DNA of 64,000 nucleotides, taken from assembly GCA_030429545.1 (NCBI GenBank), contig JAUIFF010000001.1, positions 275,599-339,598 of the forward strand, in the 5' to 3' direction. The notes beneath the pieces were generated by a model, which saw only the letters and a program-made list of their open reading frames with translations, was not told the origin of the DNA and made no database searches. Shown piece by piece: positions 1 to 64,000 of the stretch. A program made the position numbers and the translations under genes. Source of the DNA: Polyangia bacterium (GTDB taxonomy: Bacteria > Myxococcota_A > Polyangia > Nannocystales > Nannocystaceae). Position 1 is the stretch's first letter. Every line of letters starts with the position of its first letter.

Positions 1-772
1 GGCAAATCTCGTCGAACGGCCGACCCATGAGGTAGGCGGGCCGACACCCGAGGAGGTCTGAGGCGGCCCGGTTGAGCGAGCGGATTTTGCCCTCTTCGTC
101 GAGGACGATCAGGGCTTCGGCCATCGAGCCGATGACCCCGTCGACATAGTGCTGGGCGGCGGCAGCTTCCTGCAGCAGCGCTTCGGCCCGGCGGCCCTGT
201 CTACGTGCACGTACAATTGCTTGGCGCATCGATGAGGTCACGATGATCAAAAAGCACCCGGCGAGCGTGAACTGGACCACCAGAGAGGCAAACTGAACCG
301 GTGCCGGTGGGCGGGCAAACTCAGTTGGCAGCCACATTTGCGACTCGGCGATGTACAGGCCGATCAACAGGCATTCGATGCAGATCACTGTGAGAGATAG
401 GGTGCGGCCACGAAACAGCAGGGCCGCGATCATCACGAGCAGGAGGTAGGATGGCACACTCGTGGCCGTGATACCCCCGCCGACGATGCAGGTTGCCGTG
501 ACAACGGTTCCGCCGACGATGACCAGTGAGACCCCGGCAAAAAACACCCGACCCTGCCAGACCGCTCGCAAAAGGCTGACGAGGGCAGTCAACAGCACGA
601 TGTAGGCCAAAATGAAGATAAACTGGATGCCGAGCAGTGCCTGGATCACCATGCCCACACCGATGGCTGAGCTCGATGCGAGGAGGATCAGGTTGAGAAT
701 CCGAGCGATGCGGGTGGTCTCGGTGTCCTCGTAAACCGGACCGGACAACACGTGGCGGAGCCGGTTCAGCAT
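1..772 (-). CDS. Membrane sensor protein, N-terminal part (multi-TM domain followed by a PAS-like region); partial, runs off the window start
   Basis: The reverse-strand frame starting at ATG (complement of 770-772) reads MLNRLRHVLSGPVYEDTETTRIARILNLILLASSSAIGVGMVIQALLGIQFIFILAYIVLLTALVSLL... It has several hydrophobic helices, then ...RRAEALLQEAAAAQHYVDGVIGSMAEALIVLDEEGKIRSLNRAA (PAS-like). It has no stop inside the window, so it is absent from the ORF track. The track ORF 321..782 (-) is in another frame and is Pro/Arg-rich nonsense. Confidence 0.5.
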   Translation of the reverse strand, partial: MLNRLRHVLSGPVYEDTETTRIARILNLILLASSSAIGVGMVIQALLGIQFIFILAYIVLLTALVSLLRAVWQGRVFFAGVSLVIVGGTVVTATCIVGGGITATSVPSYLLLVMIAALLFRGRTLSLTVICIECLLIGLYIAESQMWLPTEFARPPAPVQFASLVVQFTLAGCFLIIVTSSMRQAIVRARRQGRRAEALLQEAAAAQHYVDGVIGSMAEALIVLDEEGKIRSLNRAASDLLGCRPAYLMGRPFDEIC

Positions 773-891
773 GCAGATGCACCGTACTACAGCAGTGTTT
801 GTGTAGCTACGCTGTTGGCCCAAAGTTGTCCTAGCGGCGGGCCAGTAACAAACAATCCAGACATCCGCCGCAAAACGTCCTATTTAGCAAC

Positions 892-2499
892 TTGGGGTCT
901 GTGTGTGGGTGTCACAGGCCCCACCACTCCGGTGTCGTGAGGAGTATTCCCGCACAGATCCAGGCGTTGTGCCGCAACTTCTTCTCGGTTGAACCCCGAG
1001 ATCCGGTAGGCAAGTGCGGGGCGCGTAGCGTACGCTTGTCTAGCGTGCGACGAGCAAAGAACACCCATTTTAAGCGGTGTCCGAAGTGTGGCGGCCGGTT
1101 TGGCGTGAGGGTCCGTCACTGCCCCATCGACAACACTGAACTGATCGATCCGGCCAGCGACCGCGACCGGCTTGTCGGGCTGGTGATCGACGACCGCTAC
1201 GAGCTCCTCCACGCAATCGGGCAGGGGGCGGTCGGCACCGTGTACAAGGCCCGCCACACTCGGATTCCGCGGGACCTGGCGGTCAAGGTCTTGGGGATGC
1301 ATCGCGAGGATGACAGCCGGGCGATTGCCCGGTTTCGCAGCGAGGTGCGGGCCGAGGCATTATTGTTGCATCCACATGTAGTTGAGGTCATCGACTTCGG
1401 GTATTTCGACGGGGTCGGCTACTACATCGTGATGGAGTACCTCGAAGGCGAGTCGCTCGCGTCGCGACTTTCGCGCGAACGTCCGCTCAAGATTCTCGAT
1501 ACCTTCAAGATCGTCGAGCAAGCGCTAGATGCCCTCACAGCGGCCCATGAGCGGGGTATCGTCCACCGCGATTTTAAGGCCGAGAACGTATTTTTGGTGC
1601 GCAATCCCCATCGTCCCGGCGATTTTGAAGTTCGCCTGCTCGATTTTGGTGTGGCCAAGATCGTGCACCGCGATCCGGGAATGTGGACACACTACACCGA
1701 AACTCGCCCCGGTTTGCTTGTAGGTACACCAAGTGCGATGGCGCCCGAGCAGATCCGTGGCATGGCGATCGACCACCGCGTTGACTTCTATGGTCTGGGG
1801 GTGTTGATGTACGAGTTGCTGACCGGGCATCAACCGTTTGAGGGAGATGATGTTCGGGAGTTGTTGCGTATGCACCTACATGCCGATCCCACACCACCTT
1901 CGGCGCGGCCGCAGGCCGGCTGGATCGTGCCCGAACTCGACCGCCTGGTCCTGCGACTGTTGGCCAAGGATGCCGCCGAGCGTCCATCGACAACGTCCGT
2001 CATTCGCCAGGAGTTGGAGCGTGTGCGCGCGCCTGCCTGCGACGCCTGGGCCTCGTTGCATATGGGCCGTTTGCGCCGACGTACCAAACGACCCGGGGTC
2101 GCGCCCCTTGAGATTGTCAGTAGTCAGCACGTGTTGATCGTCGACGACGAACTCACGATTCGCCGCCTATTTCAGCAGCTCATGGCCCGCAATGGGTTTG
2201 CCGCCTCGGCCGTGGAGTCGGGGGAGCAGGCCCTGGCATGGCTGCGCGACAACCCCAAACCGTTTGCCGTGGTGCTCGATGTCATGATGCCCGGAATCGA
2301 CGGGCTCGAAGTGCTTCGCAGGATTCGCTTGCTCGGGTTTGATGGTCCAGTAATTGTATGTACAGGTCTCAACCCCGCGGTGTTGCGCGAACAGCTGTGT
2401 TCGCTCGACAAGGTCTACGTGATCGATAAGCTAGACGGCTTTCAGCAGATCCCCAAGCTGATAGCCTCGGAGCTGCAAAGCTCGGCGACCGTCGCCTGA
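892..2499 (+). CDS. Hanks-type Ser/Thr protein kinase fused to a C-terminal response-regulator receiver (REC) domain; N-terminal CxxC zinc-ribbon
   Basis: Kinase motifs are GQGAVGTVYKA, AVK, HRDFKAENVFL, DFGVAK and APE. The C-terminus HVLIVDDELTIRRLF...VVLDVMMPGIDGLEVLRRIR is a REC fold. CPKCGG...HCP forms a zinc ribbon. The true start is probably internal (for example GTG near 1047); the first ~50 codons of the track ORF look non-coding. Confidence 0.85.
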   Translation: MGSVCGCHRPHHSGVVRSIPAQIQALCRNFFSVEPRDPVGKCGARSVRLSSVRRAKNTHFKRCPKCGGRFGVRVRHCPIDNTELIDPASDRDRLVGLVIDDRYELLHAIGQGAVGTVYKARHTRIPRDLAVKVLGMHREDDSRAIARFRSEVRAEALLLHPHVVEVIDFGYFDGVGYYIVMEYLEGESLASRLSRERPLKILDTFKIVEQALDALTAAHERGIVHRDFKAENVFLVRNPHRPGDFEVRLLDFGVAKIVHRDPGMWTHYTETRPGLLVGTPSAMAPEQIRGMAIDHRVDFYGLGVLMYELLTGHQPFEGDDVRELLRMHLHADPTPPSARPQAGWIVPELDRLVLRLLAKDAAERPSTTSVIRQELERVRAPACDAWASLHMGRLRRRTKRPGVAPLEIVSSQHVLIVDDELTIRRLFQQLMARNGFAASAVESGEQALAWLRDNPKPFAVVLDVMMPGIDGLEVLRRIRLLGFDGPVIVCTGLNPAVLREQLCSLDKVYVIDKLDGFQQIPKLIASELQSSATVA

Positions 2500-2500
2500 T

Positions 2501-4033
2501 TTAGGCGGCTGGTTGCTGGCCCCGAACCTTGGCGAGCAGCCGAGGCCAGTGGTTGCGGGCGGCCTGGGCAAGCACCCAGTAGCCGTATACCGCCAGGATA
2601 ATTGCAAATACATCGTATGGCGTGCGCAGCCGGACCGAGCCAAAGAACACCGCGGACACGACATACAGGCCAATCAGGTGGAGGGAGACGATCGTCAGGC
2701 CGCTGTAGCGTTTGGGCCGTCGCAGTGCCGCGGCTATCCCAACAAACGACGGGAGCAAAAACAGGATGTCAAAGATCCACAGGTAGGCCTTGGAGTAGGG
2801 GGCAAAGATTTTGCCGTCGCGGGCGGTGTCGGGCCATTGGTAGTTGAAAAACCACAGGCCGCTGAGGTTGAGCACGCTGTAGCGGATCTGCTCGAGCACA
2901 CCGGTTTTGCGATAACAAAGCGCCCGCAGGGACTTGTGGATGTCGGGGTCGCCGATGTAGCCCACGAATTTGATCGACCAGCCATCGCGCGGGATCCGGA
3001 CCGGTACCATTTCGCTGGTGCCGTCGGGGCGGTTGACTTCGACTTTGAAGCCGTGGGATTTGCGGCCAAATGCGGGGCGCAGCCCGAGTACGCTGTCGTG
3101 GGGAATCGACTTGAGCATGCGCGACAGCGGGATAATGCCGATCCGTCGGCCGTCGCCGATGGTGCGACTGCGGTCGAGATGGAGCTTCTTTTTAAAGGCT
3201 TGGGTGCGCGGGTTGTGGCAGCGGCCGGCCGTGAGGTTGGCATTGGCCGCCTCGGCGATGCCGCCCCAATAGCCGGTATGGGCGTGGAACCGCCACATAC
3301 TGAAGATCAACATGGCCACCAACGGCAGCGAGATGCCGACGATGTGCCGGACTTTTGCGCGGTTTTCCGGGCGCTTGCGGATGAGCAGCCAAAACAAAAA
3401 CAGCAGCGTAAAAAACAGGGCCGACTGTGGTCGGATCGCAAATGAGATGGCCCCGAGGACACCTGCGGTGATTGCCCCTCGGCCCTCTTGCATGGTCTTG
3501 ACAAGGTAGTAGGTCGACCACAGAGCGAAGCACAAAAATGGCGTTTCCGAGGTGAAGAAGCCGGTCGTGACGAGGTTTGGGTGCCACAGGAAGGCGAGGA
3601 TGCCCACCGCCGTGGCCATCCACCGAAGCGGCATCACCCGGCACGCAAGTAGGTACGAGGCGGGGACCGAGGCGGCGCCCATCAACCCCCACAAAATCCC
3701 ACCTGCGGTCAGGTTTTTGAGGCCAAACAGCTTGAGGCAAGCGGCGAGAATGTGGTGCGTGCCCCAGGCCTGCCAGGCGAGGTGCCGGGTGCCCGGAACA
3801 AATCCCTTGCGCACCAAATCGGTGGCCCGGGTGACGTAGCCACCCATGTCGCTGTAGACGTAGTTGCTTGGCGGGTGCACCCACAGGACCCAGGCGAGTC
3901 GGGTAGCGAACGCGAGGACCGTGAGGCCAATAAGAAACTTGAGGTTGGGCGAGTGTGGCGCGCCGCGGTTCGATGGCTCGCCCGATTTCGCACCGGCCGA
4001 CTCGACGGGTTGTTCGGGCGTGGCGGTCGACAT
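2501..4033 (-). CDS. Polytopic membrane glycosyltransferase, GT39/GT83 (PMT/ArnT-like) family
   Basis: 510 aa with more than 10 predicted TM helices. Helices cluster N-terminally with a large loop, as in ArnT/PMT-type lipid-linked sugar transferases. Hydrophobic periodicity is coding-like. Confidence 0.55.
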   Translation of the reverse strand: MSTATPEQPVESAGAKSGEPSNRGAPHSPNLKFLIGLTVLAFATRLAWVLWVHPPSNYVYSDMGGYVTRATDLVRKGFVPGTRHLAWQAWGTHHILAACLKLFGLKNLTAGGILWGLMGAASVPASYLLACRVMPLRWMATAVGILAFLWHPNLVTTGFFTSETPFLCFALWSTYYLVKTMQEGRGAITAGVLGAISFAIRPQSALFFTLLFLFWLLIRKRPENRAKVRHIVGISLPLVAMLIFSMWRFHAHTGYWGGIAEAANANLTAGRCHNPRTQAFKKKLHLDRSRTIGDGRRIGIIPLSRMLKSIPHDSVLGLRPAFGRKSHGFKVEVNRPDGTSEMVPVRIPRDGWSIKFVGYIGDPDIHKSLRALCYRKTGVLEQIRYSVLNLSGLWFFNYQWPDTARDGKIFAPYSKAYLWIFDILFLLPSFVGIAAALRRPKRYSGLTIVSLHLIGLYVVSAVFFGSVRLRTPYDVFAIILAVYGYWVLAQAARNHWPRLLAKVRGQQPAA

Positions 4034-4238
4034 TGCCGCGGATGGTAGAGGTTACGCGGCAGTGAGCCAACCGGAAAGTGACCGACACCGCGGTCGGCGT
4101 TGTCGCGTGCGCTATCTAGAAGACGACTGACCCGCATCTGTCAGCGGCTGTTTCTGTCCACGGCTGTCTACGGCTGTCAGCGTGTCCACATCTGGGCGAC
4201 CACTCGGGGTAGGTCGGTCACAAAAAAAACGGTAAGGT

Positions 4239-5372
4239 TTGCCCATGTCACGTCCGCTCGTGTCGCTGACCGCCGCTGCCCTGGTTTCGGGGCTGGCCGG
4301 CTGCTTTGCCGGCGACTTCGCCCTCGGTCGCCAGTGCGTCGACGATGCCGACTGCGGACCGAGCCTTGCTTGTATCAACAATTTATGTGGGGGCGAAACA
4401 GGGGCCACTTCGACGACGCTGCCGATGACCGAGTCGACCGGCTCGACGACCGACATGACGGGCTCGGAGTCCGAGACAGGTAGCGAGACCGACAGCGGTA
4501 GCGAGACCACGACCGATACCGGTGGGGAGCCGGCCTGCAAAAACGTCGACATGCTGCTGGTCCTCGACAACTCGCAAAGCATGGACCAATGGGACGGGCG
4601 CCTCATCAACCTCGCGTTCAACTTTGAGGAAGAGGTGACCGGCCTATTTTTGGGAAATGCCGAGAGTTTTCACTTCGGGGTCATCACGACCGATGCCTAC
4701 GAAGACAACACCGACGGATGTGACCAACTCGGGGCGATCGCCCGTTACGGTGGGGCCCAGGAAGGCCCCTGTGAGTTTGTCGAGGGATTTCCGTTTGCGA
4801 CCGAGCAAGACAGCCTGACGGAAGCCCTCGGGTGCATGGCGATCGTCGGTGATGGCGACGACAACGAACGCCCGATGCAGGCCATGCTCACCGCGCTCTC
4901 GCCCGAGTTTAATGGGCCGGGCGGTTGTAATGAGGGGTTTGTCCGGGAAGATGCGTTGTTGGTCGTGGTTGTGGTCACCGACGAAGATGACGACCACGCC
5001 GATGTCGACGCCCAGGGAAACAGCGGCTCGCTTGGCGATCCGGCCGATTGGTACGAACAACTCATCGCGATCAAAGGCGGCGACCCCGAGGCGGTCGTGG
5101 TGGGTGTGCTTACTGGCGAAGATCAGGAGGCGGGTAGCTGCCCTTGGGACCTCGGACCGTTTGATGATGAGTCGGAGGCGATGGGAGCCGAAGAAGCCAA
5201 GCGGATCGAGCAGTTCGTCAACATGCTGCCCTTCAACCACCGCGCCGTCGACAGCATTTGCCGCGACGAGTACATCTCGTTTTTCTCGGCCCTGTTCACC
5301 GTCAATGCCCAGATCGCCTGCGAAGAGTTTGTTCCGCCAGGCGAGGGCGAGACCGACACCGACACCGGCTGA
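4239..5372 (+). CDS. Secreted lipoprotein with Thr/Ser/Asp-rich linker and a VWA-like domain (MIDAS DxSxS)
   Basis: Signal peptide plus lipobox LAGC. Low-complexity linker TGATSTTLPMTESTGSTTDMTGSESETGSETDSGSETTTDTGGEP. Then VDMLLVLDNSQSM (DxSxS) and ALLVVVVVTDEDD (a VWA-like beta-strand ending TDx). It is paralogous to 8301..9791. Confidence 0.6.
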   Translation: MPMSRPLVSLTAAALVSGLAGCFAGDFALGRQCVDDADCGPSLACINNLCGGETGATSTTLPMTESTGSTTDMTGSESETGSETDSGSETTTDTGGEPACKNVDMLLVLDNSQSMDQWDGRLINLAFNFEEEVTGLFLGNAESFHFGVITTDAYEDNTDGCDQLGAIARYGGAQEGPCEFVEGFPFATEQDSLTEALGCMAIVGDGDDNERPMQAMLTALSPEFNGPGGCNEGFVREDALLVVVVVTDEDDDHADVDAQGNSGSLGDPADWYEQLIAIKGGDPEAVVVGVLTGEDQEAGSCPWDLGPFDDESEAMGAEEAKRIEQFVNMLPFNHRAVDSICRDEYISFFSALFTVNAQIACEEFVPPGEGETDTDTG

Positions 5373-5465
5373 CGGCTCGACAACGCGGTCTCAACAAGTG
5401 GCTTAACTAAAGATGCGTAGTCGCACACGCGAGTTGCGACCAGGTCTGTTAGCGTACCCGCTCCC

Positions 5466-8117
5466 ATGACCTACGACTTTTCGCGTATCGAAGCTGACTG
5501 GCAACGCCACTGGGATGAGCAGCAAACCTTCCGCGTGGAACTCGACACCTCGCGGCCCAAATATTTTGTGCTCGACATGTTTCCCTATCCCTCCGGGGAC
5601 GGGCTGCACGTGGGCCATCCCGAGGGTTACACCGCCACCGACATTATGGCCCGCTACAAGCGGATGAAGGGGTTTAACGTGCTCCACCCAATGGGGTGGG
5701 ACGCCTTTGGTCTACCCGCCGAGCGCTATGCCATGAAGACGGGGACCCACCCGGCGACCCGCACAGCTGAGTGTATCAGCAACTTTAAGCGTCAGCTCAA
5801 AACCCTCGGGTTTTCCTACGACTGGTCGCGCGAGGTCGATACCACGGACCCCAACTACTTTCGCTGGACGCAGTGGATCTTTTTGCAAATTTGGGGCAGC
5901 TACTACGATGCCGAGGCCGGCACCGCGCGGCCGATCGCCGAACTGCCGATTCCCCAAGAGGTTGCCGACCAGGGCGACGAGGCCGTCCGCACCTATCGCG
6001 ACAAACGCCGCCTCGCCTACCTGCGCGATGCCCCGGTCAACTGGTGCCCTGAGCTGCGGGTGGTCCTCGCCAACGAAGAGGTCAACGAACATGTCGACCA
6101 GGGCTACACCGTGGTGCGCAAACCGATGCGGCAGTGGATGTTGCGGATCACCGCCTACGCCCAGCGCCTGCTCGACGACTTAGAAGGCCTCGACTGGCCC
6201 AACAGCGTGCTCGACATGCAGCGCAACTGGATTGGCCGCAGCGAAGGCGCCGAGGTCGATTTTCAAGTTGTTGGGGTCGAGGGGGAGCAGGGTCGCCTGC
6301 GGGTATTTACAACCCGTCCCGACACCCTGTTTGGGGCCACCTACATGGTGTTGGCACCCGAGCACCCGCTGGTTGCTCAAATCACAACCGACGCCCAGCG
6401 CAAGGCTGTCGACGCCTACCTCGAACAAACCGCGCGCCGCAGCGAACGCGACCGTCAGGCCGCCGACAGCAAGACCGGTGTGTTTACCGGTGCCTATGCA
6501 ACAAATCCGGTCAACGGCCAAAACATCCCGGTGTGGATCAGCGACTACGTGTTGATGGGCTACGGGACCGGGGCGATCATGGCGGTGCCCGGGCACGACA
6601 CCCGGGACCATGCATTTGCAACGACCATGGGTCTACCGATCATCGAAGTCGTCCGCGGCAGCGAGACGGTCGACATTCAAGCAGAAGCCTTCGCAGGCGT
6701 GGGCGAGTCCGTCAACTCTGGCTTTCTAAATGGGTTACAGACACCCGCGGCCAAGGCCAAGATGATCGACTGGCTCGAGGGCCAGGGCAAGGGCAGGGGC
6801 CGCGTCACCTTTAAACTCCGCGACTGGTTGTTTTCGCGGCAGCGTTATTGGGGTGAGCCATTCCCGTTGGTGCACCGTCCGTCGGGCGAGGTTGTGCCGG
6901 TACCGCTCGATGAGTTGCCTGTACAACTACCGCCCATGGATGACTTTCAGCCGAGCGAGACCGGCGAGCCGCCGCTGTCCAAGGCCACGAAATGGCGCGA
7001 GCTCCCCGACGGTAGCCTGCGTGAGGTCAACACCATGCCGCAGTGGGCCGGCAGTTGTTGGTACTACCTGCGCTACATGGACCCGCACAACCGGGAAGCC
7101 GCGTTTAGCCGCGAGGCCGCCGACTACTGGTTGCCCGTCGATCTCTATGTCGGTGGGGCCGAACACGCGGTGCTCCACCTGCTCTACGCCCGGTTTTGGC
7201 ACAAGGTGATGTTCGACCTGGGCCACCTGGGCACACCCGAGCCGTTTCACAAGCTCGTCAACCAGGGCATGGTGCTGGGTGCGACCTACTACCCCAAGGA
7301 TCGGCGCAAGGGCGAGGACGGCCTGCCGGTGTTGTACAAGGTGCACGAGGTTGAGCCGGTCGAGCCGGGTAGCGACAAGATGCGTGTACAAACAACCGGC
7401 GAGCCCGTGGATGTCCAGTGGGACAAGATGTCCAAGAGCCGCGGCAACGTCGTCAACCCCGACGATGTCATCAAGCAGTACGGCGCCGACACCATGCGCC
7501 TGTACGAGATGTTCATGGGACCCTTGGAGCACAGCGCTCCGTGGCAGCCCGAGGGCGTCGCCGGTTGCTTCCGCTTTTTAAAGCGCGTCTACTACCTGGC
7601 GTTTGAGAGCGTCAAAGATGGTGAGGACCGTCCCCGCAAGCTGCCCGAAGGGCCAGGAACCGACGCGCAGCAACGTCTGTTGCACCGGACCATCGCCGAG
7701 GTCAGCGAACGGGTTGAACGCATGGGCTTCAACACGGCAATCAGCTCGCTGATGGTCCTGGTCCGCGATATCGGCAAGATCACCACCGGTGGCATGGAGA
7801 TTTTGTGCAAGCTCTTGGTGCCGTTTGCGCCACACCTGGCCGAAGAGATCTGGGCCAAGGTCCTGGGTCGTAGCGAGGCGCTGGCCTACGCCAGCTGGCC
7901 CGTGGCCAACCCCAAACTGTTGATCGAAGACACCTGGAAGATGGTTGTCCAGGTCAACGGCAAGCGGCGCGCCGAACTCGAGGTGCCAACCGCGGCGACC
8001 AAGGATGAGCTGATCGCCAAAGCACTTGCAGATCCAACGGTTGTGAAGTTCGTCGGGGGCAAGGAACCACGGCGAGTCATCTACGTAAAGAACCGGCTCG
8101 TGAACGTGGTTGTATAA
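5466..8117 (+). CDS. leuS: Leucine--tRNA ligase
   Basis: Class I aaRS HVGH (HIGH-type) motif near the N-terminus and KMSKS motif (KMSKSRGNVVNP). 883 aa. The CP1 editing region is present. Confidence 0.97.
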   Translation: MTYDFSRIEADWQRHWDEQQTFRVELDTSRPKYFVLDMFPYPSGDGLHVGHPEGYTATDIMARYKRMKGFNVLHPMGWDAFGLPAERYAMKTGTHPATRTAECISNFKRQLKTLGFSYDWSREVDTTDPNYFRWTQWIFLQIWGSYYDAEAGTARPIAELPIPQEVADQGDEAVRTYRDKRRLAYLRDAPVNWCPELRVVLANEEVNEHVDQGYTVVRKPMRQWMLRITAYAQRLLDDLEGLDWPNSVLDMQRNWIGRSEGAEVDFQVVGVEGEQGRLRVFTTRPDTLFGATYMVLAPEHPLVAQITTDAQRKAVDAYLEQTARRSERDRQAADSKTGVFTGAYATNPVNGQNIPVWISDYVLMGYGTGAIMAVPGHDTRDHAFATTMGLPIIEVVRGSETVDIQAEAFAGVGESVNSGFLNGLQTPAAKAKMIDWLEGQGKGRGRVTFKLRDWLFSRQRYWGEPFPLVHRPSGEVVPVPLDELPVQLPPMDDFQPSETGEPPLSKATKWRELPDGSLREVNTMPQWAGSCWYYLRYMDPHNREAAFSREAADYWLPVDLYVGGAEHAVLHLLYARFWHKVMFDLGHLGTPEPFHKLVNQGMVLGATYYPKDRRKGEDGLPVLYKVHEVEPVEPGSDKMRVQTTGEPVDVQWDKMSKSRGNVVNPDDVIKQYGADTMRLYEMFMGPLEHSAPWQPEGVAGCFRFLKRVYYLAFESVKDGEDRPRKLPEGPGTDAQQRLLHRTIAEVSERVERMGFNTAISSLMVLVRDIGKITTGGMEILCKLLVPFAPHLAEEIWAKVLGRSEALAYASWPVANPKLLIEDTWKMVVQVNGKRRAELEVPTAATKDELIAKALADPTVVKFVGGKEPRRVIYVKNRLVNVVV

Positions 8118-8300
8118 CCATGTTTGCCCATTTGCAGATGCACCTGTGAGGATGCTCTCCGTGTAGAAGCATCGATTCCCGACAAAAACTCGTTGTTTGT
8201 GCACGGAATCGCTTCAAAAACGCTCACAGGTGCGTCATGATGCGAGCATTCGGTTGGCGCACGTGCATGTACGTGTGCATGCGTAGGAGACGGCTTACCC

Positions 8301-9791
8301 ATGACGAAATTGCTTGTTCCCCGAGCGATCCTGGCAACCCTTGTAACCGCTGGCCTGGCCTCGACAGGTTGCGGGAAAGAAGACGGTCAAGACACCGAGT
8401 CGATGACCACCGCAGGTCCCGGCATCGGCACCGGTGTGAGCGTGACCGCGAGTACGGGAATCGACCCAACTGAAGATCCGAGTTCGACCACCGAGGAAAA
8501 ACTCGACCTTCCGTCCAATGAGACCAACGACGGTATCTGCCAGGGTGGCGACGGTGTGTCCTGCAACCTCGTCGACCTCCTGTTTGTCATCGACAACTCC
8601 GGGACCATGGGCGAAGAGCAGATCAACCTTGCGAGCAACTTTGCTCTGTTGATCGATCGCCTCGAAAACCTCAAAGACGCCAACGGCGTGGCTGTGAACC
8701 CAGATGTCAACATCATGGTCACCACCACCGACTTCGGACACCCGCTGTGTACCGAGCACGAAAAACCCGACTACGACCCGGCCAAGGGGGCTCCGATCAG
8801 TACTCCGTGTACGCAGCGGCTGAGCCGGTTTACTGGCCTGACCAACCCGCCCAAAGTCGTCACCGAGGCCTGCACGGACTTCTGTACTGTCGAGACGGCG
8901 CCGACCGATCCGTACATCCACTTTGGCTCTGGCGGCAACAACATCCCCGGTGGCGACGCTGCCATGGCGCTCAACTGCATCGGCCCACAGGGCATCGACG
9001 GCTGCGGCATGGAGTCGCCCTTGGAGTCGATGCTACAGGCGCTCGACCCCAACAAGCCGTGGAACAACGGGACCGATGGCAAGTTCCTGCGTGACGGCGC
9101 CCTGCTAGCTATCGTCTTGGTGACCGACGAGGCCGATTGTTCGGTCAACAACTACAACTACTTCGACCCGGCCAACTCCGCCGACCCCGAGTACAGCAAG
9201 TTTTGGAATGTCGACCCCGACGACCAGTCGACGCACCCGACCAGTGCCGTGTGCTGGAATGCCGGCACGCTGTGCGACGACGCCAACTTAGATGGTGTCT
9301 ACGAATCCTGTGTTTCGGCCGACAACGGTGTGCTCCACCCGACGACGCGTTACATCAACTACCTGACCAAGGAACTCGTCGACAACCAGGGCAAAAACGT
9401 CATCATGCTCGGGATCCTCGGTGTGCCCGAGGTTACGGCCCACAACCCCGATCCTCCGTTCGAGCCGATTGCCGGTGGTGTGCACGCGCTGCAATACCGC
9501 GACTGGACCCAAGCCGACATCCTGCCCGGTGACCCCGACGGCACCCCGGGCAAAAAAGAGTACCTGTTTGGGATTGGGCCAGGCTGCACCCAGGCCAACA
9601 CCGGGCAGGCGATTCCGCCAGTGCGCGTGAAAGAGGTGTGCGAGAGCCTCAACATTCCCGACGACCCGGAGACCAACTGGGACGAGAGCGAGCCGCGCTG
9701 CTGCATCGAGTCGATCTGTAGCCAGGACTTCAGCCCGGCCATCGAGTGCCTTTCGGGCATCCTCCAGCAGGCGATTCCGCCGGTCGGCTAA
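8301..9791 (+). CDS. Secreted lipoprotein with VWA-like domain, paralog of 4239..5372
   Basis: Lipobox LASTGC. Ser/Thr-rich linker. [24 protein letters not shown] aligns with VDMLLVLDNSQSMDQWDGRLINLAFNF of the upstream paralog. [13 protein letters not shown] aligns with ALLVVVVVTDEDD. Confidence 0.6.
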
Positions 9792-9810
9792 ATCGCTTGT
9801 GCATACAAAA

Positions 9811-9838
9811 AACCCCGGCCTGGTGTCGGGGTTTTTTG
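9811..9838 (+). terminator. Rho-independent terminator after the VWA-like lipoprotein gene
   Basis: aaCCCCGgcctggtgtCGGGGtttttt: a GC stem followed by a T-run, directly after the stop at 9791. Confidence 0.7.
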
Positions 9839-10102
9839 TTGTTGTGTGCCCAGCATGGGACTCAGGCTCCCCTGCCACACCTCCCGGCATGCCACCGGGC
9901 GGTTCGAAGGCTTGAGGGCTTGGTAGTCCGAGTTCTTTGAGCCAAGAGACTCGGTCCCCTATGCCGGTAACCATCGGTCCCTGAACACGGTGTTCGAGCG
10001 ATCCTATGTGTAAAGTCGTTCGTCTAGGTAGCGCGCAGGAGAAACCAACACAAAGGGCCTCGACTCAAAAAGTCGAAGCCCGAGCAGCCGCACCTTGGCC
10101 AA

Positions 10103-10645
10103 CTAGTGTCGCCGAGACTGTCGCCGCAAAAACGACGACCCGGCGCGGGTGATCTTGAATCGCCGCTTGGTTCCACTGCCTTCGATATGGATGAGACCAC
10201 GGGTTTTTAGGTGCCTACACAACAGTCGTTGTTGTTCCGAAGTGAGGCCAGTGACCTGAAGCAACTCGGATTCGCGGCGCCCCGCTTTTTGCCGGGTGAG
10301 GGCTTTGAGGATCTTGAGATCCCCACCGGGAACATCGGCGCGACGACGGATGACCTTGGGGCCTGTATCGAGGTCCATGACCGGATTCCCGTCGTCGTCA
10401 TAGTAGACGTTGTCGGGCTCCGAAGTCTCGGGCTCTGGTGCATACACCGGGCGGGAAATGACCAAATCGATCAAGTCCTGAACTGTCGTCAGATGGAGCG
10501 CAGGGGCCATCTGCGGGTGTTGGCGGGCCGCGTCGATAAGCTCGCCTAATGAAGTTGTATCGGGAAGCGTCAGGATTACTTCGCGCATGATTTGGCGAAG
10601 CGATTCGTTCCAGACGCCGTCTACCTGTCCATCCATACTTTCCAC
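10103..10645 (-). CDS. Hypothetical protein with C-terminal winged-helix-like region
   Basis: 180-aa ORF. The C-terminus LKALTRQKAGRRESELLQVTGLTSEQQRLLCRHLKTRGLIHIEG resembles a wHTH. A stem-loop (GGGCCTCGAC...GTCGAAGCCC, 10053-10081) lies just downstream on the minus strand. Confidence 0.45.
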   Translation of the reverse strand: MESMDGQVDGVWNESLRQIMREVILTLPDTTSLGELIDAARQHPQMAPALHLTTVQDLIDLVISRPVYAPEPETSEPDNVYYDDDGNPVMDLDTGPKVIRRRADVPGGDLKILKALTRQKAGRRESELLQVTGLTSEQQRLLCRHLKTRGLIHIEGSGTKRRFKITRAGSSFLRRQSRRH

Positions 10646-11041
10646 GGAAGAACCTTGGTGAGTAACTGTCGGTTTAGTGGAGAAGCGTGCAAGCCGTTAG
10701 AAAACTGCACAGCCAAACCACCGGTTTTCAATTGTCATTGCAATGTTGCAGGCGTGAAGTGTCCCTGTCAACCCCAATGCCGGGTTCTGATGCGAAAAAA
10801 CCAAAATAAGTCGGCCGGTGTTGCGACACCAAATTTAGATACGTTAGTAATTTAGGTTGTTTAGACCTCTCGGTTGTGATTTTTGGATGTCTGAAGGGAC
10901 ATGTTTTTAGGCATTGGCCACCCGATCGATAGGGCCGCGATCTTGTGTGCGTGAGGGGACTCGAGTCTCGGTTGTCGGAAGTCTCGCGTATCGGTCTAAC
11001 CGCTAGTTGACACGCATGGGTCGGCCGGGCAGGAAGGCGCC

Positions 11042-14000
11042 GTGCCTGTCTTCCGGTTCGAGATCGAAACCCATCCCGACCTCACCCGCGGACATTCGCC
11101 CGGCGAGGCGAAACGCGAAATGCTGCCCCAGGTCGACGCTCGCGGGGCGGCACTCGGGCGCCGGTTGCAGGCTCACCTAGGCCTGCAGGCAACGGATATC
11201 CGCAGCCGTAGCGTGTACCTGTGTGCACTCGAAGATGTCACGCAGGGCGAAGCCGCGGACATCCTCAGGGCGCTTGTCGATCCGGTGCTCGAGCACGGAA
11301 CGGTGGGCATGCTGCCCGATCAGCCCGACGGCGCCGATGCTCCCGAGGTTGTCGAGATTGGCCTGCGCCCGGGTGTCACCGACAGTGTCGGTCGAAGCGT
11401 GTTGCGGGCCGCCGAGGACTGCCTGGGTCGCTCGCTCACCGGCACGGTTTACACCGCCACGATCTACCGGGTTTGGGGGTTGTCCCGCGAGCAGCTGTCC
11501 TCGGCAGCCGCCAAACTGCTTTACAACCCGCTGATCGAGACATTGCAGATACACGATCTCCCCCGGCGTTTGAGCCTGACCGTGCCGCGAGCTGGGCAGT
11601 CGCAGGTGCCTCCCGTGGCGACGGTGCCGGTGCGAGGGATGGACGACGAAGCGCTGCTACAGCTGTCCCAGCGTGGGATGCTGGCCCTCAATCTGCACGA
11701 GATGAAGGCGATCGCCGCACACTTTGCAGGCCTCGGGCGCGACCCAACCGACGCCGAGCTCGAGTGCCTGGCACAGACGTGGAGCGAACATTGCAAACAC
11801 AAGATCTTTGCTTCGCCGATCTTCTATACCGACCCCGCCGGCAACACTCGGGTGATCAAGCGGGGTTTGTTTCGCACCCATATTCGCGGGGCAACCGAAG
11901 CCATTGCCGAGGTGCGCACGGCCCAGGGCGTCGATCCTGAAGATGCCCCATTCTTGGTTTCGGTGTTTCACGACAACGCCGGGGTGGTGCGCCTGAGTGA
12001 AGCGGACCACCTCGTCTACAAGGTCGAAACCCACAACTCCCCGTCGGCGCTCGACCCCTACGGCGGCGCCATGACGGGGATTGTCGGGGTTAACCGCGAC
12101 AGCCTTGGCACGGGCCTAGGTGCCGACCTGCTGACCAACGTGTGGGGCTATTGCCTCGGGCCACCCGACCACGACCAGCCCCTGCCACCCGGCTTGATGC
12201 ACCCCAGCCGGATTCGCGAAGGTGTACATGCAGGTGTTATCGACGGCGGTAACCAGTCGGGGATCCCCTATAGCCGCGGGTTTGAGTTGTTTGACACGCG
12301 CTACCTCGGCAAGCCGTTGGTTTATTGCGGGACGGTAGCTGTGATGCCGGTGCAAAGCGCTGGACAACCGACCCACGAAAAGCGCACCAAAGTTGGCGAC
12401 CGCGTGGTGATGCTCGGTGGGCGGATCGGCAAGGACGGGATCCACGGTGCAACATTTTCGAGTGTCGAGCTCGATGAAGACTCGCCCGTCCAAGCCGTGC
12501 AAATCGGCGACCCGATCACGCAAAAGATGATGGCGGACTTTTTGCTCGAAGCCCGCGATCGAGGGCTGTACTCGGGGATTACCGACAACGGGGCAGGGGG
12601 GCTGTCGAGCAGCGTCGGGGAGATGGCCGAAGCGACAGGTGGTGCCCACATCGACCTCGCCAAGGCGCCGCTCAAATACCCGGGCCTGGCCCCCTGGGAG
12701 ATCCTGATTTCCGAGGCGCAGGAGCGCATGAGCGTGGCCGTGCCGCCCGAACACCTCGAAGCGTTTATGGCGCTCGCCCGGGCCCGCGAAGTCGAGGCGA
12801 CCGACCTGGGTTGTTTTACCGACAGCGGGCGATTTGTTGTCGATTACGGGCAGACCCGGGTGGTCGACCTCACCCTCGAGTTTCTCCACAACGGGGTGCC
12901 CCTTGGCGAGCTACAAGCGGTTTGGCAACCGCCGACGCGCGCGTTGACCAACCCCGAACAAGTTGCAAGTGCATCGAGTGCCAACGCTCTGGTCGACGAA
13001 CTGCGCACGCTGCTCACAAGTCACAACTTTGCCTCCCACGAGCAACTCGCGCGCCACTACGACCACGAGGTCAAGGGCCTGAGTGTGGTCAAGCCGCTCA
13101 TTGGCGTGCATCGGGATATTCCGTCGACGGCCACGGTAATGCGGGTTCGTCACCATCGTCACGAGGGCGTGGTGTTGGCCGAGGGGATTCACCCCCACTA
13201 CAGCGACATCGACACCTACGCCATGGCGACGGCTGCGGTCGACGAGGGCGTGCGCCGGGTGCTGTGCGCCGGAGCTCGCCTCGATCGCCTGAGCGCGCTC
13301 GACAATTTTTGCTGGCCCGATCCGATTGTATCTGCAAAAAATCCTGATGGCGCGCACAAGCTCGCCCAGCTAGTTCGCGCCTGCGAGGGGCTGCGTGATG
13401 CCTGCGAGACCTACGGGGCTCCGCTTATCAGCGGCAAGGACTCGATGAAAAACGATGCCTACCTCGGTGGCGTCAAAATCTCGATCCCGCCAACTCTGTT
13501 GATCAGTGTGATGGGTCAGATGCCGGATGTGCGAAAGGCCCTCGAGCTTGCGCCACTGTGTGTCGGCGACGATATCTACGTGGTCGGTGAGACCCGGGAC
13601 GAACTCGGTGCCTCGCAGTGGGCGAGGTTGCACGGTTGGGAACTCGACAGTGTGCCGCGGACCGACCTCGTTCCTTGTATGTCCAGGTATCGCGCATTTG
13701 TCCGTGCCCGCGATGCCGGACGTGTGCGCAGCGCCCATGTGACCAGTCGTGGCGGCCTGGCGGTAGCCTTCGCCCACATGGCCATGGCCAGCGGGCTGCA
13801 GCTCGAGATCGACGTCGACGGCAGTCGGGGACAGCTTTCGCCGGGGGCCTGGCTGTTTTCCGAGTCGACCGGACGGTTTGTCATGACCGCCGGGCAGGAG
13901 CACCGCGACGGGCTCAGACGACACCTCGGGGCCCATGGGCTCATCCGCGTTGGCAGTGTCGTGGCCGGTCCAGGTGGGCTGTCGCTGCAAACGAATGCAG

Positions 14001-14074
14001 GTACATCGATGTTGACCAGCGAGCAGCTACGCACCTGGTTTCACGCCCGCGAGGAGGGCCGTCATGCAAACTGA
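11042..14074 (+). CDS. purL: Phosphoribosylformylglycinamidine (FGAM) synthase, PurL (with an N-terminal PurS-like segment)
   Basis: 1010 aa. AIR-synthase-related domains are present (GGAMTGIVGVNRDSLGTGLGADL, DNGAGGLSSSVGEMAEA...). It is immediately followed by, and overlaps, purQ. GTG start. Confidence 0.9.
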   Translation: MPVFRFEIETHPDLTRGHSPGEAKREMLPQVDARGAALGRRLQAHLGLQATDIRSRSVYLCALEDVTQGEAADILRALVDPVLEHGTVGMLPDQPDGADAPEVVEIGLRPGVTDSVGRSVLRAAEDCLGRSLTGTVYTATIYRVWGLSREQLSSAAAKLLYNPLIETLQIHDLPRRLSLTVPRAGQSQVPPVATVPVRGMDDEALLQLSQRGMLALNLHEMKAIAAHFAGLGRDPTDAELECLAQTWSEHCKHKIFASPIFYTDPAGNTRVIKRGLFRTHIRGATEAIAEVRTAQGVDPEDAPFLVSVFHDNAGVVRLSEADHLVYKVETHNSPSALDPYGGAMTGIVGVNRDSLGTGLGADLLTNVWGYCLGPPDHDQPLPPGLMHPSRIREGVHAGVIDGGNQSGIPYSRGFELFDTRYLGKPLVYCGTVAVMPVQSAGQPTHEKRTKVGDRVVMLGGRIGKDGIHGATFSSVELDEDSPVQAVQIGDPITQKMMADFLLEARDRGLYSGITDNGAGGLSSSVGEMAEATGGAHIDLAKAPLKYPGLAPWEILISEAQERMSVAVPPEHLEAFMALARAREVEATDLGCFTDSGRFVVDYGQTRVVDLTLEFLHNGVPLGELQAVWQPPTRALTNPEQVASASSANALVDELRTLLTSHNFASHEQLARHYDHEVKGLSVVKPLIGVHRDIPSTATVMRVRHHRHEGVVLAEGIHPHYSDIDTYAMATAAVDEGVRRVLCAGARLDRLSALDNFCWPDPIVSAKNPDGAHKLAQLVRACEGLRDACETYGAPLISGKDSMKNDAYLGGVKISIPPTLLISVMGQMPDVRKALELAPLCVGDDIYVVGETRDELGASQWARLHGWELDSVPRTDLVPCMSRYRAFVRARDAGRVRSAHVTSRGGLAVAFAHMAMASGLQLEIDVDGSRGQLSPGAWLFSESTGRFVMTAGQEHRDGLRRHLGAHGLIRVGSVVAGPGGLSLQTNAGTSMLTSEQLRTWFHAREEGRHAN

Positions 14075-14942
14075 GGCGAACACACAGCAACAGGTTCACC
14101 ACGCCCTTGGGATCGACAGCACCCGTGCCCGTGACGTGCGTGTGCTGGTGATGACCGGCTACGGGCTCAACTGCGAGGCCGAGACGCGAGCCGGCTTTGA
14201 AATGGCGGGGGCCCAGGTTTGCGAGCGACATGTCTCAGAGGTCATTAGTGCGGGCCGCCAGGCGTTTACCGGATTCGAGATCGTCGCCTGCATCGGCGGG
14301 TTTTCGTTTGGCGATCACATCGCCAGCGGCCGTGTATATGCAAACCGTTTGCGGGGTCAGCTCGGAGACAGCTTGGCCACGTTTGTCGACGACGGTGGGT
14401 TGGTAATTGGCATCTGCAACGGGTTTCAAACCCTCGTCAAACTCGGTCTTTTGCCGGGAGTTGGCCGCAAAGGTCCAAAACTGGCACCACAAACGGTTTC
14501 GTTGGCGCACAACGAGCGCTTGGGCTATCGCAACAGCTGGGTGCGCCTGCGGTTTGCCACGCAAAGCCCATGCCAATGGACGCGTCACCTCGCGGGTGAG
14601 TTGCTGGAGATGCCGAGCCGACACGGAGAGGGCAAGTTGGTGTGGGGACCCGAGGTCGGCTCCGCGATCGAGGCTGGGCAGCTAGTGCCGGTCCGCTATG
14701 TCGATCACAACAACCAACCCACTGAAAGCTGGCCGGCCAATCCCAACGGTTCCCCGGCGGGAGCGGCTGGCCTGTGCGACCCCAGTGGTCGTGTGTTCGG
14801 CATCATGCCGCACCCCGAGGCCTATATTTACCCCGAGGCCCACCCGGATTGGCAGCGCCAACGCGCGACCGGGAGTTTGCCGAGCTACGGGCTCGGGTTG
14901 CGGGTGTTGGCCGGTGGTGTGCGGGCGGCCTATAGCGGCTAG
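14064..14942 (+). CDS. purQ: FGAM synthase glutamine amidotransferase subunit PurQ
   Basis: VLVMTGYGLNCEAETRAGFEMAGA...GICNGFQ...HPE: a class I glutamine amidotransferase triad. It overlaps the purL stop. Confidence 0.9.
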   Translation: MQTEANTQQQVHHALGIDSTRARDVRVLVMTGYGLNCEAETRAGFEMAGAQVCERHVSEVISAGRQAFTGFEIVACIGGFSFGDHIASGRVYANRLRGQLGDSLATFVDDGGLVIGICNGFQTLVKLGLLPGVGRKGPKLAPQTVSLAHNERLGYRNSWVRLRFATQSPCQWTRHLAGELLEMPSRHGEGKLVWGPEVGSAIEAGQLVPVRYVDHNNQPTESWPANPNGSPAGAAGLCDPSGRVFGIMPHPEAYIYPEAHPDWQRQRATGSLPSYGLGLRVLAGGVRAAYSG

Positions 14943-15022
14943 GCGTGGGTGACACGTCGGCGTGGGCAACTGGCATCGCAAAACATGCTTATGCATGATT
15001 GTTGCGGTGCCGGGGCACCTGT

Positions 15023-15850
15023 TCAATCCGCGAAGAACTCGGCCAGCAACTCGCCGACCTCGGCACCACGCTCTTCTTGCAAGAAGTGTCCGCAGTCGGC
15101 AAAACGCGTGGTCTCGGTTTGCGGCAGGTCGCGTTTTACCTGTGACATGGTCTTTTCGACATCTGGCAAAATTCGGTCGCGGGCGCCGTAGATCACCCGG
15201 ACCGGACCCTGGAAACTCGGCAGGCGTTTGGCAATTTCTCGGATCCCGCCCGGATGCAGCGAATGCCCGGTTTTTAGCAGCACCCGGCGGGCGGCCTTGC
15301 TTGTAAATGGTTGTTGGTAGCCACGGATCGTCTCGTCACTGAGTCGGCTCGGGTCGGCCACGCCGAGTTTGAGCGCCTTGGCGAGGCCCCACTGGCTCGT
15401 CAGTAGGGTGCGCAGGCCTGGGATGTAGGTCGCCACAACAAAAGCCGCGAGCGCCCACGTGACGCGCGGATAGGCCAGGGTGTTGAGGAGCGCGAGCTTG
15501 CGAACCTTGGCTTGATTGCGCAGCCCCCAATACAGGCCGACCGGCCCGCCTAGGTCGTGGACAGCCAAACCGACATCTTCGAGTTCGAGTTCTTCGAGCA
15601 GCCCGTTGAGGATCCGTTCGTAAAAACGAAAGCTGTAGCTGGCAGCAAGTGGCTTGTCTGAGGCGCCAAAACCCGGCAGGTCGAGCGCGATCACGCGGTT
15701 TTTTTTGGCGATGGCCGGCATCGTAGCGCGCCACAGCAGCGACGATGTCGGCCAACCGTGAAGTAGCAATACCGCTGGCCCTGAGCCCGCACTGAGGTAG
15801 TGGAGGTTGAGCCCGTCAACCTGGACGTGTTCGCTCGTGACTGTCGACAT
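15023..15850 (-). CDS. Alpha/beta-fold hydrolase (haloalkane dehalogenase/epoxide hydrolase-like)
   Basis: LLLHGWPTSSLLWR...DLPGFGASDKP, and HDLGGPVG as the nucleophile elbow. Confidence 0.85.
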   Translation of the reverse strand: MSTVTSEHVQVDGLNLHYLSAGSGPAVLLLHGWPTSSLLWRATMPAIAKKNRVIALDLPGFGASDKPLAASYSFRFYERILNGLLEELELEDVGLAVHDLGGPVGLYWGLRNQAKVRKLALLNTLAYPRVTWALAAFVVATYIPGLRTLLTSQWGLAKALKLGVADPSRLSDETIRGYQQPFTSKAARRVLLKTGHSLHPGGIREIAKRLPSFQGPVRVIYGARDRILPDVEKTMSQVKRDLPQTETTRFADCGHFLQEERGAEVGELLAEFFAD

Positions 15851-15894
15851 CGGGCCGAAGACTACGGCATGCGAGCGCGCGAGCGCTACTGCGA

Positions 15895-16974
15895 TTGCGC
15901 CGCTGGGAGTCAGGCGATAGCCTTTGGCTGGTGGATGAAAAGTCGATCAATCTCAACGCAGACGATCGGTTTGTCCCCACCCACATCCTGCGTGCGGCCT
16001 ACCTTCGCTACGAGGACAGTCGCAATCCAAGGGCGCGGCCGTTTGTCGCGTTTCCCGAGCGTGGGTACGAGCTAGGGATCGTCAAGAGTCAGGTTCCCGA
16101 ACTTGCCCGCGGGGTGTCTTCGTTGCTCAGTTGCTCGCTCGAGGACGCCAAAAACAGCCGTGGCGGGCACCTGCCAGATCGGGTTGTTGAACGCGTGCAG
16201 CGGGAAATCATCTCGCCCGATGGTGTGGCCAACCTGTGGGGGACATTTGGCCATCGGTTTGTACTTTCACAACAATTTGATGATACAACGAGTGAGTTGC
16301 TGGCGACCATCCTCGTGGCTCGGCGCAAGGGCACCGTGTTCTTTTTTACCGGTCGCTACAACAACATTCGCCACTCGACGATCACCTCTCGAATCGACTT
16401 TGAGCAACCAGTGGCAGACGATCCGAGCAAGCGGTGGTTTGACCTGTTTGCATTCCCCGCGCCCGAGCGTTTCAAGCCCCGGGCCTATCACCATATCGCC
16501 AACTTTGTGGTCGCCAAGCAACACCGTGGGCAGGGGCTTTCACGGTTTTTGCTCGACGCCATCTTGCACAAGTACGCCCGCGACTACATCGAACAGCAGG
16601 GCTTGCCGATCGAGCACGCCCAATACTTGCTGTGTGGCCGTGGCTTTTGGCAGATAGGTGACCCCCCGTGGCTCACCCGGATGCAGCGCCTGGGATTTTA
16701 TCTGCGGTGGGGGGCGGAGAGTTTCTTTTTGGAACCCGACTGGGCCCCGTTACCGCCGATCTACCGCGATGGTGTCGCGATCTCGAACCTCGAGTACAAC
16801 CGCTCGTTTGGCTTGCCAGAGATGTATCAGCAACAATCCCGGGTGCGTGAGCAGCTGGCCAAACCCCAGGCAGCCGACATCCACATTTTTGAGCGGCTGC
16901 CCGAGGTTGTGACGCTCGCTCAAAATCCGCGGGCAAAACTCCAGTACTTCCAGACCATGTTTGACTTCGTATGA
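15895..16974 (+). CDS. Hypothetical protein, possible GNAT-like acyltransferase domain
   Basis: VVAKQHRGQGLSRFLLDAILHKYA resembles the GNAT acetyl-CoA-binding motif (Q/RxxGxG/A). The start is uncertain. Confidence 0.35.
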   Translation: MRRWESGDSLWLVDEKSINLNADDRFVPTHILRAAYLRYEDSRNPRARPFVAFPERGYELGIVKSQVPELARGVSSLLSCSLEDAKNSRGGHLPDRVVERVQREIISPDGVANLWGTFGHRFVLSQQFDDTTSELLATILVARRKGTVFFFTGRYNNIRHSTITSRIDFEQPVADDPSKRWFDLFAFPAPERFKPRAYHHIANFVVAKQHRGQGLSRFLLDAILHKYARDYIEQQGLPIEHAQYLLCGRGFWQIGDPPWLTRMQRLGFYLRWGAESFFLEPDWAPLPPIYRDGVAISNLEYNRSFGLPEMYQQQSRVREQLAKPQAADIHIFERLPEVVTLAQNPRAKLQYFQTMFDFV

Positions 16975-17837
16975 GTCTCAACTACCGCAACCGTACGCAC
17001 TCGATAGCGAGCCAAACCGTGGCCCGGTTTACCGGCGAGGGGGCCTACCACGGGTCGACCAAACCCCGCCCACGAGCGGCCAAACCGGCAGCTGCCACTG
17101 TTTTGGTGGACGAGGTCCGGCCGCGGACGATCGAGCGCTACGTCGCAAACGGTCAACGCGAGATCGGGACATTTTGCGCGCGGTTTGCAAACCGCTGTGA
17201 TGTCTTGGCCCAGCTTCCCGTGCCAACCCAGGCGCAGGTTCAGGGGGAGTCGGTGACGTTTTGCTGGTGCCCCTACGCGACGGCCGTACGCCTCGCTGGG
17301 CCACTGACAAAACGTGTCCTCGAGGCCATGAGTCCGTTTTTAAATGGCGAGAAAGCATATACATATATCGACACCAAGGTGCAGTATTTCGAGCCTGGCG
17401 ATTTGCCGGTCGACAGCCAGCTGTGGCATGTCGATGGCAGCATTGCCGTGCGTGACCAACGGGCCGTCGACCTCGGACACTCGCTCCTGCACGATATGCG
17501 CGCCCGCGTGCACGGAGATTCCTCGCCGACCTACCTCTCATACCAGTCGTCGCACCACTGCGCCACGCGATTTGTCGCCCAGCCATTGAGCATACAACTA
17601 CCCGAGCTCATCCCAAATTTTGACGGCCTCGACCAGGCAGTCCGCCAACATCGCCCAACGGTGATGTCCCAGCCCGCGGCCTCGATCGTTGGGTTTGACG
17701 GACTTTCGCTACACCGGGCGACACCGGCGACAGCAGCTGGCTGGCGGCTGTGGGTCCGGTGCATCGAAACCGATCGCCGGGTCGAGCTCAACTCGTCGAT
17801 CATCGACTGTTACGGCACCGTGTTTCGACCAAGCTAA
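16971..17837 (+). CDS. Hypothetical protein
   Basis: 288-aa ORF overlapping the previous gene by 4 bp. Its 3' end runs into the first copy of a 72-74 bp tandem repeat. Confidence 0.4.
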   Translation: MSLNYRNRTHSIASQTVARFTGEGAYHGSTKPRPRAAKPAAATVLVDEVRPRTIERYVANGQREIGTFCARFANRCDVLAQLPVPTQAQVQGESVTFCWCPYATAVRLAGPLTKRVLEAMSPFLNGEKAYTYIDTKVQYFEPGDLPVDSQLWHVDGSIAVRDQRAVDLGHSLLHDMRARVHGDSSPTYLSYQSSHHCATRFVAQPLSIQLPELIPNFDGLDQAVRQHRPTVMSQPAASIVGFDGLSLHRATPATAAGWRLWVRCIETDRRVELNSSIIDCYGTVFRPS

Positions 17838-18013
17838 CAGTCTGTGCGCGACGCGCTGGTCCTACACAACGGTCATCGACTGTTTCGGCACCGTGTTTCG
17901 ACCAAGCTAACAATCTGCGCGACGCGCTGGTCCTACACAACGATCATCGACGTTGCGGCACCGTGTCTCGACCAACCAACGCTCTGTGAGCGACGCGCTG
18001 GCCCTACACAAAT
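17798..18013. repeat. Direct tandem repeat, three copies of a ~72-74 bp unit
   Basis: Copy A is 17798-17871, copy B 17872-17942 and copy C 17943-~18013 (more diverged). The unit is gatcatcgactgtt(a/t)cggcaccgtgtttcgaccaagctaaca(g/a)tctg(tg)cgcgacgcgctggtcctacacaacg. It lies between the 16971 and 18020 genes. Confidence 0.8.
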
Positions 18014-18019
18014 CCGGCG

Positions 18020-19867
18020 TTGTCTAGGCTAGGGCCCTCGAGCATGATGCTGGTGATGGCGAACGCTGCCGAACCCATTGCCCTGGCGACAGCCGAACTT
18101 GGCCCTGAACTTGTGGATACACTTGTCGCTGAGCTTGCCCGTGCGCATACATGTTGTGAGCATCCCCTGCAGCCACAGCAGCACCGCCACCGCTATCGCG
18201 TGGTCGAGGCCGGCGGGGGCCTTCAACTACTTGTGGGCGAACAACCGAACGGAGGGATGTGGCGAGCGCAACGGCTGGCCGATGAGGCGGTGGCATTGGT
18301 TTGGTTGTGGAACCGGAACAAGCCTGCGGCCGGCGAGCTGCTGACAGCGATTGAACCGCTGCTGCAAGCCAGCGATCCGGAACTCGACAACTGGCCGCCC
18401 GGCAGCCTGGGTGAGGCTCTGCGCGAACAGGCGTTTTGTGGCCAGCGAGTGGAGCACACGTTTGGCACCCTTGAAATCACCGACACGGCGGTTCGCACAA
18501 TCCGGCATCCTCAAAAGCGTCGGGCCTGTGGCTGGCTCGCCATTGCCCTCAAACTGACAACCGCCGACACCTGCCTCGAGTTTGTGTTGCACACCCACGA
18601 GCTGGATTGTTGGTCGCTACGAGCTCCGGCCGAGTATGCGGCACGGACCGGGTGGGGACGGGCGCTGCAACAACTACTGGGCCAGCTAGCGGAGGAGCTT
18701 CGGTTGTTGAGCTCTGAGCAAACGACCGTTGTTTCGCACCTCCTAGACGCCTTGATGCCGCCCGTGTTCCCGGGGACATTGGCCGCGTGGTTCGCGGGTG
18801 CGCTGCCCGAGGACAGCCAACTCGTGGCCCGTGCGCAACACGGACAACAGATCGTGGAGCTCGAGTTGCACGCAGGCACTGTCGAACAAAACTTTTTGCG
18901 CTTTGGGGTGGTCTCGGCAGCCATGCGAGTCGTTGTTCGCAAACTCGACCAAACCATCGAGAACCTGTTTGAACGGCGGGTTTGGCTCGGTGCGCTCGAC
19001 CCAGCAACCTGGGCTCAAAGCTTGGATGCGCCGGCCCTGCAACAGGTAGGTCGCGCATTCGAAATCTGGCAAACAGCGGCCCAACAGCGTCTCAAAAAGT
19101 TGTTGATACACTCAAGTGAGGTGCAGACGTGGTGGCAAGGGAGCCTCCCTGGCTGTGCGCTAGCCAAGATGTGTGTAACTTGGGCAGCCGAAGGTCCGCC
19201 GGGACCGCGGCCAATGCCGATCGACCTCGCAGCTGCGCTGGCGCGCAGTCGGGGGAAGTTACATCGCGTCGACGAGGATGGGGTGGCCCATCTGCGCAGC
19301 CGCATAGAGCACCACGCAGTGCTCGCCTATAAAATTGGAGTATGGACAATAATCTTGGGCCCATACCTTCCGCGGTTGAACCCAGGGGTGTTTTTTGAGG
19401 ATCAAATCCTCGTGATGCGTGACGGGGAACCGCCTGTGGTCGTGTTGATGTCTGACCCGTGGAATGCTCCGATTTGCTTTACAGTCGATGGCGATGCGCA
19501 CCTGTACCGGGCGTTTGCTGTGTGGCTTGCAACCGCTTTGCGCCAACACGGGCTCGACACCGTGCTCAAGTTTATCGACGAAGACGAGGCCGACGAAGAC
19601 GAACTCCCATCGCGGATTGAGTTGCCAGTGAGTCGGTGGTTGATGTTTGGCGATCGCTGGCGCGAGGATGTCGAACACGATGAGTTGATCGATTGGCGGC
19701 TGCAACGGGACATCGTCGTCGGCGGGCAACCGTTTTGGCGATGTGGGATCTACGGGCACAGCGATGAGCAGCAGCAAGCCTTTGCCCGTGGGGTTGCGAC
19801 CTGGCACCAATTTGTGCGCGAGGTGCTCGATCCCAACTTCAAATTAGTTGTTCATACAAATGAGTGA
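18020..19867 (+). CDS. Hypothetical protein (615 aa)
   Basis: Long ORF with coding-like composition. No recognisable motifs. Confidence 0.45.
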   Translation: MSRLGPSSMMLVMANAAEPIALATAELGPELVDTLVAELARAHTCCEHPLQPQQHRHRYRVVEAGGGLQLLVGEQPNGGMWRAQRLADEAVALVWLWNRNKPAAGELLTAIEPLLQASDPELDNWPPGSLGEALREQAFCGQRVEHTFGTLEITDTAVRTIRHPQKRRACGWLAIALKLTTADTCLEFVLHTHELDCWSLRAPAEYAARTGWGRALQQLLGQLAEELRLLSSEQTTVVSHLLDALMPPVFPGTLAAWFAGALPEDSQLVARAQHGQQIVELELHAGTVEQNFLRFGVVSAAMRVVVRKLDQTIENLFERRVWLGALDPATWAQSLDAPALQQVGRAFEIWQTAAQQRLKKLLIHSSEVQTWWQGSLPGCALAKMCVTWAAEGPPGPRPMPIDLAAALARSRGKLHRVDEDGVAHLRSRIEHHAVLAYKIGVWTIILGPYLPRLNPGVFFEDQILVMRDGEPPVVVLMSDPWNAPICFTVDGDAHLYRAFAVWLATALRQHGLDTVLKFIDEDEADEDELPSRIELPVSRWLMFGDRWREDVEHDELIDWRLQRDIVVGGQPFWRCGIYGHSDEQQQAFARGVATWHQFVREVLDPNFKLVVHTNE

Positions 19868-19871
19868 CCCG

Positions 19872-20183
19872 TTACTGCGGGCCGTTGACCGAGAGTTCAA
19901 ACGAGCGAGCAATGACCCCGGCCGCGACGTCGCGTGGAGCCGGGTCGGTCGGGCAAAATGTCGTGTCGGTACACCCGTCCATCAGCCCGCGGGCCCACAT
20001 ATAGTGGACACCAGCCGATGTTGCAGTTGTGGTCGCAGTTGTTGCCGTTGTGAAGGTATCGCTCGAGGTTCCTTCGGAGTCGGAGCATCCCGCGGCAACA
20101 ACGAGTGCGACACCAAGGGTCGTATGCGAAAGTCGGTTTCCAACGCGAATAAAGGCCATCGACTGAGGGTACCGGGTCGGCAA
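19872..20183 (-). CDS. Small putative lipoprotein
   Basis: LGVALVVAAGCSD lipobox followed by a Thr/Ala-rich stretch. The opposite-strand ORF 19848..20228 looks spurious. Confidence 0.4.
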   Translation of the reverse strand: MPTRYPQSMAFIRVGNRLSHTTLGVALVVAAGCSDSEGTSSDTFTTATTATTTATSAGVHYMWARGLMDGCTDTTFCPTDPAPRDVAAGVIARSFELSVNGPQ

Positions 20184-20390
20184 CCCATGGTGAAGTCATG
20201 GCCGCGCATGTGGGCAAAACCACCCTAAGATGTTCTAGTTTTTAGATGTTCTAAGAGTCATGTTTTGTCCGAGGAGGTGGGTGTATTGGCAACTCGTCAG
20301 ACGATGTGGGCTGGATAAAGCCGGTGCTCTTGCCGGTTGCGAGAGCGGAGTTGATCGTCCGCTGTCGTCGTTTTTTTAACGTGCCTCGTG

Positions 20391-21119
20391 CTAGGCGGCC
20401 TGTTTGCCGGAACTCGATGCATGTGCAAGTGCAGAAGCTGATTGGCCGCTGACGATTGCCGGAGCTTCCTGCACGAGGCTATCGTCGGTTGCCGCGGCCA
20501 CCATAAACAAAGCAAAGTCGATGCGGCGGGTCATGTTACTCGCAAGGATGGGGTCGCCCACCCGGCGGCTCCAGACCGGCAGCCCTTCGCTCGGCCCCTC
20601 TTCAAGGTCGCTGCCGCGGACCACAGTCCAGCGGGTGTTGCTGGCAAAGATTCGCCGACAGGCCTCGACCTGGTCGTTGAGGTCCGCAAACCGGGTGATT
20701 CGGGCTAGAAATCCAAAAACGAGCTCGAAGGCGCGTAGTTTCCAAGTATATACATCCTTCCCGTCGCGGGTGATGTGCCAGCCACACGAAAACACCAGGC
20801 GCGCGCCGGGCTCGGCAAAGTCGAGGACTGCTTGGGCCGTGCCAGATGCGTAGTTGTTGACACCCCAGGGGGCCAGGACCGTGAGCACGGCATCGCAGCC
20901 TGCAACGGCCTGCCGGATGACGTCGCGGTTGTCGGTACGGCCCGGAAAGATCGTGATCCGGCCCTTGAATGCGTCGAGCTTGCCTACGCTTTGCTCCCGA
21001 CACACGCCGACGACTTGATAGCCGCGGTCAAGTGCGTGTTGAACCATGTAGCGGCCGAGTTTGCCCGAGGCGCCGACGATACAGACTTTGAACTGGGAGT
21101 ATTTTGGAGTGTTGGCCAT
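20391..21119 (-). CDS. NAD(P)-binding oxidoreductase (NmrA/atypical SDR-like)
   Basis: N-terminal Rossmann motif VCIVGASGKLGRYMVQHALDRGYQVVGVCR. Divergent from a TetR gene. Confidence 0.8.
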   Translation of the reverse strand: MANTPKYSQFKVCIVGASGKLGRYMVQHALDRGYQVVGVCREQSVGKLDAFKGRITIFPGRTDNRDVIRQAVAGCDAVLTVLAPWGVNNYASGTAQAVLDFAEPGARLVFSCGWHITRDGKDVYTWKLRAFELVFGFLARITRFADLNDQVEACRRIFASNTRWTVVRGSDLEEGPSEGLPVWSRRVGDPILASNMTRRIDFALFMVAAATDDSLVQEAPAIVSGQSASALAHASSSGKQAA

Positions 21120-21250
21120 GGAGTTGTTCCGCCTTGATTTCTTACGGTGTAAGGTTTAGGTTACGGTGTAAGGTTGTCAAGAGAGTTTTTAGCTTTCCTG
21201 TGAATTCAACATGTTGCCTCGGTCAAGCGATCGGGCTAAGGAGTCGTTTG

Positions 21251-21925
21251 ATGGGGGCGAAATCTTCGAAAGCGCGGGAGCGCTTGACCCGAGCACGGGT
21301 TGTTCAGACTGCCGTCGCACTCGCCGACGCCGGTGGTGTTGGCTCGCTATCCATGCGGAAGTTGGCCAAGGCGTTAGGGGTCGAAGCGATGTCGCTTTAT
21401 CACCACGTCGCCAACAAGGAGGAAATTCTCGACAGCATGGTCGACGCGGTGTTTGGCGAAATCGAGTTTTCGCCGGAGGCCGAGTGGAAACAGGCGATGC
21501 GCGAGCGGGCCAACTCGGTGCGCGCTGTCCTACGCCGTCACCCGTGGGCACTCGGACTGCTGGAGTCGCGCAAGAACCCCGGGCCCAACACATTGGGGCA
21601 TCACGATGCGGTGATCGGATGTCTGCGTCGGGCGGGGTTTTCCGTTGCCATGACCTCCCACGCATTTTCGCTGATCGACAGCTACCTCTACGGTTTTGCC
21701 CTGCAGGAGCTCAACATGCCCTTTGAGAACACGGCACAGCTCGAAGTTGTGGCCGAGGACATGCTCGCCGCGATGCCGGCCGACGCCTATCCAAACCTTA
21801 TCGAAATGATGCAGATGCATGTTTTGCAACCGGGCTACAGCTACGGTGATGAGTTTGCCATCGGCTTTGGTGTGGTGCTCGATGGCATCGAGCGGATGGC
21901 GCTCGCGGCCGGCTGCAAACTATGA
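21251..21925 (+). CDS. TetR/AcrR family transcriptional regulator
   Basis: N-terminal HTH: RARVVQTAVALADAGGVGSLSMRKLAKALGVEAMSLYHHVANKEEIL. The start is moved to the internal ATG (MGAKSS...) because the track ORF start overlaps the divergent gene. Confidence 0.85.
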   Translation: MGAKSSKARERLTRARVVQTAVALADAGGVGSLSMRKLAKALGVEAMSLYHHVANKEEILDSMVDAVFGEIEFSPEAEWKQAMRERANSVRAVLRRHPWALGLLESRKNPGPNTLGHHDAVIGCLRRAGFSVAMTSHAFSLIDSYLYGFALQELNMPFENTAQLEVVAEDMLAAMPADAYPNLIEMMQMHVLQPGYSYGDEFAIGFGVVLDGIERMALAAGCKL

Positions 21926-21946
21926 GGTCGAAGGAAAGTTGTTGAT

Positions 21947-21981
21947 ACAAAAAAGCCGCACACCTTCGGGGGATGTGCGGC
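21947..21981. terminator. Hairpin terminator between the convergent TetR and metalloprotease genes
   Basis: aaaaaaGCCGCACAccttcgggggaTGTGCGGC. The A-run sits 5' on the + strand, which is a T-run 3' on the minus strand, so it serves the minus-strand metalloprotease gene ending at 22001. Confidence 0.65.
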
Positions 21982-22000
21982 CGATTATCATCGGGGTGTG

Positions 22001-25000
22001 CTAGTGGCGACGGCGACGGAGGCCGAACAGGGCTAGTCCGAGCAGTGCCGCACCGGCCGGGGCGTTGTTGTCGTTGCTGCGACATCCACAGCCGTCCTCG
22101 ACAACCTCACCGCCGGAGTCGGTATCGGTGCCCTCCGAGTCGGAGTCGGTATCGCTGCCGCTTGCCGGGTCTCCGGAGGTTGGGCCCGCAGTCGTGGTCG
22201 GCGTGACCGTGGTGGTTCCGACAGAGTCGGAGTCCGAGGTGCCGTCGGTGTCGGTTGCGTCGGTGGTGTCCGAATCGGTGGCATCAGTTGTTGCGTCGGT
22301 GGTCGGCTCGTCGGTGGTCGCGTCTGTGGGATCGTCGGTGGTCGCGTCCGTCGTGTCGGAGTCTGTCCCCACCATGCACTCGTCTTCGTCGGTCACCCAG
22401 CTCGAAAACGGGGTGTTGTCGATCCCGGCAAACGCAATGTTGTCGATATCCCAGCCAGGGCCGCCCGCGGCCGCATCGGTACCGATCCGGAACCGCAGCT
22501 TGGCCTGCGTGCCCGCGAAGTTGTCGCCAAAGTCGAGGACCAACTGTTCCATGTCGGGGTAGGCCGAGCTATCACCGACAAATGCCGGGCGCCCGTCGAG
22601 CGGGTTGGCGGCGCTGTTGATCGGCGCGACGTAGCCCGGGTCGATGTAGGCCGAAACGTCCTCCCAGTTTTCGCCGTCGTCCCCCGAAATCTCGATCAGC
22701 CCACCGTCCCAGTAGGTGTCGTTTGAGAACTCAAACGAGAACGCGTGGTCGAAGGTGACGACCAAGGGTTCGTCTGCGCTGACCTCGAGGGTTGGGGTTT
22801 CGATCCAGGTATCGCTTTGGCGCCCCACGTCGTCGCCATGCCAACGAAAGCCTTCGGCGTAGGGGGCACGCATCCAGATTTCGTCACCGTCGGTTCCCCC
22901 GGCAATCCACGGACTATTCGGCGTTTCGACGTCGTCGGTCTTGGAGCTGTTGGCGACAATGTCGCCGTGAATGGTGGTCCGCAGTTCCTGCTCGATCACG
23001 GTTTCACAGCCGTTGGGCGCCGTGAGCCGAAGCGTCACAATGACTGGTTGATAGGACTGCAGCGACTCATCGACAGCCACGGCAATCGTCGCCGTGTGGC
23101 CCATCCCCGGCCCGACTTCGGGGAGGGTTGTCACCGGCCCGTCGGGGAACACGAGGTTGGGATCGGGGTCGACGACTTCGATGGTTGAACCGGCCTCGAG
23201 CGCACCCGAGCCGGTGTTGAGCAGATCGACGGTGATGTGCCCGAGCTCGCCAATGTCGACAATACCGTCGTCATCGCACGAGTTGGTATCGGTCATGCTG
23301 ACGCCAGAAATCACCCCGCGGGCACTGAGTTCGAAGTCCTCGACAACGCCGACCAAGTCCTCCGACATCCGCTCCGGCGATACGGCGCAGGTACCCGCAC
23401 CGCGCTCGGCAAATGCAGCCGCAACGATGCCGTAGTCCTCGGGTGTATCGCTTGCGGCGATCGCCAATAAAATCCCGTCGCGTTGCTCGGTGAAGGTCGG
23501 CAGGCTCGGTGCCATCAACATGCCGCCGACGATGTAGTCGGTCATCCGCCGGTGAATCGCCTCAAACTCGACCTGGCCCTCGTGCGCCTTGTGGAGGGCG
23601 ATGTAGCTTTGCCACAACATCGTCGACCACACCTCGCCCGTATTGTGCACCTGGGAGTTTGCCAGGCCGTTGGGGTCGAGCGGGGCGGTGTCGGGCAGTG
23701 GCTCGCCGTTGGAGATGTGGCGGAAGGTCAGTGCATTTTTATCGAAGTCGGCCGAGTAGGTCACCCGGCGGTAGCCAAAGTAGCCTGTTGGGTCGGCAAA
23801 AAACGCCGCGTAGTAGGGGAAGCCGTAGGCTCCGTCGAGATCATCACCTTCCCGTAGGGACATGTGTAGGCCGATAAAGTCACCCCAGCCCTCACCCTGA
23901 CCGCGGGTTTGGATCGACCCATTTTCGACCATCCGATTGTGGATGTAGTGGCCAAGCTCGTGGGCGATGATCAGGTTGTCGATCGTGCCGTCGCGCTCGA
24001 CCTGATTTTCCCGCAGCATGTGCCCGGTTTGTGGGTCGTTTTGCATGGCTGCCTTGATCTCGTTGCCGGCGTTGTTGGAGATGCCAAGGCTGGGGATGCT
24101 CGGGTCAGGGTGGTTGTTGTCGGGGCCTAGGGTCGGGGCCGAGTCGCCTGGTTGGTTGTTGGCGATAAGCACCCCCACCGCTCCGGCAGCCTCGGCGTGC
24201 CCGACCTTGGTCTCGAATGTGCACGAGCCCCGGTCGACCAGCGCGATCATCCCGGCGAGGTTGTTGACCGCCGGCTCGCAGCCGTCGTTGATCTCGCCCT
24301 GGCCGTCGTCGAGCAGGGCAATCGTGGCGGTGACATCAAACTGGCCGGGGCCAAAGCCGGCAGTGCCAACGGTGTACGAGGCGTCCAGCGGGTTGACGGT
24401 GAGCGACGCACTCGCGGCAGTGGCCAGGTACATTTGCATACGCGGCGATTCGCCGTCGGCTGGCGTCGACATATTGGCGTTGTTGCGGGCACCTTCGAGG
24501 GCGGCGTCCTGGGCATGGGCATGCAGGACATCGCCCTCAACCCCGCCGCGGCCGTAGTTGTTTTCCTGGGCGTTGCCGGCCTCTTCGTTGAAGCCCGAGT
24601 CGTACCACCAGTCGTGTAGCCAGTTGATCGTGTAAAACAGTTGCACGGTCGCGGCCATCGACTGCGTCTGGTTGGCCAGCGGTTCTTGAGTGACATCGTA
24701 GGTGTGGTCGAAGACGCCCGGGGCCGTGATGCTCGCGCGGTACTCATCGCCGCTTAGCCCATCGGGATTGGCGTGGTCGACATAGGCATCGACATTGTTG
24801 CCGATCGACTCGGTGGCACCGTCGGGTAGCCACGGGTCGTTGTGGATGTTGAACCCCTCCATCGTGATGAGCTTGGGTTGGGCGAATTGCGTTGGTCCTT
24901 GGCCTGGAACGCCGCCGGGGTAGGGGGAGTTGTCGACAAACGGACAGTCGTCGGGACGATGGTCGCCGCCCTCGTCAGCCCACACTCGGTATTGAAATGA

Positions 25001-25852
25001 CTCGTATTCGGTGAGGTCGCGACGGACCAGCACACGCCCGTCCTCGGCCGCAATCACGTACTCGACCACCATTGTCTCGCCACCGAGTTGCGACGTTTGC
25101 ACTTCGAGGTGGTAAGCCGGGAGCAGGGCGTCGCCCTCTGGGAAGTAGACTTTTTTGACACGTGCTGGCCGGCGAAACGCAAACCCGGGGGCTGCCACCA
25201 ACTCAAACCGTTCCCATCCACCGTCGGCGAGGCCAAGCGAGCGCATCGGCGTAGCGGGTGGTGCCGTCTCGGGTAGGAGATCGCGTAGTGCCAGCGAGAT
25301 GGCTTCGTCCGAATCGAGTGCGAACGTTTGAGCCGTTTTTGCCTGGGCTGCCGGATGGAGTGCACCGGAGACGGCACGAACCCTGCGGGAGCGGTCGAGC
25401 ATGACTTTGACATCGCCGTGAAACACATCGACATCGCCCACGGTTTGGCGCAACACAACGATGATCGGGCCGCGACCGTTGTCGTGGGTGAAGCGGTGCC
25501 GGGTGCTACGGACCACGGCATTGCTCACTCCGTAGTAGTCCCGCAACAGGTGCAGCTGATTGCGAGCCGCCGCCAAGTCTGTCCGCGCCTGCGAGCGCGG
25601 GCCATTACTCGGCAAGAGCAGCATCGAAGGCGCACCTGAGGGGGTCGTCGAGACCACAGATGCCGGCAGCGAGTTGGCGGTCGGGTGGTGTTGACGTGCG
25701 GTTTTTGGGGCCTGCAACCAGGCGTCGTGGTTGTCGAGTGGTTGGGCAACTGCTGTCGGGACAAAGCCGAGTAACGCAACGAGCAAGAGGCTCGACGAAC
25801 GGAGGAGCGGATGTGCCATGGTGTGTCGATTCGAGAGTTGTTGTGTGTACAA
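22001..25852 (-). CDS. Secreted zinc metalloprotease (M36 fungalysin-like) with PA domain and C-terminal MYXO-CTERM sorting tail
   Basis: HELGHYIHNRM...GEGWGDF (HExxH plus the downstream EGW motif typical of M36). PA-domain-like LVDRGSCTFETKVGHAEAAGAVGVLIANN. Asp/Thr-rich linker (TDATTDDPTDATTDEPTTDATTDA...). C-terminus GCGCRSNDNNAPAGAALLGLALFGLRRRRH. N-terminal signal peptide. Confidence 0.8.
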   Translation of the reverse strand: MYTQQLSNRHTMAHPLLRSSSLLLVALLGFVPTAVAQPLDNHDAWLQAPKTARQHHPTANSLPASVVSTTPSGAPSMLLLPSNGPRSQARTDLAAARNQLHLLRDYYGVSNAVVRSTRHRFTHDNGRGPIIVVLRQTVGDVDVFHGDVKVMLDRSRRVRAVSGALHPAAQAKTAQTFALDSDEAISLALRDLLPETAPPATPMRSLGLADGGWERFELVAAPGFAFRRPARVKKVYFPEGDALLPAYHLEVQTSQLGGETMVVEYVIAAEDGRVLVRRDLTEYESFQYRVWADEGGDHRPDDCPFVDNSPYPGGVPGQGPTQFAQPKLITMEGFNIHNDPWLPDGATESIGNNVDAYVDHANPDGLSGDEYRASITAPGVFDHTYDVTQEPLANQTQSMAATVQLFYTINWLHDWWYDSGFNEEAGNAQENNYGRGGVEGDVLHAHAQDAALEGARNNANMSTPADGESPRMQMYLATAASASLTVNPLDASYTVGTAGFGPGQFDVTATIALLDDGQGEINDGCEPAVNNLAGMIALVDRGSCTFETKVGHAEAAGAVGVLIANNQPGDSAPTLGPDNNHPDPSIPSLGISNNAGNEIKAAMQNDPQTGHMLRENQVERDGTIDNLIIAHELGHYIHNRMVENGSIQTRGQGEGWGDFIGLHMSLREGDDLDGAYGFPYYAAFFADPTGYFGYRRVTYSADFDKNALTFRHISNGEPLPDTAPLDPNGLANSQVHNTGEVWSTMLWQSYIALHKAHEGQVEFEAIHRRMTDYIVGGMLMAPSLPTFTEQRDGILLAIAASDTPEDYGIVAAAFAERGAGTCAVSPERMSEDLVGVVEDFELSARGVISGVSMTDTNSCDDDGIVDIGELGHITVDLLNTGSGALEAGSTIEVVDPDPNLVFPDGPVTTLPEVGPGMGHTATIAVAVDESLQSYQPVIVTLRLTAPNGCETVIEQELRTTIHGDIVANSSKTDDVETPNSPWIAGGTDGDEIWMRAPYAEGFRWHGDDVGRQSDTWIETPTLEVSADEPLVVTFDHAFSFEFSNDTYWDGGLIEISGDDGENWEDVSAYIDPGYVAPINSAANPLDGRPAFVGDSSAYPDMEQLVLDFGDNFAGTQAKLRFRIGTDAAAGGPGWDIDNIAFAGIDNTPFSSWVTDEDECMVGTDSDTTDATTDDPTDATTDEPTTDATTDATDSDTTDATDTDGTSDSDSVGTTTVTPTTTAGPTSGDPASGSDTDSDSEGTDTDSGGEVVEDGCGCRSNDNNAPAGAALLGLALFGLRRRRH

Positions 25853-26330
25853 GTGGGGGGCAAAAACCCCGATGTTGGGTCGCTATCCATCTCCGACCGA
25901 ACGGCGCATCTGTCGCACAAAACGGTTCAGAACGATGCTTGCGGTGGCAGCGAGACTATAATTCATGATGTCACAAAAACACAATCCTAACTTTTCGCAA
26001 TCGAACTCACGTGAATGATGTACCCACAAGTGGTTGAACCGCGCATGCGCACTTGCTTGCCGAGGAAAACCTCACAGGCAAATTTGCTGTAACGCACGTG
26101 TAACATGTTGCTACAAACATATCTATGCATAGACATTTATTTTGTTGTTTGTACAAACAGTCTTGACGCCGGACACCCGCCATAAAATCGCCGCTGTCTC
26201 AATCGACCGCGAGCGGGTTCACGCCTATCGGGCTCTCGGTAGGTCAAACCGATAAGTTAACGTCATTCGCGGCAAATGTCCCCAGTGACTTATCCGCCAT
26301 CGGCTCGGCTGACGTGTTAGAACAGATTCA

Positions 26331-27365
26331 ATGGCGCGGTTGTGGGTTGGCTTGTGGGTGCTGGGCATGCTGTGGGGTTGCAAGATGGACAATCCGGCTT
26401 TTCGCGAGTCACAAAGTGGCTCGGGGGACACGACGAATGTCACAGGGTCGGATAGCTCCGATGCCACCTCTGTTGCCCCGACGGGCTCTGACACCGACTC
26501 GACGGCGTCGACCGACACGACCGCCGGAACCGACCCAACGGACGACCCGACTGCGACTTCAGGTTCGACCTCAGATGTCGGCACGACCGATTCGTCGACA
26601 AGCGACACAACCGGCTCGGACACGGACGTTGGGACCGACACCGAAGCGGAGACGGAGTCGGAGACCGGCCAGGGGTTGTGCCCCGACGCGGCCGAGCCGG
26701 ACTTCGACATGGCGTTTTTCTTTGGCGCCGAAGAAGCCATCAACACATGCGACCATACCTACGACGGATTTGCCCGATTTCAGGAGTACGACCCGGTCAA
26801 TCGGCGCATCAAGATGAATCAATGCACCGGTAAATCGCAGTGCCTAGATCCCCAGTTCGTCTGTGGTGGGACGGCGATTACCGTGGAATTTGAGCTGCCC
26901 CAGGGAGACGTTCAGACCTATTTACCGTCGGCCGAGATAGGTCAGTGTATGCGGTATGTCATCGATGTGCGGCGCCCCGGTGATTTGCCAATGGAGTGTA
27001 AGGGCAGCTCTCTGGTGTTGATCGAGGAGTTTGAAGGTAGCGGTCCCAAGCTGCGTTATGCGGCCGCGCGTGACCAGGTTGGCCAGCCGTCGGGGGCCGG
27101 TCCAGAACTCGCAGTCGATACCAAACAGGCGACGACGTGCCCGTGCGACGGCATGTGTTGCAACATCCAGCCGTTGCAGCCCGGAGTCTACGAGCTCGTG
27201 TTCGCGGGGACGGCGTTGAGTGGGTCAGCGGCCCTGGTTCAAGGAGCCGCCAACAAGGAGCTCATGCTTCACGAACAGCCGGTTTCGATCCGCAACTTCG
27301 CCAGCAATGTCTCGGGGCAGTGTGCCCCGCCAAACTGGGCCTGGGCCGTTCGCCGTCACGATTAG
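26331..27365 (+). CDS. Secreted lipoprotein, Cys-rich C-terminal domain; member of a tandem paralog pair
   Basis: Signal peptide plus Cys (MLWGC) directly followed by KMDNPAFRE. Ser/Thr/Asp-rich linker. Cys-rich globular part (CTGKSQCLDPQFVCGG..., TTCPCDGMCCN). Confidence 0.6.
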   Translation: MARLWVGLWVLGMLWGCKMDNPAFRESQSGSGDTTNVTGSDSSDATSVAPTGSDTDSTASTDTTAGTDPTDDPTATSGSTSDVGTTDSSTSDTTGSDTDVGTDTEAETESETGQGLCPDAAEPDFDMAFFFGAEEAINTCDHTYDGFARFQEYDPVNRRIKMNQCTGKSQCLDPQFVCGGTAITVEFELPQGDVQTYLPSAEIGQCMRYVIDVRRPGDLPMECKGSSLVLIEEFEGSGPKLRYAAARDQVGQPSGAGPELAVDTKQATTCPCDGMCCNIQPLQPGVYELVFAGTALSGSAALVQGAANKELMLHEQPVSIRNFASNVSGQCAPPNWAWAVRRHD

Positions 27366-27375
27366 TGGATTTTAG

Positions 27376-28431
27376 ATGAACATACATAAAAAATTGTGTT
27401 CGTACACATTTATTCTGGTCGTTGGTAAGGTTGTGGCCATTGCTAGCTGTACGATGGACAATCCAGCATTTCGCGAGCCGACCGCGGGTGTCAGTGCGAC
27501 CGACTCTGGGGCGTCTTCTGCGACCTCCGAGCCGACGGTGGACCCGACCACCCAGGGCCCGACGACCGGTGACACCGCGAGTTCGTCAGCAACCCCAACT
27601 GTTGATCCTACATCGACTTCTGAGCCAACCGAAGACCCGAGTGACGCGACCACCACGACCACCGGCCCCGACAGTGATAGCGTTTCAGAAGCCGGCCCCG
27701 ATAGCGAGACGATGACGACGACCGAGGGGGATAGTGCAGGTGCCGTCTGTGACCCGTTTGTGCCCCCAAACTTCGACTTTACAGTCTACAACGGGGATGT
27801 TGAGCTCGTCAGTGATTGCGGCTCCGAGTTAGTCGGCTACGCCCAGGTTCACAGCTACGCAGCCGACACCGAGACGATCAAGTTGGTCAAGTGTGATGGT
27901 GAGTTGCAATGCCTCACCGAAATTTGCGAGGGCGAGTCTATCAATATCGACCTCGACTACCCCATGCTCGAGGAGGCTGAGTTTGCCCCCCACGTGACGC
28001 CCGGGGCCTGTGCCGGCTTTGCCTTTGGTCTGCGGCGCCCGACTGGTGGTGGGTGCAAAGCTGGCTCGGTCACGCTGACAGCTTCGCCCTCGGTGGAAAA
28101 CCTCGACTCTCCAGAGCCGCTTGTTTACGCGGCGGTCAATGGGTTGACGAGCTATACCCGGGCGTTCGACTTCGAACTCGAACTGCTGGCGGAGTGCGCG
28201 TGTTTTGCGGCCTGTTGCGACGACCTCCCGGCACCGCCCGGGACCTCGTTGCTCAGGTTTAGTGGCGGGAGCCTCAAGGCGCAGGTGATTACGCTCGGAC
28301 CCGGGATGTCTGAGATGGTCATGATCGACGAGGGCATGGGGGCGATGAAAAACTACGCCTCGGCGATGGATGCCGACTGCGATGCCGATCCCTACTTTGC
28401 TTGGGTTGTCAGCCGCGAGCCGATACCGTAG
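27376..28431 (+). CDS. Secreted lipoprotein, paralog of 26331..27365
   Basis: AIASC followed by TMDNPAFRE, the same post-lipobox motif as the upstream gene. Ser/Thr/Pro-rich linker. Cys-rich part (CACFAACCDD). Confidence 0.6.
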   Translation: MNIHKKLCSYTFILVVGKVVAIASCTMDNPAFREPTAGVSATDSGASSATSEPTVDPTTQGPTTGDTASSSATPTVDPTSTSEPTEDPSDATTTTTGPDSDSVSEAGPDSETMTTTEGDSAGAVCDPFVPPNFDFTVYNGDVELVSDCGSELVGYAQVHSYAADTETIKLVKCDGELQCLTEICEGESINIDLDYPMLEEAEFAPHVTPGACAGFAFGLRRPTGGGCKAGSVTLTASPSVENLDSPEPLVYAAVNGLTSYTRAFDFELELLAECACFAACCDDLPAPPGTSLLRFSGGSLKAQVITLGPGMSEMVMIDEGMGAMKNYASAMDADCDADPYFAWVVSREPIP

Positions 28432-28443
28432 CTGTAGAGGGCT

Positions 28444-29082
28444 TTGCGAGCGGTTTGCTCACATGTTCGGGGCAAGAACCGCTTGCGCGTCACGCCGTGC
28501 ACCGCTAGGTTGACCGCCGAATTTGAGGTCGCCGTGAAGCCAGTCGACATCTGCAAGCATCTAGGTTCTGAACACATTGATTCCTACTACAACGAGCTGT
28601 CCGGCAAAGAAGTCCGGGCGGTCTTGAAGGCAGGGAGCACCTCGACCGGCGTGCCCTCGACCGCGTTTACCCAGGCGGCCCGCCGCAAGGTGTGGCGCAA
28701 GCGGTTTGACAGCGAGTTTAGCCGCAACAACGAGTCGCTGGCGCTCGCGTTGCTCATCGAGTGGCTCATGCGTCACCACCGGAGCATGTTGGTCGACTAC
28801 CTCGACTTCCTGGGCGTGCCGCACCGCCAGGGCGAGACCGACGAAGACTTTTGCGAGACCCGCGAGCCCGAAAAGCTGCGCGAGGGTGTCAAAGTCCTGA
28901 TGGAAAAGTACCCGCACCACCACGTGGCAACGTACATGCTGTTGGTTGGTCACCTGCAGGAGACGGTTGTTTTTGACCAAACTCCCGAGGTCTTAGAGGC
29001 CCTGGGCATGAACAAAGACGACGCCGCGGCCTACATCGCAAAGCACAAGGCCAAACACGAGAAGAAAAAAGCCGCGAGCTAA
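28444..29082 (+). CDS. Hypothetical protein
   Basis: ORF with a Lys-rich C-terminus. First of three co-directional genes upstream of the MVP-like gene. The start is uncertain. Confidence 0.4.
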   Translation: MRAVCSHVRGKNRLRVTPCTARLTAEFEVAVKPVDICKHLGSEHIDSYYNELSGKEVRAVLKAGSTSTGVPSTAFTQAARRKVWRKRFDSEFSRNNESLALALLIEWLMRHHRSMLVDYLDFLGVPHRQGETDEDFCETREPEKLREGVKVLMEKYPHHHVATYMLLVGHLQETVVFDQTPEVLEALGMNKDDAAAYIAKHKAKHEKKKAAS

Positions 29083-29111
29083 CCGCTGGCGCACGACAAA
29101 GGAGCGGGGAC

Positions 29112-29432
29112 ATGGACCGTTTGGCAATGCTGCAACAATTTGCAAATACAAAGCCCGATGATCCGTTTCCCCGTTACGGTTTGGCGATGGAGTACAAAAA
29201 ACTCGGTCGCCTGCAAGAGGCCTCCGACCAGTTTGACCAGCTGATGGCCAACCACCCCGACTATGTCGCAACCTATTTGATGGCCGGCAATACCCTCGAG
29301 GCCCGTGGTATGCCCCAGGAGGCAGCCAACGTGTATCGCCGCGGCATTGCCGTTGCCGACAAGGCGCGCAATGAGCACGCCAAGGGCGAGCTCGAAGGCG
29401 CGTTGGCGGCGATCGACGAAGGTTCGGCGTGA
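29112..29432 (+). CDS. Tetratricopeptide-repeat (TPR) protein
   Basis: 106 aa. LAMEYKKLGRLQEASDQFDQLMANHPDYVATYLMAGNTLEARGMPQEAANVYRRGIAV shows TPR-like helical pairs. Confidence 0.55.
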   Translation: MDRLAMLQQFANTKPDDPFPRYGLAMEYKKLGRLQEASDQFDQLMANHPDYVATYLMAGNTLEARGMPQEAANVYRRGIAVADKARNEHAKGELEGALAAIDEGSA

Positions 29433-30322
29433 ACCTCCCCGAGCTGGCGTTTGCCAGCCCGCGCAAACTACCCCGCGGACACACCCTCAAGGGCCGCATT
29501 GTCGTGCTCGACATCGCGTTTGCAGCCGACGGCATGGGTAAGGGGTTTCGCAAAATCACCGGCCGGTTTTTGCAGGAAGTAGGGGACCGGCTCGCCCGCT
29601 GGGTCGACCACCACGACTCCGACCGTCACGCCGAGTACCGCGACGATCCTCGGTTTGTGCTGCACACCAAGGCCGAGCACGGGGCCTGCCCCGAAATCAT
29701 CACCAAAAAGATGGTTGAAGAGACAGGCCCGGTCGACACCATCCTCTGCCACTTCGATTTGGACGGCCTGTATTCGGCGGCCAAATGGATTTTGGGAGGG
29801 GTCGAGCCCTATCCCGGGGCCGACGACGATGCCCGTGCGGTCGATACCCGGATAGGCGAGATGAGTGCCACGGCCAACCTCATTGACCAGGCGCTGCGCA
29901 GTAAATATTCCGACGACACGGTCAAGCAACGGATTGTCCGTTACCTCGTTGGTGGCTGCAAACCGGGGCTAGAACTCGACACGATTGAGCGGGCCGCTGC
30001 CGACTTTGCTGAACTGGTTGCAGGTGCAACGAAGATCGCGCGGGCCTACCAAGTTGCCGACGGCGTCGCGGTGGTCGAGGTGCCCAGGGCCAGTGGCCGC
30101 TTCGACAAGACCGAGTTGCTGTTGCTCGGGCAACAGCTCGCCACGGTCGCGGTTGTGATCGACAATATGAACGTTTCGATCGCCGCCGGCTTTGACAGTG
30201 GCCTCAACTTTGTCGAGCTGTTCGAGCTCGGTGGTGGCATGCCGACCCGCGTCAATATCCCCCGCAAGCAACTCGCCGCCGCCCTCCCGCGAATCAAGCG
30301 TGCCGTAGCGAACCTGCGCTAG
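29429..30322 (+). CDS. Hypothetical protein (297 aa)
   Basis: Overlaps the TPR gene by 4 bp (ATGA), suggesting translational coupling. No recognisable motifs. Confidence 0.45.
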   Translation: MNLPELAFASPRKLPRGHTLKGRIVVLDIAFAADGMGKGFRKITGRFLQEVGDRLARWVDHHDSDRHAEYRDDPRFVLHTKAEHGACPEIITKKMVEETGPVDTILCHFDLDGLYSAAKWILGGVEPYPGADDDARAVDTRIGEMSATANLIDQALRSKYSDDTVKQRIVRYLVGGCKPGLELDTIERAAADFAELVAGATKIARAYQVADGVAVVEVPRASGRFDKTELLLLGQQLATVAVVIDNMNVSIAAGFDSGLNFVELFELGGGMPTRVNIPRKQLAAALPRIKRAVANLR

Positions 30323-39407: not shown

Positions 39408-41168
39408 CTACGAGCGACCCAACCGGACCAACCGGCCCGGCCGCGCATCTGTCAGCCGGCCGTTTAGGGCAATGACCTCGCCGTTGACCAGCGTCGCCAC
39501 ATAGCCGTGGGCATCTTGCAACAGGCGTTTACCGCCGGCCGGCAAGTCAGCGTGCATGGCCGGCGCTCCCAGACGCAGGTTTTTGTGGTCGATGATATTG
39601 ATGTCGGCCCGCTGCCCGGGCGCAATGCTGCCGCGGTCGGTCAGGCCGATGTAGCGGGCGGTGTCGAATGCTTGCATCTTCACCAATTTCTCGAGCGGGA
39701 TCCGACCCTTTTTCCGGTCACGTCCCCAGTGGGTCAGCAAGAACGTCGGGAAGCTGGCGTCGCAAATGGTACCGACGTGGGCCCCACCGTCGCTGAGGCC
39801 GGGCAGGGCCAGCGGATGGGTGAGCATTTGGTGGACGTCGTCTAGGTTGAGCTTGCCGTAGTTGTACAGCGGGAAGTAAATCAGCGCACTTCCGTCGTCG
39901 GCGAGGAGCTCATCGTAGATGGCCTCGAGGACAGTACATCCGGCGAGCTGAGCTTTTTGGTAGATACATGTTTCGGGGCTGGGCTCGTAGTTGGGCTGCT
40001 CTCCCAGGTTGTACATGCGCATCGCCAGCATGTCGATTTGGGCCAGCAGCAGATCGGCGAGGGGGGGGATGGCCGAGCCGTCGCCGGACACTGGTTCTGA
40101 CTTTTCGGTCAGCAACTGGCGTTTGAACTCGGGGTCGCGCATCCGGGCCACGCGTTCGGCCAGGGGCAGTTGGCTGATCCGCTTGTAGCTGGGAAACCCC
40201 ATAAACGGGTGGAAGGTGGCGTTGAGGCCAAGCATCACCCCGATTGCTCGAGCTGCGACTTGCAGGCGAATGTTGATGCCCTCGCGGTTGGCCTGCTCGG
40301 CGCGTTCGATGATCCGCTGCCACTGCCCGGGGGCCTGGTCGCGCTGCATCGTCGAAATCGATAGCGGGTGACCGCCACTGTTTTTGACCATGGCCAACAG
40401 CACGTCAAACTCGGCGTCGAACGGCTCGGGGCCACGGCCCATATCGAAGTCGGAAACAGCCTGCAATACCCCGTGGTTGAGTCCATGGAAGGCTTCGGCG
40501 ATACCCGCAAGTTCCCGGCTGGCAGCCTCGGACGCGGGAGTGGGCTGGCCCAGACTGGTGCGGTGGTTGTCGGTGCGCCCGGTACTAAACCCGAGGGCAC
40601 CTGCCTCTAAGGCTTGGCGAACATGGTCGCGCATGGCCTTGATGTCATCTTCGTTGGCGACCTCTTCGGCGAGGGCCCGCTCGCCCATCACATACACCCG
40701 CAGGGCGTCGTGCGGGACCTGGGCGCAAAAGTCGATGCTGTGGGGGAGGTTGTCGAGTGCTTGCATATACTCGGGAAATGTCTCCCATTTCCACGTAAGA
40801 CCCTCGCTGAGGGCAGTTCCCGGGATGTCTTCGACACCCTCCATCAGTTGAATCAGGCGTTCGTGGTCGGTTTTTCGCACCGGGGCAAAGCCGACGCCAC
40901 AGTTGCCGAGGACGCAGGTCGTGACCCCGTGTAGCGACGACGGGGCCAGCGGGCCGTCCCACGAGGCCTGGCCGTCGTAGTGGGTGTGAATGTCGGTAAA
41001 GCCAGGTGTCACCACGGCCCCGTCGGCATTGATCGTATGTCTGGCGTTGCCATTACATGTGCCTACATCAATAATTTTGCCGTCGCGGATGCCGATATCA
41101 CCAGCAAAGCGCTCGCGCCCGCTGCCGTCGATGATGGAGCCGTTTGTGATCTTGAGGTCGTATGTCAT
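39408..41168 (-). CDS. N-acyl-D-amino-acid deacylase (D-aminoacylase), amidohydrolase superfamily
   Basis: MTYDLKITNGSIIDGSG...GAVVTPGFTDIHTHYDGQASWD is the typical D-aminoacylase N-terminus with a metal-binding HxH. Confidence 0.85.
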   Translation of the reverse strand: MTYDLKITNGSIIDGSGRERFAGDIGIRDGKIIDVGTCNGNARHTINADGAVVTPGFTDIHTHYDGQASWDGPLAPSSLHGVTTCVLGNCGVGFAPVRKTDHERLIQLMEGVEDIPGTALSEGLTWKWETFPEYMQALDNLPHSIDFCAQVPHDALRVYVMGERALAEEVANEDDIKAMRDHVRQALEAGALGFSTGRTDNHRTSLGQPTPASEAASRELAGIAEAFHGLNHGVLQAVSDFDMGRGPEPFDAEFDVLLAMVKNSGGHPLSISTMQRDQAPGQWQRIIERAEQANREGINIRLQVAARAIGVMLGLNATFHPFMGFPSYKRISQLPLAERVARMRDPEFKRQLLTEKSEPVSGDGSAIPPLADLLLAQIDMLAMRMYNLGEQPNYEPSPETCIYQKAQLAGCTVLEAIYDELLADDGSALIYFPLYNYGKLNLDDVHQMLTHPLALPGLSDGGAHVGTICDASFPTFLLTHWGRDRKKGRIPLEKLVKMQAFDTARYIGLTDRGSIAPGQRADINIIDHKNLRLGAPAMHADLPAGGKRLLQDAHGYVATLVNGEVIALNGRLTDARPGRLVRLGRS

Positions 41169-41467
41169 CGCCTGGTCCTCGCCGGCAGCCCGGGGAAAAC
41201 GAGACCGCCTACCTACTGTTGGTACCGTAACGTCCGCATACAGTGTTAATCAGATTGCTCACGCGTGGTCGCGCGGCCGCAATAGTGATCGCCAAAAAAA
41301 TCCCCAATCGTGGCACGAGGGTCGATATTGCCCTCTGTGAAGTGAGCATATCCATATGATTTTACTTTTAAACTGGCGTGCGCGTGCGCGCTGACTTTGG
41401 ATCGGCCGGTAAAACCAATGCAAATGCACGTATCTCGAGCCCACCAAAAGGCGGTACATCTCGGGGC

Positions 41468-43213
41468 ATGACCGAGGCCACCAACGAGCGCCGCCGCGTG
41501 CTGATGATCTACACGGGCGGGACGATCGGGATGACCCTTGGCGCTCGCGGGTACGAACCGGAGCCCGGGTTCTTGGCGCAGACGGTCCGCTCGCACCCCG
41601 CATTTCAGGACCCGGCGATGCCGCTCGGGGTCACGCCGCCATCGCGCCACGGGCAACGCATCGAGTACGAAATCTTGGAGTACGAGCCGCTGCTCGACTC
41701 GTCGAACATGGGGATGCACGACTGGGTTCGGATCGCCCGGGACATCGAGCGGTGCTACGACGAGTTCGACGCGTTTGTCGTGCTCCACGGCACCGACACG
41801 ATGGCCTACACGGCCTCAGCACTGTCGTTTATGTTGGCGAACCTGGCCAAGACGGTGATCGTGACGGGCTCGCAAATCCCGGTGAGCCAGGTGCGCAACG
41901 ACGGGGTCGACAACCTGCTCGACGCCCTGATTTTGGCTGGCCACTACGACATTCCCGAGGTTTGTCTGTACTTTCGCAGCAAGCTGTTTCGCGGCAATCG
42001 CACGCGGAAGTCCGACGCTTCGGGGTTGAGTGCGTTTTCCTCGGACAACTTTCCGGTGCTCGCCCGCGTGGGGATTGACATCGAGGTTTTTTGGGAACGT
42101 GTACTTGCACCAACCGGCGAGCCGCTTTCGGTCCGTCCGATCACAAATGCCAACGTGGCGGTGCTGCGGCTGTTTCCGGGGTTTCCAATGCATGTGTTTG
42201 AGAACTTCTTGGCGCCGCCCTTGCAGGGGGTGGTGCTCGAGACGTTTGGCACCGGCAATGCCCCGGACAATCGGCCTGAGCTGCTAGGAGCCTTGCGCCG
42301 GGCGAGCGAGCGTGGGGTTGTGGTGGTCAACACAACCCAGTGTGCACGGGGTTACGTTTCGACCCACTACGCTGCCGGTGCTGCCCTGGCCGAGGCCGGT
42401 GTGGTGGGCGGCAGCGACATGACGACGGAGGCAGCCCTGACCAAACTCGCCTACCTGCTGTCGCAGGAGTTGTCGCCGGCCGAGATCCGTATGCAAATAC
42501 AACAGGATTTGCGTGGTGAGCTAACGAGCCGGCGGCTGGCCACGCGCTACTCCCTGCGCGAGAAGGCGTTTGTCCGAACAGTTGCAGATGCACTTTCTGC
42601 GACGGCTCCGAGTGAGCGGGCCAAGGTTGCGCAGGCCCTCTACCCAGTTTTGATGTGTGCGGCGGCGGCCCTAGGCGATGTTGAGGCCGTACGGCGAATG
42701 CTCGATTCGGGGGCGGATATCGATGCCGGCAACTACGATGGGCGTACGCCATTGCACATCGCGGCCGCTGATGGCCACCTCGATCTTGTCGAGTTTTTAC
42801 TCGAACGCGGCGTTGACCCCGGGGCTGTGGATCGCTGGCAGCGAACCGCGCTGCGCGATGCTGTCAATGGCGGCCACGACGAAGTTGCCAGCTTGCTGCG
42901 TCGCCATGGCCAGCGGCTCGGCGGTCATGCATTGTCGCGCAGGTTGCTCGACTACGCCGGAGCCGGAAAATTCGCTGAAGTTCGCCGACTCGTCGACAAC
43001 GGCGTCGACCCGAACGCATGCAACCACGATCAGCGAACGGCCCTGCACCTCGCGGCCGCGAGTGGGCACCGCGAGGTCGTCGAGTATCTGCTCGCCGCTG
43101 GAGCCGACCCCGCTCGGAAGGACCTGTGGGGAGGGACCCCTCACGGGGATGCCAAACGCGGAGGTCATGAAGTGGTGATGTCCCTATTGGAAGGCGGGTC
43201 GACTGTTTCGTAG
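41468..43213 (+). CDS. Type I L-asparaginase fused to C-terminal ankyrin repeats
   Basis: VLMIYTGGTIGM (asparaginase TGGTIxM), HGTDTMAYTA, GSQIP. The C-terminus has four or more ankyrin repeats (DGRTPLHIAAADGHLDLVEFLLERGVD; DQRTALHLAASGHREVVEYLLAAGAD). Start moved to MTEATNERRRVLMIYTGG. Confidence 0.85.
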   Translation: MTEATNERRRVLMIYTGGTIGMTLGARGYEPEPGFLAQTVRSHPAFQDPAMPLGVTPPSRHGQRIEYEILEYEPLLDSSNMGMHDWVRIARDIERCYDEFDAFVVLHGTDTMAYTASALSFMLANLAKTVIVTGSQIPVSQVRNDGVDNLLDALILAGHYDIPEVCLYFRSKLFRGNRTRKSDASGLSAFSSDNFPVLARVGIDIEVFWERVLAPTGEPLSVRPITNANVAVLRLFPGFPMHVFENFLAPPLQGVVLETFGTGNAPDNRPELLGALRRASERGVVVVNTTQCARGYVSTHYAAGAALAEAGVVGGSDMTTEAALTKLAYLLSQELSPAEIRMQIQQDLRGELTSRRLATRYSLREKAFVRTVADALSATAPSERAKVAQALYPVLMCAAAALGDVEAVRRMLDSGADIDAGNYDGRTPLHIAAADGHLDLVEFLLERGVDPGAVDRWQRTALRDAVNGGHDEVASLLRRHGQRLGGHALSRRLLDYAGAGKFAEVRRLVDNGVDPNACNHDQRTALHLAAASGHREVVEYLLAAGADPARKDLWGGTPHGDAKRGGHEVVMSLLEGGSTVS

Positions 43214-43413
43214 TTCATGTGTCCCTTGCTTCATGTCCGAAAGTAATTTGGGCAGGTACGAGGCAAACGTTGTTTTGCAGGAAGTACGCTTGACGGATCG
43301 ACATTGCCTCGCCGATTGTAGGGTCGGAGGTGGGGTGTGGGTAACAGGCGCCAGGTTGTGACTGTGTTCGGAGCGTGCGAGGTCTATCTCGATAACCCCT
43401 ATGTGATGATCGG

Positions 43414-43776
43414 TTGGCTCGAGTCCTGCCGCGCGGTCGCGGGTATTTGGAAGAAGGCCCCAACTGGAACGCCATGGCAACGATTCAAGAGTCGCTGGAG
43501 GTCGGGCTAAAAATCGTGGTCGAGAAGTCGGCCACGCGCTGGGTCACCGATACCCGCGATATGGCCGTGATGCCGCCAGAAGCCCAAAAATGGACCAACG
43601 AAAGCTGGTGGCCCCGGGCGCTCGCCGCTGGCTTTCGCTGGCTGGCGATCGTGATGCCAAAAAGCGTTGTGTCGAAGATGGCGATCGACCGTTCGTTGGA
43701 CAAAAATGCCGGACACGAGACCCAGTTTTTTGGGGATGTTGAGGAAGCAATCGCCTGGCTCAAGACCAAGCCGTAA
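43414..43776 (+). CDS. STAS/SpoIIAA-like small protein (hypothetical)
   Basis: ~110-aa ORF immediately upstream of a STAS-domain gene. The start may be the internal MATIQESLE. Confidence 0.35.
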   Translation: MARVLPRGRGYLEEGPNWNAMATIQESLEVGLKIVVEKSATRWVTDTRDMAVMPPEAQKWTNESWWPRALAAGFRWLAIVMPKSVVSKMAIDRSLDKNAGHETQFFGDVEEAIAWLKTKP

Positions 43777-43778
43777 CC

Positions 43779-44411
43779 ATGGGGAAACCGCCCAAAAAAC
43801 CACATGAACTCGTCGCTCCTGAGCGGATCGAGCACCTGATGAACCTGGTGTTTGGCCTAGCCGCTGGTGCGACCGATCGGGACATGGCCCGGGTTGAGGT
43901 CCGCAATGACGACCACTTTGCCGAGCTCGAGCAGTTACTCAATGCATTTGCACAGGAATTTCTCGATGCCCGTGACACCGCCGAGTCGTTGGCGCGTGAG
44001 CGCCAGCAGTTGATCGAAGATCAGGAAAACTTGATCCATCAACTATCGACCCCGATTTTGGATGTGTGGAAGGGCGTGTTGGTCGCCCCCCTTATCGGTG
44101 AGCTCGATGATGCCCGGATGGACCGATTTACCGAGGCGCTGCTCAGCCGCATAAGTGAACGCGGGTCGACCGGGGTGATTTTGGACATCACCGGGGTGAC
44201 CGATCTCGGACCACAAACGGCCGCAACCCTGGCCCGAATTGCCCGCGCAATTGCCCTGTTGGGCTGTCGAGCGATCGTTTCGGGGATTTCACCGGCGATT
44301 GCTCGGATACTTGTCGAGCACGGGGTCGAGCTCGGCGTACCGACGGCACCAACCCTCGACGCGGGCCTGCGGATGTTTTTGCGTCGGCGCGGGCTTGCGT
44401 CCGTCAGCTGA
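43779..44411 (+). CDS. STAS-domain protein (RsbR/RsbS-like)
   Basis: The C-terminus LSTPILDVWKGVLVAPLIGELDDARMDRFTEALLSRISERGSTGVILDITGVTDLG is a canonical STAS/anti-sigma-antagonist fold. Confidence 0.6.
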   Translation: MGKPPKKPHELVAPERIEHLMNLVFGLAAGATDRDMARVEVRNDDHFAELEQLLNAFAQEFLDARDTAESLARERQQLIEDQENLIHQLSTPILDVWKGVLVAPLIGELDDARMDRFTEALLSRISERGSTGVILDITGVTDLGPQTAATLARIARAIALLGCRAIVSGISPAIARILVEHGVELGVPTAPTLDAGLRMFLRRRGLASVS

Positions 44412-45137
44412 GCACAGGTGCGTTGACCAGTGAGAGCACAAGCACGTTCAACGGCTCAGGTGCATTTGTAGCCGCAGCCGAAATCTGAGGTAGTTCGGGT
44501 TAGCCTTGGTACGGAGCCTGTGAGATGCCCGCGGTGGTATGGTGGCCCACGGTCTGGCTGAAGCTAGGTGCCGACAGGTACGAGGCAGCAACTGTCATCA
44601 GGGCGGTGACGGCAAAGGTCGCCGCGAGAAAGGTGTTCCACGATTTCATAGAGAGCCTCATAGGTCACGACAAATAAAGCGCGATAGGTCGGTCGATCCG
44701 AGTTCGGGCATGGCCTAAGGGGCATCAACTGTCCAACCTCGTCTGCTTGATAAGCGACGGTTGTGGCGATTTGGATTAACTTGTGCGCGAGAAAAATTTG
44801 CCATGTATGCGGCTGTAGGGGCAAGCAAGGCAAGGCGTTGCGGAGCACGGTGACGAGCTCCTGTCGAAGTTTGGGTCTGATTGTTCTTTGTGCTCCGGGC
44901 TTGCTCGGGATGGCGGTAGTTGTTTACGAAGTTGCATAGGCAGATATTTTTCCGGATCAGGCGACCTGCAGGCGGGCGTCCGGCACAATGCATAGGTGAC
45001 GATAGGGCGGACGTTGGTGGTCACGTCGTCCGGATTGGGTGTCCGCGGGACTCTGTCGATGGGTACAACTTGTCATCGATGCGACACCTCCGGTGTTGAT
45101 AGCCAGTCAACGAGGAACCTGTGGACTTCGTGGTACG

Positions 45138-47642
45138 ATGCCAACCGTGCGCGTAAAAGCAAGCAACCTCCGGTGCTTCGCCATGGCTTGTGCGGCACTG
45201 AGTGTGGTGATTGTAGAGGCTTGTGGTGGCAGGGGTGCTGAGACGTATGTGGATACATCTAAATCCCGAGTCGACAGTCAGGCGACCTCTGGCGCAGTGT
45301 TGTCGGGCAACCATGCGAGTGCCGGCGTTGCGGTGCTTGAACCTGTGAAGGCCGATACATCAGGTTCCGCCGCCACGGATGTTCCCAGCGACACAGCAAC
45401 CACGGATACCCTAGAAAACGCGCCTGCCCAGCAACCTCCTCCCGAGGTCGAGCCTCCTCCGGTCGTGCTTACGGTATTGAACCTCGACGGACAGCCGGTT
45501 TTCGGTACCGAGGTTATCCACGACCGAGACGGTCTGACCCTCGCGCAACGGACGTTGACGACCGGCGCAAATGGTCAGGTTTCTGTACCAGCCGACGCGT
45601 CGGTGAGCGTGAGCGCAGCCGGCTATGTTCGAGCAACGCCGCGGCTGTTGGCGAGGCAACAGGCAAGAACCGTGTACCTGCTACCGGCATCAACAATCGA
45701 GCTACGGGTGATTCATGCGGATACAAGTAAGCCGGTTGCAGGTGTTTCGGTGAGCCGCGGTCCGCTCGAAGTCGGTGTCACAGATGCGAGCGGTACATTG
45801 CGAATCGATGGGCTTGCCCCCGGTCGGATGTTGTTGACGGCTACGGGGCCCGGGGTGTTGGGGACCCGCTTCGCTGCCGTAGGTCTAGGCGAGTCGCAGG
45901 TGCTCGACGTTGCCGTCCACCGCACCACGGCGGTTGCCGGGCGCGTGACCGTCGACGGTAAAACCTGTCCTGGAGGTTATGTTTCAGTTGCCATCGGGGT
46001 CGAAGGCGGGAGCTCAATTTGCCCGATTTGTGGTGGTGCTGATGACACGCTTTCGACTGCGATCAGCAGCGACGGAAGCTTTCGTATCGAAGTTCCACCG
46101 GGGCTTTTGTACGCGCCTGAAGTCGCTTGTGACGATGCGATTGTCGAGCACCCAAGTCCCCTGTTTGTCGCCGGCCCGCCGCTCACAGGATTGCACTTTG
46201 ATGCCTCGCGCGGACGAGCGATTCGCGGGCGTGTGGTCGATAAAAACGGTCGTGGTGTACCCAACATCGACGTCCTGCTCGGCACGGAAGAGTTGCACGA
46301 AGACAACTCCACGCGTTCGGTCGAGACCGATGCCAACGGCCGGTTTGCAGTCGCAGGCCTGATCGCGGACACCTACTCCCTCAAGGCCGACTCGGCCGCG
46401 CCGGTCGATGTCTACTACGAAGGAGAAGCCTCGGTTGACCTCGAACAGGGCGATGCGACGGACGTGGTGATCGAGGTGGTTGGTTCGCCCTGGGAACCCT
46501 ACCCAGACGACTCGCGGCAAACGCCTGAACCGGTCACGACGGATGTCCACGGCACGGTCGTCGACCTGCGTGGGCGCCCGATATTTGGGGCCGTTGTCGT
46601 TGCACAAGGCGTTCGGCGGCGACACCAGGCCCTAAATGCTCTGTCGACTACTTGGGTTGGCCAACCTCCGGTGCGCAGCGATGTGGATGGCAGATTTACG
46701 TTGCAGGTCGTGCCGCCGGACCCGGATGATGAAGAACCGGTTTTGGTGCTGGCGTTTGTCCCGGGTGGCGACGTGGGCGTGTGGGACCTCGAACACCTCG
46801 ACAAACCAGTCACCATTCGCACCGCCCCGTTGGGCTCGATTGTCGGGACCGTACGCGATCGCTTTAACCGACCAGTGCCACATTTTGCCATCGACCTCGA
46901 ACGCGGGCGTGCGCGCAAAAAGTTTGTATTTGCACCCGATGGCCGGTTCGAAATTCCGGGCCTGGTCGAAGGTACATCCTACCCATTGGGGATCCACGCA
47001 CCACTAGGGGTTACCGGCAAGTCCGTCGCGATCCGTCGCGGCAAGAGCACCCGCGTCGGCCCTTTAAAGGTCGCTGGTGTGGCGACGACCCTGGCGTTGA
47101 CGCTCGAGAACCTCGCTGGCCAGGACATTGCGGGCTGTGACGTACAAACTCAACTAATTGGTAGTCGGCCGCGACCCAAGCAAACGACCGACGACGAAGG
47201 ATGGGTGTATTTTGAGGATGTACCCGCGGGCCCAACCTGGATACGCGTTGGGCCGTGTACGGTCGCTGGGCAGTATTATCCCGCCCAGCGTCAGTACGTC
47301 GCTGTGCGTGCCGAGCCCAATGCCATGCAGTGGCTGCGTGTGGCCGCCCAGGGCACTCGCTCACCCGTTTCGCTCGGTTACGAGGTGGCCCCGCTCAAGC
47401 CAAGTCTCGACCCCCTGGCGCAATCGCTTCGCGTGACTCGAGTACGGCCCGACAGTCCGGCTGCCCAAGCTGGTTTGCAGGTTGGGGACGTGATTGTCGG
47501 GGTAGGCAAACACTCGGTTTCGGGCCGCAGATCGTATCTTCACGAGCCGTTGACCAAGGTTGCCGCGGGGATGAGCGTTAAACTGCGCCTGGCCGACGGG
47601 CGTGGCTTGGAGTTGCAAACGGATGCGAAGACGGGGCGGTAA
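45138..47642 (+). CDS. Secreted multi-domain protein with carboxypeptidase-regulatory-like (Ig-like beta-sandwich) repeats and a C-terminal PDZ domain
   Basis: Signal peptide (MPTVRVKASNLRCFAMACAALSVVIVEAC). Repeated ~80-aa beta-rich modules (G.V.D..G.P...V.L). C-terminal PDZ (LRVTRVRPDSPAAQAGLQVGDVIVGVGKHSV). Confidence 0.55.
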   Translation: MPTVRVKASNLRCFAMACAALSVVIVEACGGRGAETYVDTSKSRVDSQATSGAVLSGNHASAGVAVLEPVKADTSGSAATDVPSDTATTDTLENAPAQQPPPEVEPPPVVLTVLNLDGQPVFGTEVIHDRDGLTLAQRTLTTGANGQVSVPADASVSVSAAGYVRATPRLLARQQARTVYLLPASTIELRVIHADTSKPVAGVSVSRGPLEVGVTDASGTLRIDGLAPGRMLLTATGPGVLGTRFAAVGLGESQVLDVAVHRTTAVAGRVTVDGKTCPGGYVSVAIGVEGGSSICPICGGADDTLSTAISSDGSFRIEVPPGLLYAPEVACDDAIVEHPSPLFVAGPPLTGLHFDASRGRAIRGRVVDKNGRGVPNIDVLLGTEELHEDNSTRSVETDANGRFAVAGLIADTYSLKADSAAPVDVYYEGEASVDLEQGDATDVVIEVVGSPWEPYPDDSRQTPEPVTTDVHGTVVDLRGRPIFGAVVVAQGVRRRHQALNALSTTWVGQPPVRSDVDGRFTLQVVPPDPDDEEPVLVLAFVPGGDVGVWDLEHLDKPVTIRTAPLGSIVGTVRDRFNRPVPHFAIDLERGRARKKFVFAPDGRFEIPGLVEGTSYPLGIHAPLGVTGKSVAIRRGKSTRVGPLKVAGVATTLALTLENLAGQDIAGCDVQTQLIGSRPRPKQTTDDEGWVYFEDVPAGPTWIRVGPCTVAGQYYPAQRQYVAVRAEPNAMQWLRVAAQGTRSPVSLGYEVAPLKPSLDPLAQSLRVTRVRPDSPAAQAGLQVGDVIVGVGKHSVSGRRSYLHEPLTKVAAGMSVKLRLADGRGLELQTDAKTGR

Positions 47643-47706
47643 CCCACTCGCGTCTGAAAACTCGATACAGTCGAAACACGAGAGTGTGGGTCGAGAAAAC
47701 CGCGGA

Positions 47707-49041
47707 CTAGCTTTCAGCCAACACTAGCGAAGCTGCATCGTGGCCACTTTGCGCCGCCGACTCGATTGTCGCTGGCAGGCCGGTGCGTACCCAGTCACCG
47801 GCGAGCCATAGCCCGTTGACGGGAGAACGTGCCTCGGGGCGCCAGTGGTAGGTTCCGGCTGCGTGGGAGATGGTTGCCCGCTTTTCTTTGATCACCCGCA
47901 CCTCGTGAATGGCGAGGGGACGGTGGGGGAAAAACCGCTTGAGCTCATCGGCGAGCAGCTGTTGGAGGCTACTTTGGCTGTCTTCGACAAACGCCCGTGC
48001 GCCTGAAATTGTGGCGTTGAGCAGGACTTTTCCGGTGCGCTCGCCCTCGATGTGGGAGCGGTCAAACATCCAGTGCAGGGGGCTGTGGACGAGGCCGACA
48101 AACGGCTTTCCGGGGAATGGCGAGCGGTCGACGTGTGCCCAAATATTGACGATGGGAGCAGTTTTGAGGCGCCGGATGTCGTGGAAGACCGGGTGGCTGT
48201 GGTGGTTGTCGGGCAGCAGGTCGAGCAACGCATGCGGGGGGACGGCCGTGATCACGGTGTCGGCTTCGACGGTTTCACCGGACTTGAGGGTAAACCCTGT
48301 CACGCGATTGTTGCTGATACATAGTTTGCGTGCTGGCGTGCCGAGGTGGACTTCGCTTCCGCGGCTGCGCAAAAACTCGATCGCCCGCTCGACGTAGAGC
48401 TTCGACAGCGGGATGATGGGCATGCCGAGCCGGGACCCGTCGCGGGTGCCCAAAAAAGCCCGCTCGATCACAGCCATCAACATTGCGGCCGAGCTGACGA
48501 GTGGGTCGTCGTTGAGCGTCGCCCAAATGAACGGCTCCCAAAACACGCTGCGGATGGTGTTGGTTTGTCCGAGCCTGCGCAGCCACGCATCGCAGGTTTC
48601 GTTGTCGTCGGGGCGGCGGACTTCGTTGCGCAGCATCAGGCCAGCGCGCATGGCCGAGGCCTTGTGCAGCGAGCCGACGCCACGCATGGCCAGCAGCCCG
48701 GCTGCGAGATGCAGCGGCGCGGGCAGGGCAGGGCACCGTAGCGTGACCTCGCGGCCCCCTTCGCGGACCATATCGACGGCGAGGTTGCGCTGAAAAAAGA
48801 TGGTGTGTTCTGGCTTGGCACCGATGGCTTGTAAGAACGCGAGGGTCTCGCGGTAGCACCCCATCATCAGGTGCTGGCCGTTGTCGAGTTCGCGGCCAAA
48901 CAGGTTGTCGCGGTACGAACGTGTCCGGCCACCGCCGGCCTTGGTCGCCTCGTAGAGGTGAACTTTTTGGCCTGCGTTGGTCAAGCTGACCGCGGCTGCG
49001 AGCCCGGCGATGCCTCCACCGATGATTGCGATCGATGCCAC
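47707..49041 (-). CDS. hpnE: Hydroxysqualene dehydroxylase (FAD-dependent amine-oxidase family)
   Basis: MASIAIIGGGIAGLAAAVSL dinucleotide-binding motif. Last gene of the hpnC-hpnD-hpnE arrangement. Confidence 0.8.
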   Translation of the reverse strand: MASIAIIGGGIAGLAAAVSLTNAGQKVHLYEATKAGGGRTRSYRDNLFGRELDNGQHLMMGCYRETLAFLQAIGAKPEHTIFFQRNLAVDMVREGGREVTLRCPALPAPLHLAAGLLAMRGVGSLHKASAMRAGLMLRNEVRRPDDNETCDAWLRRLGQTNTIRSVFWEPFIWATLNDDPLVSSAAMLMAVIERAFLGTRDGSRLGMPIIPLSKLYVERAIEFLRSRGSEVHLGTPARKLCISNNRVTGFTLKSGETVEADTVITAVPPHALLDLLPDNHHSHPVFHDIRRLKTAPIVNIWAHVDRSPFPGKPFVGLVHSPLHWMFDRSHIEGERTGKVLLNATISGARAFVEDSQSSLQQLLADELKRFFPHRPLAIHEVRVIKEKRATISHAAGTYHWRPEARSPVNGLWLAGDWVRTGLPATIESAAQSGHDAASLVLAES

Positions 49042-49129
49042 TGCTGCGGTTACTTACCCGATCCGTCGCGGTTCGACAATCACTCGGGGCGTGATGCGGA
49101 CCCCACTGCGTGCGGAGATCGGTCGTGGG

Positions 49130-50077
49130 TTAGCCAAGGTTTGCAAGGCCCATGCGCGCGAGCACGAGGGCGGCGACTTTGAGTTTGTCGCGGCGGCGCA
49201 GGGAGGTTCTGTTTGTAAATACATTGAAGTTGCGCTGGCGGATTTCCTGCAAAATCTCGTAGTAGGTCCGTCCCATAATCTCGGCTGGCAACAGGGCCCG
49301 TTGGCCAGTTTTGGGCAGCAGCCGCCACGCGGTTTGGTACTCGCGCTCGGCCGCGGCCGCAAAGTCTGAGGCCGCGGCGACAAACCGGCCGTCGTAGCGG
49401 AACTCGAGGATGTCGCGGCTTTCGAGGCCGTGGCGGGCAAGCAGCTCCTGGGGCAGGTAAATCCGTCCGCGCATGGCATCTTCGGCGACGTCGCGCAGGA
49501 TGTTGGTGTATTGCAGGGCGAGCCCGAGATGTTCAGCGTAGGCCCGGGTTTGGGGGCTTTGGTCGCCAAACAACGCGATGCACAAAAACCCGACGCACGA
49601 GGCCACGCGGTAGCAATAAAGGCGCAGCGCGGCCATGTCGGAGTAGGTGCTGTGCTCCAGGTCCATGGCGACCCCGGCGATGATTTCGTCGAAGGCCTCG
49701 CGCGGGAAATTGAAACGCTCGTTGCAAGCCTTGAGCTGGCGCCCGAGTTCGGTACGTGGCGGGTCGAGCCCGATGTAGGGGTCGCCAAAGATCCTGGCGA
49801 TTTCGTGGGTCCACTCGTCGAGCGCCTCGGCAGCCTCCCGATCGCCCTCGGGCCCCGGTGCCCGTTCGTCGACGATGTCATCGACAACCCGGCAAAACTC
49901 GTAGACCTGGCGCAGGCCCTCGCGCTCTTCAGCGCCTAAAAATAGGAAGGCGAACTTGAAGTTGGAGGACGACCGCGTGGTTATCCGCTCAACCAGGGCA
50001 CCAACCTGGCTGGGCATTTGCTTGACGCGGTCGAGGAGGTCCATGGAGTTTGCCGGGGGCGATGGTTGTATATTCAC
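49130..50077 (-). CDS. hpnD: Presqualene diphosphate synthase (squalene/phytoene synthase family)
   Basis: Head-to-head trans-isoprenyl diphosphate synthase motifs (YCYRVASCVGFLCIALFG, DxxxD regions). Overlaps hpnC by 4 bp. Confidence 0.8.
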   Translation of the reverse strand: MNIQPSPPANSMDLLDRVKQMPSQVGALVERITTRSSSNFKFAFLFLGAEEREGLRQVYEFCRVVDDIVDERAPGPEGDREAAEALDEWTHEIARIFGDPYIGLDPPRTELGRQLKACNERFNFPREAFDEIIAGVAMDLEHSTYSDMAALRLYCYRVASCVGFLCIALFGDQSPQTRAYAEHLGLALQYTNILRDVAEDAMRGRIYLPQELLARHGLESRDILEFRYDGRFVAAASDFAAAAEREYQTAWRLLPKTGQRALLPAEIMGRTYYEILQEIRQRNFNVFTNRTSLRRRDKLKVAALVLARMGLANLG

Positions 50078-51048
50078 GCTTCACCACTCAGAAACCGGCG
50101 GCCGAAGGCAAACAGCGAGCGCAGGGCAATGCCGGCCATGTCCTTTTTCTCGAGTGTGGGCCGGTAGCTCAGCACCTCGTAGTTGGCGGCCTCGACCCGT
50201 TGCAAGATGGCCATGCCGCCGCGCCAGGTCGCTTCGAGTTCCATCGACAGGCCGGGCGAAACCTGGCGGATCAGCGGACGGCCGCGCAGGAACATGCTGC
50301 GGGTGCGGGCCACCGAAAATGCCATGAGGTCGCGGAAGTTGCGGGTGTGACGTTTGGCCAGCAGGTCGTCGCGCGAGACCCCAAAGTGGATGAGGTCTTC
50401 CTCGGGCAGGTAGCAACGCCCGCGCGGGGTGTCGACACTGAGGTCTTGCAGGAAGTTGGCGAGCTGCAGGGCGCTGCAGATTTCGTCGCTGTAGCGATGC
50501 AGCTCGGGACTGCGGTGGCCGTGGATGTAGAGGACGAGCCGACCGACGGGATTGGCCGAGTGGTTGCAGTAGTGGCGAAGCTCTTGAAAGGTGGCGTAAC
50601 GCGTTTTGGTGAGGTCCATGCGAAACGCGGTGAGCAATGCCTTGAGCGGAGCAATCGGAATGTTGTGCTGGCGCACCGTGTCGCGCAGGGCGACAAACAC
50701 CGGGTGGCTGACATCGCGGTGGTAGCAGGCTTCTAGCAGTTGCTCCCACGCGTCGAGGGCCGCCGCACGCCGGCCTTCAAACCGGGGCTCGTCGGCAAAG
50801 TCGTCGGCAGTTCTTGCAAATGCATAGACCGCCATGACGTTGGGCCGCAGCTGGGCGGGCAAAAACCGCGAGGCCACGGGGAAGTTTTCGTAGTGGGTGG
50901 TGGCCATCCGCTCGCAGTAACGGTACGCATTTTCGGCGGTCCACGGCCCCGGAGGCGCTCCGTCGGGCGGCGTGAACCGTTCGTTTTGGTCGCCGTCGAC
51001 GGCTGGCGGTTGCACGCAGTAAAGATGGGGTTCGGTGGCACTGACCAT
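50074..51048 (-). CDS. hpnC: Hydroxysqualene synthase (squalene/phytoene synthase family)
   Basis: HYENFPVASRFLP (HpnC-type motif), YAFARTADDFADE (Asp-rich). Confidence 0.8.
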   Translation of the reverse strand: MVSATEPHLYCVQPPAVDGDQNERFTPPDGAPPGPWTAENAYRYCERMATTHYENFPVASRFLPAQLRPNVMAVYAFARTADDFADEPRFEGRRAAALDAWEQLLEACYHRDVSHPVFVALRDTVRQHNIPIAPLKALLTAFRMDLTKTRYATFQELRHYCNHSANPVGRLVLYIHGHRSPELHRYSDEICSALQLANFLQDLSVDTPRGRCYLPEEDLIHFGVSRDDLLAKRHTRNFRDLMAFSVARTRSMFLRGRPLIRQVSPGLSMELEATWRGGMAILQRVEAANYEVLSYRPTLEKKDMAGIALRSLFAFGRRFLSGEA

Positions 51049-51081
51049 GGCGTAACTACTTCCTATATTCGTTGGTGTAGG

Positions 51082-53352
51082 TTAACTGCGATCGGGATCA
51101 CGGTGGTTTTTTTGCGCCCGCATCTGCGCCAAGCGGTCGCGGGCGTGGTCAACCTTGATTTCGCCATCGTCGATCAGGGCGAGGGCAAGCAATTCGACTT
51201 CTTCGCCCGTGGCCCCAACCTCGGCGGCAATGGTGCGGGCATGCAGGGACATGTGGCCCTTTTGAATGCCCTCGGTCGCAAGGGCGCGCAGCGCAGCGAG
51301 GTTGGACGCTAGCCCGACCGCGGCCATCACCTGACCGAGCTCCGCCCCGTTTTCGCAGCCGAGAATCTCGAGCGCGAGGCGAGCAACGGGGTGGGCTTTG
51401 GTCGCTCCGCCGACCATGCCGACGGCGACCGGTAGACTCATGCGACCTTCCAGCCAGCCCTTGTCGGTCTTGTTCCACACGGCGAGGGGCCCATAGGCGC
51501 CGGAGCGGGCAGCATAGGCATGGGCCCCAGCTTCGAGGGCGCGCCAATCATTGCCGGTGGCGAGGGCAACCGCGTCGACACCATTCATGATCCCCTTGTT
51601 GTGGGTGGCCGCGCGGTATGGATCGAGTTCGGCAAACCGCGAGGCGAGGGCGACCCGGTCGACGACATCTTCGCCGCGCCAACCCTTGCTGGCGAGGGCT
51701 TCGGGTGGCACCTGGGCCCAGACGTGGGCACAACGTCGGTCTGAGAGATTGCTGAGGATCCGCAGCCCCGGGACCCACTGACAAAGCGCGGCCAACCTCG
51801 GGGCGAGGGTCTCGGCGACAGTATTGACGAGGTTGGCTCCCATGGCATCCCGGCAGTCGATGATGACATGCAGGACGATCATGTCTTCCGCCAGTACGCG
51901 GCCTTCGATCGCTCGGGCACCACCACCGCGGGCCACGAGTCGAGGATGGGCCGAGTCGGCCAGCGCGAGCAGACTTTCACGGGCGGCCAACAGCAGGGAG
52001 AGGGCTTCGTGTGCCGGTGGAGCACGCCCAGATCGCGGTGGGCTCAACTGGATTTGAGCGATCATCCACGGCGGGTCGGAGTGGGCCATAAACCCGCCAC
52101 CGGTGCGGATCATTTTGGCCGCGTTCGATGCCGCGGCGACAACCGACGACTCCTCGACACACATCGGCACGAGGTAGTCGACCCCCGAGATCCGAAAGTT
52201 GGTGGCGATCCCGACGGGAAGCTCGAGCGTGCCAACGACATTTTCGATGATGTGGTTGGCCCGCTCGACACTCAGGCCGCCGGCATCGAGTGACTGCAGG
52301 CGATCCGGGTTGATCCCGGTCGAGTCGGCAACCACCGTGCGACGATCGTCGACGCTGAGTTTGAAAAACCCGGCCAGACGCGAGCAGACCGGTGGCCGAG
52401 ACTCACGGCGGACACCTTCCTCGCTGATCGCGAGGTTGGAAAGCGGCATGATCCCTTCGGTCTTGAACAGTTCGACCGCGAGTTGGTCGAGGTCTCCACG
52501 CGAGCGGGCGAACACCACGACCAAATCACCGCCACCGGCACCGCTTGGCTTGGCCGCAAGCCCGTGTTTGGCCGCGGCGTCGATGATCGTGTCGATGGTC
52601 GGGGTCAAAATCGTGACGCCGGCGACGGCTTCGAGTCGGCGCAGCCCGACGTTGTGGGTGCGCACCGCCTCAGCGAGGCGTTCAAACCCGTCTTCGAGGG
52701 CGAGCGCCGCTTGGAACTCTCGACTCGCGCGCTTGAGTTGGCCGATCGCCCGGTCGACTTCGGACCGGCTTTCGACCTGCTCGACCGCTTGCACGTAGGC
52801 GGTCGTACTCGCCGGCTCGCCGGCATCGAAAAATCCCACGTGTAGCCAACCGGGAAGGGTGGCGCGGTCAAACACCGGTTGCCCAGACTCGCGGCGAAAC
52901 GACAGCACGCCGCCGAGGGCCGAGACCGCCACATCGGCACCACTTCCACGTCCGTCCTGGGCCGCGCGGTGGGCGGTTTGTGCGAGTTCGTGGACAAGTT
53001 GCTGGGTCGCCGGGTCGCTGAGGTCGTAGCCCGCGGCTGCCAGGTAATATCCGATGCTCGCCACACAGACCGCCGCACTCGATCCGAGCCCGAGCTTGCG
53101 GTTGCCGTGGGTAAAGCGACCGCTATCGACGATCGGCGGCACGACTTTGGCTGCGTCTGGGCGCTGTGCCTCGAGGTGTTTTGTCGCGACCTTGTGGGCT
53201 TCGAGCAGTACCCGCGATGGTTTGAACGGACGGGTCGACTTCGATGCTTGCACGCGGGCAGTGACAGCGGCGACGAGGGCCGTCGCGCCGTACAACACCG
53301 CGTACTCACCGATCAAAAACGCCTTGCCCGGGGCTGAAATCCACGAATTCAC
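51082..53352 (-). CDS. Bifunctional phosphomevalonate kinase (GHMP, N-terminal) / HMG-CoA reductase (C-terminal) fusion
   Basis: The N-terminus SAPGKAFLIGEYAVLYG plus KLGLGSSAAV (GHMP motif) is phosphomevalonate-kinase-like. The C-terminal ~420 aa carry HMGR class I motifs (ENVVGTLELPVGIA, DAMGANLVNTVAE, GMVGGATKAHP). Confidence 0.8.
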   Translation of the reverse strand: MNSWISAPGKAFLIGEYAVLYGATALVAAVTARVQASKSTRPFKPSRVLLEAHKVATKHLEAQRPDAAKVVPPIVDSGRFTHGNRKLGLGSSAAVCVASIGYYLAAAGYDLSDPATQQLVHELAQTAHRAAQDGRGSGADVAVSALGGVLSFRRESGQPVFDRATLPGWLHVGFFDAGEPASTTAYVQAVEQVESRSEVDRAIGQLKRASREFQAALALEDGFERLAEAVRTHNVGLRRLEAVAGVTILTPTIDTIIDAAAKHGLAAKPSGAGGGDLVVVFARSRGDLDQLAVELFKTEGIMPLSNLAISEEGVRRESRPPVCSRLAGFFKLSVDDRRTVVADSTGINPDRLQSLDAGGLSVERANHIIENVVGTLELPVGIATNFRISGVDYLVPMCVEESSVVAAASNAAKMIRTGGGFMAHSDPPWMIAQIQLSPPRSGRAPPAHEALSLLLAARESLLALADSAHPRLVARGGGARAIEGRVLAEDMIVLHVIIDCRDAMGANLVNTVAETLAPRLAALCQWVPGLRILSNLSDRRCAHVWAQVPPEALASKGWRGEDVVDRVALASRFAELDPYRAATHNKGIMNGVDAVALATGNDWRALEAGAHAYAARSGAYGPLAVWNKTDKGWLEGRMSLPVAVGMVGGATKAHPVARLALEILGCENGAELGQVMAAVGLASNLAALRALATEGIQKGHMSLHARTIAAEVGATGEEVELLALALIDDGEIKVDHARDRLAQMRAQKNHRDPDRS

Positions 53353-54353
53353 GGTGACACCTCCACATGGGCATCGGGCCCTGGCCGGACAACTTCGACT
53401 TTGTGGACCCCGGGGACCTTGCCGAGTCGCTCACTCAGCGCGTCAGCGGCGTGGGGTAGACACAGAACTTTGACATGGGGCCCGGCATCACTGGTCCCGT
53501 AGCCGACCAAGCCCTGGGCTCGGGCCGCCCACAGGGCGTGAAAGACCTCCAAGGTGGTGCCGTTCCAGTACACCAGCGGAGGTTGGGTAGCCATCATGCA
53601 CGCGTGCATCTTGAAACAAGAGTGCTCGATAATTGTGCCGAGGCTGTGCAAATCCCGGTCAGATAATGCGGATTGTGCGGCGTCGAGGTCGGCTTCGGAG
53701 GTCGCTACCCACGGTTCAAAGTATGGTGAGGTCAGGCGCGACTGCTCCATCCCCGAGCGCGAGCTCACCGGTTTTGGCCCCTTGGCGGTATGGACGATCA
53801 GCAGTCGGACGTCCCAGTGGCGTTGCCGGAAGAGTTGCCGCGCGAGGCAATCGAGGCCGTCATCGCGCTGGCCGCGGTCGAGTCGAACAAACCCACCCCA
53901 AAGTGAGCGAGCGGCCGAGCCAGATCCCTGACGAGCGAGGCGCGAAAGCGCCGACATGTCGAGCGGCAAGCAAAACGCACCAGCGGCCGCCAACGTGAGG
54001 GCGGCAAAACCCGAAGCCGAGCTCGCCAGACCTGCCGATGTCGGCAAGAAGTTTTGCGATTCAACTTCGCAGCGGGGACGTGCCCCGGAGTGTTTCGATG
54101 CCCACACACGATCGAGTTGGGCGAACACTTTGGTGGCGACCGAGCCTGTCTGCTCTTTGCCGTTGAGAATAAATCGGTCGATGTCGACCTGCGTGCGCAA
54201 CATTGTCTCCGTGCGCAAGTCGCTCAGGGTCATCGAAAGCGAGCCCACCGCCGGGAGGTTGAGGTCTGCGGAGCTGCCGGTTCGCTTTCCCCAGTATTTC
54301 ACCAGCGCGATATTTGAGTGTGCAACCGCTCGCGCTTTGCTCGGAAGTTTCAT
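53349..54353 (-). CDS. mvaD: Diphosphomevalonate decarboxylase
   Basis: SNIALVKYWGKR...LPAVGSLSMTL; GHMP motif LPTSAGLASSASGFAAL. Confidence 0.9.
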   Translation of the reverse strand: MKLPSKARAVAHSNIALVKYWGKRTGSSADLNLPAVGSLSMTLSDLRTETMLRTQVDIDRFILNGKEQTGSVATKVFAQLDRVWASKHSGARPRCEVESQNFLPTSAGLASSASGFAALTLAAAGAFCLPLDMSALSRLARQGSGSAARSLWGGFVRLDRGQRDDGLDCLARQLFRQRHWDVRLLIVHTAKGPKPVSSRSGMEQSRLTSPYFEPWVATSEADLDAAQSALSDRDLHSLGTIIEHSCFKMHACMMATQPPLVYWNGTTLEVFHALWAARAQGLVGYGTSDAGPHVKVLCLPHAADALSERLGKVPGVHKVEVVRPGPDAHVEVSP

Positions 54354-55270
54354 GCCTCGACCCTCACCTCAAATGCTTCAACCTGTGCAGTTTCAAACGC
54401 CTTGAGCAGCGGACCTGCGCCGTCACCCGGGAGCGCAATGATGCATCCCCCGCCACCGGCACCCGTCAGCTTTGCTCCGAGAGCACCCGAACGATTGGCC
54501 AGGGCGACGAGCCGATCGAGCTCTTCGCAACACACTCCAAGGCCCGACAGGAGTTCGTGTGATACTTCCATAAGTTCGCCGAGTGACTTGAAATCATTTG
54601 TAACAATCGCACGCTCCGCAGACGTCACAAGTTGACCAAGAGCCTGCAACACAGGGTCGACGACCAACGGAAAGCGTGTCTTGCGGGTGCGGACATTGGC
54701 CACTTGGTGGGCCGTCGACCGGGGCTTGTTTGTATTTGCAACCACCACGGTGAAGGGGGCAAATCGCAGGGGGGCAACCCCATCGCTTCGGGTGTAGCGC
54801 AGCATGCCGCCGCGCGTTGCAATCTCGCTGTCGAGCCCCGACGGGTTGCCGTGGAAAACCCGCTCACCCGCCATCGACGCCTCGACAATTTGTGCGGGCG
54901 GAGCGTCTTCGCCGAGGGCCAACTTCGCCAGGGCAACACTGAGAGCCGCCGACGAACCGCACCCTGCGCGCGCCGGGATTTTTGTCTGGCCGGTAATCCG
55001 CCAGCCAGTCAGCGGCCCATCGCAGTGACTCATGATCGCGTGCAGTGCCAGCGAAAGCGGGTCCTCCGACTCCGGCCGCAGCTCAAAGTCGACATCCCAA
55101 TCTGGAATGCTCAGCTCGAGTGGACGGCCGTGTTCGGTCGGCTGTGCGTGAAGCACGACCCCATCGGCGATCCCGGCCGCAAGGGCGGGGTAGCCATACA
55201 CGACCGAGTGTTCGCCAAATAAAATGACCTTGCCGAATGCGGACGCACGGCTGTGGAGTTGCGGACGCAT
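54350..55270 (-). CDS. mvk: Mevalonate kinase
   Basis: AFGKVILFGEHSVVYG at the N-terminus; GHMP motif PARAGCGSSAALSVA. Confidence 0.85.
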   Translation of the reverse strand: MRPQLHSRASAFGKVILFGEHSVVYGYPALAAGIADGVVLHAQPTEHGRPLELSIPDWDVDFELRPESEDPLSLALHAIMSHCDGPLTGWRITGQTKIPARAGCGSSAALSVALAKLALGEDAPPAQIVEASMAGERVFHGNPSGLDSEIATRGGMLRYTRSDGVAPLRFAPFTVVVANTNKPRSTAHQVANVRTRKTRFPLVVDPVLQALGQLVTSAERAIVTNDFKSLGELMEVSHELLSGLGVCCEELDRLVALANRSGALGAKLTGAGGGGCIIALPGDGAGPLLKAFETAQVEAFEVRVEA

Positions 55271-55274
55271 TGGC

Positions 55275-56324
55275 TCAGGGTTGCCAGCGGGCGAGGTTGG
55301 GACCGAGGTGTTTGGCAGCCCGTTGCAGGGCCGCGATGTCCGGTGATTGGGTCAGCAGCATGATCGCCTTGATCGTTTGGATCACCCGCTTGAGGTAGTC
55401 GCGCGCACCGTCGATACCACCGGCGCGATGGGCTTTGAGCACCGGCGAGGCGAGGCCTCCGGCGGTTGCTCCGAGGGCGACGGCCTTGGCGACATCGGTA
55501 CCCGTACGCATGCCCCCGGTCGCAATGATTTGGAAGCCGAAGCCACCGCACTGCAACACCGAGCCTCCCGTCGGAATCCCCCAGTCCCACAGCTCTTCGG
55601 CGATGTGGCGGGCGACGTCGGTGGTCGCACGATGGGCTTCGACGGCGACCCAACTGGTCCCACCGGCCCCGCTGACATCGACATGGCGGATACCGCATTC
55701 GTGGATTTTGCGGGCGACCTGGCGAGAAAGTCCGCAGCCGGTCTCCTTGGCGACCACGGGGATCGGGAGGTGCTCCGCGAGCCTGGCGAGGGTCTCCAAA
55801 CCGCCGGTAAAATCGCGGTCGCCACCGGGTTGGACAATCTCCATGGCCGGGTTGAGGTGGATACACAGGGCATCCGACCCGGTTTCACCGCAGAGGTCGG
55901 CGATTTGCTGGGTGGTCATCCCGCGGGCCTGGACAACTCCGAGGTTGCTCAACACCAGGGCGTTGGGGGCACGCTTGCGGACTTTGAAGGTCCACGCGGT
56001 CTGCGGGCGTTCAAACATCGCACGCTGGCTGCCCAAGCCAAAGCCAAGACCCAGCTCGTCGGCGACCTGGGCAAGGTCTTGGTTGAGGGCTGCGGCCTCA
56101 TCGGTACCGCCGGTCATCGCCGCGATCACGACGGGTGCCTGAAGGCGTTTGCCGAGCAGGTCGACCGATGCATCGACATCATCGGCATGCAACTCGGGGA
56201 GAGCACAATGAACCAGCTCGACCTCCTCGAGCAGCGTCGTTTTTCCACGAAACCCGACGTTATCCCCCGAACACAGGGCGAGATGGTCCTTTTTTCGCTG
56301 CGAGATATCGAGCCTATCGGCCAT
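55275..56324 (-). CDS. fni: Isopentenyl-diphosphate delta-isomerase, type 2 (FMN-dependent)
   Basis: DISQRKKDHLALC...PVVIAAMTGG...GGTSWVAVE: an IDI-2 TIM-barrel. First gene of the minus-strand MVA/squalene operon. Confidence 0.9.
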   Translation of the reverse strand: MADRLDISQRKKDHLALCSGDNVGFRGKTTLLEEVELVHCALPELHADDVDASVDLLGKRLQAPVVIAAMTGGTDEAAALNQDLAQVADELGLGFGLGSQRAMFERPQTAWTFKVRKRAPNALVLSNLGVVQARGMTTQQIADLCGETGSDALCIHLNPAMEIVQPGGDRDFTGGLETLARLAEHLPIPVVAKETGCGLSRQVARKIHECGIRHVDVSGAGGTSWVAVEAHRATTDVARHIAEELWDWGIPTGGSVLQCGGFGFQIIATGGMRTGTDVAKAVALGATAGGLASPVLKAHRAGGIDGARDYLKRVIQTIKAIMLLTQSPDIAALQRAAKHLGPNLARWQP

Positions 56325-56355
56325 GGTCGCCAGAGTACCGAACCTCTGCAGGATT

Positions 56356-56370
56356 GCTAGCCCGGCTAGC
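56356..56370. promoter_or_regulatory. Palindromic element GCTAGC-ccg-GCTAGC upstream of the mevalonate operon
   Basis: Two palindromic hexamers separated by 3 nt, ~35-45 bp upstream of the fni start codon. It could be an operator. Confidence 0.3.
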
Positions 56371-56574
56371 TCACCCCAAAAAAGGCAAGGCCAGCAGCTT
56401 TGCGACAGCGCGGCACCTCGCGGTCAACAACGGCATTCGGCAGTTGGTGTGACCGGTGATTCGAACCACAGGGCACGCGGTGATGAACCGATCTGGTGAT
56501 CGGCAGTGCGTCCGTTGGCAGTGAGCGGTTTTTTACGCGAGGGTGTACACTCGGACGTCCAGCAGGAGTGAAAG

Positions 56575-57069
56575 GTGAGCGCAGAACCTCCCTCAACGGA
56601 CAACCCCTCTCGCCCGGCCGACCCGGCCGACGTCAACTCGATCGACGCCATCATCCGCGCAGTCTATGACGCCGTGTCGTTTACCGACGCCAACGGACCA
56701 GACGGTGCACGGCTCGCCAGCCTCCTCACACCTGTTGCCAAGCTCACCAAGGTCATGCCCGAGCTTTTGAGCGAGGCGACGGTGCCGGAGTACGTCGCCC
56801 GTGTGAAGGCGTGGGTCGAAAGTTCGGGGTGTCACGGGTTTATCGAACGCGAGTTGTTTCGCCGCACCGAAGTCTACGGGGGGATAGCCCACGTATTCTC
56901 TTCGTACGAGGGGCGGGTTTTGACCGGCGATGAGGACTCGGTGATCGAGCGTGGGATCAACAGCATTCAGCTGCGTCACGACGGCACGCGTTGGTGGATT
57001 CTCGGCATCCTGTGGACCGAAGAGGACGAAAATCGCCCCATTCCCGCGGCCTACCTGCCGCGGATGTAG
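56575..57069 (+). CDS. Hypothetical protein (NTF2/SnoaL-like fold possible)
   Basis: 164-aa ORF. No clear motifs. Confidence 0.4.
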   Translation: MSAEPPSTDNPSRPADPADVNSIDAIIRAVYDAVSFTDANGPDGARLASLLTPVAKLTKVMPELLSEATVPEYVARVKAWVESSGCHGFIERELFRRTEVYGGIAHVFSSYEGRVLTGDEDSVIERGINSIQLRHDGTRWWILGILWTEEDENRPIPAAYLPRM

Positions 57070-57152
57070 CAACTTCGTCGATCGGCTGGCCGGGAAGGTT
57101 GTATGTGCAAAAGAACTGTGCGGCTGACCGCGATTCAAGTTGAACCGACGAG

Positions 57153-58106
57153 GTGCGGGCAAATTTGATGCATCAACAAATACGTGGGCGCTATGCCCCG
57201 AGCCCGACCGGTCGCCTGCATCTTGGCAACGCCCGCACAGCGCTACTTTCGTGGCTCGATATCCGGCTGCGTCGCGGTGTCTACATCATGCGGGTCGAAG
57301 ACGTCGACAGCCAACGCTCGCGGCCCGAGTACGAAGCCCGCATGCTCGACGACCTGCGCTGGCTCGGACTCGACTGGGATGAGGGACCCGATGTCGGGGG
57401 AAACTACGGTCCTTACCGCCAGTCAGCGTGCCACGAACGCTATCGCCAAGCACTCGCTAAACTCGATACATTTGCGTGTACATGTACACGTAAGGATCTC
57501 GCCCAGGCGCCGCGCAGCCACACCGGTGAGGTGATTTATCCCGGCTACTGCCGGCAGGCTCCGTGCAACCCCGACCGCGGGTCGGCGATCCGCTGGCGGG
57601 TCCCGCCCGGCCAGGTAGGTTTTTGTGACCGCTTTGCCGGCACCGTGATCGAGGACGTCGCCCGGGATACCGGCGACATCATCCTCCGGCGCCGCGATCG
57701 AGATTGGGCCTACCAGCTCGCCGTGGTTGTCGACGATGGGGCCATGGCAATCACCGACGTATTGCGCGGAGCGGACCTGTTGGCGAGCACCCCTCGCCAA
57801 CTCCACCTCGCGCGCGCGCTCGGACTGCCCGAACCCAGCTACGCCCACGTGCCGCTGATTCTCGGCGAAGACGGGCGCAAACTCTCCAAGAGTCACAGAG
57901 CTCCCGATCTGAGTGCGCTACGCGAAGCCGGGATTCCAGCTCCTCGAGTGGTTGCTCGCCTCGCCCAATCCGTGGGTCTTGTGGACACAAGTGTTCACGA
58001 GCTGACAGCCCCGCAGCTCGTCGAAACCTGCCGGCAGCGGTGGGGCGATGAGGGGCTCAAGCAGCTCGAGCAACGGATTGTTTCGTGGGACTCGTGGGGT
58101 GGATAG
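57153..58106 (+). CDS. gluQ: Glutamyl-Q tRNA(Asp) synthetase (truncated GluRS paralog)
   Basis: RYAPSPTGRLHLGNARTALLSWL (class I HIGH-type), a zinc-binding Cys cluster (CTCTRKD...PGYC) and KLSKS (KMSKS-type). ~310 aa. Confidence 0.85.
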   Translation: MRANLMHQQIRGRYAPSPTGRLHLGNARTALLSWLDIRLRRGVYIMRVEDVDSQRSRPEYEARMLDDLRWLGLDWDEGPDVGGNYGPYRQSACHERYRQALAKLDTFACTCTRKDLAQAPRSHTGEVIYPGYCRQAPCNPDRGSAIRWRVPPGQVGFCDRFAGTVIEDVARDTGDIILRRRDRDWAYQLAVVVDDGAMAITDVLRGADLLASTPRQLHLARALGLPEPSYAHVPLILGEDGRKLSKSHRAPDLSALREAGIPAPRVVARLAQSVGLVDTSVHELTAPQLVETCRQRWGDEGLKQLEQRIVSWDSWGG

Positions 58107-58107
58107 C

Positions 58108-58455
58108 CTACGGCCAAGCAAACAACGCCCGCGTGATCAAACCAACCACAACACTGGCTGCGTTCGCCAACACAGCCCATGCGAGTGCCGGACGCACGCG
58201 GACAGTCCACAAAAACACTGCTTCGGCAGCCACGGCAAACCCCTCGGCCGTCAAAAAATACACCTCGTAGCTCGATTCGAGCATGAGGTCGGGGATGATA
58301 AACCACACGACCGGGTGGGTCAGTAAACTGGGTGTAAATGCAATTATCACGCGATAGATGGGTCGTCGCCCCCGCGCGGCCCGGTAGTAAATTGGGCCCT
58401 CGACCACCTGTGTGAGCAAGAATGCGGCTATCCAGGCCTGTGTATAAGCACTCAC
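58108..58455 (-). CDS. Small integral membrane protein
   Basis: 115 aa with 3-4 hydrophobic helices. Overlaps the upstream gene by 4 bp. Confidence 0.4.
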   Translation of the reverse strand: MSAYTQAWIAAFLLTQVVEGPIYYRAARGRRPIYRVIIAFTPSLLTHPVVWFIIPDLMLESSYEVYFLTAEGFAVAAEAVFLWTVRVRPALAWAVLANAASVVVGLITRALFAWP

Positions 58456-59585
58456 TTACTCGGACTCCGGCGCGAAGGCAGTCCCTCGCAGGCGAACAAG
58501 GCGATTGCTGCGAGCTCGATAAACCCGTGAAACCGGACCACACGAAAATACCCGTGGTTGGCCTGCATGAGGTCGAACACCGCCCACACCGCAAACGTGA
58601 CACACAGGGCCAAGGCGACCAGCATGGCCGGTGTTTGGAAGTCGCGCCAAAGTTGCAAAAATGCGGTGCGAAACGGGGGAGGTGTTGGCCGCATGCGATC
58701 CTCATCGGGGACCAAGCGCAACCAGATGCCGTAGTGAACCGACTGACAAAAGGTGTACAAGAGCACAACGCGTACCCCGAGGGACGGGTCGAGTCCCGGT
58801 GCTAGGCGGGCGAGCTGGTAAGTCAGGTCCATGTCGCCGGCCGAGCCTGTCAAGCCCGCGGTCGAGCTCACAGCGAACTCGGAAACCGGGCTCATGATGA
58901 TGCCACATGCCAGCGCAAATGCCACGAGCACGAGCCAGTGGAGTTTTGTTTGTCGGGCTCGCCAGGCCCACCACAGGCCGACAGCTATGAAATTGTGTGC
59001 ATGTGCAAAATAGAGGTCTCGACTGGCCCCGGCGTACTGGAGCGCCACGGTAGCTGCCAGCCCCACTGCGGCAACGGCTAGGCGCCGACCAACAGGACCG
59101 CGGGCGACCAAACATATCCCGGCGATTGCGAGCATCCCAACTCGTGTATCTGCACCGAGTCCACAGGCGAGAATTGGCAGCCCGGCGACGAGCCACAAAG
59201 ACACGCGCCGATGAAAGCCGGGGAGGATAATGAGGTGGCGAATATCGCCGAGGACGTGGGGGATACCCAGGAACAAGGGCCCGAGCGCAAGTACCCAAAG
59301 CGGCAGCCACAGGGCGCCTATCAAACTCGTTGCGACAAGTGCCAAGCCGACGAGCGTGACCCGAAGCTCGCGGTTTCGGACGATTGGCCGCGCCCACCGT
59401 CCGAGGGCGTGCAAGCTGCGAGTGCGCAGCCAGTCGAGCGGTCGCAGCAGCCCGGCGAGCAGGGAGGCAACCGTCGAAGACGGATGGGAAGGGGCGTAGT
59501 GCACGAGCTTCACCGCAAGTGTAAACGAAGGATGGGTCCGCCTCAGAAATCCGCGCCTGATTTCTCGATGTCGCCTGTGGAGCAC
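58452..59585 (-). CDS. Polytopic integral membrane protein (hypothetical)
   Basis: 377 aa with 8 or more hydrophobic segments. The start is uncertain. Confidence 0.4.
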   Translation of the reverse strand: MLHRRHREIRRGFLRRTHPSFTLAVKLVHYAPSHPSSTVASLLAGLLRPLDWLRTRSLHALGRWARPIVRNRELRVTLVGLALVATSLIGALWLPLWVLALGPLFLGIPHVLGDIRHLIILPGFHRRVSLWLVAGLPILACGLGADTRVGMLAIAGICLVARGPVGRRLAVAAVGLAATVALQYAGASRDLYFAHAHNFIAVGLWWAWRARQTKLHWLVLVAFALACGIIMSPVSEFAVSSTAGLTGSAGDMDLTYQLARLAPGLDPSLGVRVVLLYTFCQSVHYGIWLRLVPDEDRMRPTPPPFRTAFLQLWRDFQTPAMLVALALCVTFAVWAVFDLMQANHGYFRVVRFHGFIELAAIALFACEGLPSRRSPSK

Positions 59586-59770
59586 AGCCAGGGAGGTCGC
59601 GCATCGCTCGCGGGGCGTTTCGAGCTGGCGGAACGTTCAGGTCAACGACCACCAACTCTGGCAGGAGGTTCGTCTACTTGGTCTTGGCACGCCCGCGCCA
59701 GGGTACGCAGTCGTACGCTGCGAGAAGGCAACGACCAACTCGACGACAACCCGGAGTACGATGGGCGTAT

Positions 59771-60535
59771 TCAGCAGCGCCCAGCATCTGGAAGCCACTC
59801 ATAGGCGTTTCGCAACGCAGCCGCAGCGTTGGTTTCGAGCGGGTCTCCGTGGCCGACGACGAGGCGCTCTATCGGCAGTTGGAGAATTCTGTGGATCGAG
59901 TTCGCGGCAGCTTGTTTGTCAGAAAACGATGTCCAACGGATGACCCGGCTCAGCGCGACCTGTCCGTAAAAACCCATGGCAGAGGCGTAGAACTTGGTCC
60001 ACGCACCAGCGGGGTGGCCGATATTGTGCACAAGATCGGCGACGATCAGGGTTTTTTGTGGTCGGTAGAATAGGGCCGCTTCTTCGAGGCGAAATCCATC
60101 TACCGTGATTTCTTCGAGCCAGTCGCCAAAGTCAGGCTCGGGAGCCGACCCATGGAGGCGAGCGATCGATAGCTCGGGACGTTTTTTTTGCAGACCCGCG
60201 GGGGCGTGGAGTTTGGCCTGGGGAAATGCGGCGAGCCACCCGTCGATCCACATATGGTGAAAAGTGTTGGGTGCATAGATGTGCGCGACAGGCCCAAGGG
60301 CGGCAACCGCAGCCTGGCGCTCGGGAGTGAGGGGAACGGGCGAGTGTACAAGCAAGTTTCCCCGGGGTAGGCGGACGACCGACATCGTCGCGGTCAGGCC
60401 CATGCCGAGGATGCGAACCGGGGCGCAGTCGAGCCAGATACCGTCGGCAAAGGGGACAGGTTGCTTTGTGACGCGCATGGGTAGCTCCGGCCTTACAAGC
60501 CGAGTCATGCTCTCCCATTCGTCGTGCAAATGCAA
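59771..60535 (-). CDS. Hypothetical protein, possibly metallo-beta-lactamase-fold (DUF4336-like)
   Basis: 254-aa ORF with His-rich motifs (HIYAPNTFHHMW, VVGHGDP). Confidence 0.4.
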   Translation of the reverse strand: MHLHDEWESMTRLVRPELPMRVTKQPVPFADGIWLDCAPVRILGMGLTATMSVVRLPRGNLLVHSPVPLTPERQAAVAALGPVAHIYAPNTFHHMWIDGWLAAFPQAKLHAPAGLQKKRPELSIARLHGSAPEPDFGDWLEEITVDGFRLEEAALFYRPQKTLIVADLVHNIGHPAGAWTKFYASAMGFYGQVALSRVIRWTSFSDKQAAANSIHRILQLPIERLVVGHGDPLETNAAAALRNAYEWLPDAGRC

Positions 60536-60576
60536 GCAAACTCGCCGCTGCGCTCCCGTTCAGCTATCCGGCCAGC

Positions 60577-61908
60577 CTACAGGCACAGGTAGATGTGATA
60601 GCGTTTTGAAGCTTGCTGGCCATTTCGACAAAACGCGTACCCATTGCCGCCCGGTGATCCCAGCGACTGTAGTGAGCCCGGTTCGGCATAGTGCGCCCAA
60701 CAACCCGGACTGTTGGAGTCCTGAAGAATCAGGATATCGTTGTAGGTCAGGTTGGGAAACAGTTGCGTCGCCTCGTTTTGCCAGTAGTTTTGCGAGTCTG
60801 CATAAACTTGGTATTGCGGCAGCGAATAGGTTTGCCCGGTGTTTTTCCAGGAACCTACATAGTTTGTCGTGTTAAACAGTTGACACGTTGCCGACCAATC
60901 AGCCTGTTGGCCGAGCCCTGGGTTGAGGCGGTCGCGAATCACAATGGTCATGTTGTTGCCCCACTCACCCCAGTTGTGTGTGGTTGCATATACAGTATGC
61001 CCGCCGGCACTCATGTCACAGTAGACCTCATAGGGCTCGTTGCCTTCATTTCCGTCGGGGTCAATCGTGTACATGCCGTTTGGCGTGTTCGGGTCGTTGG
61101 CGAGGATGTCAGCGCAATAGGCGGCATAGCCGTCACATTGATCGGAGCAACTGCCCCCGTCACAAAACTCGACTCCCTCGTGGACGTAGCCATCGCCGCA
61201 GGTCGCAAGTAGGCACTCCGCCACGCACTCATCTGTGTTTTCTTCGTTCCCGTCGTCACACTCCTCACCCGCGGACAGGTTGAGGATGGCGTCGCCACAG
61301 GCTGCAAGCGAGCAGTCACTGTTGCACTCCGCTGACTCTCCCATATCGTCGCAGGCCTCGACGTCTGCTTGAATCTGTCCATCCCCACAGGTTGCGGCGA
61401 CACAGCTGGTGAGGCAGGCATCGCTGTCGTCGTCATTGCCGTCGTCACACTCCTCGTCGCCATTGGTGACCCCGTCGCCACACACCGGCAGACTGCAGGT
61501 GTTGGTGCAGGCGTCGTCGTCGACTTCGTTACCGTCGTCACACTCTTCTCCGTCATCGACGACCCCATCGCCGCACGACGGCGGTGGCTCGTCGGTGTCC
61601 GATGTCGGGTCGGTGTCTGTCGGGTCGGTGTCGGTCGGGTCGGTGTCTGTGGAGTCGGTATCGCTTGGGTCTGCGGTCGTCTCGGTTGGCGACTCGGTTT
61701 CACTTCCACCATCGGTGTCGGTCTCGGAGTCCGGACCTTCCGTCGTTTCGTCGACTGTAGTCATGCTGTCGGTGGTGTTCACCGTTGTCGGTGTCACGCT
61801 CGTCATGGTGTCCGAGCCACGGGAATCAGAGGAATCGCCGGCACAGCCAGTTGTTATGCATGCAATTACAATTGTTGTCAGTGTTGAAGTCTTCATCATC
61901 ATATCCAT
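60577..61908 (-). CDS. Secreted lipoprotein with four Myxococcus cysteine-rich repeats and a C-terminal fibrinogen-related domain
   Basis: IACITTGC lipobox. Thr/Asp linker ([27 protein letters not shown]). Four repeats of CGDG...EECDDGN...C. C-terminus [15 protein letters not shown]... (fibrinogen C-domain VYCDM...GGWTV pattern). Confidence 0.7.
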
Positions 61909-61997
61909 GTGTTGTTTGGGGTCGACAACTGCGGCGAAGCCGATCCTCGAGAGTTTGTTAGCAAACGACCAGTGAGCCCACCTCGGGAGCCCACGTC

Positions 61998-62480
61998 CTA
62001 GCCCGGATCGACCTCTAGCGCGATTGAGGTTTCAACGGGGGGTCCGTCGTAGGTCGGAAACTGAGCCTTGGCCACCGCCTCGCGAAAGCAGTTGACGAGT
62101 TTCTTGCGTTTCATCAGCTCGTCAGGGCCACTAGCATTGACCCCAAGTGGCTTGTTCTCGCGCGGGTTGAGGCGAACCGCGAGTTCGAGTTCGCCTTCGA
62201 TCCGCGCATCGTTGCCGGTGCGTTCCTTGGCAGTTGCGACGCACGCGTCCATCGAGCCATAGGCCGACTCAAACGCCTGCTGAATCATATCTTCATTGGG
62301 ACGCTCACTACCGACACTCATAATGTCGAAATTGAGCTCACTCGGGTCAAATTCGGCAACATTAGCCTGACTGACCTTTCGGATATGTCGTCCCTTACCC
62401 TCGGCGGGTTTCATGTTGCATGCCGCGGTTACGAGTGCGAGCATACCGAGCGCCACGAGCCCATTCGATCGAAACTTCAT
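61998..62480 (-). CDS. Putative lipoprotein
   Basis: LALVTAAC lipobox. 160 aa. Confidence 0.5.
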
Positions 62481-62564
62481 CGCCTATCGTCCTTATCCGT
62501 CGCGCTACTGTGAGCCGCGACGACGGTAGTATGCACCGGCCGAGCTGGCGAACTCAAGTCCAAC

Positions 62565-63755
62565 ATGGATGCAATTACCAGTAAGATGTCTCAAGGGTCA
62601 TGCTCGGAAGTCGCGTTGTTTCCCGAGGTGTCGGCCCAGTGTCCGGCCTGTAGGTTGCACGCTCTGGTGTCGATTCAGCTCGTGCAGACCGACGGTGGAA
62701 ACTGGATTCAGATCGAGCACGCTGCGACGGATGACCCGCTTACACTCGATACCTGTCCGATCTGTTTTGGTGCGTGGTTCGACCGGGGAGAGCTCGCTGC
62801 AATCGGCGACATCGAAGTCGACCAGCAAACGGCCCCGCCATCCAGTAAGGAGGTGAGCTTTCGTACATGTCCTCGTGGACATGGGTTGATGCAGTCGTTA
62901 CAGATGCCGGGCGTGCTACGCACCCCGATTGAGCGTTGTCGCACCTGCGAGGGCGTGTGGCTCGATGGCCACGAGCGGCGCAAGTTGGCACTCGCCTCAA
63001 CGCGTGAAGGGCAGGGGCCGCGTAGCCGGCAACTGGCGCGGCGCGGCGTGATCTGGGCACTTCAGCTCGTTACCCAACTACCGGTTGAAGTCGAAAACCC
63101 GGAGCGTGGGACGCCCTGGATTGTCTATTGTCTGGTGGGCCTGTTGTTGGCCGGGTTTCTACTTTCGGTCGCCGGGGTGTTCTTGTATCGCAACTGGGCA
63201 CTTATCGGAGGGCGATTTGCCATCAACCCGGTGCATACCGTCCACACGTTTGTGACCTATCAGTTTTTTCATGCCAACTGGTTGCACCTGCTCGGCAACG
63301 CCTATTTCTTGTATTTGTTTGGCGACAATATCGAGTACCTGTTTGGGCGCCTGCGATTTGTCCTGTTGTTTGTCGGTGCGGGACTTGTGGGTGGGCTCCT
63401 CCATGTCGCCCTGAGTTCAGCCACGGCCACGCCGGTGATTGGCGCCTCCGGGGCGATTGCCGGGGTGATGGCAGCCTACTTGTGGAGTTTTCCAAATGTC
63501 CGGCTGTTTCAGGTCATCCCATTTACGCCCATACAGGTCAAGATCCCCGCGTGGGTCTACCTGATTGTTTGGGTGGTCTTTCAAGCAATCATGGCAGTGT
63601 TTTCGACGGCGCTGTCGTTTGCTTGGTACTCCCATTTGGGTGGGTTCGCGTTTGGTCTGCTGCTGACCCCATGGGTGTTGCGGTGGCGTCGACGACAGGT
63701 GGCTCGCGCTGTTGAGGTGCCGGCACACACAGGGACTTCGATGCTCGGCGTTTAA
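62565..63755 (+). CDS. Rhomboid-family intramembrane serine protease with N-terminal double zinc-ribbon
   Basis: CPACRLH...CPICFGAWFDRGEL and CPRGHG...CRTCEGVWLDG (zf-ribbons). In the TM core, GASGAIAGVMAAY (GxSG catalytic Ser) and WYSHLGGFAFGLLL (catalytic His). Confidence 0.85.
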   Translation: MDAITSKMSQGSCSEVALFPEVSAQCPACRLHALVSIQLVQTDGGNWIQIEHAATDDPLTLDTCPICFGAWFDRGELAAIGDIEVDQQTAPPSSKEVSFRTCPRGHGLMQSLQMPGVLRTPIERCRTCEGVWLDGHERRKLALASTREGQGPRSRQLARRGVIWALQLVTQLPVEVENPERGTPWIVYCLVGLLLAGFLLSVAGVFLYRNWALIGGRFAINPVHTVHTFVTYQFFHANWLHLLGNAYFLYLFGDNIEYLFGRLRFVLLFVGAGLVGGLLHVALSSATATPVIGASGAIAGVMAAYLWSFPNVRLFQVIPFTPIQVKIPAWVYLIVWVVFQAIMAVFSTALSFAWYSHLGGFAFGLLLTPWVLRWRRRQVARAVEVPAHTGTSMLGV

Positions 63756-63839
63756 CCGGCATCGGTGTTCCCCTGGGTTTCGCGTTGGCCACCGACGCTG
63801 ACAGAGTTGCCAATACAAGATAAATTCGTTAGCGTGGGC

Positions 63840-64000
63840 CATGGCCTTCAACCCCGAACTCGCCAACCGCCTCCGCGACCTATTTGGCGCCGACCCGCAG
63901 GTGTACGAACTCAAGATGTTTGGCGGGTTGGCGTTTATGCATCGCGGGCACATGTGTTGCGGTGTGCTGGCCGATGAATTGATGGTGCGAGTTGGTGCCG
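63840..64000 (+). CDS. TfoX N-terminal-domain protein (partial, runs off the window end)
   Basis: MAFNPELANRLRDLFGADPQVYELKMFGGLAFMHRGHMCCGVL matches the TfoX_N pattern (K-MFGG-a-fy-G-mf). Confidence 0.45.

Follow-up and report, generated by a model that had tools for sequence, protein, structure and literature searches.

A conserved peptide behind the lipid anchor of tandem stalked lipoproteins in Nannocystaceae-like Myxococcota: a candidate recognition element

Introduction

To our knowledge, lipoprotein sorting beyond the +2 rule of E. coli is poorly understood, and in Myxococcota a Lys at +2 and a tendency toward Ala at +7 are the only determinants described. The Lol-avoidance signals of Proteobacteria are placed close to the acylated cysteine (Cys+1), as Asp +2 in E. 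coli and as Lys or Ser at +3/+4 in Pseudomonas. The variable lipoproteins of Borrelia or Mycoplasma form tandem multigene families in which the whole leader is conserved through recombination.

The lipoprotein export signal (LES) of Bacteroidota consists of K-(D/E)2 or Q-A-(D/E)2, also SDDDD, at positions +2 to +6, carries a net negative charge and, within a proteome, is common to many surface lipoproteins that are unrelated to one another (Lauber et al. 2016, PMC5080379). In Myxococcus xanthus, a Lys at +2 leads to retention in the inner membrane and an Ala at +7 to the export of FibA to the matrix. This export is blocked by the substitution A27D, at +7, and the Lys +2 rule is overridden in FibA by Ala +7, a residue that nevertheless represents a single-residue tendency, found in 7 of 10 matrix lipoproteins (Bhat et al. 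2011, PMC3222651). MYXO-CTERM is presented as a C-terminal envelope anchor of Myxococcota that is processed by an intramembrane protease and marks a cell-surface sorting class (PMC11980579).

Results and Discussion

Two adjacent genes for predicted lipoproteins

The window, that is the whole stretch of 64,000 nucleotides analysed here, contains two adjacent genes, named ORF A and ORF B, whose parts are as follows.

26331..27365 (stop codon included), + strand: ORF A, predicted lipoprotein precursor of 344 aa; identical protein in the NCBI and Logan assemblies
26331..26378, + strand: signal peptide of ORF A, residues 1-16, MARLWVGLWVLGMLWG, lipobox L-W-G-C; read from the sequence
26379..26408, + strand: Cys+1 plus motif of ORF A, CKMDNPAFRE, residues 17-26, directly after the signal peptide; sequence comparison
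26409..26678, + strand: linker of ORF A, 90 residues, acidic, Ser/Thr-rich, predicted disordered; composition, pLDDT 38-48
26679..27362, + strand: C-terminal domain of ORF A, 228 residues, 12 Cys, mostly beta; alignment, AlphaFold2 (AF2)
27376..28431 (stop codon included), + strand: ORF B, predicted lipoprotein precursor of 351 aa, 10 bp past ORF A
27376..27447, + strand: signal peptide of ORF B, residues 1-24, MNIHKKLCSYTFILVVGKVVAIAS, lipobox I-A-S-C; read from the sequence
27448..27477, + strand: Cys+1 plus motif of ORF B, CTMDNPAFRE, residues 25-34, directly after the signal peptide; sequence comparison
27478..27747, + strand: linker of ORF B, 90 residues, acidic, Ser/Thr-rich; composition
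27748..28428, + strand: C-terminal domain of ORF B, 227 residues, 12 Cys; alignment

Lipoprotein status was judged from a basic N-terminus, a hydrophobic region and a lipobox [LVI][ASTVI][GAS]C situated ~15-30 residues from the start. By inspection, this layout is found in ORF A (MAR-LWVGLWVLGM-LWG-C), in ORF B (MNIHKK-...VVAIAS-C) and in all 22 complete homologs described below. Two residues are atypical, the Trp at -2 in the lipobox of ORF A and a Lys at -7 in the hydrophobic region of ORF B, the latter being replaced by Asn in a strain variant (K18N). As read from their sequences, both products are predicted lipoproteins with a type-II signal peptide.

An earlier note on this DNA had described the pair as tandem paralogs in which a near-identical octapeptide follows the lipidated Cys; behind it come low-complexity linkers that are unrelated and Cys-rich domains that are homologous. 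This description is borne out. The genes are 10 bp apart, their products are 29% identical (BLASTP, E = 1e-32), and MDNPAFRE is the same in both, past the Cys+1 and a K or T at +2. The linkers consist for 91-92% of S/T/D/E/P/G/A, with 16-19 acidic residues and zero K or R, and 12 cysteines are invariant in the alignment of the two C-terminal domains. Like MYXO-CTERM proteins, ORF A and ORF B combine a Myxococcota envelope anchor with a low-complexity stalk beside it, and one such protein, an M36 peptidase, is encoded in the window itself. Their C-termini (...AWAVRRHD and ...VVSREPIP, respectively) are, however, devoid of a tail of the MYXO-CTERM kind.

A short core conserved behind the lipobox

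Homologs were searched in the retrieved loci with an HMM built from the C-terminal domain alone (alignment A4). The 27 matching ORFs correspond to 23 distinct genes, 22 of them with a complete N-terminus, and in 22/22 of the latter the motif is found directly after the lipobox. Positions were counted over 23 members, namely these 22 complete homologs and P0017, taken from the protein library. Asn occupies +5 in all 23 members, an aromatic residue (F/Y/W) is present at +8 in 23/23, Pro at +6 in 21/23 and a hydrophobic residue at +3 in 22/23. Positions +2 and +4 are variable, and the identity of the +3 residue varies within its hydrophobic class, most members having F, I, L, V or Y in place of Met. 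The strict conservation from +2 to +9 proposed at first does not hold as stated; what stands is a shorter core made of the hydrophobic +3, Asn +5, Pro +6 and the aromatic +8. The family-wide motif is C-x-hydrophobic-x-N-P-x-aromatic, and MDNPAFRE is its local form in ORF A and ORF B. It is followed in the family by an acidic, Ser/Thr/Pro-rich stalk of ~75-155 residues, predicted to be disordered, and by a beta-rich domain of ~230 residues with 9-12 cysteines (most members have 12). ORF A and ORF B very probably represent tandem members of an undescribed lipoprotein family with this architecture of motif, stalk and domain.

The adjacency of the two genes could suggest that the shared peptide is the passive remnant of a recent duplication or gene conversion, or else that it is maintained by a constraint on the DNA, the RNA or a start codon, the motif Met being called as the start in three homologs (P0005, P0006 and P0008). 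All these explanations are effectively refuted. The motif codons of ORF A and ORF B have two synonymous differences, and those of the ortholog at locus L001 differ from ORF A by five synonymous and zero non-synonymous changes. Such synonymous divergence between the copies places selection on the motif at the level of the protein. The signal peptides and linkers that flank the motif are unalignable. The motif is also kept in homologs of 20-35% identity, from genomes with a GC content of 0.54-0.72. The earlier note had proposed that a remnant would be betrayed by homologs elsewhere lacking the motif; because it is kept in every complete homolog found elsewhere, it is not the remnant of a recent duplication. 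As to the start codon, in each of P0005, P0006 and P0008 an upstream start codon in the same frame is available, together with a hydrophobic region and a lipobox, and in most members the Met at +3 is replaced. On the evidence of these comparisons, the identity of MDNPAFRE in ORF A and ORF B is neither due to chance nor imposed at the DNA level.

A purely physical role has also to be considered, in which the Asn-Pro turn would pair the hydrophobic +3 with the aromatic +8 beside the acyl chains, hooking the start of the stalk to the membrane interface and orienting it with no protein partner. The conserved classes suit such an interfacial insertion, the hydrophobic and aromatic positions being held in 22/23 and 23/23 members with N-P between them, and the stalk directly past the motif is strongly acidic and without K or R. 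Other stalked lipoproteins in the scanned DNA nevertheless manage without the motif, and an invariant Asn is a more usual feature of specific recognition than of a generic contact with the membrane. This membrane hook is accordingly regarded as improbable.

A scan of ~140 kb of related DNA, on which the family specificity of the motif rests, was carried out with the motif as a regular expression in signal-peptide context. All matches were family members. The motif was not found in the other lipoproteins of these ~140 kb, including stalked ones (window 4239, L019 235 and L016 18783). Its presence in one family only agrees better with a recognition element specific to this family than with a general code for sorting. 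A scan of a collection of genome contigs, which does not comprise the source genome, returned 14 matches to MDNPAFRE for ~9 expected by chance according to our own estimate; 13 of the 14 were rejected as devoid of an ORF or lipobox context, and the one at L001 is real. A search with a 40-column N-terminal profile (A9) gave 100 candidates, none with E <= 10, and is uninformative on unrelated proteins. The motif profile matched a single ferredoxin in the PDB, which was judged to be a chance match.

Comparison with known sorting signals

Like the LES of Bacteroidota, the motif is a short peptide just past the lipidated Cys, in an N-terminus that is otherwise unstructured, and its placement with respect to Cys+1 would matter. 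It differs by its pattern, hydrophobic-x-N-P-x-aromatic with no charge requirement, by the phylum and by having been seen in one protein family only. ORF A (K-M-D-N-P) and ORF B (T-M-D-N-P) each contain a single acidic residue in this region and no (D/E)2. Since the LES is found in unrelated lipoproteins and this motif in one family, the motif could equally be a family-specific element for binding, processing or membrane contact.

The parallel with M. xanthus concerns the same phylum, where a position well past +2 also controls export. ORF A and ORF B share Pro +6 and Ala +7 with FibA (C-N-E-S-T-P-A). Position +2 is Lys in ORF A and Thr in ORF B, and Lys is present there in 2/23 members. The FibA parallel is weak, however, because Ala +7 occurs in just 11/23 members, ORF A and ORF B included; furthermore, Asn +5 and the aromatic +8, both invariant in the family, play no part in the M. 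xanthus rule. The Lol-avoidance signals also place their information just past Cys+1, but at +2 to +4, whereas the conservation observed here is at +3, +5, +6 and +8.

Distribution and divergence of the family

The family occurs in Nannocystaceae-like Myxococcota, in tandem arrays that range from 2 genes to at least 5 (two in L016, three in L030 and in L031, five in L032/L033 and four in L034). The locus closest to the window comes from a Nannocystaceae MAG; together with the MYXO-CTERM M36 peptidase encoded beside ORF A, this marks the source organism as a myxobacterium. All members found so far come from organisms that are uncultured or little studied. The syntenic lipoprotein of L001 is 34% identical to ORF A and 32% to ORF B, for 75-83% identity in the flanking genes. 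The family diverges much faster than the neighbouring genes; the motif and the cysteines alone stay fixed. This tandem amplification of fast-diverging genes is reminiscent of the variable lipoproteins of Borrelia or Mycoplasma, but the signal peptides of the present family lack such conservation, and only the 8-residue mature N-terminus and the cysteines are kept.

Three further searches concerned the extent of the family. A metagenome pattern search with alignment A8 gave 48 pattern matches and one homolog (L031). A protein search with full-length ORF B recovered ORF B alone among 4992 candidates, the linker words being suspected of swamping the index. Another, with the domain alignment A4, returned 3 proteins and missed known members, and is uninformative for the family.

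The Cys-rich domain and its predicted structure

The 12 cysteines suffice for six disulfides, which implies an extracytoplasmic domain. The AF2 model of the ORF A domain by itself is confident (pLDDT 92, pTM 0.90). A structure search found no PDB neighbour for the domain, and no Pfam-A or NCBIfam model matches ORF A or ORF B (for NCBIfam, none at E <= 1). The domain is unannotated, with a confident predicted fold. Domain alignment A4 has no conserved stretch of 7-10 columns.

In the full-length AF2 model, residues 1-10 have a pLDDT of ~48 and no secondary structure, and the domain exceeds 90. The suggestion that the motif is not a fold constraint agrees with this unstructured prediction; the motif does not look like one, the undocked position in the model being weak negative evidence. 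The same result bears on a shared epitope, by which the motif would fold back on the Cys-rich domain or bind that of a neighbouring paralog. Motif, stalk and domain always occur together, and the distant homolog P0015, which has no stalk, has no motif either. The full-length model nevertheless leaves the motif undocked, the domain is already predicted with confidence by itself, and the motif remains constant even as identity at the domain surface drops to 20-35%, all of which makes such an epitope very unlikely.

Neighbouring genes

The gene upstream of ORF A, on the - strand, encodes an M36 peptidase that depends on myxosortase and carries a MYXO-CTERM tail (TIGR03901, 27.8 bits for a cutoff of 20) and a Thr/Asp-rich stalk beside this anchor, similar to the stalks of ORF A and ORF B. 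The proximity of a cell-surface metallopeptidase, divergent from the lipoprotein gene(s) in the window and at L001, raises the possibility that the motif is a processing site, recognised by a protease that would free the stalk and the Cys-rich domain into the matrix or the medium. Being conserved, linear and located in a disordered stretch directly past the anchor, the peptide would be well placed for such shedding. The M36 gene is, however, next to family genes at these two loci only and absent at the other family loci, and nothing further points toward cleavage, so that shedding has a low probability.

The genomic contexts differ among the loci examined, and no candidate for the recognition machinery accompanies the family consistently in them. 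Two membrane proteins, both conserved and encoded upstream of the arrays in L032 and L034, were weighed as possible export machinery. Since neither shows a Slam or beta-barrel signature or has a homolog in the window, no link with the family can be claimed. A functional link was also considered for a downstream gene of 212 aa (28444-29082), because it lies behind a family member at three loci, namely the window, L001 and L022; highly conserved (83% identical), with no evident signal peptide and absent at other family loci, it was dismissed as ordinary synteny.

A possible role for the motif

The motif would lie outside the globular fold, within eight residues of the acylated Cys. Given this situation next to the anchor and its invariance amid drift, the motif is most likely a recognition element close to the membrane that is read in trans. 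A component involved in trafficking or display would read it and set the destination of the family, for example the cell surface or the matrix, following a logic analogous to that of the Bacteroidota LES and of the +7-Ala matrix signal of FibA. The similar stalk of the neighbouring M36 peptidase, beside an anchor of the cell-surface sorting class, speaks for this reading. Taken as a whole, this explanation, an undescribed family of stalked lipoproteins whose placement is directed by a trans-read recognition element, is given not quite an even chance. A trafficking function of the motif is a tentative proposal, which we infer from its position and conservation. In its strongest form, that of a new export or display signal of Nannocystaceae-like Myxococcota by which a dedicated envelope reader places a diversifying family on the surface, the proposal is unlikely.

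If true, it would provide a myxobacterial counterpart of the Bacteroidota LES, carried by a variable family of surface receptors with disulfide-rich domains of novel fold. Arrays of genes that diverge about as fast as known variable surface proteins hint at interactions with prey, phage or kin. A peptide of four conserved positions close to the anchor, in otherwise drifting proteins, offers a clean handle for mutagenesis and for pull-downs toward the reader.

The upstream region

Two features precede ORF A.

25853..26330, no strand: divergent intergenic region from the M36 peptidase gene (- strand) to ORF A (+ strand); composition, GC 0.50
25954..26045, no strand: block of ~90 bp, near-identical in the intergenic region of L001, candidate regulatory element; pairwise alignment

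This region had been noted as AT-rich with a likely promoter. It is indeed AT-rich (GC 0.50 vs 0.61 for the window), but consensus scans of 25853-26330 found no sigma-70 or sigma-54 promoter, and the same interval has no Rfam match. A hexamer scan located a perfect TATAAT at 25957-25962, inside the ~90 bp block conserved with L001.

Two adjacent lipoprotein genes

The following features of the window are needed here:
22001-25852, minus strand: M36 metallopeptidase gene (1283 aa), upstream of and divergent from ORF A
25853-26330: divergent intergenic region (478 bp, GC 0.50)
26331-27365, plus strand: ORF A, lipoprotein gene (344 aa)
27376-28431, plus strand: ORF B, lipoprotein gene (351 aa)
28444-29082, plus strand: gene of a conserved 212-aa protein

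ORF A and ORF B lie on the same strand, separated by 10 bp, and no terminator-like site was found between them. In both proteins, a basic N-terminal region precedes a hydrophobic stretch, after which comes a lipobox-type Cys (with a slash before this Cys, MARLWVGLWVLGMLWG/CKMDNPAFRE in ORF A and MNIHKKLCSYTFILVVGKVVAIAS/CTMDNPAFRE in ORF B), and the octapeptide MDNPAFRE is identical in the two after the Cys and one variable residue. It is followed by a linker of exactly 90 residues in each protein, composed to 91-92% of S/T/D/E/P/G/A, with 16-19 acidic residues and no Lys or Arg. The C-terminal 227-228 residues contain 12 Cys, all of them aligned between the two domains, which are homologous yet diverged; BLASTP of the whole proteins gives 29% identity (E = 1e-32). 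The earlier note, which had described tandem paralogous lipoproteins sharing this post-lipobox motif and had called for the alignment of their Cys-rich domains, was thus correct on every descriptive point.

The first domain Cys is located exactly 100 residues past the lipid-anchor Cys in both ORF A (26379-26681) and ORF B (27448-27750), an equal spacing even though the linker sequences cannot be aligned. Codon 18 of ORF B (27427-27429) places a Lys in the hydrophobic part of the signal peptide, at -7 from the Cys; it is an Asn in the strain variant P0003.

An unannotated and tandemly amplified family

Searches of ORF A and ORF B against Pfam-A and NCBIfam gave no match at E <= 1. A HMMER profile restricted to the two C-terminal domains, with motif and linker left out, run against 1.84 billion representative proteins, retrieved 21 proteins at E <= 0.001. 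By our reading, 14 of these, ORF A and ORF B included, show one match spanning most of the domain, and the other seven are long proteins with several short matched stretches each. Two of the homologs are truncated, and P0015, a distant one (E = 1e-5), lacks both the motif and the linker.

N-termini of single-match homologs, as called
CKMDNPAFRE, (M)DNPAFLE, (M)NNPAFGD
(M)ENPAFQE, CRMPNPAFQE, CPFPNGDFDA
CTRPNPGFGG, CSFKNPAFDD, CAFTNPDYNG

The public gene calls of four members begin inside or after the motif (position 764 of locus L015, 2890 of L019, 633 of L021 and 3345 of L034), three at the motif Met and one downstream of the motif. Judged from the DNA upstream, the three Met starts are start-site miscalls: in each gene, the reading frame can be extended upstream to a GTG or ATG, which adds a hydrophobic stretch and a lipobox (...FVLALCG/CT, ...VVIICG/CT, ...LCMFSG/CT). 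All four calls cut away the genuine signal peptide and lipobox, which are encoded in frame further upstream, and automated annotation would miss the lipoprotein nature of these proteins.

Further copies, mostly in tandem, were found on the contigs of the homologs.

Tandem copies at related loci
L016: 2
L030: 3
L031: 3
L032/L033: 5
L034: 4

An HMM built from an alignment of the C-terminal domains only, free of motif and linker, detected 27 ORFs in the related loci, corresponding to 23 distinct genes, 22 of them N-terminally complete. The motif directly follows the lipobox in 22/22 of the latter, contrary to a recent-duplication remnant missing elsewhere, which the earlier note had named as part of its refutation. 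A metagenome scan returned confirmed homologs only, and the same tandem pair is present on contigs from six metagenomic runs. In the variant strain (P0003), ORF A carries two synonymous changes that leave the protein unchanged, and ORF B 13 nucleotide and 8 amino-acid changes; these include K18N, in the signal peptide, but leave the motif untouched. The earlier observation is confirmed and extended to a lipoprotein family of Nannocystaceae-like Myxococcota that is unannotated, amplified in tandem and quick to evolve; its C-terminal domain is without a solved structural relative.

Two conserved genes precede the arrays of 4-5 lipoprotein genes at L032 (2025-4152) and L034 (1-2086). Their products, 63-69% identical between the loci, have signal peptides and predicted transmembrane segments, together with acidic or TPR regions and a basic cluster. 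Their C-terminal tails are similar and end in ...GVAYSMQF and ...GLVWTSRF; Pfam gave no informative match, and the window encodes no homolog. L016, in the Nannocystaceae MAG, carries a reverse-transcriptase (RVT_1) gene (702-2249) upstream of the tandem pair that includes P0012, at a distance of about 6 kb.

Conservation of the motif in a diverging protein

A scan for the octapeptide, with one genome per species, gave 14 matches, of which 13 lie outside any ORF or lipobox context, a number near our chance estimate of about 9. The only real match is locus L001 of an uncultured Nannocystaceae MAG (GC 0.60). This locus is syntenic with the window (M36 peptidase, lipoprotein, 210-aa protein, TPR protein and 317-aa protein), except that a single lipoprotein gene (4535-5599, start ...LTLSA/CKMDNPAFRE) replaces the two copies. 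Between window and L001, identity is 75-83% for the flanking proteins and just 32-34% for the lipoproteins; the lipoprotein gene is therefore diverging much faster than the genes around it. Despite this divergence, CKMDNPAFRE is unchanged.

The motif codons are ATG GAC AAT CCG GCT TTT CGC GAG in ORF A, ATG GAC AAT CCA GCA TTT CGC GAG in ORF B and ATG GAT AAT CCG GCC TTC CGG GAA in the L001 homolog. All differences are synonymous, and the flanking signal peptides and linkers cannot be aligned among the three; therefore, selection acts on the peptide. By the same two observations, the shared octapeptide is due neither to chance or gene conversion nor to a constraint on the nucleic acid. The motif is under strong purifying selection at the protein level, within an otherwise rapidly diverging and repeatedly duplicated family. 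Explanations by a duplication remnant, a DNA-level element or an internal start are effectively excluded by the synonymous codons, the presence of the motif in all complete homologs and the miscalled starts.

Residues following the lipobox Cys (+1) in the 22 N-terminally complete members and P0017 (n=23)
+2: variable (T8, S6, P3, K2, A2, R1, Q1)
+3: hydrophobic 22/23 (F10, M8, I/L/V/Y 1 each)
+4: variable
+5: Asn 23/23
+6: Pro 21/23, Gly 2
+7: Ala 11, Asp 5, Asn 4, others 3
+8: aromatic 23/23 (F15, Y7, W1)
+9/+10: mostly acidic or Gly

Aligned over their full length, twelve members (20-34% identical to ORF A) share, apart from Cys, just two invariant residues: Asn +5 and one domain Gly. MDNPAFRE thus represents, for its subfamily, a core that runs through the whole family, C-x-hydrophobic-x-N-P-x-aromatic. 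Strict conservation does not extend over +2 to +9, as previously claimed; across the family, +2 and +4 vary and only the core persists. Linker length varies as well, the first domain Cys being found at +85 to +164 (84 to 163 residues past the lipid-anchor Cys), with a constant composition that is acidic and almost devoid of Lys and Arg.

The motif, the fold and other lipoproteins

AlphaFold2 predicts a mostly beta domain when this is modelled alone (pLDDT 92.1, pTM 0.90, 14 aligned sequences), and the domain remains mostly above 90 pLDDT in mature full-length ORF A (11 aligned sequences). This second model has a pLDDT of about 48 at residues 1-10 and 38-48 in the linker, with motif and linker lacking secondary structure and showing no sign of docking on the domain. 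As far as prediction goes, the motif would be a linear peptide within a disordered tether, in agreement with the earlier proposal that it is not a fold constraint. A role as an epitope recognised by the domain of the family itself is quite improbable; a shedding site placed in such a tether is also unlikely. The domain model has no Foldseek match among solved structures at E <= 0.001, and a PDB sequence-profile search returned nothing meaningful.

In the window and eight related loci (about 140 kb), every C-x(2,3)-N-[PG]-x-[FYW] in signal-peptide context belongs to a family member.

Candidate lipoproteins of the window without the motif
4239: CFAGDFALGR
20183, minus strand: CSDSEG
36482: CGTPGG
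37973: CASKGP
62480, minus strand: CNMKPA

Some motif-free lipoproteins are also stalked and Cys-rich (window 4239, its ortholog at L016 18783, and L019 235, CFIDDGRTEG). On this small sample, the motif tracks the family and not lipoproteins or stalks in general. The protein at window 4239-5372 (plus strand) reads …LAG/CFAGDFALGRQC, after which comes a linker rich in Thr, Glu and Pro; it has no N-P-x-aromatic and no NCBIfam match. Its ortholog (L016, 18783-19330) is in the Nannocystaceae MAG.

Possible function

The motif, confirmed as a real, family-defining and lipid-proximal short linear motif whose function we can only infer, lies at most 8 residues from the predicted acylated Cys. The favoured reading is a motif recognised in trans by something at the membrane, a trafficking or display step being the most economical candidate. 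A partner-free membrane-interface hook, made of an Asn-Pro turn and the side chains at +3 and +8, is less likely. A trafficking signal, the leading reading but still less likely than not, is supported by two precedents. The fate of lipoproteins in Myxococcus xanthus is governed by positions far past +2: Ala +7 is enriched in matrix lipoproteins, and FibA A27D stays in the outer membrane (PMC3222651). FibA starts with C-N-E-S-T-P-A, as read from published primers (PMC3222651), and has Pro +6 and Ala +7 in common with ORF A and ORF B. In Bacteroidota, a short post-Cys peptide (LES) suffices for surface export (PMC5080379). Several points nevertheless count against over-reading this likeness. The LES is charge-based and proteome-wide and the family motif is neither, and Ala +7 occurs in just 11/23 members. 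To our knowledge, the invariant Asn (+5) and aromatic (+8) residues belong to no published rule, and no conserved neighbouring gene points to a motif reader. In its placement and logic, the family motif resembles the post-lipobox sorting signals already described; its sequence matches none of them.

Neighbouring genes and upstream region

The 1283-aa protein matches NF038112, "myxosortase-dependent M36 family metallopeptidase" (fungalysin-type), with a PA domain. It ends with a MYXO-CTERM sorting domain (TIGR03901, 27.8 bits vs a cutoff of 20; tail GCGCRS...LLGLALFGLRRRRH), which PMC11980579 describes as a Myxococcota hallmark, preceded by a Thr/Asp-rich stalk. Its gene is divergent from the lipoprotein gene at L001 too. 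The long acidic stalk of ORF A and ORF B resembles that of the peptidase, and the combination of an acidic stalk with a disulfide-rich domain fits a protein kept off the membrane in an oxidising compartment.

The 212-aa protein has counterparts at L001 (3843-4475, minus strand; 83% identical) and L022 (3158-3487), without a Pfam or NCBIfam match. It follows a family member at three loci, one of them a GC 0.72 contig, which probably reflects plain synteny.

A promoter must lie somewhere within 25853-26330. A consensus scan of this region gave no promoter of the sigma-70 type (chance expectation 1.0), and our scan for sigma-54-like sites gave none, with isolated -10-like hexamers only; an Rfam search returned nothing. 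The AT-rich region with a likely promoter described in the earlier note is upheld for its composition (GC 0.50), the promoter itself being at best putative. A perfect TATAAT occurs at 25957. This hexamer is inside a block of about 90 bp (about 25954-26045) almost identical to the L001 intergenic region, the remainder being poorly conserved. The sequence at 26146-26159, TGTTTGTACAAACA, is a perfect palindrome, and 26106-26119 holds a related copy. The block and the palindrome pair are possible regulatory sites.
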